The notes under the pieces are model-generated. The model did not search any database. It was not told where the DNA came from and saw only the letters and a list, made by a program, of their open reading frames with translations. This document shows, piece by piece, positions 1 through 64,000 of a DNA stretch of 64,000 nt. The stretch is from Escherichia coli. Its GTDB lineage: Bacteria; Pseudomonadota; Gammaproteobacteria; Enterobacterales; Enterobacteriaceae. Every line of letters starts with the position of its first letter. Positions within the stretch are counted from its first letter, which is position 1. A program made the position numbers and the translations under genes. The stretch is from NCBI RefSeq assembly GCF_022846255.1, contig NZ_AP025682.1; one strand, written 5' to 3'.

Positions 1-1938
1 GATTATGGCATCTGCGTGCGTACAGGCCATGGCTGGCTGGCGCTGGACTGTGATAGCGAAGATGAAGACATTCAGGCAGATATTCGTAAAACGCTTGTGC
101 AACTTCTGGGTGAGTTGCCGCCGCGACGCTGGCGAGCAAACAGTAATAAGTGTCTGTATCTGCTGGCCGTTGATGGTGATTTCCGTAAGCGTATCCATCG
201 CCTGGCGGGGGATATGGGCATTATCGAGTTGCTGGCGAACGGGCAGCAGTTCGTTGCCTGCGGTACGCACAGCAGCGGCGCGCGTATTGAATGGGACGGC
301 GGTTTGCCGGATGAACCTCCGGCTATTACTGGTGAGCAGCTTGAAACGCTGTGGCAGCGCCTGGCTGAACAACTCCCTGTGTCGGTAACCACCGAAGCGG
401 GCAACACGAAGATGCGCGACCGATCAGCATTCACGCCCGGCGCGACGGATGATACAGCTGAATATCTTGATGCCAATGGCTGGACGCTGCTGGATGGCGC
501 AAATGGTGAACGATATATCCGCTGTCCGTTTGAAGACGGCCACAGTAGCGGGGGCGATCCAACAAGCACAGTTTATTTTCCTGCGGGAACCGCGGGCTTT
601 GAGCAGGGGCATTTTAAATGCCTGCATGCCAGTTGTGCGCATCGTGATGACGGAGATTTCCTTAATGCCATCGGGATCCGCAACGACGATTTCGAAGATC
701 TGACCAGCACCGAAGTGGCGGAACCTTTACCGCTGCCTGCTTTCGAGCGTGATAAATGGGGGCGTATCGAGGCAACCATCAGCAACGCAGCAAAAGCAGT
801 AGTACGCCCTGATTTTGTGGACATCGATATTCGCTTTGACCAGTTCCGCGACGAAATCATGTTTGCCCCTGCAGGATCCGGACAATGGCGGGCATTCACC
901 GATGCGGATTATGCGCGCCTGCGCATCACGATGGAAAAGCGGGGATTTAAACCTGTTGGTCGTGAACTTATTCGCGATGTGGTGTTACTTGCAGCCGATG
1001 AACAACCATTCGATTCAGCGATCACCTGGCTGAACGGACTGGAGTGGGATGGCGTGCCGCGCATCGAATGTTTCTACCATACGCACTTCGGTACAGCCGA
1101 CACGCCTTATACCCGTGCGGTGTCTATGTACATGTGGACCGCGTTGGCGGGGCGAGTACTGGAGCCAGGCATCAAAGCGGATATGGTGCCGATCCTCGTT
1201 GGTCCGCAGGGCTGCGGTAAGTCTTCCGGAGTAGAGGCACTGAGCCCTGATCCTGCGTTTTTTACTGAAATCTCTTTTGCCGAAAAAGACGATGATCTCG
1301 CTCGAAAAATGCGTGGTCGGCTGGTGGCAGAGATTGGTGAACTGCGCGGACTTAATACCAAAGAGCTGGAGTCAATCAAAGCGTTTGTGACGCGTACTCA
1401 CGAAAACTGGATCCCGAAATACCGGGAGTTCGCCACCCAGTTTCCTCGTCGCCTGGTGTTCGTTGGTACCACCAATGAGGACGAATTCCTTGCGGACAAG
1501 ACTGGTAACCGTCGCTGGCTCCCCGTGGAAGTGTCGAAAGTCGACGTGAAAGCGATAAAAAGAGATCTCCTTTTACTTTGGGCTGAGGCTCGTGAGGTGT
1601 TTCAGCGTCTGGGGGGTATCCAGTTCCGTGAGGCTGAACAACTGGCAGCGAGTGTCCATGAACAGTACACCATCAAGGATGCTTGGCTTGAAACGGTAGA
1701 GAAATGGCTCGACACGCCAGACCTGATGACTAATGAACTTCCGCGAAATTGCGAATTTTTACGCGCAAGTGATGTTTTGCGTGATGCGATTGGGCTAAAT
1801 CCTGACCGCATCGGAAAACGCGAAGAAATGCGAATTAGTAATGTTTTGCAAAATTGCGGGTATAAGCGTGCCCAAAGGCGAATTGGGGGGAAAAAATGCA
1901 AGGTTTGGGAACCGCTGGAACCACGCGGAACCACCTAA
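1..1938 (+). CDS. Phage DNA primase / replication protein, P-loop NTPase (VirE / P4-primase C-terminal-like); 5'-partial
   Basis: Reading frame is open from nt 1 (no stop before the GTG at 16), so the gene starts upstream of the window. Walker A-like GPQGCGKSS, Walker B-like LVFVGTTNE, N-terminal CxxC/HxxC cluster. Confidence 0.6.
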   Translation, partial: DYGICVRTGHGWLALDCDSEDEDIQADIRKTLVQLLGELPPRRWRANSNKCLYLLAVDGDFRKRIHRLAGDMGIIELLANGQQFVACGTHSSGARIEWDGGLPDEPPAITGEQLETLWQRLAEQLPVSVTTEAGNTKMRDRSAFTPGATDDTAEYLDANGWTLLDGANGERYIRCPFEDGHSSGGDPTSTVYFPAGTAGFEQGHFKCLHASCAHRDDGDFLNAIGIRNDDFEDLTSTEVAEPLPLPAFERDKWGRIEATISNAAKAVVRPDFVDIDIRFDQFRDEIMFAPAGSGQWRAFTDADYARLRITMEKRGFKPVGRELIRDVVLLAADEQPFDSAITWLNGLEWDGVPRIECFYHTHFGTADTPYTRAVSMYMWTALAGRVLEPGIKADMVPILVGPQGCGKSSGVEALSPDPAFFTEISFAEKDDDLARKMRGRLVAEIGELRGLNTKELESIKAFVTRTHENWIPKYREFATQFPRRLVFVGTTNEDEFLADKTGNRRWLPVEVSKVDVKAIKRDLLLLWAEAREVFQRLGGIQFREAEQLAASVHEQYTIKDAWLETVEKWLDTPDLMTNELPRNCEFLRASDVLRDAIGLNPDRIGKREEMRISNVLQNCGYKRAQRRIGGKKCKVWEPLEPRGTT

Positions 1939-2090
1939 AAGAGAAGGTGGTTCCACCTTGCAGACCTTGTGGCAAGCGGGGCGGAACCACTGGAACCACC
2001 TTTCTACTAGAAACCCCATATATATATATAAGTCGATTGAGGGAAAGGTTAGGAAAAGGTGGTTCCAGGTGGGGGCAGGTGGTTCCACTC
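1905..2090. repeat. Iteron array flanking an AT-rich tract; putative phage origin of replication
   Basis: At least 8 copies of GGAACCAC(C) in both orientations (direct about 1908, 1917, 1927, 1983, 1992; inverted GGTGGTTCC about 1946, 2058, 2078) around (TA)n at 2018-2030. Overlaps the 3' end of the primase gene. Confidence 0.5.
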
Positions 2091-2217
2091 CGCATTAGCA
2101 ACTTTTTGCATGTTGATACATGCAATATGCGAATCGGAACTGCGTTATCCACACCCACGGATAAACAGACGTGGTTCTCAGAAAATTTTTTCGTAGCAAA
2201 ACGTAGAGGTCAGAGCT

Positions 2218-2640
2218 ATGCGTAATATTCAACAGGTTTTAGAGCGCTGGGGTGGCTGGGCAGCGAGTGAAGGTGGTAGCGTCTACTTTCCTCCTGTTGC
2301 AGCCGGGTTTAAGAATCTGCTACCCGCGACGCAGTCTGGAAGGCTGAAATGCAGTGACAATGACGGTCTTATCATCAACTCCGCTATGAGCTGCCTGAAG
2401 AAAAAAGATCCGTATCTGTGCACGCTCCTTGAGTGGCATTACGTCCAGGCCATGCCCGTGCGGGCGATGGGTGAGAAGCTCGGCGTATCTCACACCCACG
2501 TTCTGAAGAGGCTTCAGGCGGCAGAGGGATTTATTGACGGTTGCTTAGCCATGCTGGATGTGGTGCTCGAAATGGATCAGTCGGTTCAGTCAAAGCCTCA
2601 GGCGATCAGGACTTTGCGTAGGAGCTGCTCGGCGGCATAA
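2218..2640 (+). CDS. Late-gene antitermination protein Q (QuuD-like small Q family)
   Basis: 140 aa; N-terminus MRNIQQVLERWGGWAA and C-terminal LKRLQAAEGFIDGCLAMLDVVLEMD resemble my recollection of E. coli prophage QuuD-type Q; sits immediately upstream of the lysis cassette; SD present. Confidence 0.7.
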   Translation: MRNIQQVLERWGGWAASEGGSVYFPPVAAGFKNLLPATQSGRLKCSDNDGLIINSAMSCLKKKDPYLCTLLEWHYVQAMPVRAMGEKLGVSHTHVLKRLQAAEGFIDGCLAMLDVVLEMDQSVQSKPQAIRTLRRSCSAA

Positions 2641-2671
2641 TATCCAGCAATCAATCACGTAAGGGAACCAG

Positions 2672-3013
2672 ATGGCTCTGATCAGCGTTCGCAACAGATT
2701 TGAAAGCTTCATGGAACAGAGGTACCCAGACCTGTCGTTGCAGGTCAAAGGTAATATTAGCGCATCAATGAAGGCTCAACTTGGCATCAGGATTGAACGA
2801 GAATTGTACAGTGAAGATGTTACTTACTGTGATTCAGCAGTTCAGTTGATGTGGACACTCTTTCAGGCAGGTGTTCTGGCCGAACGAAGAGCTACCAGCG
2901 TTACGCTTCCTGCGCTGAAGGCAAAGCCGGATAGCTTATACGATGCGGGTTATAACGAAGGTATTCAGGACTGTCGTAAACATCTGACGGCATCAGGCAT
3001 CAAGGTAAGATAA
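2672..3013 (+). CDS. Hypothetical protein, 113 aa, between Q and the lysis genes
   Basis: ORF starts 31 nt after Q stop and is followed by a hairpin terminator; no recognisable motif. Confidence 0.4.
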   Translation: MALISVRNRFESFMEQRYPDLSLQVKGNISASMKAQLGIRIERELYSEDVTYCDSAVQLMWTLFQAGVLAERRATSVTLPALKAKPDSLYDAGYNEGIQDCRKHLTASGIKVR

Positions 3014-3080
3014 AAAATAGTTGTGGAATTCCAAAAAGCCGATTAGCCTGATATCCGTTGAAAACAGTTCATCACGAAGA

Positions 3081-3104
3081 GGCTTCCGCAAGGGGGCCTT
3101 TTTT
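3081..3104 (+). terminator. Rho-independent terminator (GGCUUCC-GCAA-GGGGGCC + U6)
   Basis: 7-bp stem including G-U pairs, GCAA tetraloop, T-run 3099-3104, downstream of the 113-aa ORF. Confidence 0.4.
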
Positions 3105-3109
3105 ATTGC

Positions 3110-3334
3110 CCCATTCTGGGGAAAAGTTAATAAAACAGGGCTTTCGCTGCGAAAAAACGCTATGCAGTTTTTGCCCTTTTTTATGCACCTTTTATTCACT
3201 CGAATTTCGTCATTCTGGACCACTTAAGTTGATTAAATAGGCCTTTCATCGCAAATCTATTGCGAGCGGGGATCGTGTGGTTCCTATAACGTACATTATG
3301 TTAAATCACCTTCTTTTTTAACAAATTTAACAAG
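3110..3334 (+). promoter_or_regulatory. Putative Q-dependent late promoter / qut region (inferred by position only)
   Basis: Non-coding, AT-rich stretch between the Q-operon terminator and a strong terminator just upstream of the holin, analogous to lambda pR'-tR'. No confident -35/-10 assignment. Confidence 0.3.
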
Positions 3335-3357
3335 GTTCGCTATGGCGAACTTTTTTT
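3335..3357 (+). terminator. Rho-independent terminator, candidate tR'-like terminator upstream of lysis genes
   Basis: Perfect hairpin GTTCGC-TATG-GCGAAC (3335-3350) followed by T7 (3351-3357). Confidence 0.55.
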
Positions 3358-3458
3358 GTATTCAGGGCCCACCGAAGGACGGCTCATAACCCAATCCTAC
3401 GGGCGTATACGCAGGGCCCGCCTTTCAACAACACCCCGTAATGGCGGAGGTGGGAAGT

Positions 3459-3800
3459 ATGAAAATGCACAATGCTCCTCATTCCTGGCCTGACTTACTG
3501 GAACTCTTACAAAGTTGGTGGCGTGGAGATACGCCGTTGGGCGCAGTGGTTATGTCAATTGTTATGGCTGGTTTGCGCATTGCCTATTTTGGCGGTGGCG
3601 GCGGCTGGAAACGAAAAACGCTTGAGATTTTGCTCTGTGGTGCTCTGACGCTGACCTTTGCATCCGCTCTTGAGTATGTTGGATGGCCTAAATCGCTTTC
3701 TGTTGCCATTGGTGGCGGCGTTGGGCTGATCGGTGTCGATGCTATTCGTGGGGCTGCAATGCGAGTAATCGGTAACAAATTTGGTAGCTCGAAGGAGTAA
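3459..3800 (+). CDS. Holin (lambda S-like) with M-K-M dual-start motif
   Basis: Hydrophobic segments and charged C-terminus; start MKMHN at 3459/3465 preceded by GGAGGTGG; the ORF track's start at 3441 is also possible. Directly upstream of endolysin. Confidence 0.7.
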   Translation: MKMHNAPHSWPDLLELLQSWWRGDTPLGAVVMSIVMAGLRIAYFGGGGGWKRKTLEILLCGALTLTFASALEYVGWPKSLSVAIGGGVGLIGVDAIRGAAMRVIGNKFGSSKE

Positions 3801-3803
3801 TTT

Positions 3804-4280
3804 ATGCAGGAACTAAATCCCCAGCGTAAAGCTTTCCTGGATATGTTGGCCTGGTCAGAAGGAACGGATAACGGGCGACAACCGACACGTAATCACGGTT
3901 ATGACGTTATCGTCGGAGGTGAGTTGTTCACTGATTACTCCGATCACCCTCGCAAACTTGTCACGCTAAACCCGAAGCTTAAATCAACAGCTGCAGGCCG
4001 GTATCAACTTCTTTCACGCTGGTGGGATGCCTACCGCAAGCAGCTTGGCCTGAAAGATTTTTCGCCAGAAAGTCAGGACGCTGTGGCGCTGCAGCAGATT
4101 AAAGAGCGTGGCGCTTTACCGATGATTGACCGTGGCGATATTCGTCAGGCAATCGACCGTTGCAGCAATATCTGGGCGTCGTTACCTGGTGCAGGTTACG
4201 GTCAGTATGAACATAAAATCGGTGACCTGATTTCCAGGTTTAAAGATGCTGGTGGGGTGGTAAATGAAGCTGACTTATAA
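3804..4280 (+). CDS. Endolysin, lambda R-like lytic transglycosylase
   Basis: 158 aa; near-identical over most of its length to lambda R as I recall it (NPQRKAFLDMLAWSEGTDNGRQPTRNHGYDVIVGGELFTDYSDHPRKLVTLNPKLKST). Confidence 0.9.
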   Translation: MQELNPQRKAFLDMLAWSEGTDNGRQPTRNHGYDVIVGGELFTDYSDHPRKLVTLNPKLKSTAAGRYQLLSRWWDAYRKQLGLKDFSPESQDAVALQQIKERGALPMIDRGDIRQAIDRCSNIWASLPGAGYGQYEHKIGDLISRFKDAGGVVNEADL

Positions 4281-4788
4281 GATTGTCATCGCGGCATTTT
4301 TCTTCTCTGTCTTTGGGGCGCTCGTCTGGTCTGCAAACCATTACCACAGCAAGTATCAGGCAGAAAAGTTGCGGGCTGATAAAGCGGAAGGTGAAGCTGA
4401 ATATCAAGGGAAAGTGATAGCTAATCAGGCATTAAACTTCAATCGTTTTAACCAGATAGCAGAAAACGCAAGCCGATTAAATTCTCTGGTCGACATCGGT
4501 CACGAGAAGACAGTCATCAAATACCGTGAGGTTCTGCTCCGTGAAAAGAACTGTGATTTCCCTGTTCCTGTTGATATTGCTGTCGGGTTGCTCAACTACG
4601 CGAACCGTTTACGTGCCAGCGCATTGCACGCCGATTCCGGGGACATTGACTCAGCCGGTGATCGTGCCACTACCACCAGAACGTTGACATATTGCCAGGC
4701 TGTTCTGTGGATTAACCCACTGTTGGCAGCCATCGAGAAGGCGAATAACCAGTTGGCTGGTGTCCGACAAATAGAACAGTCCCGGTAA
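4264..4788 (+). CDS. i-spanin (Rz-like)
   Basis: N-terminal signal-anchor helix then a long charged helical region; overlaps endolysin stop; contains an embedded +1-frame lipoprotein ORF. Confidence 0.65.
   Translation: MKLTYKIVIAAFFFSVFGALVWSANHYHSKYQAEKLRADKAEGEAEYQGKVIANQALNFNRFNQIAENASRLNSLVDIGHEKTVIKYREVLLREKNCDFPVPVDIAVGLLNYANRLRASALHADSGDIDSAGDRATTTRTLTYCQAVLWINPLLAAIEKANNQLAGVRQIEQSR
4541..4687 (+). CDS. o-spanin (Rz1-like outer-membrane lipoprotein) embedded in the Rz frame
   Basis: Translation from GTG at 4541: VKRTVISLFLLILLSGCSTTRTVYVPAHCTPIPGTLTQPVIVPLPPER; lipobox LLSGC, Pro-rich C-terminus; not in the supplied ORF track (under 60 aa). An in-frame GTG at 4526 is an alternative start. 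Confidence 0.6.
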   Translation: MKRTVISLFLLILLSGCSTTRTVYVPAHCTPIPGTLTQPVIVPLPPER

Positions 4789-4849
4789 TAGCATTACAGA
4801 AGCTCTTCCAGGAGGGGCTTCGATAATGACCTGATAACTGGAAAATAAA

Positions 4850-5422
4850 ATGACTAAGAAGCTGAAAGCAAAACACGAGGTGTTTTGTCGCGAGTTTCTT
4901 GTCGATCTGAATGCTACACAAGCAGCTATTCGCGCAGGCTACGTCTCCAGGCGAGCACATGTTACGGGGGCTGAACTATACGGTAAACCTGAGATACGCG
5001 CCCGTATTAACGAGCTAAAGCAGGAGCGTATTGATCAACTGGGCATTGATGCGAATTATGTGCTGATACGACTGGTTGAGATCGACAGGCTCGATGTGGC
5101 TGACATCCTGGAGGACGATTTAAGTATTAAGCCTCTGTCTGCGTGGCCGGAATCGTGGCGTCGGTACCTGAGTGGATTTAACCTCGCTGAAATGTTTGAG
5201 GGGCGAGGAGATGACAGAGAAATGGTCGGGATCCTTAAAAAGATTAAGTGGCCTGATAAGGTTAAAAACCTTGAGTTGCTTGGGCGTCATGTTTCTGTTC
5301 AGGCGTTTAAAGACAACGTCAAAAATGAAGTGACTGGCGCTGATGGAGGACCCGTCAGAACAGAAATTACCAACTTAACGCCGGAGCAGGCTGCAGAGGC
5401 GTATAGAAAAATGATGGGCTAA
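4850..5422 (+). CDS. Terminase small subunit
   Basis: 190 aa; N-terminal [16 protein letters not shown] motif typical of phage small terminase; directly upstream of large terminase. Confidence 0.8.
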
Positions 5423-5424
5423 GT

Positions 5425-7047
5425 ATGCCGTTACCATTCCCCTTCGATTTTAAACATCCTGATTACCAGATGGTTTTTGAATGGCGGATGGAACGCCTGC
5501 AGCGCATTCGCCAGAATCCTGAAATATTGCCTGCACTAAAACAGTTTTACCGAACTAATCCGGCTCAGTTCATCATCGACTGGGGCATGACAACGGACCC
5601 GCGTAATATTGATTATGGCCTGCCGGTGACCATTCCGTTTTTACTCTTCCCTAAGCAGGAGGAGTGGATCCACTGGATTATGGAACGCTGGGGCAATCGG
5701 GAGAATGGTATTACCGAAAAATCCCGTGAAATGGGGCTCAGTTGGACCGCGATCGGACTGGCATGTTCGCTTTGTCTCTTCAACAAAGAAATGGTTATCG
5801 GTTTCGGCTCCCGTAAAGAGGAATACGTCGACAGCACCGGTGACCCGAAAGCATTGTTCTGGAAGGCGCGCAAGTTCGTGGAAACACTGCCTGTAGAGTT
5901 TCGCGGTTCGTGGAGCGAGAAGAAGCACGCGCCATATATGCGTGTTGAGTTTCCTGAAACTGGTGCCGTTATCAAAGGCGAGGCTGGCGATAATATTGGT
6001 CGTGGTGACCGTACCACGCTTTATCTGGTTGATGAGGCTGCATTCCTTCAGCGTCCTCTGCTGATTGATGCGGCGTTGTCACAAACGACGCGTTGCCGTA
6101 TCGACCTGAGTTCAGTTAACGGCATGGCGAACCCGTTCGCTCAGAAGCGTCATGGCGGGAAGATACCAGTATTCACATTCCACTGGCGGGATGATCCTCG
6201 CAAGGATGAAGAGTGGTATCGCAGGGAATGCGAGAAAATCGATAATCCGGTGGTGGTGGCACAGGAACTTGATCTGAACTACAGCGCATCAGCGGAAGGC
6301 GTCCTGATTCCATCCGAATGGGTACAGGCTGCCGTTGATGCGCATATCAAACTGGGTATCCAGCCAACAGGCAAACGACTTGGCGCGATGGATGTCGCCG
6401 ACGAAGGCAGGGACAAAAATGCCTTTTCCACCCGTCATGGCTTCCTCCTGGAAAATGTGCGGGAATGGTCCGGTGTGGGCAGCGACATTTATCAGTCCGT
6501 CGAGAAGGTTTTCGGCTTTTGCGAACAGGATAACCTCGAAGAGTTTCGCTTTGACGAGGACGGGCTGGGCGCTGGCGTTCGCGGCGATGCACGCGCTATC
6601 AACGAACTGCGTAACGCTGCGCGTCGACCGTCAATACTCGCCACACCGTTTCGAGGTAGTGGCGCGGTATTTGATCCGGATGATGAAGCTGTTCGCGGGG
6701 ACAACGGGCAAGCCGCACGTCTGAACAAGGACTTCTTCGCTAACGCCAAAGCCCAAAGCTGGTGGCGGTTACGTAAACTTTTTCAGAATACCTGGCGCGC
6801 CGTGGTTGAAGGTATGGCTTACAACCCGGACGAAATCATCTCAATCAGCAGTAGCATGGCACTCAAAGATAAACTCATCATCGAGCTTTCGCAGCCGACC
6901 TATTCCATTAATGGTGTGGGAAAAATCGTTATTGATAAACAGCCTGATGGGACCCGGTCGCCAAATCTTGCCGACTCGGTGATGATCAACTATGCCCCAA
7001 TGAATTCAGCCCTGAACATCTGGGAGTTGCTAGGGAGACAGGCCTGA
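5425..7047 (+). CDS. Terminase large subunit
   Basis: 540 aa; Walker B-like LYLVDEAAF; position between small terminase and portal. Confidence 0.75.
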
Positions 7048-8513
7048 TGGCACGAAACAAACAAGCCCTGCGGCGAACTGCGCAGGCCACAGCTGATGGT
7101 TATGAGAATTTTATCGCCCGCGTAGGGATGCAGACACCTAACCAGCACTCAGCATCCACCTACCGGGCTAATTTCACCAGTCGTAACCGCATGCTGGTGG
7201 AATGGTCCTATCGTTCTTCCTGGATCATCGGCGAAGCAGTCGATGCTATCCCGGATGATATGACCCGCAAAGGCATTCGCATCACTTCGGAAATTGATGC
7301 AAAAGATCGTGGCATTCTCGAATCACAACTGGATGAGTTGCAAATCTGGGATGCGCTGAATGACGTGCTGAAATGGTCGCGCCTCTACGGCGGCGCGGTG
7401 GGTTTCATCATGATTGAGGGGCAGGCACCAATGACCCCGCTGCGACCCGAAACCATCGGTAAGGGCAAGTTTAAGGGGATTCTCCCGCTCGACCGCTGGA
7501 TGATTGACCCGGTACTGACCCGCCGCATTAAAGATATGGGGCCGGACCTGGGTAAACCTGAGTTTTATGATGTGGTGACCACAGCAACGGGAATTCCTGC
7601 CTGGCGCATTCATCACAGTCGCCTGATTCGCTTTGATGGCGTCACGCTGCCATTTCAGCAGAAGATGACCGAGAACGAATGGGGAATGTCGGTTGTAGAG
7701 CGTATCTGGGATCGTCTTACCGCGTTCGACAGCGCTACTGTCGGTGCGGCGCAGCTGGTCTACAAGGCGCATTTGCGTACCTACAGCGTGGAGAAGCTAC
7801 GCGAGCTTATCGCACTTGGTGGTCCTGCGTATGAAGCGTTGCTGAAGAATATTGACCTGATTCGACAGTTCCAGAGCAATGAAGGCATGACTCTCATGGA
7901 CTCGCGGGATAAGTTTGAAACCCATCAGTACAGCTTCAGTGGTCTGGATGACATCCTTTCACAGTTTGCAGAACAGATTAGTGGCGCTGTTGGTATCCCA
8001 CTGGTGCGGTTGTTCGGACAGTCCCCGAAGGGATTTTCTACCGGCGATGCAGACCTTGCCAACTATTACGACCGGGTAAGTTCGTTGCAGGAGAGGCGTT
8101 TACGTCTTCCGGTGCGGCGGATACTGGACATCATGCATCGTTCGGAACTTGGCAAGCCGCTCCCGGATGATTTTACATTTGAGTTTAACCCGCTCTGGCA
8201 AATGTCTGATGTCGATCGTTCAACGGTGGCATTAAATACCACCAACGCAATCAGTACAGCGCTGGGTGATGGTCTGATGACACTGAAAGCTGCTATGACT
8301 GATTTGCGCGAAAATTCTGACGTAACCGGCATCGGGGCATCCATTACCGACGAGGACATCGAGAATGCCGAAGACGAAGCGCCGCCCGGCATCGGCGAAC
8401 CTGATGACGAACCGCAGGAACCGTCAGGCGGAAATCCGCTATCGAACCAGCCTACGCAGGATAGCGCGGGCGGTCGGGGACATCGTAAATGGTCGCTACG
8501 ATGGTTCAAATGA
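7047..8513 (+). CDS. Portal protein (putative)
   Basis: 488 aa; follows large terminase with ATGA overlap; acidic C-terminus. Confidence 0.65.
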   Translation: MARNKQALRRTAQATADGYENFIARVGMQTPNQHSASTYRANFTSRNRMLVEWSYRSSWIIGEAVDAIPDDMTRKGIRITSEIDAKDRGILESQLDELQIWDALNDVLKWSRLYGGAVGFIMIEGQAPMTPLRPETIGKGKFKGILPLDRWMIDPVLTRRIKDMGPDLGKPEFYDVVTTATGIPAWRIHHSRLIRFDGVTLPFQQKMTENEWGMSVVERIWDRLTAFDSATVGAAQLVYKAHLRTYSVEKLRELIALGGPAYEALLKNIDLIRQFQSNEGMTLMDSRDKFETHQYSFSGLDDILSQFAEQISGAVGIPLVRLFGQSPKGFSTGDADLANYYDRVSSLQERRLRLPVRRILDIMHRSELGKPLPDDFTFEFNPLWQMSDVDRSTVALNTTNAISTALGDGLMTLKAAMTDLRENSDVTGIGASITDEDIENAEDEAPPGIGEPDDEPQEPSGGNPLSNQPTQDSAGGRGHRKWSLRWFK

Positions 8514-9138
8514 CAGTATCACGGAAATTATTGAGGCGCTGGAACGCTACAGTGAAATCATAACCCCCTGGGCGACAAAGGTCGCGGAAAACTTTACCGC
8601 CGACATTGTGCGCAAGAATGATGAGCAGTGGCGTAAACACAGCAAAACCATCAGCCGTGAGCTACGCAATCTGGTAAACAGTGCCCCTCCAGGGCAGGTG
8701 ATGAAATCCATCGTTGCTGAACAGGTTAAGTACATCAAATCGCTACCCCTCGAGGCGGCTGACAGGGTGTACGACATCCAGAATCGGGCGATAGAAGCTG
8801 TTGTTACCGGTGGGAGAGCGGAACATTTTGCTAAAGAAATAGCAGCATCGGGTGATATAGCAAAGTCCAGAGCTGACCTGATTGCCTGTACTGAACTTGG
8901 ACGTGCAACCGGCGCGCTGGATCAGGCGCGTGCGCTGTCAATTGGTTCGAATGGTTATATCTGGCGTACAGCCGAAGATGGTGATGTCAGGCATTCTCAT
9001 CGGGAAATGGAAGGTAAATTTGTCGAATGGGGCAAACCTCCAACGCTTGACGGCATGACAGGTCACGCTGGCGAGCTCCCGAATTGTCGCTGTAATAAAG
9101 AAATTGTTTTTCCCACCTCCCATTCTTACCCCGCCTGA
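8365..9138 (+). CDS. Head morphogenesis protein (Mu F-like / SPP1 gp7 family); start uncertain
   Basis: 257 aa; C-terminal region with NCRC motif as in F-like minor capsid proteins; overlaps portal 3' end by 149 nt if the 8365 ATG is used (alternative ATG at 8404). Confidence 0.6.
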   Translation: MPKTKRRPASANLMTNRRNRQAEIRYRTSLRRIARAVGDIVNGRYDGSNDSITEIIEALERYSEIITPWATKVAENFTADIVRKNDEQWRKHSKTISRELRNLVNSAPPGQVMKSIVAEQVKYIKSLPLEAADRVYDIQNRAIEAVVTGGRAEHFAKEIAASGDIAKSRADLIACTELGRATGALDQARALSIGSNGYIWRTAEDGDVRHSHREMEGKFVEWGKPPTLDGMTGHAGELPNCRCNKEIVFPTSHSYPA

Positions 9139-9152
9139 ATCGCAGGTAACAC

Positions 9153-10373
9153 ATGAAATATTTTTTCAATACCCGGCTGGGGGAAACCCGCTATCAGCTG
9201 GCTGACGGCTCGTTGCTGTGCAGAGACGTGCCGATAGGACGAACAGGTAAGCAGCTCTATGGTGCTGATGACCTGCCAAAACTGAAACCCGATAAGTTCG
9301 GTGAAATAGTCGTCACGCGTTCTCCTGAGCAGGTATTCCATCCCGCCACGCTTGCCTCATTCGAAGGAATGAGTATCACGGTGTTGCATCCCGAGGATGA
9401 AAACGGGGATGTGCGGCTGGTGAATCCAGAGAACTGGAAAGAGCTCGCGGTCGGGCATCTTCAGAATGTCCGGCGCGGGGCGGGTGTGCAGTCTGATTTG
9501 ATGCTGGCTGACCTTATCGTCAAAGACGAAAACGCCATTCAGCTGATCGAAGATGGCCTGCGCGAAGTGTCGTGTGGCTATGACGCGGAATATAAACAGG
9601 CTGAGCCGGGTAAGGCTCAGCAGGTCGATATTACCGGAAACCATGTGGCTCTTGTCCCTAAAGGCAGAGCCGGAAATCGTTGTGCAATTGGAGACAGAGA
9701 CACAATGGCAAATCAAAAGAAAAGCTGGTGGACCCGCATGCGCACGGCCATCAAAACGGGTGACGCTGACACCATGAACGAACTGGTGGAGTCGGCTCCC
9801 GCATCGGTTACAGGAGATGAGGGGGATTTGCCGCAGGGCGTTAATCTCAACATCAACCTGTCCCCGCAGCAACCGCTACCGGACAAAGCACCAGAGATGG
9901 GCGGAGGTCCAACCGGCGACAGTGATGATGACCTCAAAACATTACTGAAAGCCCTGCTGGCTAAGCTGGAAGGAAATGCGACGGGCGATAACGACAATAA
10001 GCCTGACGATAATCCGACCGGTGACGGCGAGGACGATGAAGAGGAAACCACGATTACTGGTGACTCAGCCTGGCGTGCCGAAGTTATCGTTCCGGGTATC
10101 GATCTGAGCCGTAAGATGAAACCGACCGCGTTCAAACGTGAGGTTCTGGCTTCTGCTGACAAAACGCTGGTTCGCCAGATAGTCGGTGATGCGGATATCC
10201 GCAAATTACCGAAACAATCGGTCGACATGGCGTTTAATGCCGTGTCTGAGATTGCCAAAGGGCGAAACACCCGCGCCACCACCGGCGATGCACAGCGCCC
10301 AAACATGGGCATGACCAGTATCGCTTCCCTGAACAAACAAAACGCTGAATTCTGGGCAAACCGTAAAGGGTAA
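9153..10373 (+). CDS. Putative head scaffolding/protease-like protein
   Basis: 406 aa; highly acidic low-complexity central region (GDGEDDEEETT); position between portal/F-like and capsid genes. Confidence 0.45.
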   Translation: MKYFFNTRLGETRYQLADGSLLCRDVPIGRTGKQLYGADDLPKLKPDKFGEIVVTRSPEQVFHPATLASFEGMSITVLHPEDENGDVRLVNPENWKELAVGHLQNVRRGAGVQSDLMLADLIVKDENAIQLIEDGLREVSCGYDAEYKQAEPGKAQQVDITGNHVALVPKGRAGNRCAIGDRDTMANQKKSWWTRMRTAIKTGDADTMNELVESAPASVTGDEGDLPQGVNLNINLSPQQPLPDKAPEMGGGPTGDSDDDLKTLLKALLAKLEGNATGDNDNKPDDNPTGDGEDDEEETTITGDSAWRAEVIVPGIDLSRKMKPTAFKREVLASADKTLVRQIVGDADIRKLPKQSVDMAFNAVSEIAKGRNTRATTGDAQRPNMGMTSIASLNKQNAEFWANRKG

Positions 10374-10376
10374 AAA

Positions 10377-10883
10377 ATGAATAATGTATTTCTGTACCGG
10401 ATGCCTGTTGGCATTGCCGGGGCCGTCTCTCGCCCGCAGGACTTAACCGTCGAACCGGTGGTCCTTAAATCCGATAACGCCTTCGCTGCCTATGGCCTGG
10501 CTGGTAAATACGATGATGACGGTTTTTTCGTGCCGCTGGCAGATGGTGATACCGCAGACAAGGTGAAGGGGATCTACGTGCGCCCTTATCCGACCACTTC
10601 GCAGCCGGACATGGTTCGCCAGGTGGGGACTGGCAAGAACTTCCCGGGCGACGCCATGAAGCGTGGCTACGTGACCGTTAATCTCGGTTCTGATTTTGAT
10701 GCCAGCACCATCAAAAAAGGCGACCCGGTATACGTTGTCGTCTCCACTGATGAATCCATCAAAGTGCCGCTGGGTGGATTCATGGCCACGTCAGTCAGTG
10801 GCAAAAACGTGGTGCTGACCAACGCTGAATTCACAGGTGCCGGTGATGCTGACGGCAATGCAGAAATTTCCTGGAAGATTTAA
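10377..10883 (+). CDS. Putative head structural/decoration protein
   Basis: 168 aa ORF tightly packed immediately upstream of the major capsid gene. Confidence 0.4.
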   Translation: MNNVFLYRMPVGIAGAVSRPQDLTVEPVVLKSDNAFAAYGLAGKYDDDGFFVPLADGDTADKVKGIYVRPYPTTSQPDMVRQVGTGKNFPGDAMKRGYVTVNLGSDFDASTIKKGDPVYVVVSTDESIKVPLGGFMATSVSGKNVVLTNAEFTGAGDADGNAEISWKI

Positions 10884-10894
10884 GGAACAGACGA

Positions 10895-11836
10895 ATGATT
10901 ACTTTTGATCAGGCAACCGTTGACAGCTCTGGTGCCTTTCTCATCGGGGAGCTGGAGCGACTCGACCAGACGCTGAACCTGCCACTGGTGGGGTACACCT
11001 GGACCCGCGATATTCAGTTGCGTGAAGATGTCTCCATCGCAGATGACATTTCCAGCTGGACGAATACCAGCTTCGCCGCTGCGGGTACTGGTGCAAATCC
11101 GAATGGCAAAAACTGGGTAGGCAAAGACTCAACCGCTATTGCTGGCGTGAACGTGGATATCGGCAAATCCGGTAACCCGCTGAACTTGTGGGGGATGGAA
11201 CTTGGCTGGACGGTCATAGAATTGCAGGCTGCTCAGCAGATCGGACGCCCGATTGATACGCAGAAGTATGACGGGATGCAACTGAAATGGCAGATGGATA
11301 ACGATGAACAGGTATATGTTGGCGATTCCGCATTAAACCTGAAAGGTCTTGTTACCCTGGACGGCGTGCCTGTCAACAACGCTGCCAAAACGTGGGCAAC
11401 CTCAACACCGGACGAAATCCGCGCAAGCATTAACCAGGTGCTGTCTGATGCGTGGGCCGCTTCCGGTTACTCTGTGGTTCCGCGTGATTTGCTGATCCCG
11501 CCTGAGCAGTTTGCTCTGTTGTCCAGCATCATCGTTTCATCTGCGGGTAACCAGTCCCTGTTGACGTACCTTCAGACCAACACCATCAGCTATCACCAGA
11601 ACGGTGTTCCGCTGAATATCCGCGCGGTTAAATGGCTGAAAGGCCGTGGTGTGGGGAATAAGGATCGCATGGTTGCGTACACCAACGATAAAAAATACGT
11701 CCGCTACCCGCTGGTTCCGCTTCAGAGCGTGCCGGTGCAGTATCGCGGTCTGTATCAGATCGTCACTTACTACGGCAAGCTGGGTGCAGTCGAGCCAGTG
11801 TACAAAGAAACCATTTCGTACGTTGATGGCATTTAA
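10895..11836 (+). CDS. Major capsid protein (putative)
   Basis: 313 aa; position after scaffold-like gene. Confidence 0.55.
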   Translation: MITFDQATVDSSGAFLIGELERLDQTLNLPLVGYTWTRDIQLREDVSIADDISSWTNTSFAAAGTGANPNGKNWVGKDSTAIAGVNVDIGKSGNPLNLWGMELGWTVIELQAAQQIGRPIDTQKYDGMQLKWQMDNDEQVYVGDSALNLKGLVTLDGVPVNNAAKTWATSTPDEIRASINQVLSDAWAASGYSVVPRDLLIPPEQFALLSSIIVSSAGNQSLLTYLQTNTISYHQNGVPLNIRAVKWLKGRGVGNKDRMVAYTNDKKYVRYPLVPLQSVPVQYRGLYQIVTYYGKLGAVEPVYKETISYVDGI

Positions 11837-11877
11837 CAGCCACATGGCCCCCTGGCGGGGCCATTAAGGATGACCCG

Positions 11878-12099
11878 ATGGCAAAAAATAATGCAGTAAT
11901 ACACGTACATACCCCGTTTGTGCTCACGCTTCCCGACGGTTCACGGCGCGAGTTTGTTAAAGGCCGTCATGCTGTGGAGGAAGACGTTGCCACGCACTGG
12001 TTCACTCGTGCGCACGCGGAAGTATCCGTTGGCAAAGCCACAGACGCGCGTAACGAGGTAAAAAATGCCAAAGAATCAAAGTCTGCCAGCGGTAAGTGA
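11878..12099 (+). CDS. Hypothetical small phage protein
   Basis: 73-aa ORF after the capsid gene; overlaps next ORF by 35 nt. Confidence 0.3.
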
Positions 12100-12472
12100 T
12101 TTTCGCCGCGACTTCCCGCAGTTTGCTGACCCTGCCAAATATCCCGAAGCGCAAATCCAGTTTCGTCTGAATCTGGCCGATGAACTGCTGAGCGAAAACG
12201 TCACCGGCAAAAAGTTGTTTCCGTACTTTGCCGGGTTGTTCGTTGCGCACTACATGACGCTCTGGGCGGCAGACAGCCGGGCGATGCTGGCTGGCGGGCC
12301 GGGCGGTTCAACCAATGGTGTTCAGTCCTCAAAGTCCGTGGATAAGGTAAGCGTCAGTTATGACACCAGCGCGACGCTGAATCCTGATGCAGGTTTCTGG
12401 AATAACACCCGATATGGCGCTGAATTTTATCAGTTGATCACGATGTTCGGTGCAGGTGGTCGCCAGCTATGA
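12065..12472 (+). CDS. Putative head-tail connector / head completion protein
   Basis: 135 aa; position in head-tail joining block. Confidence 0.4.
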
Positions 12473-13023
12473 GTTTCAAAAGCGGTGTAACAACGAGGGT
12501 GGATAACGCTAAGGCTATTCTGGATGCGCTCAGGTCGTTAACCAAAAAAGATGTGCTGGTCGGCATCCCTTCGGAAGACAGCGAGCGGGATGATGTTCCG
12601 TTTGGTAATGCGGGCATCGGTTACCTCAACGAATACGGCTCACCAGAGCAGAACATCCCGCCACGACCTCACCTGGTCCCCGGCGTTAAATCGGCAGAAG
12701 AGCAGACGGTGCCGCAGCTCAAAGCCGCGGCGCAGGCTGCACTTGATGGTAATGCTGCGGGAGCAGAAAGCGTACTCAACCGTGCCGGAACACTGGCCGC
12801 TAATGGCGTCAGGCGTTACATGACCATTACCGGCTTTACGCCGCTTGCTGACAGTACTGTTGAAGCCCGGGCTCGTCGGGGGCGCAAGGGGGCAACACTG
12901 GAACTTGCCCGGCGTGCTGCTGGCGAATCCCCGGGAACCGAACTGGCGAAACCATTAATTGACACCGGGCAATATCGCAGAGCGATTACCCATGTTGTGA
13001 GGGATAAAAATGCCGACTCTTGA
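12469..13023 (+). CDS. Putative neck / head-tail joining protein
   Basis: 184 aa; ATGA-coupled to previous gene. Confidence 0.4.
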
Positions 13024-13399
13024 TGTAACAGATGTGCTTTTTGACCCCGATTTTTGCGATTTCAATTTGTGGGTAACACGCCGTGTGCAAACGGTGGATG
13101 AGGACGGGATCGGCAGCGACAGCGAAGTTAAAAAGCAGTTTGCCGGAGTCGTAACTGTTGATCGCTCTCTGGAAAACCGTCGTATGCAGGCCGGGCAGGT
13201 AGTCAGTGGTGCAATTCTGATTGTGACGACTGAGCGACTGACGCAGGGACAGACTGGCCGTGATGCCGATATCGTGACGTATCAGGGCCGTGATTATCGT
13301 GTGACTTTCGTCGACCCGTATACAGCGTATGGTGCCGGATTCGTTCAGGCGCATTGTGAGTTGCTGCCGTTTGATGGGGGAATTCCGGTTGAGCAATAA
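13010..13399 (+). CDS. Putative neck / tail completion protein
   Basis: 129 aa; overlapping start typical of a phage structural operon. Confidence 0.4.
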   Translation: MPTLDVTDVLFDPDFCDFNLWVTRRVQTVDEDGIGSDSEVKKQFAGVVTVDRSLENRRMQAGQVVSGAILIVTTERLTQGQTGRDADIVTYQGRDYRVTFVDPYTAYGAGFVQAHCELLPFDGGIPVEQ

Positions 13400-13937
13400 C
13401 ACCAGCACAGAGCGCGGATGGCTGATACCAACCAGTGGCGATCCGGATTATGACGAAGCGCTCGACAGGCTGTTAAGCCAGTGGATGCGTAACGTTTCCG
13501 GTCTGTCTGCCGGGATGGTTCGCCCGCGCTGGCAGAAAGAGCAGCCGCCACTGCTACCGGCTGAAACGAACTGGTGTGCGTTTGGGGTTATCGGATGGTC
13601 AGGTGATGACAGTCCGGCATTCACCAGACAGACTGATGATGGCTCTCAGCTCTGGCGGCATGAAACGATTGAGTGTATGGCTTCGTTTTATGGTCCGGCG
13701 GGGATGGTGTATGCGTCCCGGTTTCGTGACGGTATATCTGTACCGCAGAACAACGCAGCACTGAATGTGCTGGGGCTGTCTCTTGGCGATTACACAGGTC
13801 TGACTCCCTTCCCTGAACTTATTAATCAGCAATGGGTCCGCCGCTACGATATGACGGTGCGTCTGCGCCGGAAGGTTGTGCGCGAGTACGGTATTAAATC
13901 GCTGGTGGAAGCACCAGTCATCTTTTTCGGAGATTAA
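13389..13937 (+). CDS. Putative tail completion protein (start uncertain: TTG 13389 or ATG 13329)
   Basis: ORF in structural operon; the 13329 start would overlap the previous gene by 70 nt, while TTG at 13389 overlaps its stop. Confidence 0.35.
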   Translation: MSNNTSTERGWLIPTSGDPDYDEALDRLLSQWMRNVSGLSAGMVRPRWQKEQPPLLPAETNWCAFGVIGWSGDDSPAFTRQTDDGSQLWRHETIECMASFYGPAGMVYASRFRDGISVPQNNAALNVLGLSLGDYTGLTPFPELINQQWVRRYDMTVRLRRKVVREYGIKSLVEAPVIFFGD

Positions 13938-13940
13938 GCT

Positions 13941-15086
13941 ATGGCACAGGGCTTGCCTGTATCAAACGTTGTTAATGTTGATGTGATCATGTCGCCACGT
14001 GCAGCATCAGGGCGAAATTTTGGTGCATTACTCATTCTCGGCCCGTCCACAATCATTCCGGTAAGTGAGCGCATTCGCCGTTATTCTGCCGCGGAAGATA
14101 TTGGAAAAGATTTTGGCGTGGAATCACCAGAATATAAGGCTGCGCAGGTGTTTTTCTCTCAATCACCGAAACCTCAGGAGGTTTTTGTTGGTCGTTGGGT
14201 GAAAACGAAGGGAGACAGCGAACAGGCCACGCCTGAGACGCTGGAGCAGGCTGTGAATGCCATGCTCGATTATACTTCATGGTATGGGCTGGGGATTGCA
14301 GACGATGCAGATATTCCGGATGCAGACTGGCTGAAAGTGGCTGCGGCGATCGAATCCTCTTCTGTAAGCCGTATTCTGGCGATTACGACAAGCGATGAGA
14401 AATGCCTGCAGACTGCATCCAGCGATGATTTGGCATCAAAACTGAAAACCGCCGGATATTCACGCAGTTTTATTCAGTATTCATCGGGTAATAAATACGC
14501 TGCGTTATCTGCATTTGGCCGGGCATTCACGGTTAATTTCAATGGCAGTAATACCGCGATTACGCTCAAGTTTAAGCAGGAGCCGGGCGTCGGGTATGAA
14601 ACACTGACAGTCAGCCAGGCATCGGCACTTGATGCAAAAAACTGCAATGTATTCGTGTACTACCAGAATGATACGGCTATCCTCCAGCAGGGAGTGATGG
14701 CTAACGGCGATTTCTTTGATGAACGCCACGGCCTGGACTGGTTACAGAATTATGTGCAGACCAACCTCTATAACCTGCTTTATACCAGCGCCACGAAAGT
14801 ACCCCAGACTGAAGCCGGTATTACCAGACTGTTATCAAGTGTTGAAAAATCACTGGATCAGGCCGTTCAGAATGGACTGATTGCTCCGGGCGTATGGAAC
14901 GGTGGCGACCTGGGTCAGTTGTCATCAGGTGACACGCTGCCCAAAGGTTATTACGTATACGCCCAGCCACTGGATGAACAGGCACAATCAGAACGTGAAG
15001 CCCGTAAGGCTCCGGTGATTCAGGCTGCAATAAAACTTGCAGGCGCGGTTCATTACGCTGACGTACAGATTAACGTTGTTCGCTAA
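13941..15086 (+). CDS. Putative tail sheath-like protein
   Basis: 381 aa, immediately upstream of a ~146-aa tube-like gene, a chaperone with frameshift, and the tape-measure gene. Confidence 0.4.
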
Positions 15087-15096
15087 GGGGAAGTGA

Positions 15097-15537
15097 ATGT
15101 CTACCTATTCTTTTATGGATGTCACTGCGACGCTGACCGGGCCGACCGGTTCGATTGACCTCGGGTACGGTTCGGCAAGTTCTGAAGAGGGGATTGTGGT
15201 TGCGATGGGCGGTCCTAAAAACACCATGACCATCGGTGCTGATGGCGAAGTGATGCACAGTCTCCATGCAGATAAAAGCGGGACGATTACCGTTAACCTT
15301 CTGAAGACATCACCGACAAATAAAAAATTGTCGCTGGCGTATAACGCACAGAGCCAGTCTTCTGCCACATGGGGGAATAACGTTATCGTGATCCGCAACA
15401 AGGTCAGCGGCGACATCATCACGGCACGCAGTGTTGCGTTCCAGAAACAACCGGATAACGCCAACGCTAAAACCGGTAATACGATGCCGTGGGTGTTTGA
15501 CTGCGGCAAGATTGACCAGGTTCTCGGGGAGTTTTAA
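15097..15537 (+). CDS. Putative tail tube protein
   Basis: 146 aa; position between sheath-like gene and tail assembly chaperone. Confidence 0.4.
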   Translation: MSTYSFMDVTATLTGPTGSIDLGYGSASSEEGIVVAMGGPKNTMTIGADGEVMHSLHADKSGTITVNLLKTSPTNKKLSLAYNAQSQSSATWGNNVIVIRNKVSGDIITARSVAFQKQPDNANAKTGNTMPWVFDCGKIDQVLGEF

Positions 15538-15540
15538 TAC

Positions 15541-15993
15541 ATGGAATTCGAAATCAAAGGCGTGAAATATCGCGTGGTAAAACTCAGCGTTTTTGACCAA
15601 CTGAAAGTGACCCGCAAACTTCTGCCGGTGCTGGCAGGAATGATGTCAGATTTCGGGAGCATTCGCTCCCGTTTGCCTGCTGATGGCAAAATCGACACCG
15701 TGAAATTCGAGCAGTTAAAACCGGTGTTTGAAACCATGCTCCCGCGTATCGCTGAGGAACTGTCTTCCCTGACCGAAGATGACACCAGTGCGATTATTCA
15801 TCCCTGTCTTGCGGTGGTATCGCGGCGTCATATGGACGGATGGGTTCCGGTATTTACCCAGGGCGAACTGATGTTTGATGATATTGACTTGCTGGTCATG
15901 CTGCAGCTGGTGGCGCGGGTGGTCGCCGATTCGCTGGGAAATTTTTTGCCTACACCCCTTACCAGCACGACGCAGAGCCTGCAACAGGGCTGA
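15541..15993 (+). CDS. Tail assembly chaperone (G-like); a -1 frameshift extension (GT-like) is predicted to 16181
   Basis: 150 aa immediately upstream of tape-measure gene; slippery run A_AAT_TTT_TTG at 15939-15948; the -1 frame is open from there to TGA at 16179-16181. Confidence 0.55.
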   Translation: MEFEIKGVKYRVVKLSVFDQLKVTRKLLPVLAGMMSDFGSIRSRLPADGKIDTVKFEQLKPVFETMLPRIAEELSSLTEDDTSAIIHPCLAVVSRRHMDGWVPVFTQGELMFDDIDLLVMLQLVARVVADSLGNFLPTPLTSTTQSLQQG

Positions 15994-16149
15994 CGTTTAA
16001 CAGCCTGCCGGACGGGCTGTCCTACCTTCTCAATCCGGTTGACGCCGGGTTAATTCCTTATACAGCACTTAAAGATGGCTCTGTCGATTTGTACGATATT
16101 GCTCTTTTGAATGACCATCTGGCGGTAAAAGCGGATAACCAGCGGCGCA

Positions 16150-18159
16150 TTGAGAAATGGAGAGAGGATAATGAACGCTGAAACTATTAAAGATTTCCTC
16201 GTCTCGCTTGGCTTCAGTGTGGATGATGCAGGAGCGAAAAAGTTCGGTTCTGTCCTCGCCGGTACAACTGCAAATGTCATCAAAATGGGGCTGGCCGTTG
16301 AAGGAGCCGCGCTGTCCGTGGTGGCCTTCACGGCTAAGATCGCCTCCGGTCTGGATAATCTTTACTGGGCGTCACAGCGCACTGGAGCGACAGTCCAGGG
16401 AATTCAGTCTATTGGCTATGCGGTTTCGCAGGTTGGCGGCAGCGTGGACGCTGCGCGATCTTCTCTGGAAAGCCTCTCCCGGTTTATTCGTAATAATCCC
16501 GGTGCAGAGGGATTTCTGAATCGCCTGGGGGTACAGACACGGGATGCCAGCGGTAACATGCGTGACATGGCCGCTATTTTTACAGGTGTAGGCCAGAAGC
16601 TCAGCGGCATGCCGTATTACCGGGCTAACCAGTATGCGCAGATGCTGGGCATTGACGAAAATACCCTTATGGCGATGCGTCGGGGTGTGGGTGGTTTCTC
16701 CGGGCAGTACAGCGCAATGGCGAAAGCTATCGGCTTCAATGCTGACGAGGCGGCCAGAAGCTCCAACAAATTTATGACCTCCCTGCGTGAGTTTAGCGCG
16801 ATGGCAGGCATGGCCCGTGACAAAATCGGCTCTAATCTTGCGGGTGGACTTGCGGGGTCGCTGGACACCCTGCGCCGCCATATCCTGGACAACTTCCCGC
16901 GCATCGAGCAGACTCTGACGAAAGCCATAAAAGGCATTCTGGCGCTCGGGGATATTATCGGGCGGCTGTTCTTCAGACTGATTGAGGGGACATCAGGCCT
17001 TATCACCTGGTGGCAATCGCTGGATAAGCAAACGCGGGAGTTGATCTCGCTGTTTGGCGCACTGACGATTGCGCTGCGCATTCTGAACAGTACGTTCTGG
17101 ATGTCGCCGATTGGCCTCATTACCGCGCTGGCGGCGGGGATTGCCCTCCTGTGGGAGGACTATCAGACCTGGAAGGAAGGCGGCGACAGCCTGATTGACT
17201 GGGGCAAGTGGAAACCGGAGGTCGATGCCGCGCTGAAGATGGTTCGTGACCTTAAAACGACCGTTAACGACCTGGCGAAAGCGCTGGCGAAACTACTCAA
17301 TATTGACCCCAAATCATGGTCCCTGAAGTGGGATTTCAGCAACTTCATCGACCAGATGGGCGAATTCAGCAAAATGCTGAACATGATCGCCGACCTGCTC
17401 AACGCTATCAAAGATGGCCGCTGGGCTGATGCCGTCAGCATCGGCAAACAGATACTTAATCAGGGCAGCGAAAATCCGTCAGCGATGCCGATGGTTACAG
17501 ACAGCGCTAACAGTACTGCCGACTGGATTAAAGAGCACTGGGGATTCGATCCCCGCAGTGTGGGCCGAACGGTACGCGGCTGGTTTGGTGATGATGAGCC
17601 GGAACAACATGCACAGGCTACGAAACGAGGAGAACGGAATAACAATCCGGGAAACCTTAATTTTGCTGGTCAGGCGGGGGCTTCTCTTGAACGCCCGGGC
17701 GGGCGATTTGCCAGATTCGAAACTGCCTTTGATGGATTACGGGCTCTTGCTCGTCAGTTAATGTTGTACGCCGGACGTGGAATAAACAGCGTGGAGAAAA
17801 TTATCTCTACCTGGGCGCCTGCGTCTGATAATAACAACACAACTGCGTATATCAGGGCTGTATCGCAACGACTGGGAGTGGATCCCCGGGCTGCCCTGAA
17901 TATGAGCGATCCGCAAACCATGTCAGCATTGATGAGCAGCATTATCCAGCATGAAAATGGAAGAAATATCTATTCTCAAGAGCTGATTAATAAGGCTGCC
18001 GTGGCGGGAATTAGTGGCAAAGTGACAGAGGTTAACCAGCAAAATACCTACCACATTTACGGTGGCGGAGATCCGCACGTTGTCGGTAATGAGGTTGCAC
18101 GTCGGCAACAGTCTGCAAATGCTCAGGTCATGCGAAGTAATCAGGTGAGGGTGAGTTAG
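16150..18159 (+). CDS. Tail tape-measure protein
   Basis: 669 aa, helical/Gly-Ala-rich N-terminal half; likely true start is ATG 16171 (GAGAGAGGA SD); the ORF track starts at TTG 16150. Confidence 0.7.
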   Translation: MRNGERIMNAETIKDFLVSLGFSVDDAGAKKFGSVLAGTTANVIKMGLAVEGAALSVVAFTAKIASGLDNLYWASQRTGATVQGIQSIGYAVSQVGGSVDAARSSLESLSRFIRNNPGAEGFLNRLGVQTRDASGNMRDMAAIFTGVGQKLSGMPYYRANQYAQMLGIDENTLMAMRRGVGGFSGQYSAMAKAIGFNADEAARSSNKFMTSLREFSAMAGMARDKIGSNLAGGLAGSLDTLRRHILDNFPRIEQTLTKAIKGILALGDIIGRLFFRLIEGTSGLITWWQSLDKQTRELISLFGALTIALRILNSTFWMSPIGLITALAAGIALLWEDYQTWKEGGDSLIDWGKWKPEVDAALKMVRDLKTTVNDLAKALAKLLNIDPKSWSLKWDFSNFIDQMGEFSKMLNMIADLLNAIKDGRWADAVSIGKQILNQGSENPSAMPMVTDSANSTADWIKEHWGFDPRSVGRTVRGWFGDDEPEQHAQATKRGERNNNPGNLNFAGQAGASLERPGGRFARFETAFDGLRALARQLMLYAGRGINSVEKIISTWAPASDNNNTTAYIRAVSQRLGVDPRAALNMSDPQTMSALMSSIIQHENGRNIYSQELINKAAVAGISGKVTEVNQQNTYHIYGGGDPHVVGNEVARRQQSANAQVMRSNQVRVS

Positions 18160-18746
18160 TGGATATTCTCTCTACACTTTTTCATCAGCAGAGCAGAAAA
18201 ATAGGAATGATTGTTCCCAGTGTTGTTATTTCAGAGAAGCATACAGATATGCTTGAAATAACCGAGCATCCGGTAGAAGTCGGGGCCGCTGTCGCTGATC
18301 ATGCCTATAAAAAACCGTCAGAAGTGGTGATGGAGGTTGGTTTCGCCGGTGGCGGCGCATTGCTGGATTTTGCCAGTAATCTGACGGCTACCAGCCTGCT
18401 CGGCCTGAGTCCTCAGCAGACGTATCAGGAGCTACTGGATCTGCAGGAAAGCCGTATCCCCTTCGATGTGGTAACCGGTAAACGACTGTACAGCAACATG
18501 TTGATCCGGGCGCTGGAAGTGACGACGGACAAGACAACCGAAAACGTCCTGTCCGCCGTTCTTACCCTGAGGGAGGTCCTTATCTCCCGGACACAGCAGA
18601 TTACCGTCGCGGATAAAACCAATATGAAGGAAGGGGCCAGCACCTCGGCGGTACAGAACAGCGGCAACAAAACCACAAAACCTCCAGATACTTCACTGCT
18701 GAAAAGCATCACGGGTAACGTGGCGTCATTACTGGGGGGCGGCTAA
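18159..18746 (+). CDS. Putative tail/baseplate protein
   Basis: 195 aa; GTG start overlapping tape-measure stop. Confidence 0.4.
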   Translation: MDILSTLFHQQSRKIGMIVPSVVISEKHTDMLEITEHPVEVGAAVADHAYKKPSEVVMEVGFAGGGALLDFASNLTATSLLGLSPQQTYQELLDLQESRIPFDVVTGKRLYSNMLIRALEVTTDKTTENVLSAVLTLREVLISRTQQITVADKTNMKEGASTSAVQNSGNKTTKPPDTSLLKSITGNVASLLGGG

Positions 18747-19048
18747 TGACAATTCAGGAAATTCCGCTGACAGCGGACAACCAGCAGTTCAGCATCGTCC
18801 TGGGTGGTGTCACCTGGCGGATTAGCATCATATGGCGCGATCTTTACTGGATTATGGACCTGCTGAATGACAGAGGGGAGCCGGTAATCTCCGGTATTCC
18901 TCTCGTCACTGGCGCTGATCTGCTGGCGCAGTACGCCTGTATGGGACTTGGTTTTAAGCTGTTGGTGGTCTGCGATGACAACACACAGGATTATCCCACG
19001 AAAACTGACTTGGGCGGGCGCAGTCATTTACTGGTATTAACGGAGTAA
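18746..19048 (+). CDS. Putative tail/baseplate protein
   Basis: 100 aa; coupled start. Confidence 0.35.
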   Translation: MTIQEIPLTADNQQFSIVLGGVTWRISIIWRDLYWIMDLLNDRGEPVISGIPLVTGADLLAQYACMGLGFKLLVVCDDNTQDYPTKTDLGGRSHLLVLTE

Positions 19049-19050
19049 GC

Positions 19051-20112
19051 ATGTCACAGAACTGGATGAGACATTTCGAGCTGCAGCTTGTGGACGGGAA
19101 CGGTCAGGGAATTGAGCTAAGTGATTTCAAAGTCACCTTTACGATCGACTGGTTCAACATCAGCAGCGCGTCCCGGGTAGGGACTATCAAAATTTATAAC
19201 CTTTCGGCAGATACTGTGAACCGAATTACCGGGCAGGAGTTTTCGAAAGTGCGTCTGATTGCGGGTTACGACGGTATCGCGCCGGAGGTGTCGGCAAGCG
19301 ACGTCGGGACAGTGCGGGAAGTTGACGCGGCGGACGTGGGCCAGAGTGATGGTCGCAACTACGGACTGATTTTCAGCGGTGAAATTCGCTACTCGGTCAC
19401 AGGAAAAGACAGTCCGGTTGATTCCTACGTCCTGATTCAGGCAGCAGATACTGATCTGGCTTTTGCCACCAGTATAACCTCACAGACGCTGGCTGCCGGT
19501 TACACGGTCGCTGATGTGAACCGTGCGCTGATGAAAGACTTCGAAGCCAAAGGTGTGACCGAAGGCCTGACGCCTGAAATGCCTGCTACTGTATTCCCCC
19601 GGGGGCGGGTGCTCTTTGGCATGACGCGGCATCTAATGGATAACGTAGCCGGGCAATGTGGCGCAACATGGCAATTCGTGGACGGTCAGCGCCAGATGGT
19701 GGCGACTAATGAATATGTTCACGAAGCGATTGTGCTCAACAGTGCTACCGGGCTTATTGGCATGCCGCAGCAGACCATCGGCAACGGCGTAAACGTCCGC
19801 GCTCTTATTAATCCGAACATCCGGGTTAACGGGCTCATTCAGCTGGATCAGGCTTCCGTCTATCGTACCGCGTTGTCGAACAACGATATTGCGATGGCTG
19901 GTGGTCAGATCACCGACCAGAACACGGACGGAAATATCACGCTCAGCGGCACCACATCGCAGCCTGCCAGCATCGCAACGGATGGAGTTTATATTGTGCG
20001 CGGGATTATGTACAGTGGCGATACAAGGGGCCAGGCGTGGTACATGGATATGATGTGCGAAGCGCGTGGCGCGGCGGATCTGTATACGCAATCGGCTTTG
20101 CAAAGGGGATGA
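19051..20112 (+). CDS. Putative baseplate hub protein (Mu gp44 / P2 gpD-like by position)
   Basis: 353 aa; directly upstream of baseplate spike, gp46-, J- and gp48-like genes. Confidence 0.4.
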   Translation: MSQNWMRHFELQLVDGNGQGIELSDFKVTFTIDWFNISSASRVGTIKIYNLSADTVNRITGQEFSKVRLIAGYDGIAPEVSASDVGTVREVDAADVGQSDGRNYGLIFSGEIRYSVTGKDSPVDSYVLIQAADTDLAFATSITSQTLAAGYTVADVNRALMKDFEAKGVTEGLTPEMPATVFPRGRVLFGMTRHLMDNVAGQCGATWQFVDGQRQMVATNEYVHEAIVLNSATGLIGMPQQTIGNGVNVRALINPNIRVNGLIQLDQASVYRTALSNNDIAMAGGQITDQNTDGNITLSGTTSQPASIATDGVYIVRGIMYSGDTRGQAWYMDMMCEARGAADLYTQSALQRG

Positions 20113-20115
20113 GCA

Positions 20116-20457
20116 ATGAGGGGTATTATTTTTCTGTTAGCTGTCTTTTCTGCGTGCAGCGCGTGGGCGGATGGCTTCACGGTTAAATGCGGTGGCTACA
20201 CTATGGTTGCAAACCAGGGCGAGTTATCGACAATCAACGGTGAAAGAGTTACCTCTCAAAAAATCACCGAACTGGGTACCAATGGTTTGAAAGTAGACAT
20301 GGGGCTTATGCCTGCCAAAGACGGTAACAACTACGGCTTTGAATACATTCGTCGCCCTGGTACCGAAACGCGATTCCTGAATGTCCAACTGCTGCAGAAC
20401 AGCATGGATGCGCCGAAAATCATCGGTTCCTTTCCATGCAAAAAGATTGTTGATTAA
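20116..20457 (+). CDS. Small exported protein (signal peptide; possible lipoprotein); moron inserted in the baseplate operon
   Basis: 113 aa; N-terminus MRGIIFLLAVFSACSAWADG (signal peptide; AWA-DG SPI site or FSAC lipobox-like); two later Cys; AGGGGA SD. Confidence 0.55.
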   Translation: MRGIIFLLAVFSACSAWADGFTVKCGGYTMVANQGELSTINGERVTSQKITELGTNGLKVDMGLMPAKDGNNYGFEYIRRPGTETRFLNVQLLQNSMDAPKIIGSFPCKKIVD

Positions 20458-20474
20458 TCACTCGTAATTATAAT
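20447..20474 (+). promoter_or_regulatory. Putative sigma70 promoter for the small membrane-protein gene
   Basis: -35 TTGTTG (20447-20452), 16-nt spacer, -10 TATAAT (20469-20474), about 36 nt upstream of the ATG at 20511. Confidence 0.4.
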
Positions 20475-20510
20475 GTGGTACTTCTACTTTCACGATAAGG
20501 AATTTGTCGC

Positions 20511-20750
20511 ATGTTCGGATTTGATAAATTAATAACTCCAAAAATCATCAACGTTCTGTATGGCATCACAATGTTACTTCTGGTTGTTGCCGCCATTATA
20601 ACGTTTGTTAATGGGAAGGCTGCTGGCGCTTTAGTGCTTTTGTTATGTGCTGTATTTTGCCGAATATTCTTTGAGTGCATCATGGTTTCATTTAAAAACA
20701 ATGAGTATCTTCGCCGAATAGCTGAAGCGTTAGAAGCAAACAAGCAGTAA
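20511..20750 (+). CDS. Small membrane protein (two predicted TM helices); moron
   Basis: 79 aa; two hydrophobic helices (ITMLLLVVAAIITFV, ALVLLLCAVFCRIFFECIMV); AAGGA SD; followed by a strong terminator. Confidence 0.55.
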   Translation: MFGFDKLITPKIINVLYGITMLLLVVAAIITFVNGKAAGALVLLLCAVFCRIFFECIMVSFKNNEYLRRIAEALEANKQ

Positions 20751-20768
20751 TGAAACTTCAATAATGAA

Positions 20769-20790
20769 CCCGCCACCCGGCGGGTTTTTT
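20769..20790 (+). terminator. Rho-independent terminator
   Basis: CCCGCC-ACCC-GGCGGG hairpin followed by T6. Confidence 0.6.
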
Positions 20791-20809
20791 GCTTTCTGGA
20801 GCCTACTAA

Positions 20810-21562
20810 ATGGCAGTATCTGACCAGACCCGCAGCGGCGACCTTGCCGAAACATTCAAATCTGAACGGGAAACAACAAAGAACCAGATCCGTGTCGCCT
20901 TGCCTGGCATTGTTCAGTCATTCGATCCCGACGCGGTGACGGCGGTTGTGCAGCCAGCTATCCGTTCGGTTGAAAAGGATAACGACGGTAACCGCATTAC
21001 CAAAAATTACCCGTTGCTGGTGGATGTGCCAGTGGTATTTCCGCGCGGCGGAGGCTGTACGTTGACTTTTCCGGTTAAAGCCGGGGATGAGTGTCTTGTC
21101 GTTTTTGCCGATCGTTGTATTGATTTCTGGTGGCAGAGCGGTGGGATACAGGAGCCGGTCGATGACAGAATGCATGATTTATCGGATGCGTTTTGTATTG
21201 CCGGTCCCCAGTCGCAGGCGAGGAAGATTAGCGGTATTAATACCAGTGCCACACAGTTGCGTAGTGACGACGGCAGCACCTATTTTGAGCTTAATCCTGA
21301 TACCCGGAAAATTAAAATTGTCGCCCCGGGTGGTCTTGATGTGGTTGCCCCTCTGGCTGATTTTTCTGAGAAAGTAACCATTCATGGCCTATTAACCTGG
21401 ATGGGGGGCATGGTGGGGTCTGTTGTTTCTGGTGTGGCTTCAAAAATCACTGGTGCTGTTGAGTTCTTGGGGAGCGTTAAGGCTAACGGCAAGCCAATCG
21501 ATGATACGCACACTCATGGCGGTGTTCAGCGCGGTGGAAGCAATACCGATGGGGTAAACTGA
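20810..21562 (+). CDS. Putative baseplate spike protein (gpV / Mu gp45-like)
   Basis: 250 aa; C-terminal THTHGG motif; position before gp46/J-like genes. Confidence 0.45.
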   Translation: MAVSDQTRSGDLAETFKSERETTKNQIRVALPGIVQSFDPDAVTAVVQPAIRSVEKDNDGNRITKNYPLLVDVPVVFPRGGGCTLTFPVKAGDECLVVFADRCIDFWWQSGGIQEPVDDRMHDLSDAFCIAGPQSQARKISGINTSATQLRSDDGSTYFELNPDTRKIKIVAPGGLDVVAPLADFSEKVTIHGLLTWMGGMVGSVVSGVASKITGAVEFLGSVKANGKPIDDTHTHGGVQRGGSNTDGVN

Positions 21563-21915
21563 TGCGATACAGACGTGAAGACGCCGATGGCGATTACACC
21601 TTTGGCAGCGGTGATGACACCTGGCTGATTAACTCACCGGAGGCCGTGGCGCAGGCGGTAAAAACGCGATTCGAATTGTGGTATGGGCAATGGTTTCTCG
21701 ACACCACCGAGGGGACTCCGTGGATCCAGTCCGTGCTGGGCAGGCAAAAACCGGAAACTTACAACCTGGCGATCAGAAAACGCATTCTGGAAACGCGGGG
21801 CGTTAAATCAATCCTCTCTTTCAATACGACGGTGGATACCACGACCCGACGTGTCATGTTTTCCGCTGAAATCGACACTCTCTATGGAATAACGACTGTT
21901 ACATCGGAGGCGTAA
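21562..21915 (+). CDS. Putative baseplate protein (Mu gp46 / gpW-like)
   Basis: 117 aa; ATGA-coupled to flanking baseplate genes. Confidence 0.4.
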   Translation: MRYRREDADGDYTFGSGDDTWLINSPEAVAQAVKTRFELWYGQWFLDTTEGTPWIQSVLGRQKPETYNLAIRKRILETRGVKSILSFNTTVDTTTRRVMFSAEIDTLYGITTVTSEA

Positions 21916-23114
21916 TGGCTCTGAACCTTGATTCTCTCGGTTTATCTGCAAAGGTAACCGCGGAGGGGATCAGTGCGCCTGATTATCAGACGATACTCAG
22001 CACCCTGATTAGCTATTTTCAGCAGATTTATGGCAGTGATGCCTACCTCGAACCGGACAGCAAAGACGGCCAGATGGTGGCTCTGACGGCGCTGGCGATT
22101 CATGATGCCAATAATATGGCGATAACTGTCTACAACTGTTTTTCACCGGCAACCGGCTATGGGGCTGCACTGACCAGTAACGTGAAAATAAATGGTATTT
22201 CACGTAAAGGCGCGACGAACTCTACGGTTGATTTGCTTCTTACAGGAACTGCCGGAACAACCATCATTAATGGCAGCGTGAAAGACAGTAATAATGTGAT
22301 ATGGCGTTTGCCTGCTTCAGTGGTGGTCGGCGTGGATGGTACAGTGATGGCGACCGCAACATGTTCCGTCAGTGGTGCAGTGGCGGCGCTGGCTGGAACT
22401 ATCACTGAAATTAATACGCCAACCCGTGGCTGGGTTTCGGTAACTAATCCTGCTGCGGCTACTGTTGGCTCTCCGGCAGAAACTGATGCTGAGTTACGTA
22501 TCCGCCAGTCGCAAAGTGTTGCGTTGCCATCAATAACCCCATTTGAAGCACTGGATGGTGCTGTTTCTAATGTTACCGGTGTAACCCGCCACAAACTCTA
22601 TGAAAACGATACTGGTTCGGAGGACGGTAACGGGTTACCGCCACACTCTGTTGCTGTAATTGTGGATGGCGGTGATGTGACGGATATTGCTCAGGCTATC
22701 AGAGGGAATAAAGGCCAGGGGACAGCCACTCACGGTACAACATCCGTTACGGTTCCGGATAAATACGGCAATCCCCATGTAATCAAATTCTCGCGTTCCA
22801 GTGATGTGCCTGTTTATGCCCGGATTAAATTAAAAGTTTTTACGGGTTATACCTCACAGATAGGGCAGCAGATCCAGCAGGCTATTTCCGACTATATCAA
22901 TAGTTTGACGATTGGTGATTCGGTCCTTTTAAGTCGCATTTACTCACCGGCGAATCTTGGCGTGGTGAGTGGCGGGAATGCACGCTATTACGATATTCAG
23001 GAACTGACGATTGGGAAATCCCCGGGGGCTTTGTCGTCATCAAACATTGATATCAGATACAACGAATCTGCGTCCTGTACCCCGGAAAATATCGTTATAA
23101 CGGTGGAGTCATGA
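21915..23114 (+). CDS. Putative baseplate J-like protein (Mu gp47-like)
   Basis: 399 aa; position and size in Mu-like baseplate order. Confidence 0.5.
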   Translation: MALNLDSLGLSAKVTAEGISAPDYQTILSTLISYFQQIYGSDAYLEPDSKDGQMVALTALAIHDANNMAITVYNCFSPATGYGAALTSNVKINGISRKGATNSTVDLLLTGTAGTTIINGSVKDSNNVIWRLPASVVVGVDGTVMATATCSVSGAVAALAGTITEINTPTRGWVSVTNPAAATVGSPAETDAELRIRQSQSVALPSITPFEALDGAVSNVTGVTRHKLYENDTGSEDGNGLPPHSVAVIVDGGDVTDIAQAIRGNKGQGTATHGTTSVTVPDKYGNPHVIKFSRSSDVPVYARIKLKVFTGYTSQIGQQIQQAISDYINSLTIGDSVLLSRIYSPANLGVVSGGNARYYDIQELTIGKSPGALSSSNIDIRYNESASCTPENIVITVES

Positions 23115-23791
23115 GCAAATACACCGAACTAATCACGAACTACCACGCCACCAAACCTAAATTTCTTGCGCATGTTGATCTGATGACCCGGCCGCTTATT
23201 GATGCTGCGGCGGCCACCAGAGGGCTGATTACTGCATTTGATATTGACTCTGCGGTTGGTGTGCAACTTGACATTCTGGGATTGTGGATCGGACGTAGCC
23301 GTGTTGTCAGCCAGCCTATCTCAGGTGTCTATTTCAGCTGGGATACCGACGGGCTTGGATATGATCAGGGGGTATGGCAGGGACCATACGATCCTGATTC
23401 CGGATACATGTACCTCAGCGATGAAACTTATCGTGTCATTCTTAAAGCGAAGATTGCGATTAATAACTGGGATGGACGGAATGATTCGCTTCCGGCAATT
23501 CTTGACGCTGCAACAGCAGGATCCGGGCTGCGAATGCAGATAGTCGATAACCAGGACATGACGATATCGGTCTGGGTCTTTCCTGATACTGATATTTCAG
23601 ATGTATCGCGTGAGTTAATTGCGGCAATTAAACAGGGGTATCTCACAGTAAAAGCCGCCGGGGTATGGGCGGGTGGCATTGAAACACCTTCGGTGGAAAC
23701 CCCATCGGAAGGCTCAAAATTTTTTGGTTTTGATATGGATAACGAATTCATCAGTGGTTTTGATGTAGGAGCATGGGGAGTATTACTCTGA
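23111..23791 (+). CDS. Putative tail protein (Mu gp48-like), immediately upstream of tail fibre
   Basis: 226 aa; ATGA overlap with the tail-fibre start. Confidence 0.45.
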
Positions 23792-24609
23792 TGGCGAAAA
23801 ATGACTTTAAAGCGTTTGCAACGGATCGAAATGCCAATGTTATATCGCAGGAGGAATGGGAAGCGTTGCCCGCGCTTGTATCCGGATTTACAGCAGGGAA
23901 AGCCTCCAGTGCGCAAGTCAATAAGGTTATTCGGCAGGCCAGCTTTATTGCTGCAGCTCTGGCCCAGTTTGTAAGTGATAAAACGCAACGGGATGTGCTT
24001 GATAATGGTGATCTGCCCGGTTTTGTTGAATTGCTGGGATCGGGGTTTGCTGTTGAATACCTGAGCCGCAAGAATCCGTTTGGTGATATCAAATCGGATG
24101 GCACGGTGAAAACGGCTCTCGAAAACCTTGGTTTGGGAGAAGGCTCTGCATTACCTGTTGGTGTGCCTGTTCCGTGGCCCTCCGCAACCCCGCCAACGGG
24201 CTGGCTGAAATGCAACGGCGCTGCCTTTGATAAGGTGAAATATTCCCATCTTGCTACAGCATATCCATCAGGGAAACTACCTGATCTCCGTGGTGAGTTT
24301 ATTCGTGGATGGGATGACGGGCGTGGTATTGATGCAGGACGTGCTTTATTGAGCATTCAGACTGGGATGCTGGAAAAACACCGCCATATTGTTGTTGCCA
24401 ACGATGGGTATGATTCAAAAGAGGAATGGGAACTGGCGACAATCTTCAGAAGAGCATATACGCAAGGCCGGGGGCTTGATGCTGCCGATGCCGGAGGAAC
24501 TCTGATTCCATCACCAACGCTACATACACGAGGGAGTATTGGTAACACAGGTGGGAGCGAAACCCGTCCACGAAATATTGCATTTAACTATATCGTGAGA
24601 GCTGCATAA
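23791..24609 (+). CDS. Tail fibre protein: constant N-terminal part fused to variable C-terminus in the current orientation of the invertible segment
   Basis: C-terminal collar-like motif [16 protein letters not shown]; gene spans the left crossover site at 24116-24141; likely start ATG 23791 (the ORF track's ATG 23773 is in frame). Confidence 0.7.
24116..24141. repeat. Left crossover site of the invertible segment (hix/gix-like 26-bp site)
   Basis: CTCTCGAAAACC-TT-GGTTTGGGAGAA; its inner half-site is a perfect inverted repeat of 26069-26080. Confidence 0.65.
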
Positions 24610-25211
24610 TGGATAAAGCCGTATTAAATAGCGAACTTATTGCCACGAAGGCGGGGAATATTACCGTCTATAACTATGATGGTGAAACACGGGAATATAT
24701 TTCCACTTCAAATGAATATCTTGCCGTTGGTGTCGGTATCCCGGCATATTCCTGTTTAGATGCTCCTGGCACATATAAGGCTGGTTATGCAATCTGCCGT
24801 TCAGTAGATTTAAACTCATGGGAATATATGCCAGACCATCGCGGTGAAATTATCTATAGCACCGAAACAGGAGAAGCAAAAGAAATCACAGCTCCGGGTG
24901 ATTACCCTGAAAATACAACCACTATCGTCCCGTTAACGCCATATGATAAATGGGATGGTGAGAAATGGGTGACAGATTCTGAGGCACAACACGGTGCCGC
25001 AGTAGAAGCGGCAGAAGCACAGCGCCAGTCACTGATTGATGCAGCAATGGCTTCCATCGGTCTGATTCAGCTGAAATTACAGGCCGGACGGAAGCTGATG
25101 CAGGCAGAAACAACCCGGCTTAACGCTGTGCTGGATTACATTGACGCGGTGACGGCAACAAATACCAGCACAGCGCCGGATGTCATCTGGCCTGAACTGC
25201 CGGAGGCGTAG
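24609..25211 (+). CDS. Tail fibre assembly protein (U-like)
   Basis: 200 aa; ATGA-coupled to tail-fibre stop. Confidence 0.7.
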   Translation: MDKAVLNSELIATKAGNITVYNYDGETREYISTSNEYLAVGVGIPAYSCLDAPGTYKAGYAICRSVDLNSWEYMPDHRGEIIYSTETGEAKEITAPGDYPENTTTIVPLTPYDKWDGEKWVTDSEAQHGAAVEAAEAQRQSLIDAAMASIGLIQLKLQAGRKLMQAETTRLNAVLDYIDAVTATNTSTAPDVIWPELPEA

Positions 25212-25626
25212 GCCATTCAATATCTGGCGCACAGGAAGTATCGACCAGTTCCAGTGCGTCCAGATAATCCAGCCATAAATTATATTGCTCCAGCTCGTTA
25301 CCTTTCAGACGACCAATAGCAGCTTTGCCAGGCCACTGATGGGTATTGATGTAAGTATTGGCTTCTGAAACCAAAGATATTTTTTTCATTTCAGCCATCA
25401 ACACCTCATCCTCTTTTGAAGGCGGTGGGGAATTAATCCATATTGGCCGTCCTGAACTGTCAGCGCCAATTTCTTTCCCTTCTGGATGCAGCCCAAGAAA
25501 TTGCTCATATGTTTCTCGGGTAATTTCAATAACATCATCTGGAAGCGTTCCCGCATCCTCATATTCTGGAAACAATTCTTGTAGATAAAAACTTTTACTT
25601 CCGGGTGAAAAGAATACTGAGTTCAT
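25183..25626 (-). CDS. Alternative tail fibre assembly protein (U'-like)
   Basis: 147 aa on the opposite strand inside the invertible segment; 3' end converges with tfa. Confidence 0.65.
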   Translation of the reverse strand: MNSVFFSPGSKSFYLQELFPEYEDAGTLPDDVIEITRETYEQFLGLHPEGKEIGADSSGRPIWINSPPPSKEDEVLMAEMKKISLVSEANTYINTHQWPGKAAIGRLKGNELEQYNLWLDYLDALELVDTSCAPDIEWPTPPAVQAR

Positions 25627-25628
25627 TA

Positions 25629-26080
25629 TTACCGTCCAATGATTAACGCTGAGACGCTGGTATCTGAAGGAAAGGCTGCATTCAGTGGTTTGTCGACTTT
25701 GAACACAATCGTATTATTCCCCCTGACAGCGGCAAAAGAACAAACCGCAGTCGCGTATGAACCTGTAATATTACTGGATACACCACCATAAGCTGTTGTT
25801 GATACCAGAGGGATAACGCCCAGCACCTTATTAGGAAATACAAAGGGCAATGTGGCTGTGGCAATATAAGACTTATTAGAGCCTGTGATGGCATAAGCAT
25901 TATCAGTCATTCCATTCATCGCCACCGGGCCGCTTATACTTACAGTAACCATCTGAATGATTAGCCCGTCAGGTTGACGAATCACAAAATTTCCATTGCC
26001 ACCAGTAACCGTCCAGAAAGACATATCAGGGATTTGGTTTTCCCCGTTGCCCACATTCCGTTTTGCCGCTTCTCCCAAAC
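25629..26080 (-). CDS. Alternative tail-fibre variable C-terminal segment (Sv'-like); no own start, expressed only after inversion
   Basis: Open frame runs from the right crossover site; encodes GLGE at the site, matching LGLGE at the left site in the expressed fibre. The ORF-track start at 26123 lies outside the segment. Confidence 0.6.
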
Positions 26081-26094
26081 CAACGTTTATGAAA
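26069..26094. repeat. Right crossover site of the invertible segment
   Basis: TTCTCCCAAACC-AA-CGTTTATGAAAA. Confidence 0.65.
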
Positions 26095-26149
26095 ATGCAG
26101 AAATAACGAGCAAATGGCATCATTCCTGCTTTTGTCAGGGAGATCTACC

Positions 26150-26704
26150 ATGCTTATTGGCTATGTACGCGTATCAACAAATGACCAGAATACCGATCTA
26201 CAACGTAATGCGTTGAACTGTGCAGGATGCGAGCTGATTTTTGAAGACAAGATAAGCGGTACAAAGTCCGAAAGGCCGGGACTGAAAAAACTGCTCAGGA
26301 CATTATCGGCAGGTGACACTCTGGTTGTCTGGAAGCTGGATCGGCTGGGGCGTAGTATGCGGCATCTGGTCATTCTGGTTGAGGAGTTGCGCGAACGTGG
26401 CGTTAATTTTCGCAGCCTGACGGATGCTATTGATACCAGCACACCGATGGGGCGTTTTTTCTTTCATGTGATGGGGGCCCTGGCTGAAATGGAACGAGAA
26501 CTGATTGTTGAACGAACAAAAGCTGGACTGGAAGCTGCTCGCGCACAGGGACGAATTGGTGGACGTCGTCCCAAACTTACACCAGAACAATGGGCGCAGG
26601 CCGGGCGACTAATTGCATCAGGAGTTCCTCGCCAGAAGGTGGCGATCATTTATGATGTTGGCGTATCGACTTTGTATAAGAAGTTTCCGGTCGGAGATAA
26701 ATGA
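26150..26704 (+). CDS. pin: Serine-recombinase DNA invertase (Pin/Gin/Hin family)
   Basis: 184 aa from MLIGYVRVSTNDQNTDLQRNAL; catalytic Ser in VRVSTNDQ; C-terminal HTH; AGGGAG SD; adjacent to the invertible segment. Confidence 0.85.
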   Translation: MLIGYVRVSTNDQNTDLQRNALNCAGCELIFEDKISGTKSERPGLKKLLRTLSAGDTLVVWKLDRLGRSMRHLVILVEELRERGVNFRSLTDAIDTSTPMGRFFFHVMGALAEMERELIVERTKAGLEAARAQGRIGGRRPKLTPEQWAQAGRLIASGVPRQKVAIIYDVGVSTLYKKFPVGDK

Positions 26705-26784
26705 AACCGTAGCACGTCGTATGCAAGAACGTGCCACGGCTGGCTGATAAGCTTGTAAAAATATTGAACAGGGAGTGGAGCATT

Positions 26785-27432
26785 CTATGAAGCTAATTTG
26801 TTTAATTTCATTTGTAGTGACTTTACTTCTTGGTCGATAATGTCGAATCCCTTATTGACAGCATCTCTTAGCTCTGCATCAATATTTTTTATCCCTTGAG
26901 CATAATCTACCATTACATTTATTTTTGCATCATGTAATCTCTTATACATGGTTTTATCTTTGTTATTGTCTGCCATGCCAATAAGGATTTTTTCATAATC
27001 CTCAATGAGTTTGTTGTTTCCTTTAAATGATTGTATTAATGAGCGTGAATATGTGTATATGTTAATTATTGAGTCTCTAGCAGAATCATTTAGTTTTGCA
27101 ATGACATTCGCATTTTGCTCATAGAATGTGAAATTATCATCCCCTACAGGGAATGTGAGAATCAACATTTGTCCCGGTTTTATATTATCAATGTGTGTTT
27201 TCATCCTTTTATTATATAAATTGATTAGGGTGAAAACTTCTCCCTTAACTCCTTTTAATACTGAAAGTTGTAATTCAAGGGATTCTCTTTCTGTCTCTAC
27301 TTTAGACAGCTTAGCTTGTTGGGTAACTCCTTTTAGGGTAAACCATCCGCCAATAAGAGTACCAACTAGAGCTGTGAGGGAGGAGGATAACCATCCAGGT
27401 ATGCTATTTAAAAGATTACTAAATTCACTCAT
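26785..27432 (-). CDS. Hypothetical membrane-anchored protein (N-terminal TM helix plus charged helical region); cargo gene
   Basis: 215 aa; hydrophobic segment WLSSSLTALVGTLIGGWFTL then K/E-rich region; AT-rich composition unlike flanking DNA. Confidence 0.5.
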   Translation of the reverse strand: MSEFSNLLNSIPGWLSSSLTALVGTLIGGWFTLKGVTQQAKLSKVETERESLELQLSVLKGVKGEVFTLINLYNKRMKTHIDNIKPGQMLILTFPVGDDNFTFYEQNANVIAKLNDSARDSIINIYTYSRSLIQSFKGNNKLIEDYEKILIGMADNNKDKTMYKRLHDAKINVMVDYAQGIKNIDAELRDAVNKGFDIIDQEVKSLQMKLNKLAS

Positions 27433-27490
27433 TATAAGTACTCGCTAATATTGAACGATATATATATCAAATTATTATAAAACTCGTCAG

Positions 27491-27769
27491 CTACTGGAGC
27501 AGGCTACCTGAACTTCGATCTATTCCTGCATCCATATAGTTGATGGTCTTCTGGAGCTCTTCGATTAGGGCAACAGCTTTTGCTCGAGAAATGCATATTA
27601 GTTGATCCGGAAATTCTTGTAAGGGCCAGTTTGGTATACAGGCCATGTTATCAGTGAAGGATGCAGACAAGTAAACTTCATTGGTAACCAGAGAATAGCT
27701 TACCTCAAAATTGGTGAGTTCCGGCAAACTGCTAACGTTTGACTCTTTTCTGCGCATAATATTATCCAT
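27491..27769 (-). CDS. Hypothetical small protein (cargo gene; start uncertain, ORF could extend to 27919)
   Basis: 92 aa from MDNIMRRKE; the longer 142-aa frame includes a PPP stretch encoded by a C10/G10 tract; no strong SD at either start. Confidence 0.35.
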   Translation of the reverse strand: MDNIMRRKESNVSSLPELTNFEVSYSLVTNEVYLSASFTDNMACIPNWPLQEFPDQLICISRAKAVALIEELQKTINYMDAGIDRSSGSLLQ

Positions 27770-27851
27770 GACTGTAATTATGTACAGGTGATGGTCTTCA
27801 ATTTCGAAGAGGGAGTCAAGGGGGAGTCTCAAATGAACCGTTATAGAAAAA

Positions 27852-27861
27852 GGGGGGGGGG
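27852..27861. repeat. Homopolymeric tract G10 (C10 on the coding strand of the cargo gene)
   Basis: Ten consecutive G at 27852-27861. Confidence 0.9.
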
Positions 27862-28073
27862 ATCTTTGTGTTGCTGAACTTATGCAAAATTTTTTTGCAC
27901 CATAAATCCAACAACACATTCAATAACACATTGCTGTATCACTATGAAAATAAATGTGTTTTTATTTGATTTCACACATATCACAATTGATGCATTTTTT
28001 AGTGATTAACAGCGCCATAAGGAAACTCTCAAAACAACACAAACCGGGCGGGCATTATACGCGCATTCTTTAC

Positions 28074-28922
28074 TCAGACCAGTTTTTTCACCAGCGCTTC
28101 GCTATGACGAATACGTTCTGGTGCCAGTTCCAGATCCTGCTGAATCAGCGCAATGAACAGCAAATCCGTTAACATTCCCTGCGCGTGACAAGCAGAGATT
28201 GAAGCACTGTTTGTCGCTTGTTCTTCGGCAATGGTATACAGGCAATGAGAAGCACGCTGTTGCAGGGCATTGGGAGTAAAGCCGGTAATAGCCAGCACTT
28301 TTCCGCCCACTCGCAGCATCTCATCTGCCGCCAGGTTTAACTCGCGTCGTACACCGGTGTAGGAAATGGCTAATAACAGATCGTCAGGGGACGACGCCTG
28401 TACTGTAGCGAGTAGCGCATGCATATCGCGCACTGCGGCAGCATTGAAGCCAATCTTCATCAGCTTCCAGGCAAAGTTTTGCGCCACCAGACCCGAAGCG
28501 CCAATACCGGTCAGAATTATCCGCCGCGCAGAGCGCAACATTGCCACGCATTCATGCAGTTTCTCTTCACTATTAACGTTTAACGTTGCGTACATAGCGG
28601 CAGTATTTTCTTTAATCAGTTTTTCGCCGACCAGCCGTAACGGATCATCACCGCGGATTTGGTTATGAATGGGCACGGAGGGAGATTCCGGCTGGCTTGC
28701 CAGCGCTTCACTCAACGCCAACTTTAGTGCCGGAAAACCTTTATAGCCGAGTTTTTGCGCGAACTTCACGACGCTGGATTGACTGACTCCGGCTTCGTTG
28801 GCCAGTTGCTGAGAGCTTAAATGGCGCGCCGTATCAGGTTGTAGCAGCAGATAATCCGCCAGTTTTTTATCACTCTGGGCAAGCCCCTGGTAACGCTGAC
28901 GGATACGAAGTAAGCCGTTCAT
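28074..28922 (-). CDS. yfhH: RpiR/SIS-family transcriptional regulator YfhH
   Basis: 282 aa from MNGLLRIRQRY; N-terminal HTH, SIS domain (ILTGIGASGLVAQ); conserved context next to pgpC-tadA-mltF-purL. Confidence 0.8.
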   Translation of the reverse strand: MNGLLRIRQRYQGLAQSDKKLADYLLLQPDTARHLSSQQLANEAGVSQSSVVKFAQKLGYKGFPALKLALSEALASQPESPSVPIHNQIRGDDPLRLVGEKLIKENTAAMYATLNVNSEEKLHECVAMLRSARRIILTGIGASGLVAQNFAWKLMKIGFNAAAVRDMHALLATVQASSPDDLLLAISYTGVRRELNLAADEMLRVGGKVLAITGFTPNALQQRASHCLYTIAEEQATNSASISACHAQGMLTDLLFIALIQQDLELAPERIRHSEALVKKLV

Positions 28923-29130
28923 ATCTTTCCTCGCGATGAAATAATGGCGACAACAGGCAATATGAGACAAACGCGAGTGAATTTTATATTCCATTGCCGC
29001 TAATTGCCATGAATTAAAAATTCCAGTTAGCCATGATGCGGTCGATTGTTGCCGGAAAAGTGATGATCTATCTGTTAGGCTATGTAGTAGCGAAAATTAA
29101 TCAGGATGTTTCAGTCCAGAGGAGTATGGT

Positions 29131-29766
29131 TTGGCAACTCACGAGCGTCGTGTGGTGTTTTTTGACTTAGATGGAACATTGCATCAGCAGGATATGTTCG
29201 GCAGTTTTTTGCGTTATTTACTGCGTCGCCAACCGCTGAATGCGTTACTTGTTCTGCCGTTGTTGCCGATCATAGCCATTGCGTTATTGATAAAAGGTCG
29301 TGCGGCACGCTGGCCGATGAGTCTGCTTCTGTGGGGATGCACTTTTGGTCACAATGAAGCGCGTTTGCAGGCGTTGCAGGCCGATTTCGTACGCTGGTTT
29401 CGTGACAATGTTACCGCCTTTCCGCTGGTTCAGGAGCGATTAACCACCTACCTGTTAAGTTCCGATGCTGATATCTGGTTGATTACCGGCTCTCCGCAGC
29501 CGCTGGTTGAAGCGGTTTATTTCGATACGCCCTGGCTGCCGCGGGTTAATCTTATCGCCAGTCAGATTCAGCGTGGCTATGGTGGTTGGGTATTGACGAT
29601 GCGTTGTCTGGGACATGAAAAGGTCGCGCAACTGGAGCGCAAAATCGGCACGCCGCTGCGGCTGTACAGTGGCTATAGCGACAGTAATCAGGACAACCCG
29701 CTGCTTTATTTCTGTCAGCATCGTTGGCGAGTAACTCCGCGCGGTGAACTCCAGCAACTGGAATAG
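29131..29766 (+). CDS. pgpC: Phosphatidylglycerophosphatase C (HAD family)
   Basis: 211 aa; HAD motif FFDLDGTL; synteny with tadA. Confidence 0.8.
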   Translation: MATHERRVVFFDLDGTLHQQDMFGSFLRYLLRRQPLNALLVLPLLPIIAIALLIKGRAARWPMSLLLWGCTFGHNEARLQALQADFVRWFRDNVTAFPLVQERLTTYLLSSDADIWLITGSPQPLVEAVYFDTPWLPRVNLIASQIQRGYGGWVLTMRCLGHEKVAQLERKIGTPLRLYSGYSDSNQDNPLLYFCQHRWRVTPRGELQQLE

Positions 29767-29778
29767 AGTAAAGCATAG

Positions 29779-31880
<2,102 letters not shown>

Positions 31881-32045
31881 TTAGTTAATTCTCTGTGTCG
31901 TGCGCGTCCCAGCTTGAAAAAACGTAATAATAGTGAAAGGTTTACTCATAAATGAGCGGCATTTTGCGTAAACCTGCGCCAGTTGGCAACTTATTACAGC
32001 CATTGGCGGCACGCGTTGCTAATTCACGATGGTGATTTTATTTCC

Positions 32046-32061
32046 ACGCAAACGGTTTCGT
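32046..32061 (+). promoter_or_regulatory. PurR operator (pur box) in purL control region
   Basis: ACGCAAACGGTTTCGT matches the pur-box consensus, about 90 bp upstream of the purL start. Confidence 0.6.
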
Positions 32062-32137
32062 CAGCGCATCAGATTCTTTATAATGACGCCCGTTTCCCCC
32101 CCTTGGGTACACCGAAAGCTTAGAAGACGAGAGACTT

Positions 32138-35100
32138 ATGATGGAAATTCTGCGTGGTTCGCCTGCATTGTCGGCATTCCGAATCAACAAACTGCTGGCA
32201 CGTTTTCAGGCTGCCAGGCTCCTGGTTCACACTATTTACGCCGAGTATGTCCATTTTGCTGACCTCAATGCGCCGTTAAACGATGATGAGCACGCACAAC
32301 TTGAACGCCTGCTGAAATATGGCCCGGCACTCGCCAGCCACGCCCCGCAAGGCAAACTCCTGCTGGTGACCCCGCGTCCTGGCACCATCTCTCCCTGGTC
32401 TTCGAAAGCGACCGATATTGCCCATAACTGCGGGCTGCAACAGGTAAACCGCCTTGAGCGCGGCGTTGCTTACTATATAGAAGCCGGTACGCTGACCAAT
32501 GAACAATGGCAGCAGGTTACCGCTGAACTGCACGACCGCATGATGGAAACGGTCTTTTTTGCTTTAGATGATGCAGAGCAGCTGTTTGCACACCATCAAC
32601 CGACTCCGGTCACCAGCGTTGATTTGCTGGGGCAGGGCCGTCAGGCGCTAATCGACGCTAACCTGCGTCTTGGCCTGGCACTGGCGGAAGATGAAATTGA
32701 CTATTTGCAGGATGCTTTCACAAAGCTTGGTCGTAACCCGAACGACATCGAACTGTATATGTTTGCCCAGGCGAACTCCGAGCACTGCCGCCACAAAATT
32801 TTTAACGCCGACTGGGTTATCGATGGTGAACAGCAGCCGAAATCGCTATTTAAGATGATCAAAAACACCTTCGAAACCACGCCGGATCACGTTCTCTCTG
32901 CTTATAAAGATAACGCCGCCGTAATGGAAGGTTCTGAAGTGGGCCGCTACTTTGCTGACCACGAAACGGGCCGCTACGATTTCCATCAGGAACCGGCGCA
33001 TATTCTGATGAAAGTCGAAACTCACAACCACCCGACGGCGATTTCTCCGTGGCCGGGCGCGGCGACCGGTTCCGGCGGTGAAATCCGCGATGAAGGTGCC
33101 ACCGGACGTGGCGCAAAGCCGAAAGCCGGTCTGGTTGGTTTCTCCGTATCCAACCTGCGAATTCCTGGCTTCGAACAGCCGTGGGAAGAAGATTTCGGTA
33201 AACCTGAGCGCATTGTTACCGCGCTGGACATCATGACCGAAGGCCCGCTGGGCGGTGCGGCGTTTAACAACGAATTTGGTCGTCCGGCACTGAACGGCTA
33301 CTTCCGTACTTATGAAGAAAAAGTGAACAGCCACAATGGCGAAGAGCTGCGCGGTTATCACAAACCGATCATGCTGGCGGGTGGGATCGGCAACATTCGC
33401 GCCGATCACGTACAAAAAGGCGAGATCAACGTTGGTGCGAAGCTGGTCGTTCTCGGCGGCCCGGCAATGAACATCGGTCTTGGCGGCGGCGCGGCGTCTT
33501 CCATGGCATCTGGTCAGTCTGATGCCGACCTCGACTTTGCTTCCGTACAGCGCGACAACCCGGAGATGGAGCGTCGCTGCCAGGAAGTGATCGACCGTTG
33601 CTGGCAGCTTGGTGATGCCAACCCAATCCTGTTTATCCACGACGTTGGCGCAGGCGGTCTTTCTAACGCCATGCCGGAACTGGTGAGCGACGGCGGGCGC
33701 GGCGGTAAATTTGAACTGCGCGATATCCTGAGCGACGAACCGGGCATGAGCCCGCTGGAAATCTGGTGTAACGAATCCCAGGAACGCTACGTGCTGGCGG
33801 TTGCTGCCGATCAGTTACCGCTGTTTGACGAACTGTGTAAGCGTGAGCGCGCACCCTACGCGGTGATTGGTGAAGCGACCGAAGAACTGCATCTTTCTTT
33901 GCACGATCGTCATTTTGATAATCAGCCGATTGATCTACCGCTGGACGTACTGCTTGGCAAAACGCCGAAGATGACCCGCGATGTACAAACGCTGAAAGCG
34001 AAAGGCGACGCGCTGGCCCGTGAAGGGATCACCATCGCTGACGCGGTGAAACGCGTGCTGCATCTGCCGACCGTGGCGGAGAAAACTTTCCTGGTGACCA
34101 TCGGTGACCGCAGCGTAACCGGCATGGTGGCGCGCGATCAGATGGTGGGGCCGTGGCAGGTGCCGGTCGCTAACTGCGCGGTCACTACCGCCAGCCTCGA
34201 CAGCTACTATGGCGAAGCGATGGCAATTGGCGAACGTGCGCCAGTTGCGCTGCTGGATTTCGCCGCTTCTGCCCGTCTGGCAGTCGGTGAAGCGCTAACC
34301 AACATCGCCGCAACACAAATTGGCGATATCAAACGCATTAAACTTTCCGCCAACTGGATGGCGGCGGCAGGCCACCCTGGTGAAGATGCTGGCCTGTATG
34401 AAGCCGTTAAAGCTGTGGGTGAAGAACTTTGTCCGGCGCTGGGCCTGACGATACCGGTGGGTAAAGACTCTATGTCGATGAAAACCCGCTGGCAGGAAGG
34501 TAACGAAGAGCGCGAAATGACGTCGCCGTTGTCGCTGGTGATTTCCGCATTTGCCCGCGTGGAAGATGTACGTCACACCATTACGCCGCAGCTTTCTACC
34601 GAAGATAACGCACTGTTGCTGATTGATTTGGGCAAAGGCAATAACGCGCTGGGCGCAACGGCACTGGCGCAGGTTTATCGTCAGCTTGGCGACAAACCGG
34701 CAGATGTACGCGATGTTGCCCAACTGAAAGGTTTCTATGACGCGATTCAGGCACTGGTTGCACAGCGTAAGCTGCTCGCGTACCACGACCGCTCTGACGG
34801 TGGCCTGCTGGTGACGCTGGCGGAAATGGCGTTTGCTGGTCATTGTGGCATTGACGCAGATATCGCCACTCTGGGTGACGATCGTCTGGCTGCATTGTTT
34901 AGCGAAGAACTGGGTGCGGTGATTCAGGTGCGAGCCGCTGACCGTGAAGCCGTTGAAGCGGTACTGGCACAGCATGGGCTTGCTGATTGCGTCCATTATG
35001 TTGGGCAGGCGGTTTCCGGTGACCGTTTTGTGATTACCGCCAACGGGCAGACTGTATTTAGCGAAAGCCGCACCACGTTGCGTGTCTGGTGGGCAGAAAC

Positions 35101-36025
35101 TACCTGGCAGATGCAGCGCCTGCGTGACAACCCGGAGTGTGCCGATCAGGAACATCAGGCGAAATCAAACGACGCCGATCCGGGCCTTAATGTGAAACTG
35201 TCGTTCGATATCAACGAAGATGTGGCAGCACCGTTTATTGCCACTGGCGCGCGTCCGAAAGTTGCTGTGCTGCGTGAGCAGGGCGTGAACTCCCATGTTG
35301 AAATGGCGGCAGCTTTCCACCGTGCAGGCTTCGATGCTATCGACGTGCATATGAGCGATCTGCTGGCTGGACGCACGGGCCTGGAGGGTTTCCACGCCCT
35401 GGTCGCGTGCGGTGGTTTTTCCTACGGTGATGTGCTGGGCGCTGGTGAAGGTTGGGCGAAGTCTATCCTGTTCAATGACCGTGTACGCGATGAGTTTGCA
35501 ACCTTCTTCCATCGTCCGCAAACGCTGGCGCTGGGGGTATGTAACGGTTGCCAGATGATGTCTAATCTGCGTGAACTGATCCCAGGTAGCGAGTTGTGGC
35601 CACGTTTTGTGCGTAACACCTCCGATCGCTTTGAAGCGCGTTTCAGTCTGGTAGAAGTAACCCAAAGCCCGTCGCTGCTGTTGCAGGGGATGGTGGGCTC
35701 GCAGATGCCGATTGCTGTCTCTCACGGTGAAGGGCGCGTTGAAGTGCGCGATGCGGCGCATCTGGCGGCACTGGAAAGCAAAGGGCTGGTGGCACTGCGC
35801 TATGTCGATAACTTCGGCAAAGTCACTGAAACCTACCCGGCTAACCCGAACGGTTCACCGAACGGTATTACGGCGGTCACGACTGAAAGTGGTCGAGTCA
35901 CCATTATGATGCCGCACCCGGAACGAGTTTTCCGTACTGTCAGCAACTCCTGGCATCCGGAAAACTGGGGCGAGGATGGCCCATGGATGCGCATTTTCCG
36001 CAATGCACGTAAGCAGTTGGGGTAA
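32138..36025 (+). CDS. purL: Phosphoribosylformylglycinamidine synthase
   Basis: 1295 aa; FGAM synthetase with C-terminal glutamine amidotransferase domain. Confidence 0.95.
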
Positions 36026-36048
36026 GTCGTCAACCCATTGGTATTGCA

Positions 36049-36080
36049 GCCCGGATGAGGCATTCACGCCGCATCCGGCA
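36049..36080. repeat. REP-like palindromic element
   Basis: GCCCGGATGAGGCATTCACGCCGCATCCGGCA with CCGGATG / CATCCGG inverted arms. Confidence 0.5.
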
Positions 36081-36102
36081 TTAAGCACCAACCGCTATTA
36101 TG

Positions 36103-36127
36103 AGCTCCCAACTTCGGGAGCTTTTTT
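36103..36127 (+). terminator. Rho-independent terminator downstream of purL
   Basis: AGCTCCC-loop-GGGAGCT followed by T6. Confidence 0.6.
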
Positions 36128-36128
36128 G

Positions 36129-36243
36129 TGTCTGTAAATCACGACAATGGGTGGTTTGCCGTGTCGCTTTTTGGTGACACTTAACTCATTGATTTTAATA
36201 TTATCTAATAAGTTTATCTTAAGTTGTCTCTTTTTAGCGACAC
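36129..36243 (+). promoter_or_regulatory. Three TGTC-N10-GACA sites (GlrR-type sigma54 activator binding sites) upstream of glmY
   Basis: Sites at 36129-36146, 36162-36179 and 36226-36243, each exactly TGTC-N10-GACA. Confidence 0.65.
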
Positions 36244-36331
36244 AGTGGCTGATTTACATTCAAATAGCGGAGAAGCCATAAACCCCTCAAAGCAGCGTAT
36301 AATCAGTATGTTACCAAACTATTTTCTTTAT

Positions 36332-36351
36332 TGGCACAGTTACTGCATAAT
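36332..36351 (+). promoter_or_regulatory. Overlapping sigma54 (-24 TGGCAC / -12 TGCA) and sigma70 (-10 CATAAT) promoters of glmY
   Basis: TGGCACagttacTGCATAAT with GG-to-GC spacing of 12; predicted start about 36359. Confidence 0.65.
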
Positions 36352-36358
36352 AGTAAGC

Positions 36359-36543
36359 AGTGGCTCATTCGCCGACTTATGTCAGCCCCTTCGGGACGTG
36401 CTACATAAAATTCGAATGACGCACAACAAGGTGCCTGCCGTCCAACTTCTGATATCAGCGTAGCTATATCAACCATCGGGCGAAACGTCGAGTTAGGCAC
36501 CGCCTTATTCCATAACAAAGCCGGGTAATTCCCGGCTTTGTTG
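36359..36543 (+). ncRNA. glmY: Small regulatory RNA GlmY
   Basis: Begins AGTGGCTCATTC right after the sigma54/sigma70 promoter and ends at hairpin AAAGCCGGG-TAATT-CCCGGCTTT plus U-run; lies between purL and glrK. Confidence 0.75.
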
Positions 36544-36600
36544 TATCTGAACTTCCCCTCGGTTAGCATCAGGCTATTCGCGTCTGACGAGAGTAACGCC

Positions 36601-38028
36601 TTGAAACGCTGGCCCGTTTTTCCCCGCTCATTACGACAACTGGTAATGCTGGCATTTTTGCTGATTCTGCTGCCCCTGTTGGTGCTGGCATGGCAAGCCT
36701 GGCAAAGCCTGAATGCACTTAGCGATCAGGCGGCGCTGGTTAACCGCACTACGCTTATTGATGCCCGGCGCAGTGAAGCGATGACCAACGCGGCACTGGA
36801 GATGGAGCGCAGCTATCGTCAGTACTGCGTGCTGGACGACCCTACGCTTGCGAAGGTTTATCAAAGCCAGCGCAAGCGTTACAGCGAAATGCTCGATGCC
36901 CACGCAGGCGTGCTGCCGGACGATAAACTCTACCAGGCATTACGTCAGGATTTGAACAATCTGGCTCAACTTCAGTGTAACAACAGCGGTCCCGATGCTG
37001 CTGCCGCCGCGCGTCTGGAAGCCTTTGCCAGTGCCAATACCGAAATGGTGCAGGCCACGCGCACAGTGGTGTTCTCTCGTGGGCAGCAACTTCAGCGTGA
37101 AATCGCCGAACGTGGGCAATATTTTGGTTGGCAATCGCTGGTGCTATTTCTGGTGAGTCTGGTGATGGTACTGCTTTTCACGAGGATGATTATCGGTCCG
37201 GTGAAAAATATCGAGCGCATGATCAACCGGCTGGGGGAAGGGCGTTCTCTGGGCAATAGCGTCTCGTTCAGTGGACCGAGCGAGTTACGCTCGGTTGGGC
37301 AACGTATTCTTTGGTTAAGTGAGCGCCTGTCATGGCTGGAATCCCAACGCCATCAATTTTTAAGACATTTATCTCATGAATTAAAAACGCCACTGGCGAG
37401 TATGCGCGAGGGCACTGAATTACTGGCTGATCAGGTTGTCGGGCCGCTTACGCCAGAGCAAAAAGAGGTGGTGAGCATTCTTGATAGCAGCAGCCGCAAT
37501 TTGCAAAAGCTGATCGAACAACTGCTTGATTACAACCGTAAACAGGCGGACAGTGCGGTGGAACTGGAGAATGTTGAGTTAGCACCGCTGGTGGAGACAG
37601 TGGTTTCTGCTCATAGCCTGCCCGCACGGGCTAAAATGATGCATACCGACGTTGATCTCAAAGCAACAGCTTGCCTGGCGGAGCCAATGCTGCTGATGAG
37701 CGTACTGGATAATCTTTACTCCAATGCGGTGCACTACGGGGCTGAATCCGGTAACATTTGCCTTCGCAGCAGTTTACATGGTGCGCGGGTTTATATTGAT
37801 GTCATCAATACAGGCACGCCCATTCCGCAAGAGGAACGCGCCATGATCTTCGAACCCTTTTTTCAGGGAAGCCACCAGCGAAAAGGGGCGGTGAAGGGCA
37901 GCGGTCTGGGATTAAGCATTGCCAGGGATTGTATTCGCCGTATGCAAGGGGAACTGTATCTGGTCGACGAGAGCGGGCAAGACGTTTGTTTCCGCATTGA
38001 ATTACCGTCGTCGAAAAACACGAAATAA
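36601..38028 (+). CDS. glrK: Sensor histidine kinase GlrK
   Basis: TM helices, H-box (LSHELKTPL), ATPase domain; 475 aa from the TTG at 36601 (ORF track starts earlier at 36538). Confidence 0.85.
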   Translation: MKRWPVFPRSLRQLVMLAFLLILLPLLVLAWQAWQSLNALSDQAALVNRTTLIDARRSEAMTNAALEMERSYRQYCVLDDPTLAKVYQSQRKRYSEMLDAHAGVLPDDKLYQALRQDLNNLAQLQCNNSGPDAAAAARLEAFASANTEMVQATRTVVFSRGQQLQREIAERGQYFGWQSLVLFLVSLVMVLLFTRMIIGPVKNIERMINRLGEGRSLGNSVSFSGPSELRSVGQRILWLSERLSWLESQRHQFLRHLSHELKTPLASMREGTELLADQVVGPLTPEQKEVVSILDSSSRNLQKLIEQLLDYNRKQADSAVELENVELAPLVETVVSAHSLPARAKMMHTDVDLKATACLAEPMLLMSVLDNLYSNAVHYGAESGNICLRSSLHGARVYIDVINTGTPIPQEERAMIFEPFFQGSHQRKGAVKGSGLGLSIARDCIRRMQGELYLVDESGQDVCFRIELPSSKNTK

Positions 38029-38186
38029 TGCTAACAGCCCATCCCATCAGGCTATTTTATTTGTCAGTTCGGCCCCGGGCAGTGCTCGAAATCTTCACGT
38101 ACGACATGTACGCTCCGGTTTCTCCGCGCTGTCCATGTCCAAACTGCCTGCAACAATTACGCCCACTGGGATAGGCTTTAAGTCTG

Positions 38187-38906
38187 GTGAATATGCGACA
38201 CATTTTTCAACGATTATTGCCCCGACGGCTGTGGCTGGCAGGGCTGCCATGTCTGGCATTGCTGGGTTGCGTGCAGAGTCACAATAGGCCAGCCATTGAT
38301 ACGCCAGCAGAAGAAAAAATTCCGGTTTATCAACTGGCTGACTATCTTTCTACTGAATGTAGCGACATCTGGGCGCTGCAAGGTAAATCTACCGAAACCA
38401 ATCCGCTTTACTGGCTGCGGGCGATGGATTGTGCTGATCGTTTAATGCCTGCGCAGTCGCGTCAGCAAGCCCGCCAATATGACGACGGCAACTGGCAAAA
38501 TACCTTTAAACAAGGGATTTTGCTCGCCGACGCCAAAATTACTCCGTATGAGCGCCGCCAGCTGGTCGCGCGCATTGATGCGCTAAGTACCGAGATCCCG
38601 GCACAGGTTCGCCCACTGTATCAACTTTGGCGCGACGGTCAGGCGCTGCAACTGCAACTGGCGGAAGAGCGCCAACGCTACAGCAAACTCCAGCAGTCCA
38701 GCGACAGCGAGCTGGATACTTTGCGCCAGCAACATCACGTTCTACAACAGCAACTGGAACTCACTACCCGCAAGCTGGAAAACCTGACCGATATTGAACG
38801 CCAGCTCTCGACCCGCAAACCGGCCGGAAATTTCTCGCCGGATACGCCGCACGAGAGTGAAAAGCCCGCGCCATCCACCGATGAGGTCACTCCTGATGAG
38901 CCATAA
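38187..38906 (+). CDS. qseG: Two-component-system accessory lipoprotein QseG
   Basis: Signal peptide with lipobox LLGCVQ; located between glrK and glrR. Confidence 0.8.
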   Translation: MNMRHIFQRLLPRRLWLAGLPCLALLGCVQSHNRPAIDTPAEEKIPVYQLADYLSTECSDIWALQGKSTETNPLYWLRAMDCADRLMPAQSRQQARQYDDGNWQNTFKQGILLADAKITPYERRQLVARIDALSTEIPAQVRPLYQLWRDGQALQLQLAEERQRYSKLQQSSDSELDTLRQQHHVLQQQLELTTRKLENLTDIERQLSTRKPAGNFSPDTPHESEKPAPSTDEVTPDEP

Positions 38907-40230
38907 ACCTGCGCATTTATTACTGGTCGATGACGATCCGGGATTGCTGAAACTGCTTGGCCTGCGCCTGACCAGCGAAGGCTACAGTGTGGTCACGGCG
39001 GAAAGTGGTGCTGAAGGATTGCGGGTACTGAATCGCGAAAAAGTAGATTTAGTCATCAGCGACCTGCGGATGGATGAAATGGACGGTATGCAGCTGTTTG
39101 CTGAAATCCAGAAAGTGCAGCCGGGAATGCCAGTAATTATTCTTACCGCGCATGGTTCTATTCCTGATGCCGTTGCTGCAACACAGCAGGGCGTGTTCAG
39201 TTTTCTCACCAAGCCTGTCGATAAAGATGCGCTATATCAGGCAATTGACGATGCGCTGGAACAATCCGCGCCAGCCACCGACGAACGTTGGCGCGAGGCG
39301 ATTGTCACCCGCAGCCCGCTGATGCTGCGCTTGCTGGAACAGGCGCGGCTGGTGGCACAATCAGACGTTAGCGTTTTGATTAACGGCCAGAGCGGCACCG
39401 GGAAAGAGATTTTCGCCCAGGCTATCCACAACGCCAGCCCGCGCAACAGCAAGCCATTTATTGCTATTAACTGTGGCGCATTACCCGAGCAATTGCTGGA
39501 GTCGGAGCTGTTTGGTCATGCACGTGGCGCGTTTACTGGCGCTGTCAGCAATCGCGAAGGTTTATTCCAGGCGGCGGAAGGCGGTACGCTATTTCTTGAT
39601 GAGATTGGCGATATGCCTGCACCGTTGCAGGTCAAACTGCTGCGCGTGTTGCAGGAGCGTAAAGTGCGCCCGCTGGGCAGTAACCGCGATATTGATATCG
39701 ACGTGCGGATTATTTCTGCGACCCACCGCGACCTGCCAAAAGCGATGGCGCGTGGGGAATTCCGTGAAGATCTTTATTACCGCCTCAATGTTGTCAGCCT
39801 GAAAATTCCGGCACTGGCGGAGCGCACAGAAGACATTCCGCTACTGGCAAATCACCTGTTGCGCCAGGCGGCAGAGCGACATAAACCGTTTGTCCGCGCG
39901 TTCTCCACCGATGCAATGAAACGCCTGATGACTGCGAGCTGGCCGGGCAACGTGCGCCAGTTGGTCAACGTGATTGAACAGTGCGTGGCGCTGACATCAT
40001 CTCCGGTAATTAGTGATGCGCTGGTGGAGCAGGCGCTGGAGGGCGAAAACACGGCGCTGCCAACCTTTGTTGAGGCGCGTAATCAGTTTGAACTCAACTA
40101 TTTGCGTAAGCTGCTGCAAATCACCAAAGGCAACGTCACCCACGCGGCGAGAATGGCGGGGCGCAACCGGACAGAATTTTATAAACTGCTTTCCCGACAC
40201 GAACTGGATGCAAACGATTTCAAGGAATGA
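38896..40230 (+). CDS. glrR: Sigma54-dependent response regulator GlrR
   Basis: Receiver domain (LLVDDD), AAA+ sigma54-interaction domain with GAFTGA motif, C-terminal HTH; start ATG overlaps qseG stop. Confidence 0.9.
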   Translation: MSHKPAHLLLVDDDPGLLKLLGLRLTSEGYSVVTAESGAEGLRVLNREKVDLVISDLRMDEMDGMQLFAEIQKVQPGMPVIILTAHGSIPDAVAATQQGVFSFLTKPVDKDALYQAIDDALEQSAPATDERWREAIVTRSPLMLRLLEQARLVAQSDVSVLINGQSGTGKEIFAQAIHNASPRNSKPFIAINCGALPEQLLESELFGHARGAFTGAVSNREGLFQAAEGGTLFLDEIGDMPAPLQVKLLRVLQERKVRPLGSNRDIDIDVRIISATHRDLPKAMARGEFREDLYYRLNVVSLKIPALAERTEDIPLLANHLLRQAAERHKPFVRAFSTDAMKRLMTASWPGNVRQLVNVIEQCVALTSSPVISDALVEQALEGENTALPTFVEARNQFELNYLRKLLQITKGNVTHAARMAGRNRTEFYKLLSRHELDANDFKE

Positions 40231-40254
40231 ATTGGCGTTATGTGTTACGTTTAG

Positions 40255-40629
<375 letters not shown>

Positions 40630-40641
40630 AACGCGTCAAGG

Positions 40642-40666
40642 GTTGCCGGATGTGTCCATCCGGCAA
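40642..40666. terminator. Bidirectional hairpin terminator between convergent glnB and hmp
   Basis: Perfect inverted repeat GTTGCCGGATG-TGT-CATCCGGCAAC. Confidence 0.6.
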
Positions 40667-40673
40667 CATCAAA

Positions 40674-41864
40674 TCACAGCACCTTATGCGGGCCAAAGCA
40701 TTCGTAATGAATGTTTTCCTGTTTCACGCCCAGATCCACTAACTGTTTCGCGGCAAACTGCATGAAGCCAACCGGGCCGCAGAGATAGAACTGCATTGTC
40801 GGATCGCTGAACGCACCTTCCAGTTTGCTCAAATCCATCAGACCTTCGCTATCAAACTGACCTTTAGCGCGATCGGCTTCGCTCGGCTGACGATACCAGG
40901 TGTGTGCGGTAAAGCGTGGCAGTGATTGACCCAGTTCCTTAACTTCATCGGCAAAGGCGTGAACATTGCCATTTTCTGCCGCATGGAACCAGTTCACTTG
41001 TGCTGTGTGGCCTGCTTTTGCCAGCGTGTCGAGCATTGCCAGCATTGGCGTTTGACCGACACCGGCAGAGATTAACGTCACTGGTGTGTCATCTGCGACA
41101 GCCATAAAGAAATCACCTGCCGGAGCGACCAGTTTCACGACATCGCCAACATTGGCGTGATTGTGCAGCCAGTTGGATACCTGCCCGCCATCTTCGCGTT
41201 TCACCGCAATACGATAGCCTTTGCCATCCGGTTTGCGAGTCAAAGAGTACTGACGAATTTCCTGATGCGGGAAACCTTCCGGCTTCAGCCAGACGCCGAG
41301 ATATTGCCCCGGACGGTATTCTGCCACTGCGCCACCGTCGACCGGCTCCAGTTCGAAGCTGGTGATAAGCGCGCTGCGCGGTGTTTTAGCCACAATGCGG
41401 AAATCGCGAGTACCTTCCCAACCACCGGCTTTGCTGGCGTTTTCGTTATAGATTTCCGCCTCGCGATTGATAAATACATTAGCCAGGACGCCATAGGCTT
41501 TACCCCACGCGTCCAGCACTTCCTGCCCCGGGCTGAACATTTCGTCCAGCGTTGCCAACAGGTGTTCACCGACGATGTTGTACTGTTCCGGTTTGATCTG
41601 GAAACTGGTGTGCTTCTGCGCGATTTTTTCTACCGCTGGCAGCAGCGCAGGCAGGTTTTCAATATTGCTGGCGTAGGCGGCAATAGCGTTAAACAGGGCT
41701 TCACGTTGATCGCCATTACGCTGGTTACTCATGTTAAAAATTTCTTTGAGTTCTGGGTTATGAGTAAACATACGGTCGTAGAAATGGGCGGTTAACTTTG
41801 GTCCCGTTTCCACCAGTAAAGGGATGGTGGCTTTTACTGTAGCGATGGTTTGAGCGTCAAGCAT
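40674..41864 (-). CDS. hmp: Flavohaemoglobin (nitric oxide dioxygenase)
   Basis: 396 aa; N-terminal globin domain plus FAD/NAD-binding reductase domain. Confidence 0.95.
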
Positions 41865-41892
41865 ATGGTCTTCCTTTTTTTTTGCATCTTAA

Positions 41893-41915
41893 TTGATGTA
41901 TCTCAAATGCATCTT
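41893..41915. promoter_or_regulatory. NsrR-type operator in the hmp promoter
   Basis: Inverted repeat AAGATGCATTTGAGATACATCAA (reverse strand) about 30-50 bp upstream of the hmp start, in the hmp-glyA divergent region. Confidence 0.55.
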
Positions 41916-42193
41916 ATAAAAAATAGCCCTGCAATGTAAATGGTTCTTTGGTGTTTTTCAGAAAGAATGTGATGAAGTGAAAAATTTGCATCACAAACCT
42001 GAAAAGAAATCCGTTTCCGGTTGCAAGCTCTTTATTCTCCAAAGCCTTGCGCAGCCTGAAGGTAATCGTTTGCGTAAATTCCTTTGTCAAGACCTGTTAT
42101 CGCACAATGATTCGGTTATACTGTTCGCCGTTGTCCAACAGGACCGCCTATAAAGGCCAAAAATTTTATTGTTAGCTGAGTCAGGAGATGCGG

Positions 42194-43447
42194 ATGTTAA
42201 AGCGTGAAATGAACATTGCCGATTATGATGCCGAACTGTGGCAGGCTATGGAGCAGGAAAAAGTACGTCAGGAAGAGCACATCGAACTGATCGCCTCCGA
42301 AAACTACACCAGCCCGCGCGTAATGCAGGCGCAGGGTTCTCAGCTGACCAACAAATATGCTGAAGGTTATCCGGGCAAACGCTACTACGGCGGTTGCGAG
42401 TATGTTGATATCGTTGAACAACTGGCGATCGATCGTGCGAAAGAACTGTTCGGCGCTGACTACGCTAACGTCCAGCCGCACTCCGGCTCCCAGGCTAACT
42501 TTGCGGTGTACACCGCGCTGCTGGAACCAGGCGATACCGTTCTGGGTATGAACCTGGCGCATGGCGGTCACCTGACTCACGGTTCTCCGGTTAACTTCTC
42601 CGGTAAACTGTATAACATCGTTCCTTACGGTATCGATGCTACCGGGCATATCGACTACGCCGATCTGGAAAAACAAGCCAAAGAACACAAACCGAAAATG
42701 ATTATCGGTGGCTTCTCTGCATATTCCGGCGTGGTGGACTGGGCGAAAATGCGTGAAATCGCTGACAGCATCGGTGCTTACCTGTTCGTTGATATGGCGC
42801 ACGTTGCGGGCCTGGTTGCAGCTGGCGTCTACCCGAACCCGGTTCCTCATGCTCACGTTGTTACTACCACCACTCACAAAACCCTGGCGGGTCCGCGCGG
42901 CGGCCTGATCCTGGCGAAAGGTGGTAGCGAAGAGCTGTACAAAAAACTGAACTCTGCCGTTTTCCCTGGTGGTCAGGGTGGTCCGTTGATGCACGTAATC
43001 GCCGGTAAAGCGGTTGCTCTGAAAGAAGCAATGGAACCTGAGTTCAAAACTTACCAGCAGCAGGTCGCGAAAAACGCCAAAGCGATGGTAGAAGTGTTCC
43101 TCGAACGTGGCTACAAAGTGGTTTCTGGTGGTACTGATAACCACCTGTTCCTGGTTGATCTGGTTGATAAAAACCTGACCGGTAAAGAAGCAGACGCCGC
43201 TCTGGGCCGTGCTAACATCACCGTGAACAAAAACAGCGTACCGAACGATCCGAAGAGCCCGTTTGTGACTTCCGGTATTCGTGTAGGTACTCCGGCGATT
43301 ACCCGTCGTGGCTTTAAAGAAGCCGAAGCGAAAGAACTGGCTGGCTGGATGTGTGACGTGCTGGACAGCATCAATGATGAAGCCGTTATCGAGCGCATCA
43401 AAGGTAAAGTTCTCGACATCTGCGCACGTTACCCGGTTTACGCATAA
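42194..43447 (+). CDS. glyA: Serine hydroxymethyltransferase
   Basis: 417 aa from [12 protein letters not shown]; PLP-lysine region [14 protein letters not shown]. Confidence 0.95.
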
Positions 43448-43473
43448 GCGAAACGGTTAATCTGTTGAAAAAA

Positions 43474-43491
43474 GGCTTCCTTCGGGAAGCC
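43474..43491. terminator. Bidirectional hairpin terminator between convergent glyA and yphH
   Basis: GGCTTCC-TTCG-GGAAGCC flanked by A/T runs. Confidence 0.55.
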
Positions 43492-43510
43492 TTTCTACGT
43501 TATCGCGCCA

Positions 43511-44710
43511 TCAAATCTGCCGTAACTGCGCCTCAACATACAAATAGCCAATTCCCAGTACCTGTTGTGCGCGGCTTAATTGCCCAAAGCCAATCTGTGT
43601 CGCTTTCACGCTCGGTCCTTCGTCGCGGTCGAACGGGTTAAATCCCGTCTGGCGAATAATGGTATTAAGCCAGTTCTCACCAAAGGCACAACTGCGACCG
43701 TACAACCAAATCTGATTAATATTGAGGATGTTGAGGAAGTTATACAGACTCAAACCAATGGCGTTGGCACTGTGGTCAACCCAACTGGTGATCCACGGTT
43801 CTCCACTCTGCCAGGCAGCGATTAACTGCGCGGTAGTCAGTTTTTCAGGATCAAGCTGAGTATTAACCGGTTGTGATTTTAGCCATACCCGCGCCTGTTT
43901 TTTTAATGCGCTTAACGAGGCGACGGTTTCCAGGCAGCCATAACGTCCGCAGTCGCAGACGACGCCATCCGGATTAACGATGGTGTGACCAATCTGTCCG
44001 CTACCATACAAACTGCCGCGATAAATTTGCTCGTTAATCACGAACGACGAGCCAATGCCGTAATCAACGTTGATCACGCAGAAATCCCGGCCCTGCGAAT
44101 TATTTTGCCATTTCTCCGCCAGCGCCAGCATCACGCAGTCATTATCGACCATCACCCGAATGCCGAGCTTCTCTTCCAGCAGATATTTTACCTCAACCGG
44201 CGTTGTCCACGGCGCTTGCGGCATGGTTTGCGACACGCCGGTCACCGGATCAACCTGACCGTGGATTGCCAGCGCCAGGTTGATGGTACGGTCCGGCCAC
44301 AATTTACGGTGGCGATGCCAGCATTTTTCGATTTCGGACAGCAGCGCCTGCGGCGTCGGTGCATCAATCTGTAAATACTCAAATTCACCTTTCGGACTTA
44401 AACAAGCATTAGCAACCTGACACTCAATACTGGTGGGCGTCACGTTCAGGCACAGCGTCCAGTCACCTTCCGGCGCAATCAGCCATGTACCGCTACTATG
44501 CCCGCGCGTCTGGCTTTCATCGTCGATATTCACCACCCGTTTTTCGCTTTCCAGTTCCTGCAAAATATTACTGACTGCCGGAATCGAAATTTGCGCCAGC
44601 CGGGCCAGTGTCGATTTATTGGCGCGCTTTTGCCGGTACAGCAGTTCCAGAATCACGCATTTGTTATGGTGGCGAATCTGTTGATTATTAATGCAGGCTC
44701 TCATCTTCAC
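43511..44710 (-). CDS. yphH: ROK-family (NagC/XylR-like) transcriptional regulator
   Basis: N-terminal HTH, sugar-kinase-like fold with Cys/His cluster; synteny. Confidence 0.75.
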   Translation of the reverse strand: MKMRACINNQQIRHHNKCVILELLYRQKRANKSTLARLAQISIPAVSNILQELESEKRVVNIDDESQTRGHSSGTWLIAPEGDWTLCLNVTPTSIECQVANACLSPKGEFEYLQIDAPTPQALLSEIEKCWHRHRKLWPDRTINLALAIHGQVDPVTGVSQTMPQAPWTTPVEVKYLLEEKLGIRVMVDNDCVMLALAEKWQNNSQGRDFCVINVDYGIGSSFVINEQIYRGSLYGSGQIGHTIVNPDGVVCDCGRYGCLETVASLSALKKQARVWLKSQPVNTQLDPEKLTTAQLIAAWQSGEPWITSWVDHSANAIGLSLYNFLNILNINQIWLYGRSCAFGENWLNTIIRQTGFNPFDRDEGPSVKATQIGFGQLSRAQQVLGIGYLYVEAQLRQI

Positions 44711-44821
44711 TAAACCTTGTTTAGTTAATTGCGTGATTATTCCACGAAAACATTGCCAGATTGTTCAATACACTGCCACAAATCTTTTAATTCAGTATGT
44801 CTTGTTAATATTGAGGGTACC

Positions 44822-47800
44822 ATGACTCCAGTAAAAGTGTGGCAAGAGCGCGTTGAGATCCCGACCTATGAAACCGGGCCGCAGGATATACATCCCATGT
44901 TCCTGGAAAATCGCGTTTATCAGGGATCGTCCGGCGCGGTTTATCCCTACGGCGTGACCGATACGCTGAGCGAGCAGAAAACCCTGAAATCCTGGCAGGC
45001 GGTGTGGCTGGAAAACGACTACATCAAAGTGATGATCCTGCCGGAACTGGGCGGTCGGGTGCATCGCGCGTGGGATAAAGTGAAACAGCGCGATTTTGTT
45101 TATCACAATGAAGTCATTAAACCGGCGCTGGTGGGACTGCTGGGGCCGTGGATCTCCGGCGGGATTGAGTTTAACTGGCCGCAACACCATCGCCCGACCA
45201 CCTTTATGCCCGTTGATTTCACCCTCGAAGCCCATGACGACGGCGCACAGACGGTGTGGGTCGGCGAAACGGAGCCGATGCACGGTTTACAGGTGATGAC
45301 AGGTTTCACCCTGCGCCCTGACCGGGCGGCGCTGGAAATCGCCAGTCGCGTCTATAACGGCAACGCCACGCCGCGTCATTTCTTGTGGTGGGCCAACCCG
45401 GCAGTGAAAGGGGGTGAAGGGCATCAGAGCGTTTTCCCACCGGATGTGACTGCGGTGTTTGATCACGGCAAACGGGCCGTCTCCGCTTTCCCCATCGCCA
45501 CCGGCACTTACTACAAAGTGGACTACTCCGCCGGAGTGGACATTTCTCGCTATAAAAATGTGCCCGTTCCAACCTCATATATGGCTGAAAAATCACAGTA
45601 CGATTTTGTTGGCGCGTGGTGTCACGATGAAGATGGTGGTTTGCTACACGTTGCCAACCACCATATTGCGCCAGGTAAAAAACAGTGGAGCTGGGGACAC
45701 AGTGAATTTGGCCAGGCGTGGGATAAGAGCCTGACCGACAATAACGGTCCGTATATCGAACTGATGACCGGTATTTTTGCCGATAACCAGCCTGATTTTA
45801 CCTGGCTTGATGCTTACGAGGAGAAGCGTTTCGAGCAGTATTTCCTGCCTTACCATTCTTTGGGCATGGTGCAAAACGCCTCCCGCGATGCGGTGATTAA
45901 ACTCCAGCGTAGCGAGCGGGGGATTGAGTGGGGGCTGTATGCCATCTCTCCGTTGAACGGATACCGTCTGGCGATCCGCGAAATCGGCAAATGCAACGCG
46001 TTGCTCGATGATGCGGTGGTCCTGACACCAGCGACCGCCATCCAGGGCGTGTTGCACGGTATCAATCCTGAAAGGCTGACCATTGAGCTCTCCGATGCCG
46101 ACGGCAATATTGTACTGAGTTATCAGGAACATCAGCCGCAAGCGTTGCCGTTGCCGGACGTCGCCAAAGCGCCACTGGCAGCACAAGACATTACCAGTAC
46201 AGATGAAGCCTGGTTTATCGGTCAACATCTGGAGCAATATCATCACGCCAGCCGTTCACCGTTCGATTACTATCTGCGCGGCGTGGCGCTGGATCCGCTG
46301 GATTATCGCTGTAATCTGGCGCTGGCAATGCTGGAATATAACCGTGCCGATTTCCCGCAAGCGGTGGTATATGCCAGTCAGGCACTGAAACGCGCACATG
46401 CGCTGAACAAAAATCCGCAGTGCGGACAGGCGAGTTTGATTCGCGCCAGCGCTTACGAACGTCAGGGGCAATATCAACAAGCCGAAGAGGATTTCTGGCG
46501 TGCGGTCTGGAGCGGCAACAGTAAAGCGGGCGGCTATTATGGTCTGGCACGACTGGCGGCGCGTAATGGTAACTTCGACACTGGTCTGGATTTTTGCCAA
46601 CAAAGTCTTCGCGCCTGCCCAACCAATCAGGAAGTGCTTTGCCTGCATAACCTGCTACTGGTGTTAAGTGGTCGTCAGGACAACGCGCGTTTGCAGCGCG
46701 AGAAACTGCTGCGTGATTATCCGCTGAACGCCACTCTGTGGTGGCTGAACTGGTTCGATGGTCGTAGCGAATCAGCCCTCGCGCAGTGGCGAGGTCTTTG
46801 TCAGGGACGCGACGTTAACGCCCTGATGACCGCCGGGCAACTGATTAACTGGGGCATGCCCGCCCTGGCGGCAGATATGCTGAACGCACTGGACTGTCAG
46901 CGCACGCTACCGCTTTACCTGCAAGCCAGTTTGCTACCAAAAGCTGAACGCGGAGAACTGGTCGTAAAAGCTATTGATGCCTTCCCGCAGTTTGTCCGTT
47001 TCCCTAATACGCTGGAAGAAGTGGCGGCGCTGGAGAGTATCGAAGAGTGCTGGTTTGCCCGGCATTTACTGGCCTGCTTCTACTACAACAAGCGTAGCTA
47101 CGGCAAAGCCATTGCCTTATGGCAGCGTTGCGTAGAGATGTCGCCGGAGTTTGCCGACGGCTGGCGCGGGTTGGCGATCCATGCGTGGAATAAGCAGCAC
47201 GATTATGAGCTGGCCGCGCGTTATCTTGATAATGCTTATCAGCTTGCGCCGCAGGATGCACGTCTGCTTTTCGAACGGGATTTGCTGGATAAGTTAAGCG
47301 GTGTCACACCGGAGAAACGACTGGCGCGTCTGGAAAATAATCTGGAAATTGCGCTGAAACGCGACGACATGACCGCAGAACTGCTCAATTTGTGGCATCT
47401 CACTGGTCAGGCAGACAAAGCGGCGGACATTCTCGCCACGCGCAAATTCCACCCGTGGGAAGGTGGGGAAGGGAAGGTCACCAGCCAGTTTATCCTCAAC
47501 CAGTTATTACGCGCCTGGCAGCATCTTGATGCCAGAGAGCCGCAGCAGGCCAGCGAACTGCTTCATGCCGCGCTGCATTATCCGGAGAATTTAAGCGAAG
47601 GCCGTTTACCGGGGCAAACTGACAACGACATCTGGTTCTGGCAGGCAGTATGCGCCAACGTGCAGGGCGATGAAACTGAAGCGACGCGTTGTTTACGTCT
47701 GGCGGCGACCGGCGATCGCACCATTAACATCCACAGTTATTACAACGATCAGCCGGTTGATTATCTCTTCTGGCAAGGAATGGCGCTGCGACTGCTGGGC

Positions 47801-48103
47801 GAACAACACACCGCACAGCAACTGTTTAGTGAAATGAAACAGTGGGCACAAGAGATGGCGAAAACCAGTATCGAAGCGGATTTCTTTGCCGTCTCGCAGC
47901 CTGACTTGTTGTCGCTGTATGGCGATTTACAACAGCAGCATAAAGAAAAATGCCTGATGGTGGCGATGCTGGCGGCCGCGGGATTAGGGGAGGTTGCGCA
48001 CTATGAATCTGCTCGCGCTGAATTGATGGCGATTAATCCAGCCTGGCCGAAAGCGGCATTATTCACCACCGTGATGCCTTTTATTTTTAGCTACGTTCAC
48101 TAA
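44822..48103 (+). CDS. yphG: Large TPR-containing protein YphG
   Basis: 1093 aa from MTPVKVWQ; C-terminal TPR-like repeats; synteny with yphF-A. Confidence 0.7.
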   Translation: MTPVKVWQERVEIPTYETGPQDIHPMFLENRVYQGSSGAVYPYGVTDTLSEQKTLKSWQAVWLENDYIKVMILPELGGRVHRAWDKVKQRDFVYHNEVIKPALVGLLGPWISGGIEFNWPQHHRPTTFMPVDFTLEAHDDGAQTVWVGETEPMHGLQVMTGFTLRPDRAALEIASRVYNGNATPRHFLWWANPAVKGGEGHQSVFPPDVTAVFDHGKRAVSAFPIATGTYYKVDYSAGVDISRYKNVPVPTSYMAEKSQYDFVGAWCHDEDGGLLHVANHHIAPGKKQWSWGHSEFGQAWDKSLTDNNGPYIELMTGIFADNQPDFTWLDAYEEKRFEQYFLPYHSLGMVQNASRDAVIKLQRSERGIEWGLYAISPLNGYRLAIREIGKCNALLDDAVVLTPATAIQGVLHGINPERLTIELSDADGNIVLSYQEHQPQALPLPDVAKAPLAAQDITSTDEAWFIGQHLEQYHHASRSPFDYYLRGVALDPLDYRCNLALAMLEYNRADFPQAVVYASQALKRAHALNKNPQCGQASLIRASAYERQGQYQQAEEDFWRAVWSGNSKAGGYYGLARLAARNGNFDTGLDFCQQSLRACPTNQEVLCLHNLLLVLSGRQDNARLQREKLLRDYPLNATLWWLNWFDGRSESALAQWRGLCQGRDVNALMTAGQLINWGMPALAADMLNALDCQRTLPLYLQASLLPKAERGELVVKAIDAFPQFVRFPNTLEEVAALESIEECWFARHLLACFYYNKRSYGKAIALWQRCVEMSPEFADGWRGLAIHAWNKQHDYELAARYLDNAYQLAPQDARLLFERDLLDKLSGVTPEKRLARLENNLEIALKRDDMTAELLNLWHLTGQADKAADILATRKFHPWEGGEGKVTSQFILNQLLRAWQHLDAREPQQASELLHAALHYPENLSEGRLPGQTDNDIWFWQAVCANVQGDETEATRCLRLAATGDRTINIHSYYNDQPVDYLFWQGMALRLLGEQHTAQQLFSEMKQWAQEMAKTSIEADFFAVSQPDLLSLYGDLQQQHKEKCLMVAMLAAAGLGEVAHYESARAELMAINPAWPKAALFTTVMPFIFSYVH

Positions 48104-48199
48104 ACCCTATTAACTGTAATATTTGAGCGGCACGCGCTGCCGCTCACGCTCAAATAATTAAAATAAGCCGTTGTAAATAAAAACCCTACAGGAGGCACT

Positions 48200-49183
48200 A
48201 TGCCTAAAAAAATGACAAGAACCCGTAATTTATTATTAATAGCTACGCTATTGGGTAGCGCACTATTTGCCAGGGCTTCTGATAAAGACATGACTATTGG
48301 CGCAATATACCTTGATACCCAGGGATATTACGCCGGAGTGCGTCAGGGCGTTCAGGATGCGGCAAAAGATTCTTCAGTACAGGTACAGTTAATTGAAACT
48401 AACGCTCAGGGCGATATTTCGAAAGAAAGTACCTTTGTTGATACCCTCGTGGCGCGTAATGTCGATGCCATTATTTTATCGGCAGTGTCTGAAAATGGCA
48501 GTAGCCGTACCGTTCGTCGCGCCAGTGAAGCGGGTATTCCGGTGATTTGCTACAACACCTGTATTAATCAAAAGGGTGTCGATAAATATGTCTCGGCATA
48601 TCTGGTTGGTGACCCGCTGGAATTTGGTAAAAAACTGGGTAACGCAGCCGCCGATTATTTTATTGCCAACAAAATTGACCAGCCGAAAATTGCCGTCATC
48701 AATTGCGAAGCCTTTGAAGTTTGTGTGCAGCGACGTAAAGGATTTGAAGAAGTATTAAAATCCCGCGTTCCCGGCGCGCAAATAGTCGCTAATCAGGAAG
48801 GGACTGTTTTAGATAAAGCGATTTCCGTTGGTGAAAAACTGATTATCTCCACGCCGGATCTCAACGCCATTATGGGGGAATCGGGCGGAGCGACACTCGG
48901 CGCGGTAAAAGCGGTACGTAATCAAAATCAGGCCGGAAAAATTGCTGTTTTCGGTTCGGATATGACCACTGAAATTGCTCAGGAGCTGGAAAACAATCAG
49001 GTGTTGAAAGCGGTGGTGGATATTTCCGGTAAGAAAATGGGCAATGCTGTTTTCGCGCAAACTTTGAAGGTTATCAATAAACAAGCCGACGGTGAAAAAG
49101 TGATTCAGGTGCCTATCGATCTCTATACCAAAACGGAAGACGGTAAACAGTGGCTGGCAACGCACGTTGATGGTCTGCCCTAA
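48200..49183 (+). CDS. yphF: ABC transporter periplasmic sugar-binding protein
   Basis: 327 aa; signal peptide; upstream of ABC ATPase and permease genes. Confidence 0.8.
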   Translation: MPKKMTRTRNLLLIATLLGSALFARASDKDMTIGAIYLDTQGYYAGVRQGVQDAAKDSSVQVQLIETNAQGDISKESTFVDTLVARNVDAIILSAVSENGSSRTVRRASEAGIPVICYNTCINQKGVDKYVSAYLVGDPLEFGKKLGNAAADYFIANKIDQPKIAVINCEAFEVCVQRRKGFEEVLKSRVPGAQIVANQEGTVLDKAISVGEKLIISTPDLNAIMGESGGATLGAVKAVRNQNQAGKIAVFGSDMTTEIAQELENNQVLKAVVDISGKKMGNAVFAQTLKVINKQADGEKVIQVPIDLYTKTEDGKQWLATHVDGLP

Positions 49184-49205
49184 TCGCTGATTCGCAGAGG
49201 TCCCT

Positions 49206-50717
49206 ATGTTCACGGCAACAGAGGCAGTCCCGGTAGCAAAAGTGGTGGCAGGAAATAAGCGTTACCCCGGCGTCGTTGCGCTGGATAACGTTAACTTCAC
49301 GCTCAATAAAGGCGAAGTTCGCGCGCTGTTAGGCAAAAACGGTGCGGGAAAATCGACCCTCATTCGAATGCTGACCGGTAGCGAACGTCCGGATAGCGGT
49401 GATATCTGGATTGGCGAGACGCGACTGGAAGGTGACGAAGCTACGCTGACTCGCCGTGCCGCTGAACTGGGGGTTCGTGCGGTTTATCAGGAGTTAAGTC
49501 TGGTGGAAGGGCTGACAGTGGCGGAAAACCTCTGCCTCGGTCAGTGGCCCCGCCGCAACGGCATGATTGATTACCTGCAAATGGCGCAGGACGCCCAACG
49601 TTGCTTGCAGGCGTTGGGCGTTGACGTTAGTCCTGAACAACTTGTTTCAACACTAAGCCCGGCGCAAAAGCAACTGGTGGAAATTGCGCGGGTGATGAAG
49701 GGCGAGCCGCGCGTGGTCATTCTTGATGAACCCACCAGCTCGCTTGCCAGTGCGGAAGTTGAACTGGTGATCAGCGCGGTGAAAAAGATGTCGGCACTGG
49801 GCGTGGCGGTGATTTATGTCAGCCACCGGATGGAAGAAATTCGCCGCATTGCCTCCTGTGCCACCGTTATGCGCGATGGTCAGGTGGCGGGCGATGTGAT
49901 GCTCGAAAACACCTCTACGCATCATATTGTGTCGCTAATGCTCGGGCGCGATCACGTTGATATTGCGCCGGTTGCCCCTCAGGAAATTATGGATCAGGCC
50001 GTGCTGGAAGTCCGTGCGTTACGCCATAAGCCCAAGCTGGAGGATATCAGCTTTACGCTACGTCGCGGCGAAGTGCTCGGCATTGCTGGCCTGCTGGGGG
50101 CAGGGCGCAGTGAATTGCTGAAGGCGATTGTTGGGCTGGAGACGTATGAACAGGGCGAAATTGTTATCAACGGCGAGAAAATCACGCGCCCCGATTACGG
50201 CGACATGCTGAAACGCGGCATTGGCTATACGCCAGAAAACCGCAAAGAAGCGGGGATCATTCCCTGGCTGGGCGTTGACGAAAATACAGTGCTGACCAAT
50301 CGGCAAAAAATCAGCGCCAACGGTGTGCTGCAATGGTCCACCATCCGCCGCCTGACCGAAGAGGTGATGCAGCGGATGACGGTCAAGGCCGCCAGTAGCG
50401 AAACGCCCATCGGCACGCTTTCTGGCGGCAATCAGCAAAAAGTGGTGATCGGTCGTTGGGTCTATGCCGCCAGCCAGATTTTGTTGCTCGACGAGCCAAC
50501 GCGTGGCGTCGATATCGAAGCCAAACAGCAGATTTACCGTATTGTCCGCGAGCTGGCTGCCGAAGGAAAAAGCGTGGTGTTTATCTCCAGTGAAGTGGAG
50601 GAGTTGCCGCTGGTGTGTGACCGCATCCTGTTATTACAGCACGGCACGTTCTCGCAGGAGTTTCACTCTCCGGTCAATGTGGATGAGCTGATGTCCGCCA
50701 TTCTGTCTGTGCACTGA
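49206..50717 (+). CDS. yphE: ABC transporter ATP-binding protein (two fused ATPase domains)
   Basis: 503 aa; Walker A GKNGAGKST and ABC signature LSGGNQQK. Confidence 0.85.
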   Translation: MFTATEAVPVAKVVAGNKRYPGVVALDNVNFTLNKGEVRALLGKNGAGKSTLIRMLTGSERPDSGDIWIGETRLEGDEATLTRRAAELGVRAVYQELSLVEGLTVAENLCLGQWPRRNGMIDYLQMAQDAQRCLQALGVDVSPEQLVSTLSPAQKQLVEIARVMKGEPRVVILDEPTSSLASAEVELVISAVKKMSALGVAVIYVSHRMEEIRRIASCATVMRDGQVAGDVMLENTSTHHIVSLMLGRDHVDIAPVAPQEIMDQAVLEVRALRHKPKLEDISFTLRRGEVLGIAGLLGAGRSELLKAIVGLETYEQGEIVINGEKITRPDYGDMLKRGIGYTPENRKEAGIIPWLGVDENTVLTNRQKISANGVLQWSTIRRLTEEVMQRMTVKAASSETPIGTLSGGNQQKVVIGRWVYAASQILLLDEPTRGVDIEAKQQIYRIVRELAAEGKSVVFISSEVEELPLVCDRILLLQHGTFSQEFHSPVNVDELMSAILSVH

Positions 50718-50741
50718 TGAATTTTACCGAGGAACCTGAAG

Positions 50742-51740
50742 ATGTCTGCTTCGTCATTACCATTGCCGCAGGGCAAGAGCGTCTCGCTCAAACAATTTGT
50801 CAGTCGCCATATTAATGAGATCGGTTTGCTGGTGGTGATTGCCATTCTTTATCTGGTCTTCTCCCTGAACGCGCCTGGCTTTATCTCATTGAATAACCAG
50901 ATGAACGTGCTGCGCGATGCCGCCACCATCGGGATCGCCGCCTGGGCGATGACGCTGATTATTATCTCCGGTGAAATTGATGTCAGCGTTGGGCCGATGG
51001 TGGCTTTTGTTTCAGTGTGCTTGGCGTTTTTGCTGCAATTTGAAGTTCCGCTGGCGATTGCTTGTCTGCTGGTGTTGCTGTTAGGTGCGCTGATGGGAAC
51101 GCTGGCCGGGGTGCTGCGCGGCGTGTTTAATGTGCCAAGTTTTGTTGCCACGCTGGGTTTATGGAGCGCCCTGCGCGGAATGGGGCTGTTTATGACGAAC
51201 GCCTTGCCAGTGCCAATTAACGAAAACGAAGTGCTGGACTGGCTGGGCGGACAATTTCTCGGTGTGCCGGTATCCGCGCTGATCATGATGGTGTTATTTG
51301 CGCTGTTTGTGTTCATTAGCCGCAAAACCGCCTTCGGGCGCTCGGTTTTTGCTGTTGGCGGTAATGCCACTGCAGCGCAGTTGTGCGGTATTAACGTTCG
51401 TCGGGTACGCATTCTTATTTTTACCCTTTCGGGATTATTAGCGGCGGTGACCGGCATTTTGTTGGCGGCGCGCCTCGGTTCCGGTAACGCAGGTGCCGCA
51501 AACGGTCTGGAGTTTGACGTCATCGCCGCGGTCGTGGTCGGCGGTACGGCGCTTTCCGGTGGTCGCGGCTCGTTGTTCGGTACGCTGCTTGGCGTACTGG
51601 TGATTACGCTAATCGGTAACGGTCTGGTGCTGCTCGGGATTAACTCCTTTTTCCAGCAGGTGGTGCGCGGCGTCATCATCGTGGTGGCGGTGCTGGCGAA
51701 TATCTTGCTGACCCAGCGTAGCAGTAAAGCGAAACGCTAA
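50742..51740 (+). CDS. yphD: ABC transporter permease
   Basis: 332 aa; multiple TM helices; operon position. Confidence 0.85.
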   Translation: MSASSLPLPQGKSVSLKQFVSRHINEIGLLVVIAILYLVFSLNAPGFISLNNQMNVLRDAATIGIAAWAMTLIIISGEIDVSVGPMVAFVSVCLAFLLQFEVPLAIACLLVLLLGALMGTLAGVLRGVFNVPSFVATLGLWSALRGMGLFMTNALPVPINENEVLDWLGGQFLGVPVSALIMMVLFALFVFISRKTAFGRSVFAVGGNATAAQLCGINVRRVRILIFTLSGLLAAVTGILLAARLGSGNAGAANGLEFDVIAAVVVGGTALSGGRGSLFGTLLGVLVITLIGNGLVLLGINSFFQQVVRGVIIVVAVLANILLTQRSSKAKR

Positions 51741-51805
51741 ACCTTAACGCCCCTGGCGCGGGTGCGGCAGGGATGAAAATTAATCGTATTGTTAATGAGG
51801 GATTT

Positions 51806-52867
51806 ATGAAAACGATGCTGGCAGCTTATTTACCAGGAAATTCGACCGTCGATCTGCGGGAAGTTGCGGTGCCGACGCCGGGTATTAACCAGGTACTGAT
51901 CAAAATGAAATCCTCCGGAATTTGCGGAAGCGATGTCCACTATATCTACCACCAGCACCGCGCTACGGCGGCGGCACCCGATAAACCGTTATACCAGGGA
52001 TTTATCAACGGTCATGAACCGTGCGGGCAAATTGTGGCGATGGGGCAAGGCTGCCGCCATTTTAAAGAGGGCGACCGTGTGCTGGTGTATCATATTTCTG
52101 GCTGTGGTTTTTGCCCGAACTGCCGTCGTGGTTTTCCTATCTCTTGTACTGGCGAAGGAAAAGCGGCTTACGGCTGGCAGCGTGACGGCGGCCATGCTGA
52201 ATACCTGCTGGCGGAAGAAAAAGATCTGATCCTCCTGCCGGATGCACTGAGTTACGAAGATGGTGCGTTTATCAGTTGCGGCGTTGGTACAGCGTATGAA
52301 GGGATTTTGCGCGGCGAAGTTTCCGGCAGTGATAACGTGCTGGTGGTCGGTCTGGGGCCGGTCGGCATGATGGCGATGATGCTGGCAAAAGGTCGCGGTG
52401 CAAAAAGGATCATCGGCGTTGATATGCTGCCGGAACGTCTGGCGATGGCGAAACAGTTAGGAGTGATGGATCACGGCTATTTAGCGACTACCGAAGGTCT
52501 GTCGCAGATAATCGCCGAACTCACTCACGGCGGCGCGGATGTTGCGCTTGATTGTTCCGGTAATGCCGCAGGTCGCTTACTGGCACTGCAATCCACCGCT
52601 GACTGGGGACGCGTGGTTTACATTGGTGAAACCGGAAAAGTGGAGTTCGAGGTTAGCGCCGACCTGATGCACCATCAACGGCGGATTATCGGCTCCTGGG
52701 TGACCAGTTTGTTCCATATGGAAAAATGCGCCCACGATTTAACGGACTGGAAACTGTGGCCGCGTAACGCCATTACCCATCGTTTCTCGCTGGAACAGGC
52801 GGGAGATGCTTATGCACTGATGGCAAGCGGCAAATGTGGGAAAGTTGTGATTAATTTCCCGGATTAA
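51806..52867 (+). CDS. yphC: Zn-dependent alcohol/polyol dehydrogenase family oxidoreductase
   Basis: 353 aa from MKTMLAAY; GHEPCG zinc motif; GLGPVG Rossmann motif. Confidence 0.8.
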   Translation: MKTMLAAYLPGNSTVDLREVAVPTPGINQVLIKMKSSGICGSDVHYIYHQHRATAAAPDKPLYQGFINGHEPCGQIVAMGQGCRHFKEGDRVLVYHISGCGFCPNCRRGFPISCTGEGKAAYGWQRDGGHAEYLLAEEKDLILLPDALSYEDGAFISCGVGTAYEGILRGEVSGSDNVLVVGLGPVGMMAMMLAKGRGAKRIIGVDMLPERLAMAKQLGVMDHGYLATTEGLSQIIAELTHGGADVALDCSGNAAGRLLALQSTADWGRVVYIGETGKVEFEVSADLMHHQRRIIGSWVTSLFHMEKCAHDLTDWKLWPRNAITHRFSLEQAGDAYALMASGKCGKVVINFPD

Positions 52868-52878
52868 GGAGTCTGCGG

Positions 52879-53751
52879 ATGACCATCTATACCTTATCTC
52901 ACGGGCCGCTAAAGCTGGACGTTTCTGATCAGGGCGGCGTAATCGAAGGCTTCTGGCGCGATACGACGCCGCTGCTACGTCCTGGTAAAAAAAGCGGTGT
53001 GGCAACCGATGCCTCTTGTTTTCCGCTGGTGCCGTTTGCAAACCGGGTGAGCGGCAATCGTTTTGTCTGGCAGGGGCGTGAGTATCAACTGCAACCGAAT
53101 GTTGAGTGGGATGCGCACTATCTGCACGGCGACGGCTGGCTGGGGCAGTGGCAATGTGTCTCGCGCAGCGAAGATAGCTTGTGTCTGGTGTATGAACATC
53201 GCAGCGGTGTTTATCACTATCGGGTAAGTCAGGCGTTTCATTTAACGGCAGATACGCTGACGGTGACGCTCTCTGTCACCAATCAAGGGGCAGAGACGCT
53301 GCCATTTGGTACCGGCTGGCATCCTTATTTTCCGTTGTCGCCGCAAACGCGGATTCAGGCACAGGCGAGCGGTTACTGGCTGGAGCGGGAGCAGTGGCTG
53401 GCGGGTGAATTTTGCGAGCAGCTACCGCAGGAACTGGATTTTAACCAGCTCACGCCGTTGCCGCGCCAGTGGGTAAACAATGGTTTTGCCGGATGGAATG
53501 GTAAGGCCCGCATCGAGCAGCCGCAGGAGGGTTATGCCATCATCATGGAAACGACGACACCTGCACCGTGTTATTTCATCTTTGTTTCAGACCCGGCGTT
53601 TGATAAAGGATATGCGTTTGATTTCTTCTGTCTGGAACCGATGAGCCATGCGCCGGATGACCATCATCGCCCGGAAGGTGGTGACCTCATTGCGCTTGCA
53701 CCAGGGGAATCAACAACTTCAGAGATGTCGTTGCGGGTTGCGTTACTGTAA
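52879..53751 (+). CDS. yphB: Aldose 1-epimerase family protein
   Basis: 290 aa; operon position. Confidence 0.75.
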   Translation: MTIYTLSHGPLKLDVSDQGGVIEGFWRDTTPLLRPGKKSGVATDASCFPLVPFANRVSGNRFVWQGREYQLQPNVEWDAHYLHGDGWLGQWQCVSRSEDSLCLVYEHRSGVYHYRVSQAFHLTADTLTVTLSVTNQGAETLPFGTGWHPYFPLSPQTRIQAQASGYWLEREQWLAGEFCEQLPQELDFNQLTPLPRQWVNNGFAGWNGKARIEQPQEGYAIIMETTTPAPCYFIFVSDPAFDKGYAFDFFCLEPMSHAPDDHHRPEGGDLIALAPGESTTSEMSLRVALL

Positions 53752-53759
53752 TTTATAAA

Positions 53760-53792
53760 ATGCCGGATAAGGCGTTCACGCCGCATCCGGCA
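53760..53792. repeat. REP palindromic element
   Basis: TGCCGGATAAGGCGTTCACGCCGCATCCGGCA between convergent yphB and yphA. Confidence 0.6.
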
Positions 53793-53798
53793 TCTTTC

Positions 53799-54221
53799 CT
53801 AACGGCGATCGAGAGAAATCGCCCCCGGCCCGGTAATTGCCAACAGCAGGAATGCGCCAGCGATACTGACATTCTTCCAGAAATTAATCATATTTGGCCC
53901 AACCGCATCGCCGGTCATATCCCAGTAATGGTGACCAATTACCGCTGTACCCAGCGTGTAGAAAATAAACAGCACCGCCAGCGGACGGGTGAAAAAGCCA
54001 AGCACGATTAATATCGCGGCGGGCACTTCCATAACTACCGCAATAATCGCTGCCAGCATCGGCATTGGCGCGCCCAGCGAGGCCATATATTGGACCGTAC
54101 CGTCAAAGCCCATCATTTTGGGAAAACCAAAAATAATGAAAATTAAGACCACGGCGATACGGGCAATTAATAACAAAACGGGGCGTGCAGCACCAAAATC
54201 AAAATAACGTAGTGTGTTCAT
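53799..54221 (-). CDS. yphA: DoxX-family inner membrane protein
   Basis: 140 aa from MNTLRYFDF; four hydrophobic helices. Confidence 0.75.
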
Positions 54222-54317
54222 AACCAATCCCTTTGCAAGATAATGTGATTTAAACGTAATACACACTCTGGCACCTCGCCACGCCCCAGGAGTTGAGATA
54301 TTCGCTAATTGTCCTGG

Positions 54318-55529
<1,212 letters not shown>

Positions 55530-56342
55530 TTAAAGATCCAGCCCAGCCGCTACGTGGCGAATGCCGCGAATCGCTAAACCCGCATCAGCGTTGATCATCA
55601 CACCGCTTAATGCGCGATTATTGCGCCGCGATGCCAACATCACATACGGACCCGTAAAATCCGCCGGTTGCGGGAAAAATTGCAGCGGTAATATGGCGGC
55701 AATTTTCTCCGGCGTCAGAGACTGCATTATCGAGGTTTCACTTTGCCCGAGCGCCTGTGGGCCGCGCAGGTCGCTGGCCATACCACACGGGCCGACGCCA
55801 TTCACCCGCACTTTCGGTGCCAGTTCATAAGCCAGTTGGCGAATAAGTCCGGTTGCGGCATGTTTACTGGCGGTGTACAGCGGGCCACCGCCGCCGGGAT
55901 ACCAGGCGGCATTTGACAGTGTGAAAATCATGCTGCCTTCACTGGCGATTAACGCCGGAGCGCAGGCTTTTGCGCCCAGCAGGTAACCGAGTACGTTGAC
56001 GTTAAACAGCTCGTGGAAGCCGGTTTCGAGCGTCTCTGCGGGAGTATTAACCAGTGAGGCATTGTGATCCCAGATGCCCGCATTGCCGATAAAACAATCC
56101 AGTTTGCCAGAACGAGTCAGGATCTGATCGATCGCGCGTTGATAATCGGTATAACAGGTCACGTTGCCTTCCACCGCCAGAATATGTTCACCAAATCGCT
56201 GACGCAGACTGGCGACTTTCGCCGCCGACAGTTCCAACGTGGCAACCTGCGCGCCTTCTTCGATAAATCGCTCGACCAGCGCCAGGCCTAATCCCGAACC
56301 GCCGCCGGTAATAAAGATGGACTCGTTATGCAGATCGCTCAT
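55530..56342 (-). CDS. hcaB: cis-Dihydrodiol dehydrogenase (SDR family)
   Basis: 270 aa; SDR motifs TGGGSGLG and YTASK. Confidence 0.85.
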
Positions 56343-56658
56343 GGCTGCGCCTCCGGTAAGTCGATGAAGATGTCACCACCTTCAACGTGTACTGGATAAG
56401 TGGTTAGCGGATCGGTGGCGGGCAGGCATAATGCTTTCCCCGTTTTCAGGCAAAAACTGGCGGCGTGCAGCGGGCACTCCACCGTGGCGTCATCTTCCAG
56501 ATACCCTTCTGACATCGACGCATTACCATGGCTGCAACGATCGTTAATGGCATAAAACTCGCCGCCTACGTTGAACAGGGCGATGACGGGCGAGGTATCG
56601 ATCCGGAGAGCCTCACCCTCCGGCACATCCGCAACGGGACACGCATAAATTCGATTCA

Positions 56659-56659
<1 letters not shown>
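56339..56659 (-). CDS. hcaC: Rieske-type ferredoxin of 3-phenylpropionate dioxygenase
   Basis: 106 aa; Rieske motifs CSHG and CPLH. Confidence 0.85.
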
Positions 56660-58571
<1,912 letters not shown>

Positions 58572-58670
58572 CTATTTTTGTGCCATAAGGATGTTGCTGG
58601 TTGGTTGCTGATATGTGAAATAGTTAATTTCTACCAGCTGAGACGTTTTTTCGATAACAAGGGGAAGGTG

Positions 58671-59561
58671 ATGGAACTACGGCATTTACGCTATTTCGTC
58701 GCAGTGGCGCAGGCACTGAACTTTACCCGTGCGGCGGAAAAACTGCATACCTCACAGCCTTCGTTAAGCAGCCAGATCCGCGATCTTGAAAACTGTGTCG
58801 GTGTTCCGTTACTGGTGAGGGATAAGCGCAAAGTCGCGTTGACGGCGGCGGGAGAATGTTTTCTCCAGGACGCGCTGGCAATCCTCGAACAAGCGGAAAA
58901 TGCCAAATTACGGGCGCGGAAAATTGTTCAGGAAGACAGACAATTAACCATTGGCTTTGTGCCATCGGCGGAAGTGAATTTACTGCCAAAAGTATTACCG
59001 ATGTTTCGTCTCAGACAGCCAGACACCTTAATTGAGCTGGTGAGTTTAATCACCACGGAACAGGAAGAAAAAATTCGCCGTGGTGAACTCGACGTCGGCT
59101 TAATGCGCCATCCCGTTTATAGCCCGGAGATTGATTATCTGGAGCTTTTTGACGAACCATTAGTGGTGGTGTTACCGGTTGATCACCCTTTAGCACATGA
59201 AAAAGAGATCACTGCCGCGCAACTGGATGGCGTGAATTTCGTCAGTACTGATCCAGCGTATTCCGGTTCGCTTGCGCCGATCGTTAAAGCGTGGTTTGCG
59301 CAAGAAAACAGCCAGCCAAATATCGTCCAGGTGGCAACGAATATTCTGGTGACCATGAATCTGGTGGGGATGGGGCTGGGCGTCACTTTGATACCCGGTT
59401 ATATGAATAATTTTAATACCGGCCAGGTGGTATTTCGACCCATTGCCGGAAATGTGCCTGCCATTGCTTTACTGATGGCGTGGAAAAAAGGGGAGATGAA
59501 GCCGGCATTACGCGATTTCATCGCCATTGTGCAGGAACGTTTGGCATGCGTAACGGCATAA
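58671..59561 (+). CDS. hcaR: LysR-type transcriptional activator of the hca operon
   Basis: 296 aa from MELRHLRYFVAVAQALNFTRAAEKLHTSQPSLS (LysR HTH); divergent from hcaE. Confidence 0.85.
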   Translation: MELRHLRYFVAVAQALNFTRAAEKLHTSQPSLSSQIRDLENCVGVPLLVRDKRKVALTAAGECFLQDALAILEQAENAKLRARKIVQEDRQLTIGFVPSAEVNLLPKVLPMFRLRQPDTLIELVSLITTEQEEKIRRGELDVGLMRHPVYSPEIDYLELFDEPLVVVLPVDHPLAHEKEITAAQLDGVNFVSTDPAYSGSLAPIVKAWFAQENSQPNIVQVATNILVTMNLVGMGLGVTLIPGYMNNFNTGQVVFRPIAGNVPAIALLMAWKKGEMKPALRDFIAIVQERLACVTA

Positions 59562-59720
59562 TTACGCATTATTTTTGCAACATGCGTCGCGGCTCGCAGT
59601 TTTTTAGTGCTTGTGAACTGGCGTTACAGACATCAGGAAGCAGGCTCGAATATTCTTATTTTTCAACTTGCACCAACATTCGATTAACCCCAGACTAACG
59701 CCTCCTGACGGGAGGGACTC

Positions 59721-60860
59721 ATGGTTTTGCAATCCACGCGCTGGTTGGCGCTCGGCTATTTCACATACTTTTTTAGTTACGGCATTTTTCTACCTTTCTG
59801 GAGCGTCTGGCTTAAAGGGATTGGTTTAACGCCAGAAACCATCGGCCTGTTATTGGGGGCGGGTCTGGTTGCCCGTTTCCTCGGGAGTTTGCTCATCGCG
59901 CCCCGCGTCAGCGATCCTTCCCGCCTGATTTCCGCCTTGCGCGTGCTGGCACTGCTGACACTTCTCTTTGCTGTCGCCTTCTGGGCGGGGGCGCACGTAG
60001 CGTGGCTGATGCTGGTGATGATTGGCTTTAACCTCTTTTTCTCACCGCTGGTACCGTTGACCGATGCACTGGCGAATACGTGGCAAAAGCAGTTCCCGCT
60101 TGATTACGGCAAAGTGAGACTGTGGGGCTCGGTGGCGTTTGTCATTGGCTCGGCGCTGACGGGCAAACTGGTCAGTATGTTTGATTATCGGGTGATCCTC
60201 GCGCTGTTGACGTTGGGCGTGGCATCCATGCTGCTCGGCTTTCTCATCCGTCCGACGATTCAGCCACAAGGGGCAAGCCGCCAGCAGGAGAGCACCGGCT
60301 GGTCTGCGTGGTTGGCGTTGGTTCGCCAGAACTGGCGCTTTCTGGCCTGCGTTTGTTTATTGCAGGGGGCACATGCGGCCTATTACGGTTTTAGCGCCAT
60401 TTACTGGCAGGCAGCTGGCTACTCGGCCTCGGCGGTGGGGTATTTGTGGTCGCTGGGCGTGGTGGCGGAAGTCATTATCTTTGCGCTGAGTAATAAACTT
60501 TTCCGCCGTTGTAGTGCACGCGATATGCTGTTGATCTCGGCGATTTGCGGCGTAGTGCGCTGGGGCATTATGGGAGCAACGACGGCGTTGCCGTGGTTGA
60601 TAGTGGTGCAAATTCTGCATTGCGGTACCTTCACGGTCTGCCACCTGGCTGCCATGCGCTATATTGCTGCTCGCCAGGGTAGCGAAGTCATCCGTTTACA
60701 GGCGGTTTACTCTGCCGTCGCGATGGGCGGCAGTATCGCCATCATGACCGTTTTCGCCGGTTTCCTGTATCAATATCTCGGCCACGGCGTGTTCTGGGTG
60801 ATGGCGCTGGTGGCGCTTCCGGCAATGTTTTTGCGCCCGAAAGTTGTTACCTCATGCTGA
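59721..60860 (+). CDS. hcaT: MFS transporter (putative 3-phenylpropionate permease)
   Basis: 379 aa; 12 predicted TM helices. Confidence 0.8.
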   Translation: MVLQSTRWLALGYFTYFFSYGIFLPFWSVWLKGIGLTPETIGLLLGAGLVARFLGSLLIAPRVSDPSRLISALRVLALLTLLFAVAFWAGAHVAWLMLVMIGFNLFFSPLVPLTDALANTWQKQFPLDYGKVRLWGSVAFVIGSALTGKLVSMFDYRVILALLTLGVASMLLGFLIRPTIQPQGASRQQESTGWSAWLALVRQNWRFLACVCLLQGAHAAYYGFSAIYWQAAGYSASAVGYLWSLGVVAEVIIFALSNKLFRRCSARDMLLISAICGVVRWGIMGATTALPWLIVVQILHCGTFTVCHLAAMRYIAARQGSEVIRLQAVYSAVAMGGSIAIMTVFAGFLYQYLGHGVFWVMALVALPAMFLRPKVVTSC

Positions 60861-62132
60861 TTCGAGCATTTTGCGGATCTGCTCCTGTTGATGTGTTGTC
60901 AATGTCAGGTCCGTATAGATCAGCGGTGGTGAAAAGAGCGGTAACGGCATGGTATAAGGCGCAATAATCAGTGCCGCGCCGCGCGGAGCGCCTGTCTGCA
61001 AAAATGCCTTTACCGACATATGTTTAATGTTGAGCGGCAGTAACGTTAGTTCGCGTAGCTGCTGCTCAATCTGCGCTTCTCGCTCGCTATCATTCCCGGT
61101 CAGTAGAATAATCTGTTTCTCATGCAGGTCGTTTTCCTGCATTAGCCAGGCACCAAAAATCACCGCTACCAGACCGCTTTCCTCATCAGAAAGATGGACG
61201 CCGTATTCACTTTCAAATCCGGCCAGCGCCGCGCGGGTGGTGCGCACCAGGCGTGGATACAGGCGGGCGAACTCTTCCGGCAGGGTGTTATCAATACCGA
61301 TGGCAAACAAACTGCGATTTAACGCCTGGGCGAGGTGGGTATAAAGCTGATCGCATAACCCCTGTTCATCATAAAAACGAACATTTCCCAGCTCACGAAA
61401 GTGGTTTACCAGACGTTTGATAGACTGACGCAGTTGTCTGTCCCGCTGATGCGCATCCCGCAGTGGATCGGGAACCCGCAACATGGAAAAGAGTAGAGCC
61501 ATAAACAGTGGCTCATCAGGCGGTACAGGCTGGAGTGCCCGACGCTGCCAGTGGCGTCCAATTTCCTGCGCTACCTGAAATTCAAGGCAGGATTCTGCCC
61601 AGCGACGTTGGAGCGGATTAAACTGAGGCGTAATTCCAGCGTGATGTTGCAACAAACAATATTGCAAATACAGACACAGGAAATGAATATCGCGCGTTTC
61701 AAAGCGTTTTTGCAGCCGTCGGGAGCAGAGATTCACTAACGCTTGTAGATTGGTATCGTCGTAAAAGTTACGCGCAATTCCGCGCCGCTTCAGTTCACTC
61801 TTCAGGGCGGGGGTGAATCGGCTGGTAATAAATGACGGACACAGACGGAAACCACGTCGTAGCCAGTGAAATAAACACAAACGTTGGTTAAGCACTGTAC
61901 CTTCAACCCGGTAGCTGCCGTCATAACCAGTAGTCAGTGTGAGTTGATGATAGCGCAGGATCTCCCGTCCTGTTTCGCTGATATCAAGACTGGCAATATC
62001 ATCATCCACACCATTAAGCTCGCTGAAAGTTGCCGTGGTGGCGGTCAACCCCGGCTGAAAGAGCGTCAGCAAGATCTGGCAGCGGCGCTGGGGAGCCGAA
62101 AGGACAGATGGTGGAGCAAGCGTAGGCATCAT
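60852..62132 (-). CDS. csiE: Stationary-phase inducible protein CsiE
   Basis: 426 aa from MMPTLAPPSV; synteny between hcaT and yfhR. Confidence 0.75.
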   Translation of the reverse strand: MMPTLAPPSVLSAPQRRCQILLTLFQPGLTATTATFSELNGVDDDIASLDISETGREILRYHQLTLTTGYDGSYRVEGTVLNQRLCLFHWLRRGFRLCPSFITSRFTPALKSELKRRGIARNFYDDTNLQALVNLCSRRLQKRFETRDIHFLCLYLQYCLLQHHAGITPQFNPLQRRWAESCLEFQVAQEIGRHWQRRALQPVPPDEPLFMALLFSMLRVPDPLRDAHQRDRQLRQSIKRLVNHFRELGNVRFYDEQGLCDQLYTHLAQALNRSLFAIGIDNTLPEEFARLYPRLVRTTRAALAGFESEYGVHLSDEESGLVAVIFGAWLMQENDLHEKQIILLTGNDSEREAQIEQQLRELTLLPLNIKHMSVKAFLQTGAPRGAALIIAPYTMPLPLFSPPLIYTDLTLTTHQQEQIRKMLESA

Positions 62133-62322
62133 CTGTAGATCTCCCATAAGCATAATTGATAAGAATAGCTAAAGTTTGCTCAGGGAAATGGCGAAGGGAA
62201 TGCTAATCATCAGAAATGTTGGCAAGCATCACAGAATTTTTCTCATTTTAAACTGTTCTGACCAGTGGATTAGCATGTCTTAAGGTGGTTTTGTGAATGA
62301 TTATCGTGCTAGTGATCATGGG

Positions 62323-63177
62323 TTAGTTCTGCGGATTCAACGCGCTAAGAATAAAATCCACCATCTGTTCGCGATAAACATCGCCGTGACGATCGGAAAA
62401 AGCATCAATGTGTTCGCCATCCGGGATTAGGATCAACCGTTTTGGTTCTTTTGCCAGGCTATACAACTTTTCACTGTGCTGCCATGGGATAACGTGATCA
62501 GCTTTACCGTGAATGAGTAAAAGCGGGATCGGGCTGACGCTGGCGATGTAATTTTCGCCGCTGTAACTCTCATCAAGTAAGTAGCCACTGCCGGGGATCA
62601 TCTGGTTGGCAATGGTCGCATAAGAGGCAAATGTGGAGTCGAGGATCACCGCACGTATGCCTTCACGATCACCCTGACCAATAACATCCAGAATATTCGC
62701 CCCGCCAATACTCTGCCCGAACAGCACCAGCCGTTGTGGGTTTACATCGCTGCGATGGCGCACCACATTGATGGCACTTTGCGTATCGTCCAGCAATCCG
62801 GCCTGGGACGGTGTGCCTTTTGATTTACCAAACCCGCGATAATCAAACATAAAAACGTTGAAATTACGCTCGGGTAACCAACTGACCAGCGGCCAGTGGG
62901 CGGACATATTTCCGGCATTGCCGTGAGCATGAATGATGGTTGCGATGGCGTTGTCAGCAGGGCCCGTCGAAGAAGGAATAAACCAGCCTTGCAGACGAGT
63001 ACCGTCCTTAGCCGTAAATTCGACGGATTCCGCCGACCAGGGGTCGGGACCGTATATTTTATCGTCAGGATAATAGAAGAAGTTGATGGCGACGCGCGGC
63101 ACTAAATAAACGCAGAAGGCAACAACAAAGAGAATAAACAGAATTTTGAGAACGCGTTTGTTCACTGGCAGCGCCAT
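62323..63177 (-). CDS. yfhR: Alpha/beta-hydrolase (S9 peptidase-like) membrane-anchored protein
   Basis: 284 aa from MALPVNKRV; N-terminal TM helix; nucleophile elbow GQSIG. Confidence 0.75.
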   Translation of the reverse strand: MALPVNKRVLKILFILFVVAFCVYLVPRVAINFFYYPDDKIYGPDPWSAESVEFTAKDGTRLQGWFIPSSTGPADNAIATIIHAHGNAGNMSAHWPLVSWLPERNFNVFMFDYRGFGKSKGTPSQAGLLDDTQSAINVVRHRSDVNPQRLVLFGQSIGGANILDVIGQGDREGIRAVILDSTFASYATIANQMIPGSGYLLDESYSGENYIASVSPIPLLLIHGKADHVIPWQHSEKLYSLAKEPKRLILIPDGEHIDAFSDRHGDVYREQMVDFILSALNPQN

Positions 63178-63321
63178 AACCTTTCCTTGCGACTTCTTTA
63201 TCATCCATTAATCGGGGAAAGATGGTGGGAGAGTGACGAAAGAAAGTAAAGCGGTGAGGAAGTATTTCGGAATAGCGCCTGAAAGGCGAGGGCGGGTGAG
63301 TGATATCACCCGCCTGAGTCA

Positions 63322-64000
63322 TTAACGCTTCAGAGCGTCGCTTAACTCGTCACGCATGTTCGCCAGCATGGCTTTAACAACGCGCGGGTTACCAGCAACG
63401 ATGTTACCGGTCAGCATATAGTTATGACCACCGGTGAAGTCGCTGACGATGCCGCCTGCTTCACGAACCAGCAGCTCGCCTGCCGCGAAATCCCACGGGC
63501 GCAGACCGATTTCAAAGAAACCGTCAACACGACCCGCAGCGACGTAAGCCAGATCCAGCGCCGCAGAACCGGTACGACGGAAGTCTGCACATTCGTTGAA
63601 CAGTTTGCCGACGATATTGATGTAGGTAGTGGCGTACTGTTTTGCTTTGAACGGGAAGCCGGTCGCCAGAATAGTACCGTCGAGATCGCGAGCGGTGCTG
63701 CCGCGCAGACGGTAGCCGTTCAGCTGTGCGCCCTGACCGCGAGTGGCGGTGAACAGTTCGTTACGCATAGGATCGTATACCACAGCAACTTCGGTGCGGC
63801 CTTTGATACGAACGGCGATAGATACCGCGAAGTGCGGCAGACGTTTGATAAAGTTGGTAGTGCCATCCAGTGGATCGATAACCCATTGAACATCCTGATC
63901 GGTACCTTCAAGTTCACCGCTTTCTTCGGTGATGATGGTGTGCTGTGGGTAAGATTTACGAATCGTGTCGATAATCACCGCTTCGGCAGCTTTATCTACG
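63322..64000 (-). CDS. suhB: Inositol monophosphatase; 5' end (N-terminus) lies beyond the window
   Basis: IMPase motifs WVIDPLDGT and DFAAG; frame continues to the window edge. Confidence 0.85.
   Translation of the reverse strand, partial: VDKAAEAVIIDTIRKSYPQHTIITEESGELEGTDQDVQWVIDPLDGTTNFIKRLPHFAVSIAVRIKGRTEVAVVYDPMRNELFTATRGQGAQLNGYRLRGSTARDLDGTILATGFPFKAKQYATTYINIVGKLFNECADFRRTGSAALDLAYVAAGRVDGFFEIGLRPWDFAAGELLVREAGGIVSDFTGGHNYMLTGNIVAGNPRVVKAMLANMRDELSDALKR

Follow-up and report, generated by a model that had tools for sequence, protein, structure and literature searches.

The ten-guanine homopolymer of this Escherichia coli DNA (27852-27861, + strand; GGGGGGGGGG, read directly, and C10 on the cargo-gene strand) lies in non-coding DNA at one end of a prophage, between its integration site and its cargo genes, and its length is polymorphic among isolates. 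Positions refer to the window, which is the whole stretch of 64,000 nucleotides that was analysed. Together with the five adenines that abut it on the left (A5, 27847-27851; ATC follows on the right), the G-run is best explained as a slippage-prone mononucleotide repeat in a short spacer and not as a gene switch. The run is real and hypervariable and is probably neutral or nearly so, and a probability of roughly 0.7 is given to this reading. The spacer would be bounded on one side by the outermost arm-type site of the right arm of attP and on the other by the promoter region of the cargo (“moron”) genes. A non-coding tract in such a position is most likely an ordinary slippage-prone spacer.

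In the window, G10 stands out by its length, since no other G/C run exceeds seven; the runners-up are a single C7 and five runs of G6. Under a naive composition model, 0.15 runs of G or C of at least ten would be expected per 64-kb window, so that the tract is unusual, as the sequence-only reading of this DNA had stated, yet chance is not impossible. A dinucleotide shuffle with G9 gave at least two matches in 11 of 100 shuffles, which makes it a control of no great stringency. Over the approximately 230 kb examined, G/C runs of at least ten are otherwise absent save for a second run in the cargo slot (described below), and two of them in one small region may point beyond chance. GATC (27861-27864) overlaps the last G of the tract. 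A Dam/OxyR-type switch at this site was set aside by inspection, as just one GATC is present, and a G-quadruplex is unlikely by inspection, as G10 by itself falls short of the four runs needed and 29 nt separate it from the other G-runs. A literature search on E. coli mononucleotide repeats found nothing specific.

Length polymorphism was surveyed in 22 sources with the same cargo, whose sequences were read between TATAG and ATC. Thirteen alleles occur among them, namely A3G6, A3G7, A4G7, A4G8, A5G6, A5G7, A5G8, A5G9, A5G10, A6G9, AAAGGGGGAGG, AAAGGGGAGC, and AAAGGGGAGGGGG. The A-run is thus itself length-variable (A3-A6) and forms with the G-run (G6-G10) a purine stretch of 9-15 nt, of which every total length (9, 10, 11, 12, 13, 14, and 15 nt) was observed. 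The invariance across isolates that would have spoken against the sequence-only reading was therefore not seen. Conversely, the flanking columns contain only 0-3 variant sequences each, and seven of the alleles (A3G5AG2, A4G7, A4G8, A5G8, A5G9, A5G10, and A6G9) are found on prophage ends that depart from the window by just 1-2 substitutions in 633 bp. So many alleles on near-constant flanks identify the tract as a mutational hotspot on the evolutionary scale and G10 as its rare long extreme. Phage ends with other cargo carry A3G7, AAAGGGGGAGG, or AAAGTGGTGTT, and some of these are interrupted or lack a run.

On the wider scale of the 153 complete genomes that carry this phage end, judged by BLAST match length, G10 occurs in two, G9 in one, G8 in some 23, and G6-7 in some 30. 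Most carriers have G6-G8, and G9 or longer is limited to 3 of the 153, whereas a repeat that acts in a promoter spacer is expected to be kept long and uninterrupted across strains. Clonal sets (BH100 x3, the RIVM/HG9948 set, the O103:H2 group, and P4/FP4) are equal in match length; these are short tracts in consensus assemblies. No sign of the maintenance of a long tract, or of any particular length, was found among the carriers examined. A non-coding position, many length alleles, conserved flanks, and no preferred length or phase are the features by which a neutral non-coding simple-sequence repeat is recognized, and all of them are present here. Polymorphic mononucleotide repeats of non-coding E. 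coli DNA were reportedly described by Gur-Arie et al. in Genome Research in 2000. The present tract resembles them in being a non-coding run with strain-variable length, constant flanks, and no demonstrated function. It differs in that hardly any other G/C run of E. coli-type DNA is as long as G10 and in that it is placed in phage DNA, at the boundary between attP and cargo, and not in a core intergenic region.

The tract may have originated from an interrupted purine motif, such as AAAGGGGGAGG or AAAGGGGAGC, that a base substitution would have turned into an uninterrupted run. Replication slippage would then have lengthened and shortened the run, G10 being the long extreme of a drift limited to a small prophage sublineage.

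The surroundings of the tract belong to a temperate myovirus prophage, whose right-hand ~28 kb occupy positions 1-27970. This part contains the genes of a VapE-type primase-helicase, the terminase, the portal, and the tail sheath, along with a tail-fibre segment that is invertible and an invertase of Pin type. The copy of the prophage in ECONIH2 extends to the left via Q antiterminator, LexA-like repressor, DNA polymerase, SIR2, and TIR genes, and it ends at a tyrosine integrase adjoining yfhL, for a total of ~42 kb. In this early region (L011 9581-14001; L012 1-50), the DNA polymerase gene of the phage is flanked by the genes of the SIR2 family and with a TIR domain, which may serve in defence or counter-defence. 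A Mu-type transposable phage end, which had been guessed from the layout of tail fibre and invertase, was ruled out by the tyrosine integrase, the VapE primase, the DNA polymerase, the LexA-like repressor, and the Q antiterminator, and also by the constant position in yfhL with an 18-bp core.

The gene yfhL is a documented site of prophage integration (PMC3603311; PMC12029490). Here the insertion is in the 5′ end of the host gene, and the G10 tract lies 110 bp inside the right prophage end. Of the complete E. coli genomes, 5,425 of 5,426 match the window only from 27971 rightward, in DNA that is annotated as yfhL; the full phage end is present in 122-123 complete genomes and at least a part of it in 153. 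Comparison of attL and attR, together with the match of prophage-free genomes from 27971, defines a common core of 18 bp, AATTGTGATATGTGTGAA on the - strand (27971-27988), inside yfhL codons 10-16. The truncated host gene, yfhL′ (27962-28018, - strand; MALLITKKCINCDMCE followed by IK and the stop codon), is annotated as yfhL in empty-site genomes and points into the prophage end. Upstream of it, a perfect TATAAT was read from the sequence (28054-28059, - strand), which is probably the −10 element of the native yfhL promoter, now reading toward the tract and the cargo genes. The native promoter and the first 16 codons are in fact left at attR, facing the cargo genes. On the other side, the left arm of the phage gives yfhL a replacement start, MSLLITKRCINCDMCE (MSLLITKRC...; L012 4612-4660), with which the gene remains 86 aa at attL.

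The integrase (WP_001138341.1) adjoins attL. In the virome contig L003 (IMGVR_UViG_3300018477_000015), the tract, right arm, core, left arm, and int are contiguous, and the contig therefore represents the excised attP form. The records vB_EcoM-606R2, 611R5, and 683R1 were discarded as attP sources since they contain host genes and are prophage excerpts. One of them (vB_EcoM-611R5, ON470588.1; L013 2993-5246) is a “complete genome” record that carries the host genes yfhH, pgpC, and tadA and consequently consists of a prophage excerpt with host flank, not of a packaged genome. An identical core at both junctions, a neighbouring tyrosine integrase gene, repeated motifs in the left as well as the right arm, and an attP that is intact after excision are the features of a tyrosine-integrase attP, and they are shared with the attP of lambda type. 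Unlike the latter, the core lies here inside the 5′ end of a host gene for which the phage provides a replacement N-terminus, and the putative arm motif, TGTGTTG, is specific to this phage group.

The right arm (attR arm, 27862-27970) is conserved among prophages with different cargo, and its TGTGTTG-type repeats are probably integrase arm-type sites. Four such motifs are present in the right arm and two in the left, and WTGTGTTR matches number three in the 110-bp right arm against nine in the whole 64 kb. The outermost putative site, TTTGTGTTGCTGAACT (27865-27880, + strand), starts 3 bp to the right of the G-run, and an inverted copy of this 16-mer, with 15 of the 16 positions matching, is found in the attL arm near int. 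Other copies of AATGTGTTR are placed at 27913 and 27925 (- strand) and at 27955 (+ strand), and the left arm has another two. Two inverted arm-type sites form an imperfect palindrome around GCAAAATTTTTTTGC (27867-27918; inverted repeat I2, 18-nt arms, 83% complementary), and the hairpin that it gives (27866-27920) dominates the predicted fold. In yfhL prophages whose cargo is quite different, homology to the window sets in at GTTATAGAAA, a few bases to the left of the tract, which is thereby located at the inner edge of attP, bordering the variable cargo slot. No intrinsic terminator or known RNA family was found at the tract; a sub-threshold match to mir-581 (19 bits versus a gathering score of 100) mirrors only the palindrome hairpin. 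A + strand mini-ORF (27868-27969) that would use the G-run as ribosome-binding site was also rejected, its GTG TTG start being the arm-site motif in a region conserved as attP.

The non-coding status of the tract depends on where the adjacent cargo gene starts. The sequence-only reading considered a start at 27919, with the tract translated as Pro-Pro-Pro and a single-base slip causing a frameshift, or a start at 27769. An open reading frame of 142 aa, in which the tract is read as PPP, does exist at 27491-27919 (- strand), and 27769 does carry an ATG; neither position is the true start, which is at 27757. The profile phrog_17793 covers residues 55-142 of the 142-aa frame only, corresponding to profile positions 1-88, and PGAP likewise annotates an 88-aa protein (WP_001253101.1) from 27757. 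The homologue in Salmonella phage SEN34 has 88 aa, begins at the same Met, and is 81% identical. Diverged homologues from Salmonella, Citrobacter, and other Escherichia, retrieved by a search of 5.8 billion proteins, are all 87-88 aa. Long forms were found only among near-identical E. coli copies, and these gene calls enter the core by three different frames upstream of Met55, switching at homopolymers. The ATG at 27919 falls inside an integrase arm-site motif, and the one at 27769 is not conserved, being CTG in L007. The 88-aa gene thus occupies 27491-27757 (- strand), and the tract lies 95-104 bp upstream of its start codon, whereas the segment 27758-27919 is a spurious N-terminal extension, non-coding and overlapping the attP arm.

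An intragenic contingency locus has its repeat inside a conserved ORF and an upstream protein conserved in one frame. The present tract is 95 bp outside the gene, with three frames in use upstream, and a coding on/off switch is refuted by these sequence comparisons. In this regard, neuO, a cargo gene of the E. coli K1 prophage CUS-3, is said to be switched by heptanucleotide repeats, according to Deszo et al. in 2005. The likeness consists in an accessory gene of an E. coli prophage, near the phage end, with a simple-sequence repeat; the difference is that the neuO repeats are intragenic and set the reading frame, whereas the tract described here is outside the real ORF.

The 88-aa gene is followed on the same strand by a gene of 215 aa (26785-27432, - strand; ORF list and PGAP), and no family match for either protein was found in Pfam, PADLOC, or NCBIfam. 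The SEN34 homologue of the 88-aa gene adjoins the attP and integrase of that phage and has a TTGACT box and a GGGAG ribosome-binding site, with no homopolymer. The phrog_17793 gene lies in SEN34 directly beside attP and int (L014 1476-2124), where the integrase is a different one and the arm motif is TGTACT. The attP-adjacent position is therefore conserved across phage groups.

The probable promoter of the 88-aa gene, as judged from the SEN34 alignment and a relaxed scan, is TTGACT, 17 nt, GACCAT (27791-27819, - strand). TTGACT (27814-27819, - strand) and nearby bases align with the SEN34 upstream region and are the only conserved promoter element. A stricter scan of both strands gave neither promoters nor terminators in the vicinity of the tract, TTGACT/GACCAT being below threshold. 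An 11-nt tandem duplication, AAGAGGGAGTC / AAGGGGGAGTC, is located at 27807-27828, and its junction forms the TTGACT box. The only promoter-like site of the strict scan lies between the two cargo genes (TTGAAC, 16 nt, TATTAT; 27451-27478, + strand); it points antisense through the 88-aa gene to the tract and attP and, in the excised circle, toward int. The tract itself is ~33 bp upstream of the TTGACT −35 box, at about −68 to −77 from the predicted start site. The sequence-only reading had placed it alternatively in the likely promoter, some 85-90 bp upstream of the gene. This is not sustained, since the conserved TTGACT is downstream of the tract and no acceptable −35/−10 pair straddling it was found in the strict and relaxed scans. 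A repeat of the promoter-spacer class would lie between the −35 and −10 elements.

A tract that is untranslated, lies outside the −35/−10 spacer, and is tolerated at all lengths of 9-15 nt is most likely neutral or nearly so. The SEN34 homologue manages without it, and a second polymorphic C-run in the same cargo slot indicates that it is not a unique designed element. Against neutrality, the tract lies near a plausible −35 box and adjoins a palindrome that is putatively protein-binding, and length differences that reach 6 bp, over half a turn of the helix, could alter upstream contacts.

From these considerations arises the first alternative, in which tract length would determine how far, and in which helical phase, an upstream element stands from the cargo promoter, and expression of the 88-aa/215-aa operon would vary with it. 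Candidates for this element are the arm-site palindrome, with Int bound to it, and an AACACA box paired with TATAAC. Natural length variation and the position of the tract relative to the TTGACT promoter are in line with this idea. Furthermore, inspection of the - strand reveals a weak pair around the tract, made of AACACA inside the arm site and TATAAC (27840-27845), whose spacer measures 17 nt for an 11-nt purine stretch (A5G6, A4G7, A3G5AG2), 19 nt for A5G8, and 21 nt for A5G10, which would make G10 an “off” allele. However, AACACA agrees with the −35 consensus in 3 of its 6 bases, TATAAC is without the critical T at its end, and the pair was reported by neither scan. TATAAC is also not conserved in all phage-end variants, L009 having TTTAGC and L010 TTTAAC. 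The absence of the tract from the SEN34 locus, the rarity and frequent interruption of long tracts, and the lack of length differences within clonal sets speak against it as well, and promoter tuning is regarded as unlikely. The proposal that tract length could switch expression is accordingly left with its premise, as length does vary among isolates, whereas its coding route is refuted and its promoter route finds no support in the anatomy.

Homopolymer switches in promoters are known from the poly-G/C tracts of Neisseria meningitidis porA and opc and the poly-C tracts of Bordetella pertussis fim2 and fim3. These tracts lie between −35 and −10, or between an activator site and −10, and are long in all strains. 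The present tract is similar as a G/C homopolymer upstream of a gene with length varying between isolates, but it stands outside the promoter, is short or interrupted in most carriers, and is absent from the SEN34 locus. Moreover, mononucleotide contingency loci are not known to be in normal use in E. coli whose mismatch repair is intact. A bolder version holds that the tract is a contingency element of a temperate E. coli phage, whose length would set the helical phase of the attR palindrome (putatively bound by Int), or of read-through from yfhL, relative to the cargo promoter. This is considered decidedly improbable. If true, subpopulations of lysogens would express the 88-aa/215-aa cargo at different levels, and the second C-run, in contig L026, would be another case of the same strategy.

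Read-through can also be considered by itself. Transcripts from the native yfhL promoter would run through yfhL′ and the attR arm into the cargo genes, and C10 with its C-rich, G-poor surroundings would be a rut site for Rho loading whose length sets the throughput. Indeed, yfhL′ with its perfect TATAAT points into the prophage, and no terminator was predicted in the scan between this element and the cargo genes. The - strand RNA of 27783-27880, past the yfhL′ stop codon and hence untranslated, has 37% C and 12% G over 78 nt (C/G ratio of 3.2), a C-rich and G-poor composition that resembles a Rho utilisation site. Against this, composition is all that the idea draws upon, the region is C-rich even with short tracts, and the strong hairpin at 27866-27920 sits upstream of the C-rich stretch. 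Such a role is judged highly unlikely.

A part in attP function has a slimmer chance still. The tract would be in this case a spacer or a binding region for accessory factors (Xis, IHF, Fis), and its length would affect integration or excision. It does lie 3 bp from the outermost arm-type site, inside a segment conserved across cargo types in which TAWAGAAAG is conserved. Yet lengths of 9-15 nt and unlike sequences such as AAAGTGGTGTT fill this position in correctly placed yfhL prophages, which argues against a requirement for spacing or sequence at the tract.

An assembly artefact, which the sequence-only reading had named as the main alternative, is hardly credible: long-read assemblies often miscount homopolymers, and G9 versus G10 inside the long-tract sublineage could be such an error on a tract truly shorter than G10, but the identical G10 is sequence-confirmed in two independent complete genomes (ECONIH2 and TUM1880), G9 in two further sources (23CRST009, sequence-confirmed, and a virome contig with A6G9), and short-read metagenome contigs confirm G7 and G8 alleles on near-identical flanks. 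Recurrence in independent sources makes a pure artefact unlikely, although any single assembly may contain a one-base error.

The slippage-prone spacer borders a cargo slot (26705-27861; L007, L008, L009, L010, L026, L028) that extends from the invertase to attP and is filled by at least five different sets of genes, namely 215+88 aa, 215+88 aa plus 152+272 aa, 281+88 aa, a DUF2335 set, and a DUF4376 set. Its left border is a DNA invertase of Pin/Gin type (26114-26704, + strand; phrog_125, E = 1e-97; PGAP pinE). In SEC470/ETEC H10407 and O55:H7 DEC5E (L004 1-415; L008 1-217), the annotation gives a frameshift in the invertase gene, and tail-fibre switching is probably lost in those lysogens. 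The second polymorphic run of the slot is intergenic, between the 215-aa and the 152-aa genes, and reads CCTT+C11 in metagenome contig L026 (1915-1929) versus C6 in strain KOr019 (L028, about 2330-2340). It fits a ready expansion of G/C runs in low-constraint DNA of the same phage, to which replication by the phage's own DNA polymerase possibly contributes.

Were the tract a switch, E. coli would have in it a rare example of phase variation by a mononucleotide repeat, with cargo genes of a prophage as the target. As it stands, the tract is a further polymorphic non-coding mononucleotide repeat, a known phenomenon in an unusual place. It has practical use as a fast-evolving marker for a widespread yfhL-integrating prophage, and it also carries a warning, because gene callers make false long ORFs across it. 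The more useful result concerns the surroundings of the tract: attP has been mapped together with its putative arm sites, the 5′ end of yfhL is replaced by phage sequence, and the adjacent cargo slot occurs with these several alternative gene sets.

Follow-up and report, generated by a model that had tools for sequence, protein, structure and literature searches.

Operators of the LacI/GalR family, such as those of LacI, GalR, Cra/FruR and RbsR, are palindromes with a central CG step, and are bound by a dimer via the helix-turn-helix and hinge helices. PurR, a dimeric member of this family, binds DNA only together with hypoxanthine or guanine (PMC10912719, PMC4052901), by a mechanism that was reviewed in 2024 (PMC10912719). 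These ligands act as corepressors needed for DNA binding, whereas most LacI/GalR members are released by their ligand (PMC4052901). PurR orthologues have been found only in Enterobacteriales, Pasteurellales and Vibrionales, and the regulator was derived from RbsR with retention of the DNA motif (Ravcheev et al. 2014, PMC4052901). The PurR of Bacillus and Lactococcus shares the common name and the physiological target, the purine biosynthesis genes, but is an unrelated PRPP-binding protein that uses tandem PurBoxes, has PRPP and (p)ppGpp as effectors, and is not homologous (PMC10912719).

The operator of PurR (PUR box) is a 16-bp imperfect palindrome. The boxes of the pur regulon (purF, purT, purHD, purMN, purC, purEK, glyA and others) share with that of purL the palindrome around a central CpG, the half-site ACG(A/C)AAAC, the location in the promoter and the corepressor-dependent repression. 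According to Cho et al. (PMC3159470), the -35/-10 region is the usual location of PurR sites, with initiation being blocked, and purL is among the IMP-pathway genes repressed by PurR-hypoxanthine. These authors counted purL with the previously characterised PurR targets and located its motif at 2,693,642-2,693,657 of MG1655; in their ChIP-chip analysis PurR enrichment at purL had a log2 ratio of 1.88 with adenine and was undetected without adenine, and the binding region spanned 224 bp, which alone is no proof that the 16-mer is the contacted sequence (PMC3159470). The original work, by He et al. 1990 and Meng et al. 1990, is cited in a RegulonDB evidence paper and in the 2024 review (PMC10912719), and purL is named in the title of the latter as it is cited in the review.

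We analysed a 64,000-nucleotide stretch of Escherichia coli chromosomal DNA (the window), for which a preliminary description, made from the letters alone, had proposed a near-consensus PurR operator in the divergent region between mltF and purL. Direct reading of the sequence located the 16-mer ACGCAAACGGTTTCGT at 32046-32061, exactly where it had been described, with the central CpG at 32053-32054, and the exact 16-mer occurred only once in the window. Its 16 bp form an imperfect palindrome of the type ACGCAAACGTTTGCGT / ACGNAAACGTTTGCNT, central CpG included, and when compared with the perfect palindrome ACGCAAACGTTTGCGT, 14 of the 16 positions agreed, the mismatches being G10 and T13. Read on the other strand, it gives the reverse complement ACGAAACCGTTTGCGT, in which every base agrees with the PurR motif tabulated for purL by Cho et al. 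2011 (Table 1, PMC3159470). It was thus confirmed that the site is near-consensus, and that it has the same 16 bp in the same mltF-purL intergenic context of the same species as the purL operator of E. coli K-12, with no difference in the box (PMC3159470). The purL operator is already known in E. coli and there is nothing novel about the site. When compared with the other boxes of the pur regulon, that of purL carries the non-consensus G10 and T13, both of which are invariant across Enterobacterales.

The box is housed in a gap of 257 bp between mltF (30324-31880, minus strand) and purL (32138-36025, plus strand), the latter being the regulated gene, which encodes FGAM synthase. Both genes are open reading frames whose names come from RefSeq annotation transferred from an identical E. 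coli region, and NCBIfam equivalog models confirmed them, at 754 bits for MltF and 2271 bits for PurL (NF003672); the divergent arrangement is that given in the preliminary description. The region 31850-32200 was present at no less than 95% identity (>=95%) in 5425 of 5426 complete genomes, and a 59-bp core at 32034-32092 was at least 99% identical in 5392 of these 5425.

A scan with a PurR position weight matrix (PWM), which had been suggested as a check on the site, was carried out. Table 1 of Cho et al. 2011 (PMC3159470) lists 28 motif instances; 26 of them went into the matrix, and the purL and glyA sites were omitted because both are located in this window. The purL box scored 21.74 bits, the highest value among all 128,000 positions and strands of the window, and did not fall below threshold. 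The exact score distribution gave a per-site p of 1.6e-8, which is well past the cut-off of P<1e-4 used by Cho et al. (PMC3159470); the expected number of occurrences is 0.002 in a window and 0.15 in a 4.6-Mb genome. The score also lay inside the range of 12.3-24.7 bits of validated PurR sites. None of 200 windows simulated with a first-order Markov model (Markov-1) reached it, the highest simulated score being 20.76 bits.

The position of the box relative to the purL promoter was then considered. A scan for consensus promoters called no plus-strand promoter for purL, because the -35 element is weak; the hexamer TTTCGT (32056-32061, plus strand), assigned to the -35 position from the geometry, matches TTGACA at only two of six positions. 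The promoter was defined instead from the perfect-consensus -10 hexamer TATAAT at 32079-32084 (plus strand), which is invariant in the alignments described below. The distance from the end of the box to this hexamer was exactly 17 bp in all 54 distinct Enterobacterales sequences, with TATAAT found at this position in 52 and TATACT in two. This spacing of 17 bp places the 3' half of the box, with its last six bases, at the -35 position. From the -10 hexamer alone, transcription is predicted to start at 32091-32092 (plus strand), 7-8 nt downstream, and we infer on this basis that the box extends from about -45/-46 to about -30/-31 of the purL promoter. This placement fits the statement of Cho et al. 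on PurR sites in the -35/-10 region (PMC3159470). The end of the box and the purL ATG further downstream are 77 bp apart. Immediately 5' of the box, the A/T-rich segment GATTTTATTTCC (32034-32045, plus strand) is a candidate for a region that may act like an UP element; the corresponding segment was (G/A)ATTTTATTTC in Enterobacteriaceae and another A/T-rich sequence (AATAATAGC) in other families.

The distribution of the box among species was examined by scanning species-representative genomes with a DNA pattern back-translated from the N-terminal PurL peptide LRGSPALS(A/D/E)FR, which yielded 120 loci. The same PWM was run over 350 nt upstream of purL with a threshold of at least 16 bits. A box was detected in all 58 usable Enterobacterales loci, in 23 of 25 from Vibrionales and in 10 of 11 from Pasteurellales. 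No box of at least 16 bits was found within these 350 nt in any of the 19 loci of other taxa, namely Fibrobacter, Pseudomonas/Stutzerimonas, Idiomarina/Aliidiomarina, Burkholderiales, Accumulibacter, Opitutus, Sulfuriflexus and an unclassified MAG, and the PWM maximum in control segments taken inside genes was 10.4 bits. The range of the box matched the published range of PurR orthologues (PMC4052901), which suggests that, at the level of orders, the box tracks the regulator PurR. In two loci from PurR-bearing orders, those of Salinivibrio, where only 200 nt upstream of purL were available, and Spirabiliibacterium, where 1200 nt were searched, no recognisable PurR box was seen upstream of purL, and the site may have been lost or relocated there.

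When 27 genera of Enterobacterales were aligned, the half of the intergenic region next to purL showed two invariant blocks, the box and TATAAT. Within this order the box was invariant save for A/G at position 1 and a single T/A at position 13. The box was located 16-17 bp from TATAAT in Pasteurellales and about 29 bp from it in Vibrionales, that is, about 12 bp further upstream and 5' of a separate -35-like GTTACA. The cross-species data thus give a small refinement, in that the spacing between the box and the -10 hexamer is rigid in Enterobacterales and shifted in Vibrionales.

The two non-consensus positions were also followed across the orders. G10 was retained in Enterobacterales and most Vibrionales, and T13 in the two orders whose box overlaps the -35 position, Enterobacterales and Pasteurellales; in Vibrionales, with the box further upstream, position 13 was the consensus G. 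T13 worsens the match of both the box and the -35 hexamer. The invariance of G10 and T13 across Enterobacterales might reflect a dual constraint as operator and -35 element.

The preferred interpretation, to which we assign a probability of about 0.97, is that the LacI/GalR-family PurR controls E. coli purL by binding the 16-mer as its operator. The regulation of purL by purines through this box, as expected in the preliminary description, was supported by the identity with the ChIP-chip motif, by the fixed spacing to the -10 hexamer and by a taxonomic range matching that of PurR. For in vivo binding, corepressor dependence and repression we rely on the literature cited above, and the following scheme can be proposed. 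When purines are plentiful, PurR would be loaded with its corepressor, hypoxanthine or guanine, and the loaded dimer would bind the 16-bp palindrome. Because the box ends 17 bp short of TATAAT and its final six bases take up the -35 position, RNA polymerase should be blocked by bound PurR, presumably because it is sterically excluded from the -35 region, and any UP-like contacts, at the purL promoter. With the promoter occluded in this manner, purL transcription would drop. The value of the site lies in a correct annotation, that of a textbook repressor-operator pair coupling purL transcription to purine availability, and in its use as a positive control, in which a real regulatory site was identified at its exact coordinates from sequence alone.

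Short palindromes do arise by chance, and a window should contain 1.5 PWM matches of about 13 bits on average, so it has to be weighed whether the 16-mer resembles the PurR consensus fortuitously and plays no part in regulation. The purL box, however, has a score expected 0.002 times per window and attained in none of the 200 simulations, stays invariant in 58 Enterobacterales species (apart from the substitutions noted above) though its flanks diverge, and lies in a region bound by PurR in published ChIP-chip work (PMC3159470), which leaves a virtually negligible probability for a fortuitous match. The same ChIP enrichment at purL also speaks against the site being shared with, or mainly serving, a different regulator of the LacI family, for example RbsR, which is the paralogue closest to PurR. 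The origin of PurR from RbsR with the motif kept (PMC4052901) is in line with such use, as is the A at position 4 of the right half-site (ACGAAACC, lower strand); this A is, however, the commonest base at that position in ChIP-validated PurR sites (PMC3159470), and no purL box was found in Pseudomonas, Stutzerimonas and beta-proteobacteria, which have a single RbsR and no PurR (PMC4052901). Use of the site by RbsR or a similar regulator is, on this evidence, extremely improbable.

It is also conceivable that the box controls the divergent mltF as well, or mainly, for instance via an overlapping promoter-like site on the minus strand. Indeed, the promoter scan found CTGACG-18-TAAAAT (32064..32035, minus strand) overlapping the box, and the divergent mltF-purL layout was kept in 57 loci from Enterobacterales and 22 from Vibrionales. 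These hexamers, however, were not conserved outside Enterobacteriaceae, whereas a far better conserved minus-strand promoter, TTGCCA-17-CAAAAT (31989..31961), was present about 100 bp from the box. Furthermore, the rigid spacing of 17 bp is to the -10 hexamer of purL and not to any mltF element, and Cho et al. assigned the binding region to purL only, with mltF/yfhD nowhere mentioned (PMC3159470). Control of mltF as the main role of the box was rejected on the grounds of the unconserved overlapping site and the better conserved promoter about 100 bp away, and an involvement of the box in mltF expression is considered highly unlikely; the operator is assigned to purL.

Regarding mltF itself, the blocks GCATTTTGC and GCAAC (31959-31990) were almost invariant across the 27 genera of Enterobacterales. 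Read on the minus strand, they form the sigma-70-type promoter TTGCCA-17-CAAAAT mentioned above, which from its sequence is likely to drive mltF transcription; the start is predicted near 31954, and the PurR box is about 100 bp away. The start codon of mltF, as annotated and as read from the open reading frame, is TTG at 31878-31880 (minus strand).

Two further PWM matches in the window deserve description. A second strong PurR box, AGGTAATCGTTTGCGT, was located at 42060-42075 in the gap between hmpA and glyA with a score of 20.97 bits, 119-134 nt upstream of the glyA ATG (42194). Cho et al. 2011 (PMC3159470) give the same sequence for glyA in their Table 1, and boxes of at least 20 bits were present upstream of glyA in eight other species. 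The third-best match, ATGCAAACGATTTCAA at 40208-40223, scored 12.97 bits and is located 68-83 nt 5' of the glnB ATG (40291), where it overlaps the end of glrR; the same 16-mer was seen only in Citrobacter. A score of 12.97 bits was reached in 187 of the 200 simulated windows, which is chance level, and ATGCAAACGATTTCAA could not be called from the PWM alone. A PurR site at glnB was reportedly found by He et al. 1993, and ATGCAAACGATTTCAA is probably this box, which we regard as a candidate. The known glnB site was missed by ChIP-chip (PMC3159470).

Downstream of the promoter, both ends of the purL leader were strongly conserved, namely CGTTTYCCCCC at 32091-32102 and GAAGACGAGAGA at 32123-32134, before the start codon. 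The middle of the leader, within 32091-32134, was variable, with an extra hairpin in many genera. The C tract at 32096-32102 contains seven C in the window and in E. albertii, and six in the representative genome of E. coli; this is a length polymorphism outside the box and the only local difference seen among E. coli genomes.

The leader was also considered as a structured RNA, and this candidate was rejected. No Rfam match was obtained even at E<=10, the E. coli leader was less structured than its shuffles (z +2.5), and RNAalifold applied to 55 leader sequences returned no consensus pairs. A 7-bp stem of CGTTTTC with GAAGACG, proposed by hand, was 82% paired, with covariation not above that of shuffles. 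The conservation of the leader is real, and a structural explanation for it is unsupported. It appears unlikely that CGTTTYCCCCC and GAAGACGAGAGA subject purL to an additional level of control not described so far. If they did, start-site switching, reiterative transcription, or pairing between the 5' end and the Shine-Dalgarno sequence might be involved; among pyrimidine genes, pyrC and pyrBI are known examples of start-site switching or reiterative transcription. The GC-rich discriminator (GACGCCC) and the T/C-run start of purL presumably resemble those of nucleotide-sensitive promoters, a likeness that we offer as speculation.

The purL open reading frame begins with ATGATG (32138-32143), of which only the second ATG (32141) was invariant across the 55 aligned sequences. 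Many genera had a single ATG at the position of 32141, and the alignment to the NCBIfam profile started at residue 2. Judging from these alignments, the true start of purL may be 32141 instead of the annotated 32138. Beyond the 3' end of purL, the known gene of the small RNA GlmY was found between purL and qseE/glrK at 36359-36506 (plus strand), where it matched Rfam RF00128 at 143.6 bits.

Follow-up and report, generated by a model that had tools for sequence, protein, structure and literature searches.

The window, by which we mean the whole 64-kb stretch of E. coli DNA that was analysed, includes a spacer between purL and glrK at 36026..36600. With the purL ORF ending at 36025 and the start of glrK taken as the annotated TTG at 36601, this spacer measures 575 bp, the size given in a preliminary description made from the sequence alone. 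The protein-coding genes around it are all on the plus strand, and together with the terminator that forms the upstream boundary of the unit they are as follows:

32138..36025, plus strand: purL (2271 bits against a cutoff of 783)
36102..36123, plus strand: purL terminator from the terminator scan, an 8-bp stem followed by TTTTGTGT, immediately 5′ of the first candidate activator site (ABS1)
36601..38028, plus strand: glrK (qseE), sensor histidine kinase, with a TTG start
38193..38906, plus strand: qseG (yfhG), lipoprotein partner of the kinase, annotated (NCBIfam NF007997, 358.5 bits against a cutoff of 234)
38896..40230, plus strand: glrR (qseF), sigma54-dependent response regulator, annotated (NCBIfam NF011695, the GlrR equivalog, 982.3 bits against a cutoff of 763)

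The order of purL followed by glrK-qseG-glrR, all in one orientation, is the synteny expected of glmY, and glnB is also found among the flanking genes. GlrR additionally matched the NtrC and ZraR models at 1e-120. The glrK product matched histidine-kinase families of NCBIfam, none of them over an equivalog cutoff, and the gene has the length and position of the annotated qseE/glrK both in K-12 and in a record with an identical spacer. The 575-bp spacer was found in 5425 of the 5426 complete E. coli genomes and is 100% identical to that of several complete E. coli chromosomes. When the annotation was compared (the best 8 matches were looked at, one record in detail), the RefSeq/PGAP record NZ_CP027461.1 (L001), with a 100% identical spacer, was found to have no feature between purL and qseE, whereas the curated record of K-12 MG1655 has the ncRNA glmY annotated between glrK and purL. 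The earlier remark that annotation misses this gene is borne out by the empty spacer of the RefSeq/PGAP record. Downstream of the purL stop codon, and ahead of the purL terminator, lies a REP-like palindrome, GCCCGGATGAGGCATTCACGCCGCATCCGGC (36049..36080), whose inner 18 bp K-12 lacks; this accounts for the spacer of 575 bp in the window versus 557 bp in K-12. A weak Rfam match to naRNA4 was also detected at 36049..36106 (22.5 bits, below the gathering score of 59.5).

An Rfam covariance search was performed on the whole window, and GlmY was the only family matched at gathering level. The preliminary description had staked its reading on such a match within the gap; the match is present, with 143.6 bits against a gathering score of 33 (E-value 4.8e-33), covers the full RF00128 model (model positions 1-163), and is the top scorer in clan CL00011. 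Alignment of the two spacers placed K-12 glmY (b4441, 184 nt) on the same segment, with 182 of the 184 bases identical. The RNA was accordingly delimited as:

36359..36542, plus strand: glmY primary transcript, 184 nt, from the K-12 b4441 alignment
36359..36506, plus strand: GlmY core, 148 nt, from RF00128

At 148 nt, the core is as long as active GlmY is after processing according to PMC4152352. Besides the 184-nt length, the window and K-12 have in common the core of the sigma54/sigma70 promoter, the half-sites of the activator sites, the IHF-like sites, the terminator, and the purL and glrK flanks. They differ in that the window has (i) G for A at RNA position 13 and U for A at position 54 (36371 and 36412 of the window); (ii) G for C at -2; (iii) two other spacer bases inside the second activator site (ABS2); and (iv) a REP-like hairpin that is 18 bp longer, upstream, and beyond the control region. 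K-12 b4441 was formerly named tke1 or sroF, and RF00128 bears the Rfam name GlmY_tke1.

GlmY and its paralog GlmZ (b4456, RF00083) belong to one Rfam clan, a lower-scoring overlapping match of which was suppressed in the search, and the two RNAs can be aligned over roughly their first 150 nt, with the sequence of the 5′ stem-loop and the central stem-loop common to both; the question is therefore whether the locus could encode GlmZ instead. This reading has next to no probability. GlmY outscored the other clan members at 143.6 bits, the identity to K-12 glmY and the purL-glrK synteny are those of glmY, and K-12 glmZ resides between aslA and hemY, with a different 3′ part that carries the glmS-pairing sequence. 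The RNA of the window lacks the GlmZ segment concerned, TTGTTGTC, whose pairing partner is GACAACGA. GlmZ identity was thus refuted by clan competition, K-12 glmY identity, synteny, and the different 3′ part. The two genes also differ in their control in E. coli, as glmZ is described in PMC3045617 as having a sigma70 promoter only, while in many Enterobacterales glmZ has the same GlrR/sigma54/IHF promoter architecture as glmY according to the same paper.

To place the glmY locus of the window in a comparative set, a genome collection was scanned with the pattern TGGCAC-N6-TGCA-N12-18-GCTCATTC, and 120 loci were returned. Those followed by a GlrK homologue, with enough upstream sequence, were taken as glmY loci, giving 57 rows (the window and 56 loci); these were divided into close loci, with a GlrK at least 80% identical (n = 26), and distant loci (n = 31). 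As the scan pattern contains the promoter, conservation of the sigma54 promoter in the 57 loci is circular, and RNA columns 5-12 (GCTCATTC) are invariant by construction. Independent of the pattern are (i) the activator sites; (ii) the IHF-like sites; (iii) the downstream GlrK; and (iv) the RNA body beyond GCTCATTC. About 45 loci of the scan (e.g., L007, L010, L013, L018, and L020) had the same TGGCAC-N6-TGCA promoter before GTAGATGCTCATTC and no GlrK downstream; in agreement with PMC3045617, these are glmZ genes under sigma54 control, from Enterobacter, Serratia, Pantoea, and Rahnella, among others. Outside Enterobacterales the pattern was matched in a few cases (Sideroxydans, Bacteroidaceae, and Pseudomonas viridiflava), which look like chance occurrences.

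The gap had been described as free of ORFs. No credible ORF was found, and in this sense the statement stands; taken literally it does not, as three mechanical ORFs are present:

36147..36281, plus strand: mechanical ORF of 44 aa
36224..36463, plus strand: mechanical ORF of 79 aa
36303..36569, minus strand: mechanical ORF of 88 aa

That the gap encodes a small protein in one of these frames, with the RNA-like features being secondary, is vanishingly improbable. The frames exist mechanically, but none of the three matched an NCBIfam family, and in another E. coli the 88-aa ORF shrinks to 66 aa while the 79-aa and 44-aa ORFs are absent. Across genera the ORF boundaries vary freely, whereas the sequence and structure of the RNA are conserved. 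The gap ORFs were rejected as coding on both grounds, the lack of an NCBIfam match and of conservation.

Minimum free energy folding of the 184-nt GlmY gave -66.8 kcal/mol (z = -5.3), with three predicted elements: a stem-loop at the 5′ end, a branched one in the centre, and the terminator hairpin. Compensatory changes were found in 10 of the 35 consensus pairs across the 57 loci, including those at columns 24/57 (UA/AU), 26/56 (AU/GC), and 155/165 (CG/AU). The terminator was predicted as:

36512..36544, plus strand: glmY intrinsic terminator, 14 bp with the loop UAAUU and a T-rich tract in the 3′ arm

Folded alone, this hairpin gave -23.4 kcal/mol (z = -6.9), and the annotated 3′ end of K-12 glmY maps to 36542. 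It was found by direct folding and was unseen by a simple terminator scanner, because the T-rich tract sits inside the 3′ arm of the extended stem. The transcript-like unit of about 185 nt with a strong terminator that had been proposed from the letters corresponds well to the 184 nt at 36359..36542 and this 14-bp hairpin. The distance from the 3′ end of glmY to the start of glrK is just 58 nt and the four genes lie on one strand, which raises the question of whether GlmY, instead of having a gene of its own, could be processed from the 5′ leader of a transcript of the whole glmY-glrK-qseG-glrR operon, produced by read-through of the hairpin. Such an arrangement has a precedent, as glmY-qseE-qseG-qseF are stated to form an operon in Proteus mirabilis (PMC8745638). 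We nonetheless consider this explanation unlikely for the window, since the unit ends in a stable hairpin with a T-rich 3′ arm, and E. coli glrK/glrR are transcribed independently according to PMC3045617. Partial read-through into glrK is possible and would supplement, not displace, the explanation of glmY as a gene in its own right.

Perfectly overlapping sigma54 and sigma70 promoters have their textbook case in glmY, and a GlrR/sigma54-dependent glmY promoter was reportedly described by Reichenbach in 2009 and by Gopel in 2011. Upstream of the start of the RNA in the window, the following promoter elements were located:

36331..36347, plus strand: predicted sigma54 promoter TTGGCACAGTTACTGCA, with GG at -26/-25 and GC at -14/-13 from the annotated +1
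36346..36351, plus strand: sigma70 -10 hexamer CATAAT at -13..-8, overlapping the CA of the sigma54 -12 element

The sigma54 element is composed of TGGCAC (36332-36337), AGTTA, and CTGCA (36343-36347), lies 12 nt before +1, and equals the consensus TGGCAC-N5-TTGCA with one mismatch, a C replacing the first T. The preliminary description had written it as TGGCAC-N5-TGCA; the element itself is there (36332-36347), but the spacing needs correction, since it is literally TGGCAC-N6-TGCA, that is, TGGCAC-N5-CTGCA. A scan of the window that allowed one mismatch returned 3 matches versus 3.64 expected, and the bare pattern thus carries no statistical weight. The weight of the element comes from its position and from outside evidence, namely identity to a ChIP-seq site: a strong sigma54 site at K-12 glmY, OS24, with the motif TTGGCACAGTTACTGCA, is reported in PMC4591121, and 36331..36347 of the window is identical to this published 17-mer and to K-12. 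From -3 upstream through ABS3 (the third activator site), the promoter region is identical to K-12.

The overlap of a CATAAT resembling a -10 element with the sigma54 element had been noticed beforehand, and the hexamer was indeed placed at 36346..36351. PMC3045617 identifies CATAAT as the characterised -10 of a sigma70 promoter that perfectly overlaps the glmY sigma54 promoter, and states that both promoters use the same start site. CATAAT was present in 18 of the 26 close loci and in 7 of the 31 distant loci, a distribution that fits the published grouping of genera. A consensus promoter scanner left the glmY sigma70 promoter uncalled because its -35 is weak; the promoter/terminator scanner reported just two elements, the purL terminator and, at 36174, an unrelated site resembling a promoter. 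Support for the sigma70 promoter and for the terminator of glmY, which both escaped the scanner, comes from folding, the K-12 annotation, and the literature.

Further upstream, candidate binding sites for the activator GlrR (QseF) and for IHF were identified at the following positions, with distances given from the glmY +1:

36129..36146, plus strand: candidate GlrR site ABS1, TGTCTGTAAATCACGACA, exact match, -230..-213
36162..36179, plus strand: candidate GlrR site ABS2, TGTCGCTTTTTGGTGACA, exact match, -197..-180
36182..36194, minus strand: IHF-like site upstream of ABS3, AATCAATGAGTTA, exact match to WATCAANNNNTTR
36225..36242, plus strand: candidate GlrR site ABS3, TGTCTCTTTTTAGCGACA, exact match, -134..-117
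36301..36313, plus strand: IHF-like site between ABS3 and the promoter, AATCAGTATGTTA, exact match to WATCARNNNNTTR; positions 6276..6288 of L001, offset +30025

The motif TGTC-N10-GACA was found exactly three times in the 64-kb window, at 36129, 36162, and 36225, as had been claimed for the activator sites, and all three fall inside one 114-bp stretch. Based on dinucleotide shuffles, 0.80 occurrences are expected per window, so that the cluster is far beyond chance; an estimate from the shuffle rate gives about 1e-6 expected clusters of three in 114 bp. The 57 glmY loci span Escherichia, Citrobacter, Enterobacter, Yersinia, Serratia, Photorhabdus, Proteus, and Morganella, and in 52 of them the triplet recurs with its distances unchanged (32-33 bp and 63 bp). 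Of the three sites, ABS2 is the best conserved across glmY loci, ABS1 has a counterpart at the same relative position in Enterobacterales glmY loci, and the position of ABS3 is kept in related genera, often with one mismatch (TGTT). An exact IHF match about 43 bp upstream of ABS3 was detected in roughly half of the 57 loci, while one at -29 to -32 from TGGCAC was detected in about 17 of the 57, 2 of these on the opposite strand. In PMC3045617, GlrR is reported to bind three motifs of the form TGTCN10GACA that lie over 100 bp upstream of E. coli glmY, two IHF-like regions are reported to flank ABS3, and IHF is reported to be essential for the sigma54 promoter of glmY but not for its sigma70 promoter.

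Taken together, the Rfam match, the K-12 alignment, the downstream genes, and the published description agree with the proposal that the purL-glrK gap has the known organisation of GlmY under GlrK/GlrR control. We conclude that 36129..36544 is almost certainly glmY of E. coli together with its complete control region, and no evidence against the identification of glmY was found. The locus and its control region are already known in E. coli and are not new. The analysis identified the RNA and its neighbouring genes, located the sequence elements, and showed that these are conserved. Its practical value is that a non-coding gene and its control region were recoverable from raw sequence, even though the RefSeq/PGAP record leaves the locus unannotated. 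Enhancer-dependent sigma54 promoters of the classical type, with an IHF bend, include glnHp2 and nifH under activators of the NtrC/NifA type. The glmY promoter has in common with these (i) activator sites more than 100 bp upstream; (ii) an IHF site between them and the promoter; (iii) GG and GC elements; and (iv) an AAA+ activator of the NtrC family. It differs from them in that its product is a non-coding RNA, and in being exactly overlapped by a sigma70 promoter with the same start site.

The arrangement of these elements is consistent with the following model. The lipoprotein QseG would help the kinase GlrK (QseE) to phosphorylate GlrR (QseF), all three being encoded directly downstream of glmY. 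GlrR would bind the three TGTC-N10-GACA sites between -230 and -117, IHF may bend the intervening DNA at one or both of the IHF-like sites, and GlrR would activate sigma54 RNA polymerase at TGGCAC-N5-CTGCA. The sigma70 promoter (-10 CATAAT) would provide basal transcription from position 36359, the start that it would have in common with the sigma54 promoter. The 184-nt transcript would stop at the strong hairpin terminator and would then be trimmed to about 148 nt. Processed GlmY would mimic its homologue GlmZ and sequester the RNase E adaptor RapZ, such that GlmZ would escape cleavage and activate glmS translation by base-pairing, which in turn would lead to more glucosamine-6-phosphate (GlcN6P) synthesis when the metabolite is scarce.

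From experiments performed in K-12, where the sequence is virtually identical, we infer for the window the binding by GlrR, IHF, and sigma54, the dependence of transcription on them, the use of both promoters, the processing of the 3′ end, and the sequestration of RapZ. Transcription of K-12 glmY is stated to depend on GlrR, sigma54, and IHF in PMC3045617, and processing of GlmY from 184 to 148 nt is described in PMC4152352. GlmY has been reported to mimic GlmZ and to sequester RapZ, whereupon GlmZ survives and activates glmS, and RapZ free of GlcN6P has been reported to stimulate QseE/QseF phosphorylation, with an increase in glmY transcription (PMC4152352, PMC7073468). The GlmY circuit keeps GlcN6P at the right level. 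This metabolite is the first committed precursor of peptidoglycan and LPS, and GlmY has in addition been linked to virulence regulation via QseE/QseF.

The sole strain-specific feature of glmY in the window is a minority allele, G13/U54, in place of the A13 and A54 of K-12. Position 13 is A in 55 of the 57 Enterobacterales glmY loci, and the exact first 42 nt of the G13 allele were found in 95 of the 5254 E. coli genomes that match that stretch. In the predicted fold, G13 is paired with C55, which makes stem-loop 1 one pair longer (-66.8 versus -64.2 kcal/mol). Based on this predicted fold, G13 could alter the stability or processing of GlmY, or its affinity for RapZ, and so shift the GlcN6P set-point in one E. 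coli lineage. We regard such an effect as very unlikely; a neutral polymorphism is much more likely and is the most likely explanation of G13.

Pairing of GlmY with the K-12 glmS leader was also modelled, with GlmZ as the positive control. In duplex energies over 26-nt windows, the GlmZ control was not above shuffles; the longest complementary runs to the leader were equal for GlmY and GlmZ; and whole-molecule duplex folding gave meaningless long duplexes. With the positive control failing, these comparisons were discarded and say nothing on whether GlmY lacks complementarity to glmS. It was observed that nt 149-156 of GlmY, AUUCCAUA (36507..36514), can pair with UGUGGAAU at codons 1-3 of K-12 glmS, forming 8 bp with one G-U. 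This pairing is probably meaningless, because equally long runs often arise by chance in such a comparison and 3′ processing cuts this part of the RNA away.

Elsewhere in the window, the first 25 to 27 kb (1..~27,400) are a prophage, with genes for VapE, antiterminator Q, a holin, terminase, DUF1073, a head morphogenesis protein, baseplate J, and a tail fibre. It adjoins yfhH (MurR/RpiR)-pgpC-tadA-mltF-purL. Of the 5426 complete E. coli genomes, only 118 have it at a coverage of at least 80%, with an identity of 97.6% in the best records. No tRNA gene was found in the 64-kb window, and the attachment site of the prophage is therefore no tRNA gene within it. The gene rpoE, the other QseF/sigma54 target, was sought in the window and is absent, because the prophage occupies 1..~27,400. 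On the other side of glmY, a 5.3-kb segment at 54304..59633, flanked by the hcaT and yphA regions, is missing from strain 95-3322. The segment presumably contains the hca genes as in K-12. Strain 95-3322 has a copy of IS1397 near the site of the missing segment.

Follow-up and report, generated by a model that had tools for sequence, protein, structure and literature searches.

The 23-bp segment at positions 41893-41915 (minus strand) of the window, that is, of the whole 64,000-nt (64-kb) stretch of Escherichia coli DNA analyzed here, is very probably the NsrR operator of the hmp promoter, at which NsrR would occlude the core promoter and be released by NO, with part of the same DNA overlapping an FNR site. 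This operator is a published site, already known, fully characterized and by now textbook material. What our analysis adds is mildly new and quantitative only: among the enteric operators that of Escherichia is the most degenerate, it shows an apparent trade of NsrR for FNR recognition, and it is accompanied by a lineage-specific duplicate of TAAGATGCA. The product of hmp is the main aerobic NO-detoxifying enzyme in enteric bacteria. The in vivo occupancy of the site, the de-repression of hmp in an nsrR mutant and the NO sensitivity of the Fe-S cluster rest on the literature. The segment and the two genes that enclose it are the following.

41893-41915, minus strand: 23-mer assigned as the NsrR operator, 11-1-11 layout AAGATGCATTT-G-AGATACATCAA (sequence, matrix rank 1 and published 23-mer)
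40674-41864, minus strand: hmp (hmpA) coding sequence, NO-inducible flavohaemoprotein, the regulated gene (open reading frame list and RefSeq annotation of matching E. coli genomes)
42194-43447, plus strand: glyA, the divergent neighbor and other border of the common intergenic region (open reading frame list and RefSeq annotation)

An earlier note, made from the letters alone, had described an NsrR-type inverted repeat between hmp and glyA. The sequence it gave agrees letter for letter with the minus strand, which reads AAGATGCATTTGAGATACATCAA in the direction of hmp (plus strand, TTGATGTATCTCAAATGCATCTT), and its location was right, as the segment falls within the 329-bp divergent interval (41865-42193) between hmp (minus strand) and glyA (plus strand). 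Of 5426 complete E. coli genomes, 5425 contain a match (identity of at least 95%) to a 1-kb query around the operator, and the genes annotated beneath the matches are hmpA and glyA. Compared with K-12 MG1655, the intergenic region differs by one single-nucleotide polymorphism, placed approximately 160 bp upstream in the interval, and by a run of nine instead of seven A residues; promoter and operator are the same as in K-12, and the 57 bp of promoter and operator show no change in 5179 of 5418 E. coli genomes. The A-run (41871-41879) lies between the hmp operator and the ribosome-binding site, and its polymorphism (A9 here, A7 in K-12 MG1655 and E. albertii) shifts the length of the hmp 5' UTR by 2 nt. 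The gene for the regulator, nsrR (yjeB), is present in E. coli and is located outside the 64-kb window.

The strongest evidence drawn from the window itself is the match to the NsrR motif. We used a symmetrized weight matrix built from 25 published 11-1-11 sites (PMC5320621, Table 4), from which hmp was excluded, and a second matrix restricted to the published sites beneath ChIP peaks. The sites in these matrices had themselves been picked with a matrix that hmp may have fed, a circularity that the exclusion of hmp lessens but does not remove entirely. With the leave-hmp-out matrix, the hmp operator ranked first among the 63,978 window positions, at 16.9 bits versus 13.9 bits for the runner-up; the ChIP-peak-restricted matrix gave 17.8 versus 12.1 bits. 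Matches this good are expected by chance 0.04 to 0.085 times per 64 kb under a first-order Markov null. The motif scan that the earlier note had suggested as a check therefore returned the hmp operator as the top match of the window, and the outcome named there as refuting, no match to the matrix, did not occur. The runner-up of the leave-hmp-out scan (26803-26825, TAATTTCATTTGTAGTGACTTTA, 13.9 bits) lies within the acpS coding sequence, as judged from colinearity with strain YP3, and its score is at chance level, the mean best score of shuffled windows being 13.1 bits.

The score is distributed very unequally between the two halves of the 23-mer.

41905-41915, minus strand: upstream half-site AAGATGCATTT, the same as the published 11-bp consensus half (11/11; 15.7 bits with the half-site matrix)
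41893-41903, minus strand: downstream half-site AGATACATCAA, a degenerate NsrR half with 7/11 identity to AAATGCATCTT (1.0 bit with the half-site matrix)

With 15.7 bits in one half and 1.0 bit in the other, the operator is strongly lopsided. The upstream half AAGATGCATTT is the sole half-site match of at least 14 bits on either strand of the 64-kb window and is near-invariant across the 32 Enterobacteriaceae of our alignment, while the downstream position is occupied mostly by AAATACAACTT or AAATGCATCAT in orthologues. In E. coli, the upstream half is probably the main source of NsrR binding energy. The description of the segment as a dyad stands only in part: the published 11-1-11 layout is present, but the symmetry is poor, with 7 of the 11 position pairs complementary. 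Dyads as good or better occur at 567 positions in the window and at 6 of 307 in the hmp-glyA intergenic region, and an inverted-repeat search with 6- and 7-nt seeds reported no dyad at 41893-41915. Because the longest exactly complementary run within the 23-mer is only 4 nt, dyad symmetry was not used as evidence, and the poor dyad together with the 1.0-bit downstream half means that full-dimer contact on both halves is not assured. These two facts, the commonness of 7/11 dyads and the failure of the repeat search to report this one, are what would speak for a chance AT-rich imperfect palindrome devoid of function. We give that reading almost no credence. An independent matrix ranks the segment first among 63,978 positions; the segment keeps its position in 57 other Enterobacterales-type loci and its sequence in 5179 E. 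coli genomes, and lies where ChIP data have been published at hmp; matrix rank and cross-species conservation contradict a chance palindrome, which is effectively refuted. The 23-mer is above chance as an NsrR matrix match, not as an inverted repeat.

The position of the NsrR operator relative to the promoter is also informative. A consensus-based scan found exactly one minus-strand promoter in the hmp-glyA interval, with the elements listed below.

41940-41935, minus strand: hmp -35 hexamer TTTACA (promoter scan; every alignment column at least 90% conserved)
41916-41911, minus strand: hmp -10 hexamer TAAGAT (promoter scan; 18-nt spacer from the -35 hexamer)
41903, minus strand: hmp transcription start, the A at base 13 of the 23-mer (mapped experimentally, Figure S3 of PMC1274295)

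The operator starts one base inside TAAGAT and covers five of the six hexamer bases as well as the start site, so that the overlap with the -10 region proposed previously holds; it is equally true for the alternative -10 reading TATAAG (41918-41913, minus strand). With the mapped start at base 13, the operator spans -12 to +11. The sequence TATAAGAT at the hmp -10 element is conserved in the 32 aligned Enterobacteriaceae. This placement, over the core promoter and start site of a NO-stress gene, fits repression. A holo-NsrR dimer on -12 to +11 would occlude the -10 element and the start site, and RNA polymerase would thus be unable to form an open complex. Upon exposure to NO, nitrosylation of the Fe-S cluster would release NsrR, hmp would be transcribed, and NO would be detoxified.

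Other conserved elements of the intergenic region were also cataloged. The element AAGAACCATTT (41948-41938), conserved in Enterobacteriaceae, was considered as an upstream NsrR half-site and rejected: it lacks T5 and G6, scores 7.3 bits and overlaps the -35 hexamer, and its conservation is treated as that of the promoter. Enterobacteriaceae keep a GGG(N)TA within the promoter spacer (41922-41931). On the other strand it reads TAGCCCT in E. coli and TACCCCT in relatives, which is similar to the NarL/NarP heptamer TACYYMT, and the block is possibly the one marked as a candidate NarP site in Figure S3 of Rodionov et al. 2005. Approximately 70 to 90 bp upstream of the hmp start lies a further block, GTGAAAAATTTGCATCAC (41977-41994, plus strand), several columns of which are at least 90% conserved across the 32 Enterobacteriaceae, and in E. 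coli it is inside a perfect 7-nt inverted repeat (TGTGATG at 41968-41974 and CATCACA at 41989-41995). Assuming TGAA-N5-TTCA as the MetR consensus, TGAAAAATTTGCA matches it at 7 of 8 positions, and the GTGAAAAATTTGCATCAC/TGAAAAATTTGCA block is probably the known MetR site common to glyA and hmp.

To follow the operator across species, hmp loci were gathered by the coding pattern HNPELKxIFNM, located 102 nt into hmp, which yielded 120 loci; as this anchor is within the coding sequence, the sampling is independent of the operator. The 200 nt upstream of each hmp, with the start set 102 nt before the anchor, were scanned with the leave-hmp-out matrix, and loci with an N-terminus of MLD or MID were classed as Enterobacterales-type. 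All 57 other Enterobacterales-type loci carry an NsrR-type site, at 16.3 to 31.7 bits, whereas the 95th and 99th percentiles of 1857 length-matched control windows drawn from these loci were 7.9 and 11.7 bits, and the best of them reached 16.7 bits. The score of the E. coli operator (16.3 to 16.9 bits) is about that of this single top control window, and at 16.3 bits the operator of E. coli and E. albertii is the lowest scoring of the 58 enteric hmp orthologues. In 31 other aligned Enterobacteriaceae the operator comes directly after TTTACA-N(16-18)-TAT, and the columns conserved at 90% or above in the 32-genus Enterobacteriaceae alignment are those of the -35 hexamer, the -10 hexamer plus operator (TATAA.ATGCAT.T.A.AT.CA), the ribosome-binding site and one further upstream block. 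Among the other 59 loci, 38 scored below 12 bits, mostly from Vibrio, Pseudoalteromonas, Shewanella and Sphingobacterium. The first three of these genera served as a negative control, the NsrR motif being mostly absent upstream of their hmp genes. Several Vibrio loci have NorR-type GTCA-N-TGAC sites in place of the NsrR motif, and hmp was predicted to belong to the NorR regulon in Vibrio (PMC1274295).

Since the conserved block begins at the -10 hexamer and includes the start site, its conservation might be explained by the constraint on the core promoter alone (-10 hexamer, discriminator and start site), no repressor being bound. We consider this very improbable. Conservation reaches approximately +8 to +11, where it mirrors the upstream half (AAAT[AG]CA), the 23-bp motif is also found before the unrelated genes ytfE, hcp and ygbA, and the hmp loci of NorR-using taxa lack the motif although promoters are needed there too.

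The same survey produced two observations outside the enterics, in which the site is single. The hmp promoters of Photobacterium, Aliivibrio, Salinivibrio and some Vibrio carry a tandem pair of NsrR-type 23-mers (loci L049, L052, L053, L076, L085, L087, L091, L092, L095 and L113), as in AAGATACAGATCAGATACAACTT-AT-AACATATATTATAAATACAACTT. Furthermore, near-perfect NsrR-type palindromes precede the hmp homologues of two Bacteroidota genomes, a Bacteroidetes MAG (L048, AAGTTGTATTTTAAATACAACTT, 29.8 bits) and Chryseobacterium lathyri (L100, TTGTTGTATTTAAAATGCAACAA, 19.6 bits); the Sphingobacterium and Flavobacterium loci of the same hmp sample are without NsrR-type palindromes.

The low score of the E. 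coli operator has to be considered together with a second regulator, whose putative site shares the downstream part of the 23-mer.

41893-41906, minus strand: FNR-like site TTGAGATACATCAA, 9/10 to TTGAT-N4-ATCAA (1 mismatch), nested in the downstream part of the operator (bases 10-23)

With three FNR-like matches of at least 9/10 in the 64-kb window, approximately the number expected by chance, the match of TTGAGATACATCAA alone is not significant. The center of the FNR site at hmp, which we take to be +5.5, computes to +4.5 here. The latter figure uses the start as marked in PMC1274295, and TTGAGATACATCAA corresponds to the FNR site of that 2005 alignment, in which the region upstream of hmp has a candidate FNR site conserved only in E. 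coli and Salmonella. The fnr-dependent repression of hmp is credited to Poole 1996 and Cruz-Ramos 2002 in the papers that cite them. In our sample, an FNR match of at least 8/10 was present in 9 of the 58 enteric loci (Escherichia, Salmonella, Citrobacter and K. oxytoca) and was 4-7/10 elsewhere, in keeping with the narrow distribution given for the candidate FNR site in PMC1274295. The FNR-matching loci scored lower for NsrR, with a median of 23.5 versus 27.9 bits (one-sided Mann-Whitney p = 0.0004; Spearman -0.56), although these loci are phylogenetically related and the p-values therefore overstate their independence. In the E. coli operator, the loss of NsrR score appears to track the gain of the overlapping FNR site, and the weak symmetry of the operator would be due to the divergence of its downstream half toward that site. 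FNR is another NO-sensitive Fe-S protein. We propose that, with the downstream half having drifted into an FNR site, the same DNA also permits anaerobic repression by FNR.

Taken to its extreme, this overlap would make the segment an FNR operator only, with FNR at TTGAGATACATCAA, just past the start, repressing anaerobically and the NsrR likeness being incidental. The 9/10 match at 41893-41906, the published role of Fnr as an hmp repressor and the fact that E. coli has the poorest NsrR match among enteric orthologues are consistent with it. It is nevertheless very improbable, because matches of that quality occur about as often as chance predicts, the FNR match falls to 4-7/10 in most Enterobacterales while the NsrR match holds at 19 to 32 bits, the perfectly conserved upstream half AAGATGCATTT is mostly outside the FNR site, and published ChIP data have an NsrR peak at the hmp promoter. 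Thus, the use of the site by FNR is best seen as an addition to its use by NsrR, not as a replacement.

Downstream of the NsrR operator, the E. coli promoter has one more element that resembles a half-site.

41880-41890, minus strand: extra half-site-like AAGATGCAAAA, 2 bp downstream of the operator (7.4 bits)

This element is made up of the second copy of TAAGATGCA, which forms a perfect 9-nt direct repeat on the hmp strand with a spacing of 25 nt (41908-41916 and 41880-41891). In the 32-genus alignment, E. coli and E. albertii alone have AAGATGCAAAA, which was listed as a possible motif by Mehta et al. 2015 (PMC5320621). It is conceivable, although rather unlikely, that the Escherichia hmp operator was remodeled into a composite, in which the downstream NsrR half was lost to the FNR site and the duplication of TAAGATGCA then added a third half-site at +14 to +24. 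Such a half-site could partly make up for the loss if it brought in a second NsrR molecule or lengthened the footprint into the 5' UTR. The hmp switch of E. coli would then be of lower affinity, more readily released and dually sensed compared with that of its relatives.

RefSeq annotation of MG1655 and of other E. coli genomes has no regulatory feature at the operator, and the comparison with the known hmp regulatory region was therefore made against papers. Mehta et al. 2015 (PMC5320621, Table 4) report the same 23-mer as the hmp NsrR 11-1-11 site of E. coli CFT073, beneath a ChIP-seq peak; its PatSer ln P there is -18.22, the cut-off being -14.28, and it ranks 6th of the 27 genome-wide 11-1-11 sites of that strain. 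Its 19-base core, GATGCATTTgAgATaCATC, had already been tabulated for E. coli hmp (Rodionov et al. 2005, PMC1274295, supplement). The hmp promoter is one of 19 bound in both CFT073 ChIP-seq and K-12 ChIP-chip, and the NsrR proteins of the two strains are identical (PMC5320621). Its ChIP-seq enrichment is modest, 3.8-fold versus 9.7 to 16 for ytfE, hcp and grxD (PMC5320621), which fits a weaker site, though enrichment depends on many other things. E. coli NsrR has also been reported to be able to use single 11-bp motifs, or half-sites, which is consistent with binding mainly through the upstream half at hmp. The identity of the site as NsrR's, as the earlier note had it, is thus borne out by the matrix rank, the published peak and ln P, and the conservation across Enterobacterales hmp promoters, and its suggestion of nitrosative-stress control of hmp is supported by the matrix match and that same peak.

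The published physiology describes NsrR as a NO-sensitive Fe-S repressor whose DNA binding is lost upon reaction with NO, and hmp is de-repressed in the nsrR mutant. The gene is strongly repressed by NsrR, also by Fnr and weakly by Fur, and it is activated by MetR. Salmonella NsrR gel-shifts the orthologous hmp probe, and a NO donor lowers this binding. Since excess Hmp generates superoxide, tight NsrR repression matters for survival in macrophages (PMC2884951).

The window also contains the divergent interval between yfhH and pgpC/yfhB (approximately 28900-29150), the latter reported as a ChIP target of NsrR in CFT073 as well as in K-12. A clear NsrR motif was sought there; the best full-site match, 29006-29028 (GCCATGAATTAAAAATTCCAGTT), scored 8.8 to 10.9 bits and the best half-site match, 29018-29028, approximately 9 bits. 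This is therefore a second reported NsrR-bound region in the window without a convincing motif.

Compared with the published hmp NsrR site of K-12 and CFT073 (PMC1274295, PMC5320621), the 23-mer, the -35 and -10 hexamers, the spacer and the position relative to the start are all the same here. The CFT073 ytfE (dnrN) operator, AAGATGCATTTAAAATGCATCTT, shares with hmp the upstream half AAGATGCATTT and the 11-1-11 layout, but it is a perfect palindrome with the top published score (ln P -25.1), while the downstream half of hmp has 4 mismatches (ln P -18.2); the K-12 ytfE core is listed with ATaCATC (PMC1274295). Among close relatives, the Salmonella and Citrobacter hmp operators (AAGATGCATTTGATATACATCAT and variants) have the same position and upstream half, all with G at position 12, and their downstream half is likewise FNR-like (8-9/10). 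They differ from E. coli at two bases, G14 to T and A23 to T, and consequently have higher NsrR scores (22.6 to 26.5 bits versus 16.3 in E. coli). The operators of Klebsiella, Enterobacter, Serratia, Yersinia and Photorhabdus likewise follow TTTACA-N-TAT at this position and share the 11-1-11 motif, but they are nearer the palindromic consensus (mostly 24 to 32 bits) and match FNR poorly (mostly 4-7/10).

Comparison can also be extended to other regulators of the family. IscR is a Rrf2 paralogue of NsrR that senses an Fe-S cluster and represents a sister regulator family, and its operators are of similar length. An IscR site was considered at hmp and rejected by inspection, the segment having neither the type 1 GACT/AGTC core nor the type 2 CC/GG signature, which we take to be the IscR consensus features. 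The iscR gene itself lies in the window at approximately 60100-60600, followed by iscSUA, according to the annotation of a near-identical genome, and is unrelated to the hmp operator. A more distant parallel is NsrR at hmpA1 of Streptomyces coelicolor (PDB 7B0C, PMC4432287), where a Rrf2-family [4Fe-4S] repressor likewise binds an 11-bp inverted repeat at a flavohaemoglobin promoter and NO abolishes binding. The consensus, however, is another one, and half-sites, reportedly used by E. coli NsrR, are not bound by ScNsrR, for which both halves are required.

Follow-up and report, generated by a model that had tools for sequence, protein, structure and literature searches.

The yph cluster of Escherichia coli lies at positions 43511-54266 of the window, that is, of the whole 64,000-nucleotide stretch of DNA analysed, between glyA (42188-43447) and hcaD (54318-55520). 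It comprises eight intact genes, yphH on the minus strand, yphGFEDCB on the plus strand, and yphA on the minus strand, with the domain calls, in cluster order, ROK, DUF5107 plus TPR, Peripla_BP_4, double ABC_tran, BPD_transp_2, Zn-ADH, Aldose_epim, and DoxX. The cluster and its domain description, as given in the initial annotation, agree with these calls; only the right-hand end needs correction, as 54266 marks the longest GTG-started ORF of yphA, while RefSeq has a 140-aa protein at 53799-54221. The assignment to the core chromosome likewise holds: by megablast, 5425 of the 5426 complete E. coli genomes carry the 11-kb stretch, invariably in the chromosome and at 95-99% identity, and in 5369 of the 5426 the match covers at least 80% of the query. 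In single genomes, an IS1397 insertion or a split yphG occurs. None of the eight proteins reaches an NCBIfam equivalog cut-off.

yphH (43511-44704, minus strand), divergent from yphG, encodes a 397-aa regulator of the ROK family (PF00480, 112 bits) with a MarR/wHTH-like match at the N-terminus and the ROK zinc motif GHTIV...CDCGRYGC. An inverted-repeat search revealed a 23-bp imperfect palindrome, TTCACTAAAC-CTT-GTTTAGTTAA, at 44706-44728 (O1), beginning 2 bp from the yphH start codon, and exact pattern matching yielded a second copy, TTCACTAAAC-CCT-ATTAACTGTA, at 48096-48118 (O2), overlapping the stop codon of yphG, with the yphF ATG 82 bp further on. The consensus is TTCACTAAAC-N3-GTTAACTGTA; the operator pattern gave four matches against 0.22 expected, three of them on O1 or O2, and the exact 10-mer of the operator occurs three times in the 64 kb, each time within the yph cluster. 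O1 is kept in all γ-proteobacterial loci compared, being present at the equivalent place in Aeromonas, Serratia, Citrobacter, Klebsiella, Hafnia, Budvicia, Enterobacter, and E. albertii, while O2 is kept only where the ABC transporter operon follows (E. coli, E. albertii, Klebsiella, Enterobacter BIGb0383, and Budvicia). The palindrome is likely to be the YphH operator, with conservation alone suggesting that YphH binds at O1 and O2.

In its wHTH plus ROK architecture and zinc motif, YphH is akin to NagC and Mlc, the characterised ROK repressors of E. coli. The sites of NagC and Mlc have a -11 to +11 geometry (PMC4288165), which equals the 23-bp span of the candidate operator, and the putative YphH site occurs twice in the locus. 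The operator sequence, however, differs, and YphH stays far below both the NagC and Mlc equivalog cut-offs, with only ~110 bits against 650 and 530. Unlike NagC and Mlc, the YphH group does not have the conserved GR linker motif (PMC4288165).

O1 is adjoined by the motif TTGCGTGA (44729-44736), which is identical in six genera and may belong to the minus-strand promoter of yphH or to its start region; a CRP site was considered for this motif and rejected for lack of conservation in the right half. About 48 bp upstream of the yphG ATG, there is a -10-like hexamer, TACACT (TAnACT; 44769-44774, plus strand), and comparison by eye of unaligned intergenic sequences showed a similarly placed TAGACT, TATACT, TAAACT, CAAACT, or TAATCT in other genera, each with a G behind it. 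A generic sigma-70 promoter scan gave nothing above chance and did not call the TACACT hexamer. Directly after O2, a GC-rich hairpin, GAGCGGC-N7-GCCGCTC (48125-48145, plus strand; RNA fold -16.1 kcal/mol, z -3.05), keeps its stem with a variable loop in E. albertii, Klebsiella, and Enterobacter, and may serve as a weak terminator or a stabiliser of the mRNA end.

The plus-strand genes yphF (48200-49183), yphE (49206-50717), and yphD (50742-51740) encode a periplasmic binding protein of the CUT2-type sugar ABC importers (Peripla_BP_4, 116 bits) with the Sec signal peptide MPKKMTRTRNLLLIATLLGSALFARA, a fused double-ABC ATPase with two ABC_tran stretches, and a permease (BPD_transp_2). The same composition is characteristic of RbsABC, AlsBAC, XylFGH, AraFGH, MglBAC, and YtfQRT-YjfF, but no CUT2 equivalog model is reached by YphFED: YphE resembles AraG, XylG, and AlsA (E 1e-127 to 1e-136), and YphD resembles RbsC and AraH, both under every cut-off. 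The nearest solved relatives of YphF are ribose-, allose-, galactose-, and galactofuranose-binding proteins, none of them close; the best is 5hsg (ligand not stated, E 9e-25). In general, CUT2-type ABC importers carry monosaccharide-sized solutes.

Within yphFEDCB, the genes are closely spaced, at 11-32 bp from one another. yphC (51773-52867, plus strand) encodes a zinc MDR dehydrogenase (ADH_N plus ADH_zinc_N), probably NAD-dependent. C51/H81/E82 are its catalytic zinc ligands, and it has a structural site of four Cys, GLGPVG, and, behind the second strand, an Asp. At the family level it is most similar to polyol, threonine, and scyllo-inosose dehydrogenases, with a weak match to a glucose-dehydrogenase C-terminus model. 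yphB (52879-53751, plus strand) encodes an aldose 1-epimerase (PF01263, 184.6 bits) that is essentially the protein of PDB 3nre (E 1e-201), and its R56, H148, and E253 are invariant over YphB-type and GalM-type neighbours. The product of yphA (53799-54221, minus strand) is a DoxX-family membrane protein (PF07681). The position of yphA shifts between genera: it adjoins yphH in Klebsiella, in strain RIT691, and in Enterobacter Ag1. The loci of Aeromonas, Serratia, and Citrobacter lack it, as do most related loci. Although named in the initial annotation as one end of the cluster, yphA is probably a neighbour and not part of the yph system.

yphG (44822-48103, plus strand) starts with ATG and encodes exactly 1093 aa, the 1124-aa ORF from the TTG at 44729 being a mechanical maximum. 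Residues 1-345 (44822-45856) constitute the DUF5107 domain, which has no signal peptide and for which the structural model (pLDDT 94.4) predicts a mutarotase (aldose 1-epimerase) fold. Residues ~346-440 (45857-46141) form a small, sequence-variable all-β domain, with strands only by DSSP on the model; the blocks of lowest conservation (top-residue frequency 0.27-0.30) lie here. The remainder (residues ~455-1093; 46184-48103) has ~26 helices in a TPR solenoid, with TPR Pfam matches, the motifs PWEGGEG and NLGEG, and a stretch (residues 747-815) that matches consensus-TPR crystal structures. Residues conserved throughout the family are mostly polar or aromatic and belong to the N-domain (e.g., E116, H122, H123, R124, H215, E313, D325, and W110/W291/W300), and a few isolated ones of the same character dot the solenoid (Q472, Y483, W563, R782, E818, and E880).

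Structurally, the modelled N-domain is closer to free mutarotases than to the accessory domains of glycosidases. Nevertheless, no aldose 1-epimerase sequence similarity is detectable in YphG, even profile against profile, and this includes GalM, YeaD, and YphB (PDB 1l7j, 2hta, 3nre, and 3mwx). In comparison with the free enzymes, YphG is three times larger, has an extra β domain and the ~640-residue TPR solenoid, has conserved motifs of its own, such as GPWISGGIEFNWPQHHRP and YTDNQPDF, and shares its operon with a true mutarotase. A Foldseek search with full-length YphG returned TPR solenoids plus 5cd6 and nothing else. The latter is BDI_1685 from Parabacteroides distasonis, a structural-genomics "TPR-domain containing protein" also without an assigned function, which at 575 residues has half the length of YphG and no long solenoid bearing PWEGGEG and NLGEG. 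Glycosidases and phosphorylases of the GH65/GH94/GH15 type combine a catalytic (α/α)6 barrel with an accessory sandwich, whereas in YphG conservation is highest in the sandwich, and the helical part consists of genuine TPR repeats. We know of no enzyme in which a mutarotase fold and a TPR solenoid form the catalytic unit.

The YphG family comprises 1147 clusters (50% identity) at E<1e-30 and keeps the full-length architecture of ~1100 aa. Relatives are encoded in at least 597 species genomes from four phyla, and the N-domain is 54-59% identical to that of E. coli in Bacteroidota, Bacillota, and Planctomycetota. Over this whole range, the partners kept with YphG are a sugar transporter and a regulator, and in γ-proteobacteria a YphB-type mutarotase as well. 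In Aeromonas, Serratia, and a Sodalis-like genome, the entire module consists of ROK (minus strand), YphG, a sugar-porter MFS, and a YphB-type epimerase; Citrobacter has ROK, YphG, an epimerase, and a LacY-like permease, and Klebsiella has the E. coli arrangement. A metagenomic homologue (43% identical) stands beside ROK, an epimerase, and a Peripla_BP_4 protein, and a 30%-identical one beside a CUT1 oligosaccharide-type ABC transporter and a LacI regulator. The initial annotation regarded the large TPR protein as atypical for such operons; it is instead kept as the centre of the module, and its N-terminal third is predicted to have a mutarotase fold.

A neighbourhood census of YphG homologues covered 77 loci, 44 of them from Bacteroidota. 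A sugar-porter MFS was found nearby in 46 loci (40 of the 44 in Bacteroidota), in 24 cases directly upstream and on the same strand; these partners pass the sugar-porter model TIGR00879 and are nearest to XylE. An AraC regulator was present in 43 of the 77 and GH2 in 27, with GH35, GH97, GH36, GH95, sulfatases, GalM-like epimerases, and SusC/D in fewer. In Bacteroidota, exported GH2 enzymes are the usual company of the porter gene and the YphG homologue behind it, with further galactosidase families at times. A GH2 neighbour scored 552 bits against a cut-off of 1500 with the exo-β-1,4-galactosidase model. The Bacteroidota GH2 neighbours bear signal or lipoprotein sequences and the YphG homologues of the 77 loci bear none, which suggests the order exported exo-glycosidase, sugar porter, cytoplasmic YphG. 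Among more distant representatives, signal-peptide-like N-termini occur in 22 of 105, and a CBM9-like domain in one.

The cluster itself is well known. Full-text searches for a published substrate of the yph transporter or cluster found none, nor was a growth phenotype or an inducer of the E. coli cluster reported in the literature searched. YphH was termed "a third uncharacterized ROK repressor" (PMC4288165) and was still among the transcription factors without an assigned function in 2022 (PMC9308461), and a 2023 listing has yphFED as a "putative ABC transporter" with the substrate "sugar" (PMC10305011). Together with the equivalog results, this is in line with the initial view of an uncharacterised locus, and the proposed uptake and catabolism of a sugar or polyol fit both the domain content and the homologue neighbourhoods.

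The explanation that we tentatively favour, while rating it somewhat short of probable, is that yph is under ROK repression and serves to import and convert a sugar of monosaccharide size, probably related to galactose, YphG being an enzyme that needs no cofactor. YphH would sit on both copies of the palindrome, on O1, which covers the 5′ end of yphH and precedes yphG, and on O2, which lies at the stop of yphG ahead of yphF, and would keep yphH, yphG, and yphFEDCB off until the sugar inducer arrives. Judging by family membership, the YphF binding protein, the YphE double ATPase, and the YphD permease would then provide CUT2-type import; that the sugar is probably galactose-related is judged solely by the families of the neighbouring glycosidases. 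Equilibration of the anomers in the cytoplasm would fall to YphB, a bona fide aldose 1-epimerase, and since this separate true mutarotase is present, YphG presumably does something different from plain mutarotation. Its N-domain, completed by the conserved polar residues of the solenoid, might act without a cofactor on the hemiacetal carbon of the incoming sugar or close to it, in a ring-opening isomerisation or epimerisation or in a change of ring form, and the product would be a common hexose, a substrate for housekeeping kinases. YphC, an NAD-linked dehydrogenase confined to certain lineages, would contribute a redox step to the ABC-type versions.

Alternatively, though this seems rather unlikely, YphG may be a glycoside hydrolase or a phosphorylase-like enzyme of an unrecognised family that cleaves an imported small glycoside or disaccharide, with YphB equilibrating the released aldose and, in E. 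coli, YphC taking the second product. Mutarotases do equilibrate released anomers in this manner, GalM acting after LacZ and YihR alongside YihQ. A minimal operon without a kinase or aldolase is typical for ordinary-sugar products, the related loci are rich in glycosidases, sulfatases, and SusC/D, many Trp, Tyr, Asp, and Glu residues of YphG are conserved, and one distant member has the CBM9-like fusion; moreover, because of the 30%-identical homologue adjoining the CUT1 system and a LacI regulator, and of the distant members with signal peptides, a glycan-active enzyme fits better than a monosaccharide isomerase. However, YphG matches no glycoside-hydrolase family in Pfam or NCBIfam, its helical part is a true TPR solenoid and no (α/α)6 barrel, and in structure its N-domain resembles free mutarotases more than the accessory domains of glycosidases. 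The partner transporters are of monosaccharide types (CUT2 ABC and XylE-like sugar porters), and the adjoining Bacteroidota GH2 enzymes, as exported exo-glycosidases, should feed monosaccharides to the porter.

It is improbable that YphG is a non-enzymatic sugar sensor whose mutarotase-like domain would bind the sugar and whose solenoid would capture YphH. Control by sequestration is established for the ROK repressor Mlc, which is sequestered by PtsG or MtfA, TPR solenoids are classic protein-binding modules, and yphH and yphG are always adjacent and divergent in γ-proteobacteria; most family members, however, are paired with AraC, LacI, or no regulator rather than with ROK. The 54-59% N-domain identity between phyla, with dozens of invariant polar residues, exceeds the usual need of ligand sensing, and since about a fifth of the distant members look exported and one has the CBM9-like domain, YphG appears to be an enzyme rather than a regulator.

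A pathway centred on YphC, in which YphFED would import a polyol or unusual aldose to be oxidised or reduced by YphC, YphB would serve this step, and YphG would be peripheral, is very improbable. The full zinc-MDR active site with its NAD-type fingerprint, the similarities to polyol, threonine, and scyllo-inosose dehydrogenases and the weak glucose-dehydrogenase match, and the tight packing of yphFEDCB behind its own operator copy speak for it, yet YphC reaches no NCBIfam equivalog and accompanies only the ABC version of the module. MFS-type loci do not have YphC, nor do the modules of Aeromonas, Serratia, Citrobacter, and the Sodalis-like genome, and of the 77 loci nearly all lack it, while YphG is constant; a polyol pathway centred on YphC is therefore unlikely to be the core function. 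That yph is a silent relic in E. coli, as the lack of a reported phenotype or inducer, the empty promoter scan, and the insertion or split yphG in single genomes might suggest, is extremely improbable given the eight intact frames, the coverage in 5369 of 5426 genomes, the putative operators and -10-like element conserved between genera, and the detection of YphF protein at 3.0- to 4.6-fold higher levels in levoglucosan- than in fructose-using cells (PMC8753852).

Among the closest known systems is the yih sulfoquinovose locus, formerly also a y-gene sugar cluster. It follows the same logic as yph in combining a transporter and a repressor with a mutarotase of its own (YihR) and a core enzyme that converts the sugar; YphB has served as the structural reference for YihR-type mutarotases (PMC5902678). 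In the yih locus, the GH31 glycosidase, isomerase, kinase, and aldolase are recognisable, whereas the core of yph has YphG only, and for this reason its chemistry cannot be read from family names. YphG is not a peripheral oddity but the conserved centre of the module.

The yph cluster comprises eight intact genes, yphH (− strand), yphG, yphF, yphE, yphD, yphC and yphB (+), and yphA (−), which occupy positions 43511-54266 between glyA and hcaD, so that the initial annotation of the locus was borne out in every detail. Its assignment to the core chromosome holds as well, the 11-kb stretch being chromosomal in 5425 of 5426 complete E. coli genomes with 95–99% identity. The presence of the locus is not new, since it is already annotated everywhere. 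Over positions 43400-54400, none of the 5426 complete genomes is at least 99% identical, and the top value among the eight records listed is 98.7%; the window may stem from a lineage that this collection does not cover, such as Shigella or a seldom-sequenced E. coli group. In E. coli IAI39 (NC_011750.1), an IS1397-family transposase is annotated within the matching stretch, and in a genome that is labelled E. coli and is only 92% identical (locus L011 2379-), the yphG gene is broken into two ORFs, one of 841 and one of 244 residues.

The function of the cluster had initially been described as uncharacterised, and full-text searches by the yph gene names and DUF5107 indeed uncovered no published substrate or activity, nor was a functional study on yphA-H, DUF5107, or YphB/mutarotase found. 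YphH has been called "a third uncharacterized ROK repressor" (PMC4288165) and in 2022 still counted among 58 transcription factors without a known function (PMC9308461), while yphFED figures as a "putative ABC transporter" for "sugar" in a 2023 review (PMC10305011). In uropathogenic E. coli, a yphF mutant was one among several ABC importer mutants studied (PMC11032443); otherwise, the literature cites yphG chiefly as a PCR marker for Klebsiella pneumoniae. In an engineered strain, the YphF protein increased 3.0- to 4.6-fold on levoglucosan versus fructose, and XylF, MalE, UgpB, UgpC, MglA, and YtfQ rose alongside it (PMC8753852). The YphF increase more likely reflects a general relief of catabolite repression, and levoglucosan was therefore not adopted as a yph substrate or specific inducer. 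None of the eight Yph proteins reaches an NCBIfam equivalog cut-off. The cautious interpretation first given to the locus is supported, and yph represents a familiar type of sugar-utilisation operon whose core protein is unfamiliar. What is new here is the recognition of YphG as the conserved core of the module, the mutarotase fold of its N-terminal domain, the spread of the family with its gene neighbourhoods, and a candidate operator.

The true start of yphG is the ATG at 44822, which follows a GAGGG ribosome-binding site and gives a protein of exactly 1093 residues, to which Pfam assigns DUF5107 and several TPR families. A first AF2 model of the full-length protein, built with 27 close sequences, had a pLDDT of 73, and the conserved loops of the N-domain fell below 50 and were therefore unusable. 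In the replacement model, which covers residues 1-455 and is based on an alignment of 73 diverse sequences, the N-domain (residues 1-345) is predicted to adopt the mutarotase beta-sandwich fold. At the level of sequence, YphG has no match to PF01263, and hhalign returns a probability of 0.1% both against YphB and against a YphB/GalM alignment, i.e., no signal. Lacking profile similarity to these proteins, YphG therefore stands outside the aldose-1-epimerase sequence family.

The N-domain is followed by a small variable beta domain (residues 346-440) and, from residue ~455 on, by about 26 helices with genuine TPR motifs. Residues ~455-1093 thus form a TPR solenoid with canonical 34-residue motifs, as evidenced by TPR Pfam matches, by alignment to consensus-TPR crystal structures, and by TPR solenoids retrieved with Foldseek. 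A PDB search by sequence with the C-terminal 239 residues gave no match. With the full-length model as a query, Foldseek returned TPR proteins and 5cd6 (BDI_1685 of Parabacteroides distasonis) only, which is uninformative on function. Pfam and NCBIfam detect no known glycoside hydrolase, lyase, or phosphorylase catalytic domain in YphG, and no (alpha/alpha)6 or TIM-barrel catalytic fold is present, the fold matches being to TPR only.

In a set of 105 distant full-length homologues, 61 positions are retained by at least 93% of the sequences, and about 50 of these fall within residues 1-353. The invariant E313 and the near-invariant H122, H123, and H215 are candidate catalytic residues, proposed by position only. 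In the solenoid, isolated conserved polar positions (Q472, Y483, W563, R782, E818, and E880) are found, along with the motifs PWEGGEG and NLGEG. One may thus envisage that the solenoid caps the sandwich and so completes a composite active site, an arrangement whose inter-domain geometry is not reliably modelled.

The YphG family is widespread. A scan of 1.84 billion representative proteins yielded 1147 clusters at E<1e-30, most of them with ~1100 residues, aligned end to end, and 30–46% identical, and a scan with one genome per species revealed a YphG relative in at least 597 species. The 80 best loci belong to Mucilaginibacter, Flavobacterium, Zobellia, Parabacteroides, Prevotella, Paenibacillus, Ruminiclostridium, Lachnospiraceae, and a planctomycete, and the first 455 residues of their YphG homologues share 54–59% identity with those of E. 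coli YphG. Such N-domain identity across Proteobacteria, Bacteroidota, and Bacillota within the E. coli-like branch points to a strongly constrained activity.

The gene neighbourhoods vary around this protein. The Klebsiella locus has the E. coli arrangement, but the DoxX gene adjoins yphH, while Aeromonas, Serratia, and a Sodalis-like genome possess only a ROK gene (−), YphG, a sugar-porter MFS protein, and a YphB-type epimerase. Citrobacter combines ROK, YphG, and the epimerase with a LacY-like permease, and a metagenomic homologue with 43% identity again has a ROK protein, an epimerase, and a Peripla_BP_4 protein as neighbours. YphC is present only beside the ABC-transporter version of the module. 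When the E. coli Yph proteins were compared by BLAST with the 80 loci, the ROK and YphB-type partners proved to be confined to γ-proteobacteria and hence are not universal partners of YphG. The neighbourhoods thus define the module as YphG plus a transporter of any type plus a regulator, supplemented with a mutarotase in γ-proteobacteria. In Citrobacter (L004 412-9885 and L018, two loci with YphG homologues), the ROK gene is followed on the same strand by genes for an MFS_2 transporter, a GH36 alpha-galactosidase, an OprD-like porin, and a 975-residue protein without a Pfam match, which suggests that the ROK regulator there also controls alpha-galactoside use.

A census of 77 loci with YphG homologues was made by crude gene calling, clustering of the neighbours, and annotation of the cluster representatives. 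A sugar-porter MFS protein, which passes TIGR00879 and is closest to XylE, is encoded in 46 of the 77 loci and in 40 of the 44 from Bacteroidota, being located immediately upstream on the same strand in 24. An AraC regulator occurs in 43 loci and a GH2 enzyme in 27, the nearest model for the latter being the BT4151 exo-beta-1,4-galactosidase, with a score below cut-off. Fewer loci bear GH35, GH97, GH36, GH95, sulfatases, GDSL esterases, GalM-like epimerases, DUF4432, or SusC/SusD. The GH2 neighbours in Bacteroidota begin with signal or lipoprotein sequences, and the YphG homologues in all 77 loci have no room for a signal sequence. In marine Flavobacteriia (L044, L046, L051, L056, L061, L073, and L087), the genes recur in the order sulfatase, sugar porter, GDSL esterase, GH2, YphG homologue, with a further sulfatase and, in most cases, a second GH2 after it; this locus looks like one that targets a sulfated, possibly acetylated, galactose-containing algal glycan.

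Among the 105 distant representatives, 22 have a signal-peptide-like N-terminus, one bears a C-terminal CBM9-like domain, and another bears a domain of the endonuclease/exonuclease/phosphatase family; P0199 and P0260 are among the proteins concerned. Judging by the signal-like N-termini of the distant members, the YphG family therefore has cytoplasmic and exported branches.

The remaining proteins of the E. coli cluster belong to well-defined families. YphB matches Aldose_epim (PF01263) with 184.6 bits against a gathering threshold of 27, and its H148 and E253 are invariant in an alignment with GalM-type proteins, where the invariant Arg is kept too; by family score and catalytic His/Glu, YphB is most probably an aldose 1-epimerase. 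It is the protein in PDB entry 3nre from structural genomics, and no mutarotase activity on a defined sugar is reported in the literature found. YphC contains ADH_N and ADH_zinc_N domains, the catalytic zinc ligands C51, H81, and E82, four Cys at 110-124 for the structural zinc, a GLGPVG Rossmann motif, and an NAD-type fingerprint, all features expected of a zinc-dependent MDR dehydrogenase, as which it can be classified with its family. The NCBIfam substrate equivalogs (threonine, scyllo-inosose, sorbitol, galactitol-1-P, and others) are not reached by YphC, the top scores being 172 versus a cut-off of 380 for Tdh and 170 versus 450 for IolM.

YphF has a Sec signal peptide and a Peripla_BP_4 domain (PF13407, 116 bits), YphE bears two ABC_tran stretches within 503 amino acids, and YphD is a BPD_transp_2 permease (PF02653). 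With a binding protein, a double ATPase, and a permease, YphFED has all the hallmarks of a CUT2-type sugar ABC importer and is assigned to this type by its domains. The NCBIfam equivalogs for ribose, xylose, arabinose, allose, galactose, galactofuranose, AI-2, and rhizopine all give scores far below cut-off (e.g., 455 versus 689 for AraG and 63 versus 335 for AlsB). YphA, a DoxX protein, is merely the product of a nearby gene and not part of the functional unit, as its position and co-occurrence are not conserved: the DoxX gene flanks the cluster on the opposite side in Klebsiella and in two further genera and is found in only 4 of the 80 loci.

YphH combines a ROK domain (PF00480, 112 bits) with an N-terminal winged helix (MarR/HTH_24-like matches at residues 18-56) and retains the ROK zinc signature H...CxCGxxGC as GQIGHTIV...VCDCGRYGCLE. 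It is neither a NagC nor an Mlc equivalog, with NCBIfam scores of 110 versus a cut-off of 650 and 109 versus 530, respectively. Two copies of a 23-bp imperfect palindrome, O1 and O2, are candidate operators for this regulator. O1 (44706-44728) is an inverted repeat TTCACTAAAC-CTT-GTTTAGTTAA at the start of the yphH-yphG gap. Followed by TTGCGTGA, it is found at the equivalent position in Aeromonas, Serratia, Citrobacter, Klebsiella, and the Sodalis-like genome, and the O1 element is also present in Hafnia, Budvicia, Enterobacter, E. albertii, and Photobacterium. O2 (48096-48118), TTCACTAAAC-CCT-ATTAACTGTA, overlaps the yphG stop codon, and its conservation is restricted to genomes in which yphG is followed by the ABC operon. 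The exact 10-mer TTCACTAAAC occurs three times in the 64-kb window, each time inside the yph cluster, and an extended operator pattern has four matches versus 0.22 expected, three of them on O1/O2. Compared with the NagC/Mlc operators, the elements have the same 23-bp span (−11 to +11 layout) but a different sequence. If O1 and O2 are YphH operators, YphH would be autoregulated, and yphFEDCB would have its own control point. The third exact TTCACTAAAC half-site, at 47824-47833 (−) within the yphG coding region, lacks a recognisable second half and may be a chance or auxiliary site.

Directly after O1, the element TTGCGTGA (44729-44736) is identical in six genera. Its reading as a CRP site, TTGCGTGA-N6-CCACGA, was rejected because the left half alone is conserved between genera; on the minus strand, TTGCGTGA would be preceded by a −10-like AATAAT and could indicate where yphH transcription begins. 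A conserved TAnACT hexamer (44769-44774), picked out by visual inspection of the intergenic sequences, is a candidate for the −10 element of yphG. A generic promoter scan gave seven promoter-like sites where 9.0 were expected, and the yphH-yphG gap contained none of them. Between yphG and yphF, directly after O2, lies a GC-rich hairpin GAGCGGC-N7-GCCGCTC (48125-48145; −16.1 kcal/mol, z −3.05), whose stem is conserved and whose loop varies in E. albertii, Klebsiella, and Enterobacter; lacking a U-run in E. coli, the hairpin does not qualify as a standard terminator. Another terminator-like hairpin, inside the yphG end (48055-48078), was discarded, as it folds no better than shuffles (z −1.26).

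As to what YphG does, the favoured view is that it is a carbohydrate-active enzyme needing no nucleotide cofactor. In the simplest reading, exported exo-glycosidases would free a sugar, the porter would import it, and cytoplasmic YphG would then handle it. That YphG converts a free monosaccharide is proposed tentatively, at somewhat less than an even chance, and is favoured by the types of transporter involved, by the export of the neighbouring GH2 enzymes, and by the proximity to free mutarotases. It is possible, if doubtful, that YphG founds an enzyme class in which the mutarotase fold and the TPR solenoid make up one active site for an undescribed cofactor-free conversion of a galactose-type sugar released by GH2, GH35, GH36, or GH97, a salvage step common to E. 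coli, Klebsiella, Aeromonas, Paenibacillus, and gut and soil Bacteroidota. Cleavage of a small glycoside by YphG is the less likely alternative; it is favoured by the absence of downstream enzymes from the module, by the exported and CBM-fused relatives, and by a distant homologue that adjoins a CUT1 oligosaccharide transporter. A role of YphG as a dedicated partner of YphH is argued against by the 22 exported-looking members, the CBM9-like fusion, and the location of AraC or LacI rather than ROK regulators beside most members of the family.

The analysis puts galactose-related monosaccharides first among the ligand candidates and singles out YphG, not YphC, together with two candidate YphH operator sites. 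YphG is a very large protein found in essentially every E. coli genome examined. Identification of its substrate would simultaneously assign a function to eight E. coli genes and supply a regulon for the third E. coli ROK repressor. Moreover, it would add a reaction to the sugar-catabolism maps of gut and soil bacteria and reveal the catalytic scope of a mutarotase fold in combination with a TPR solenoid.
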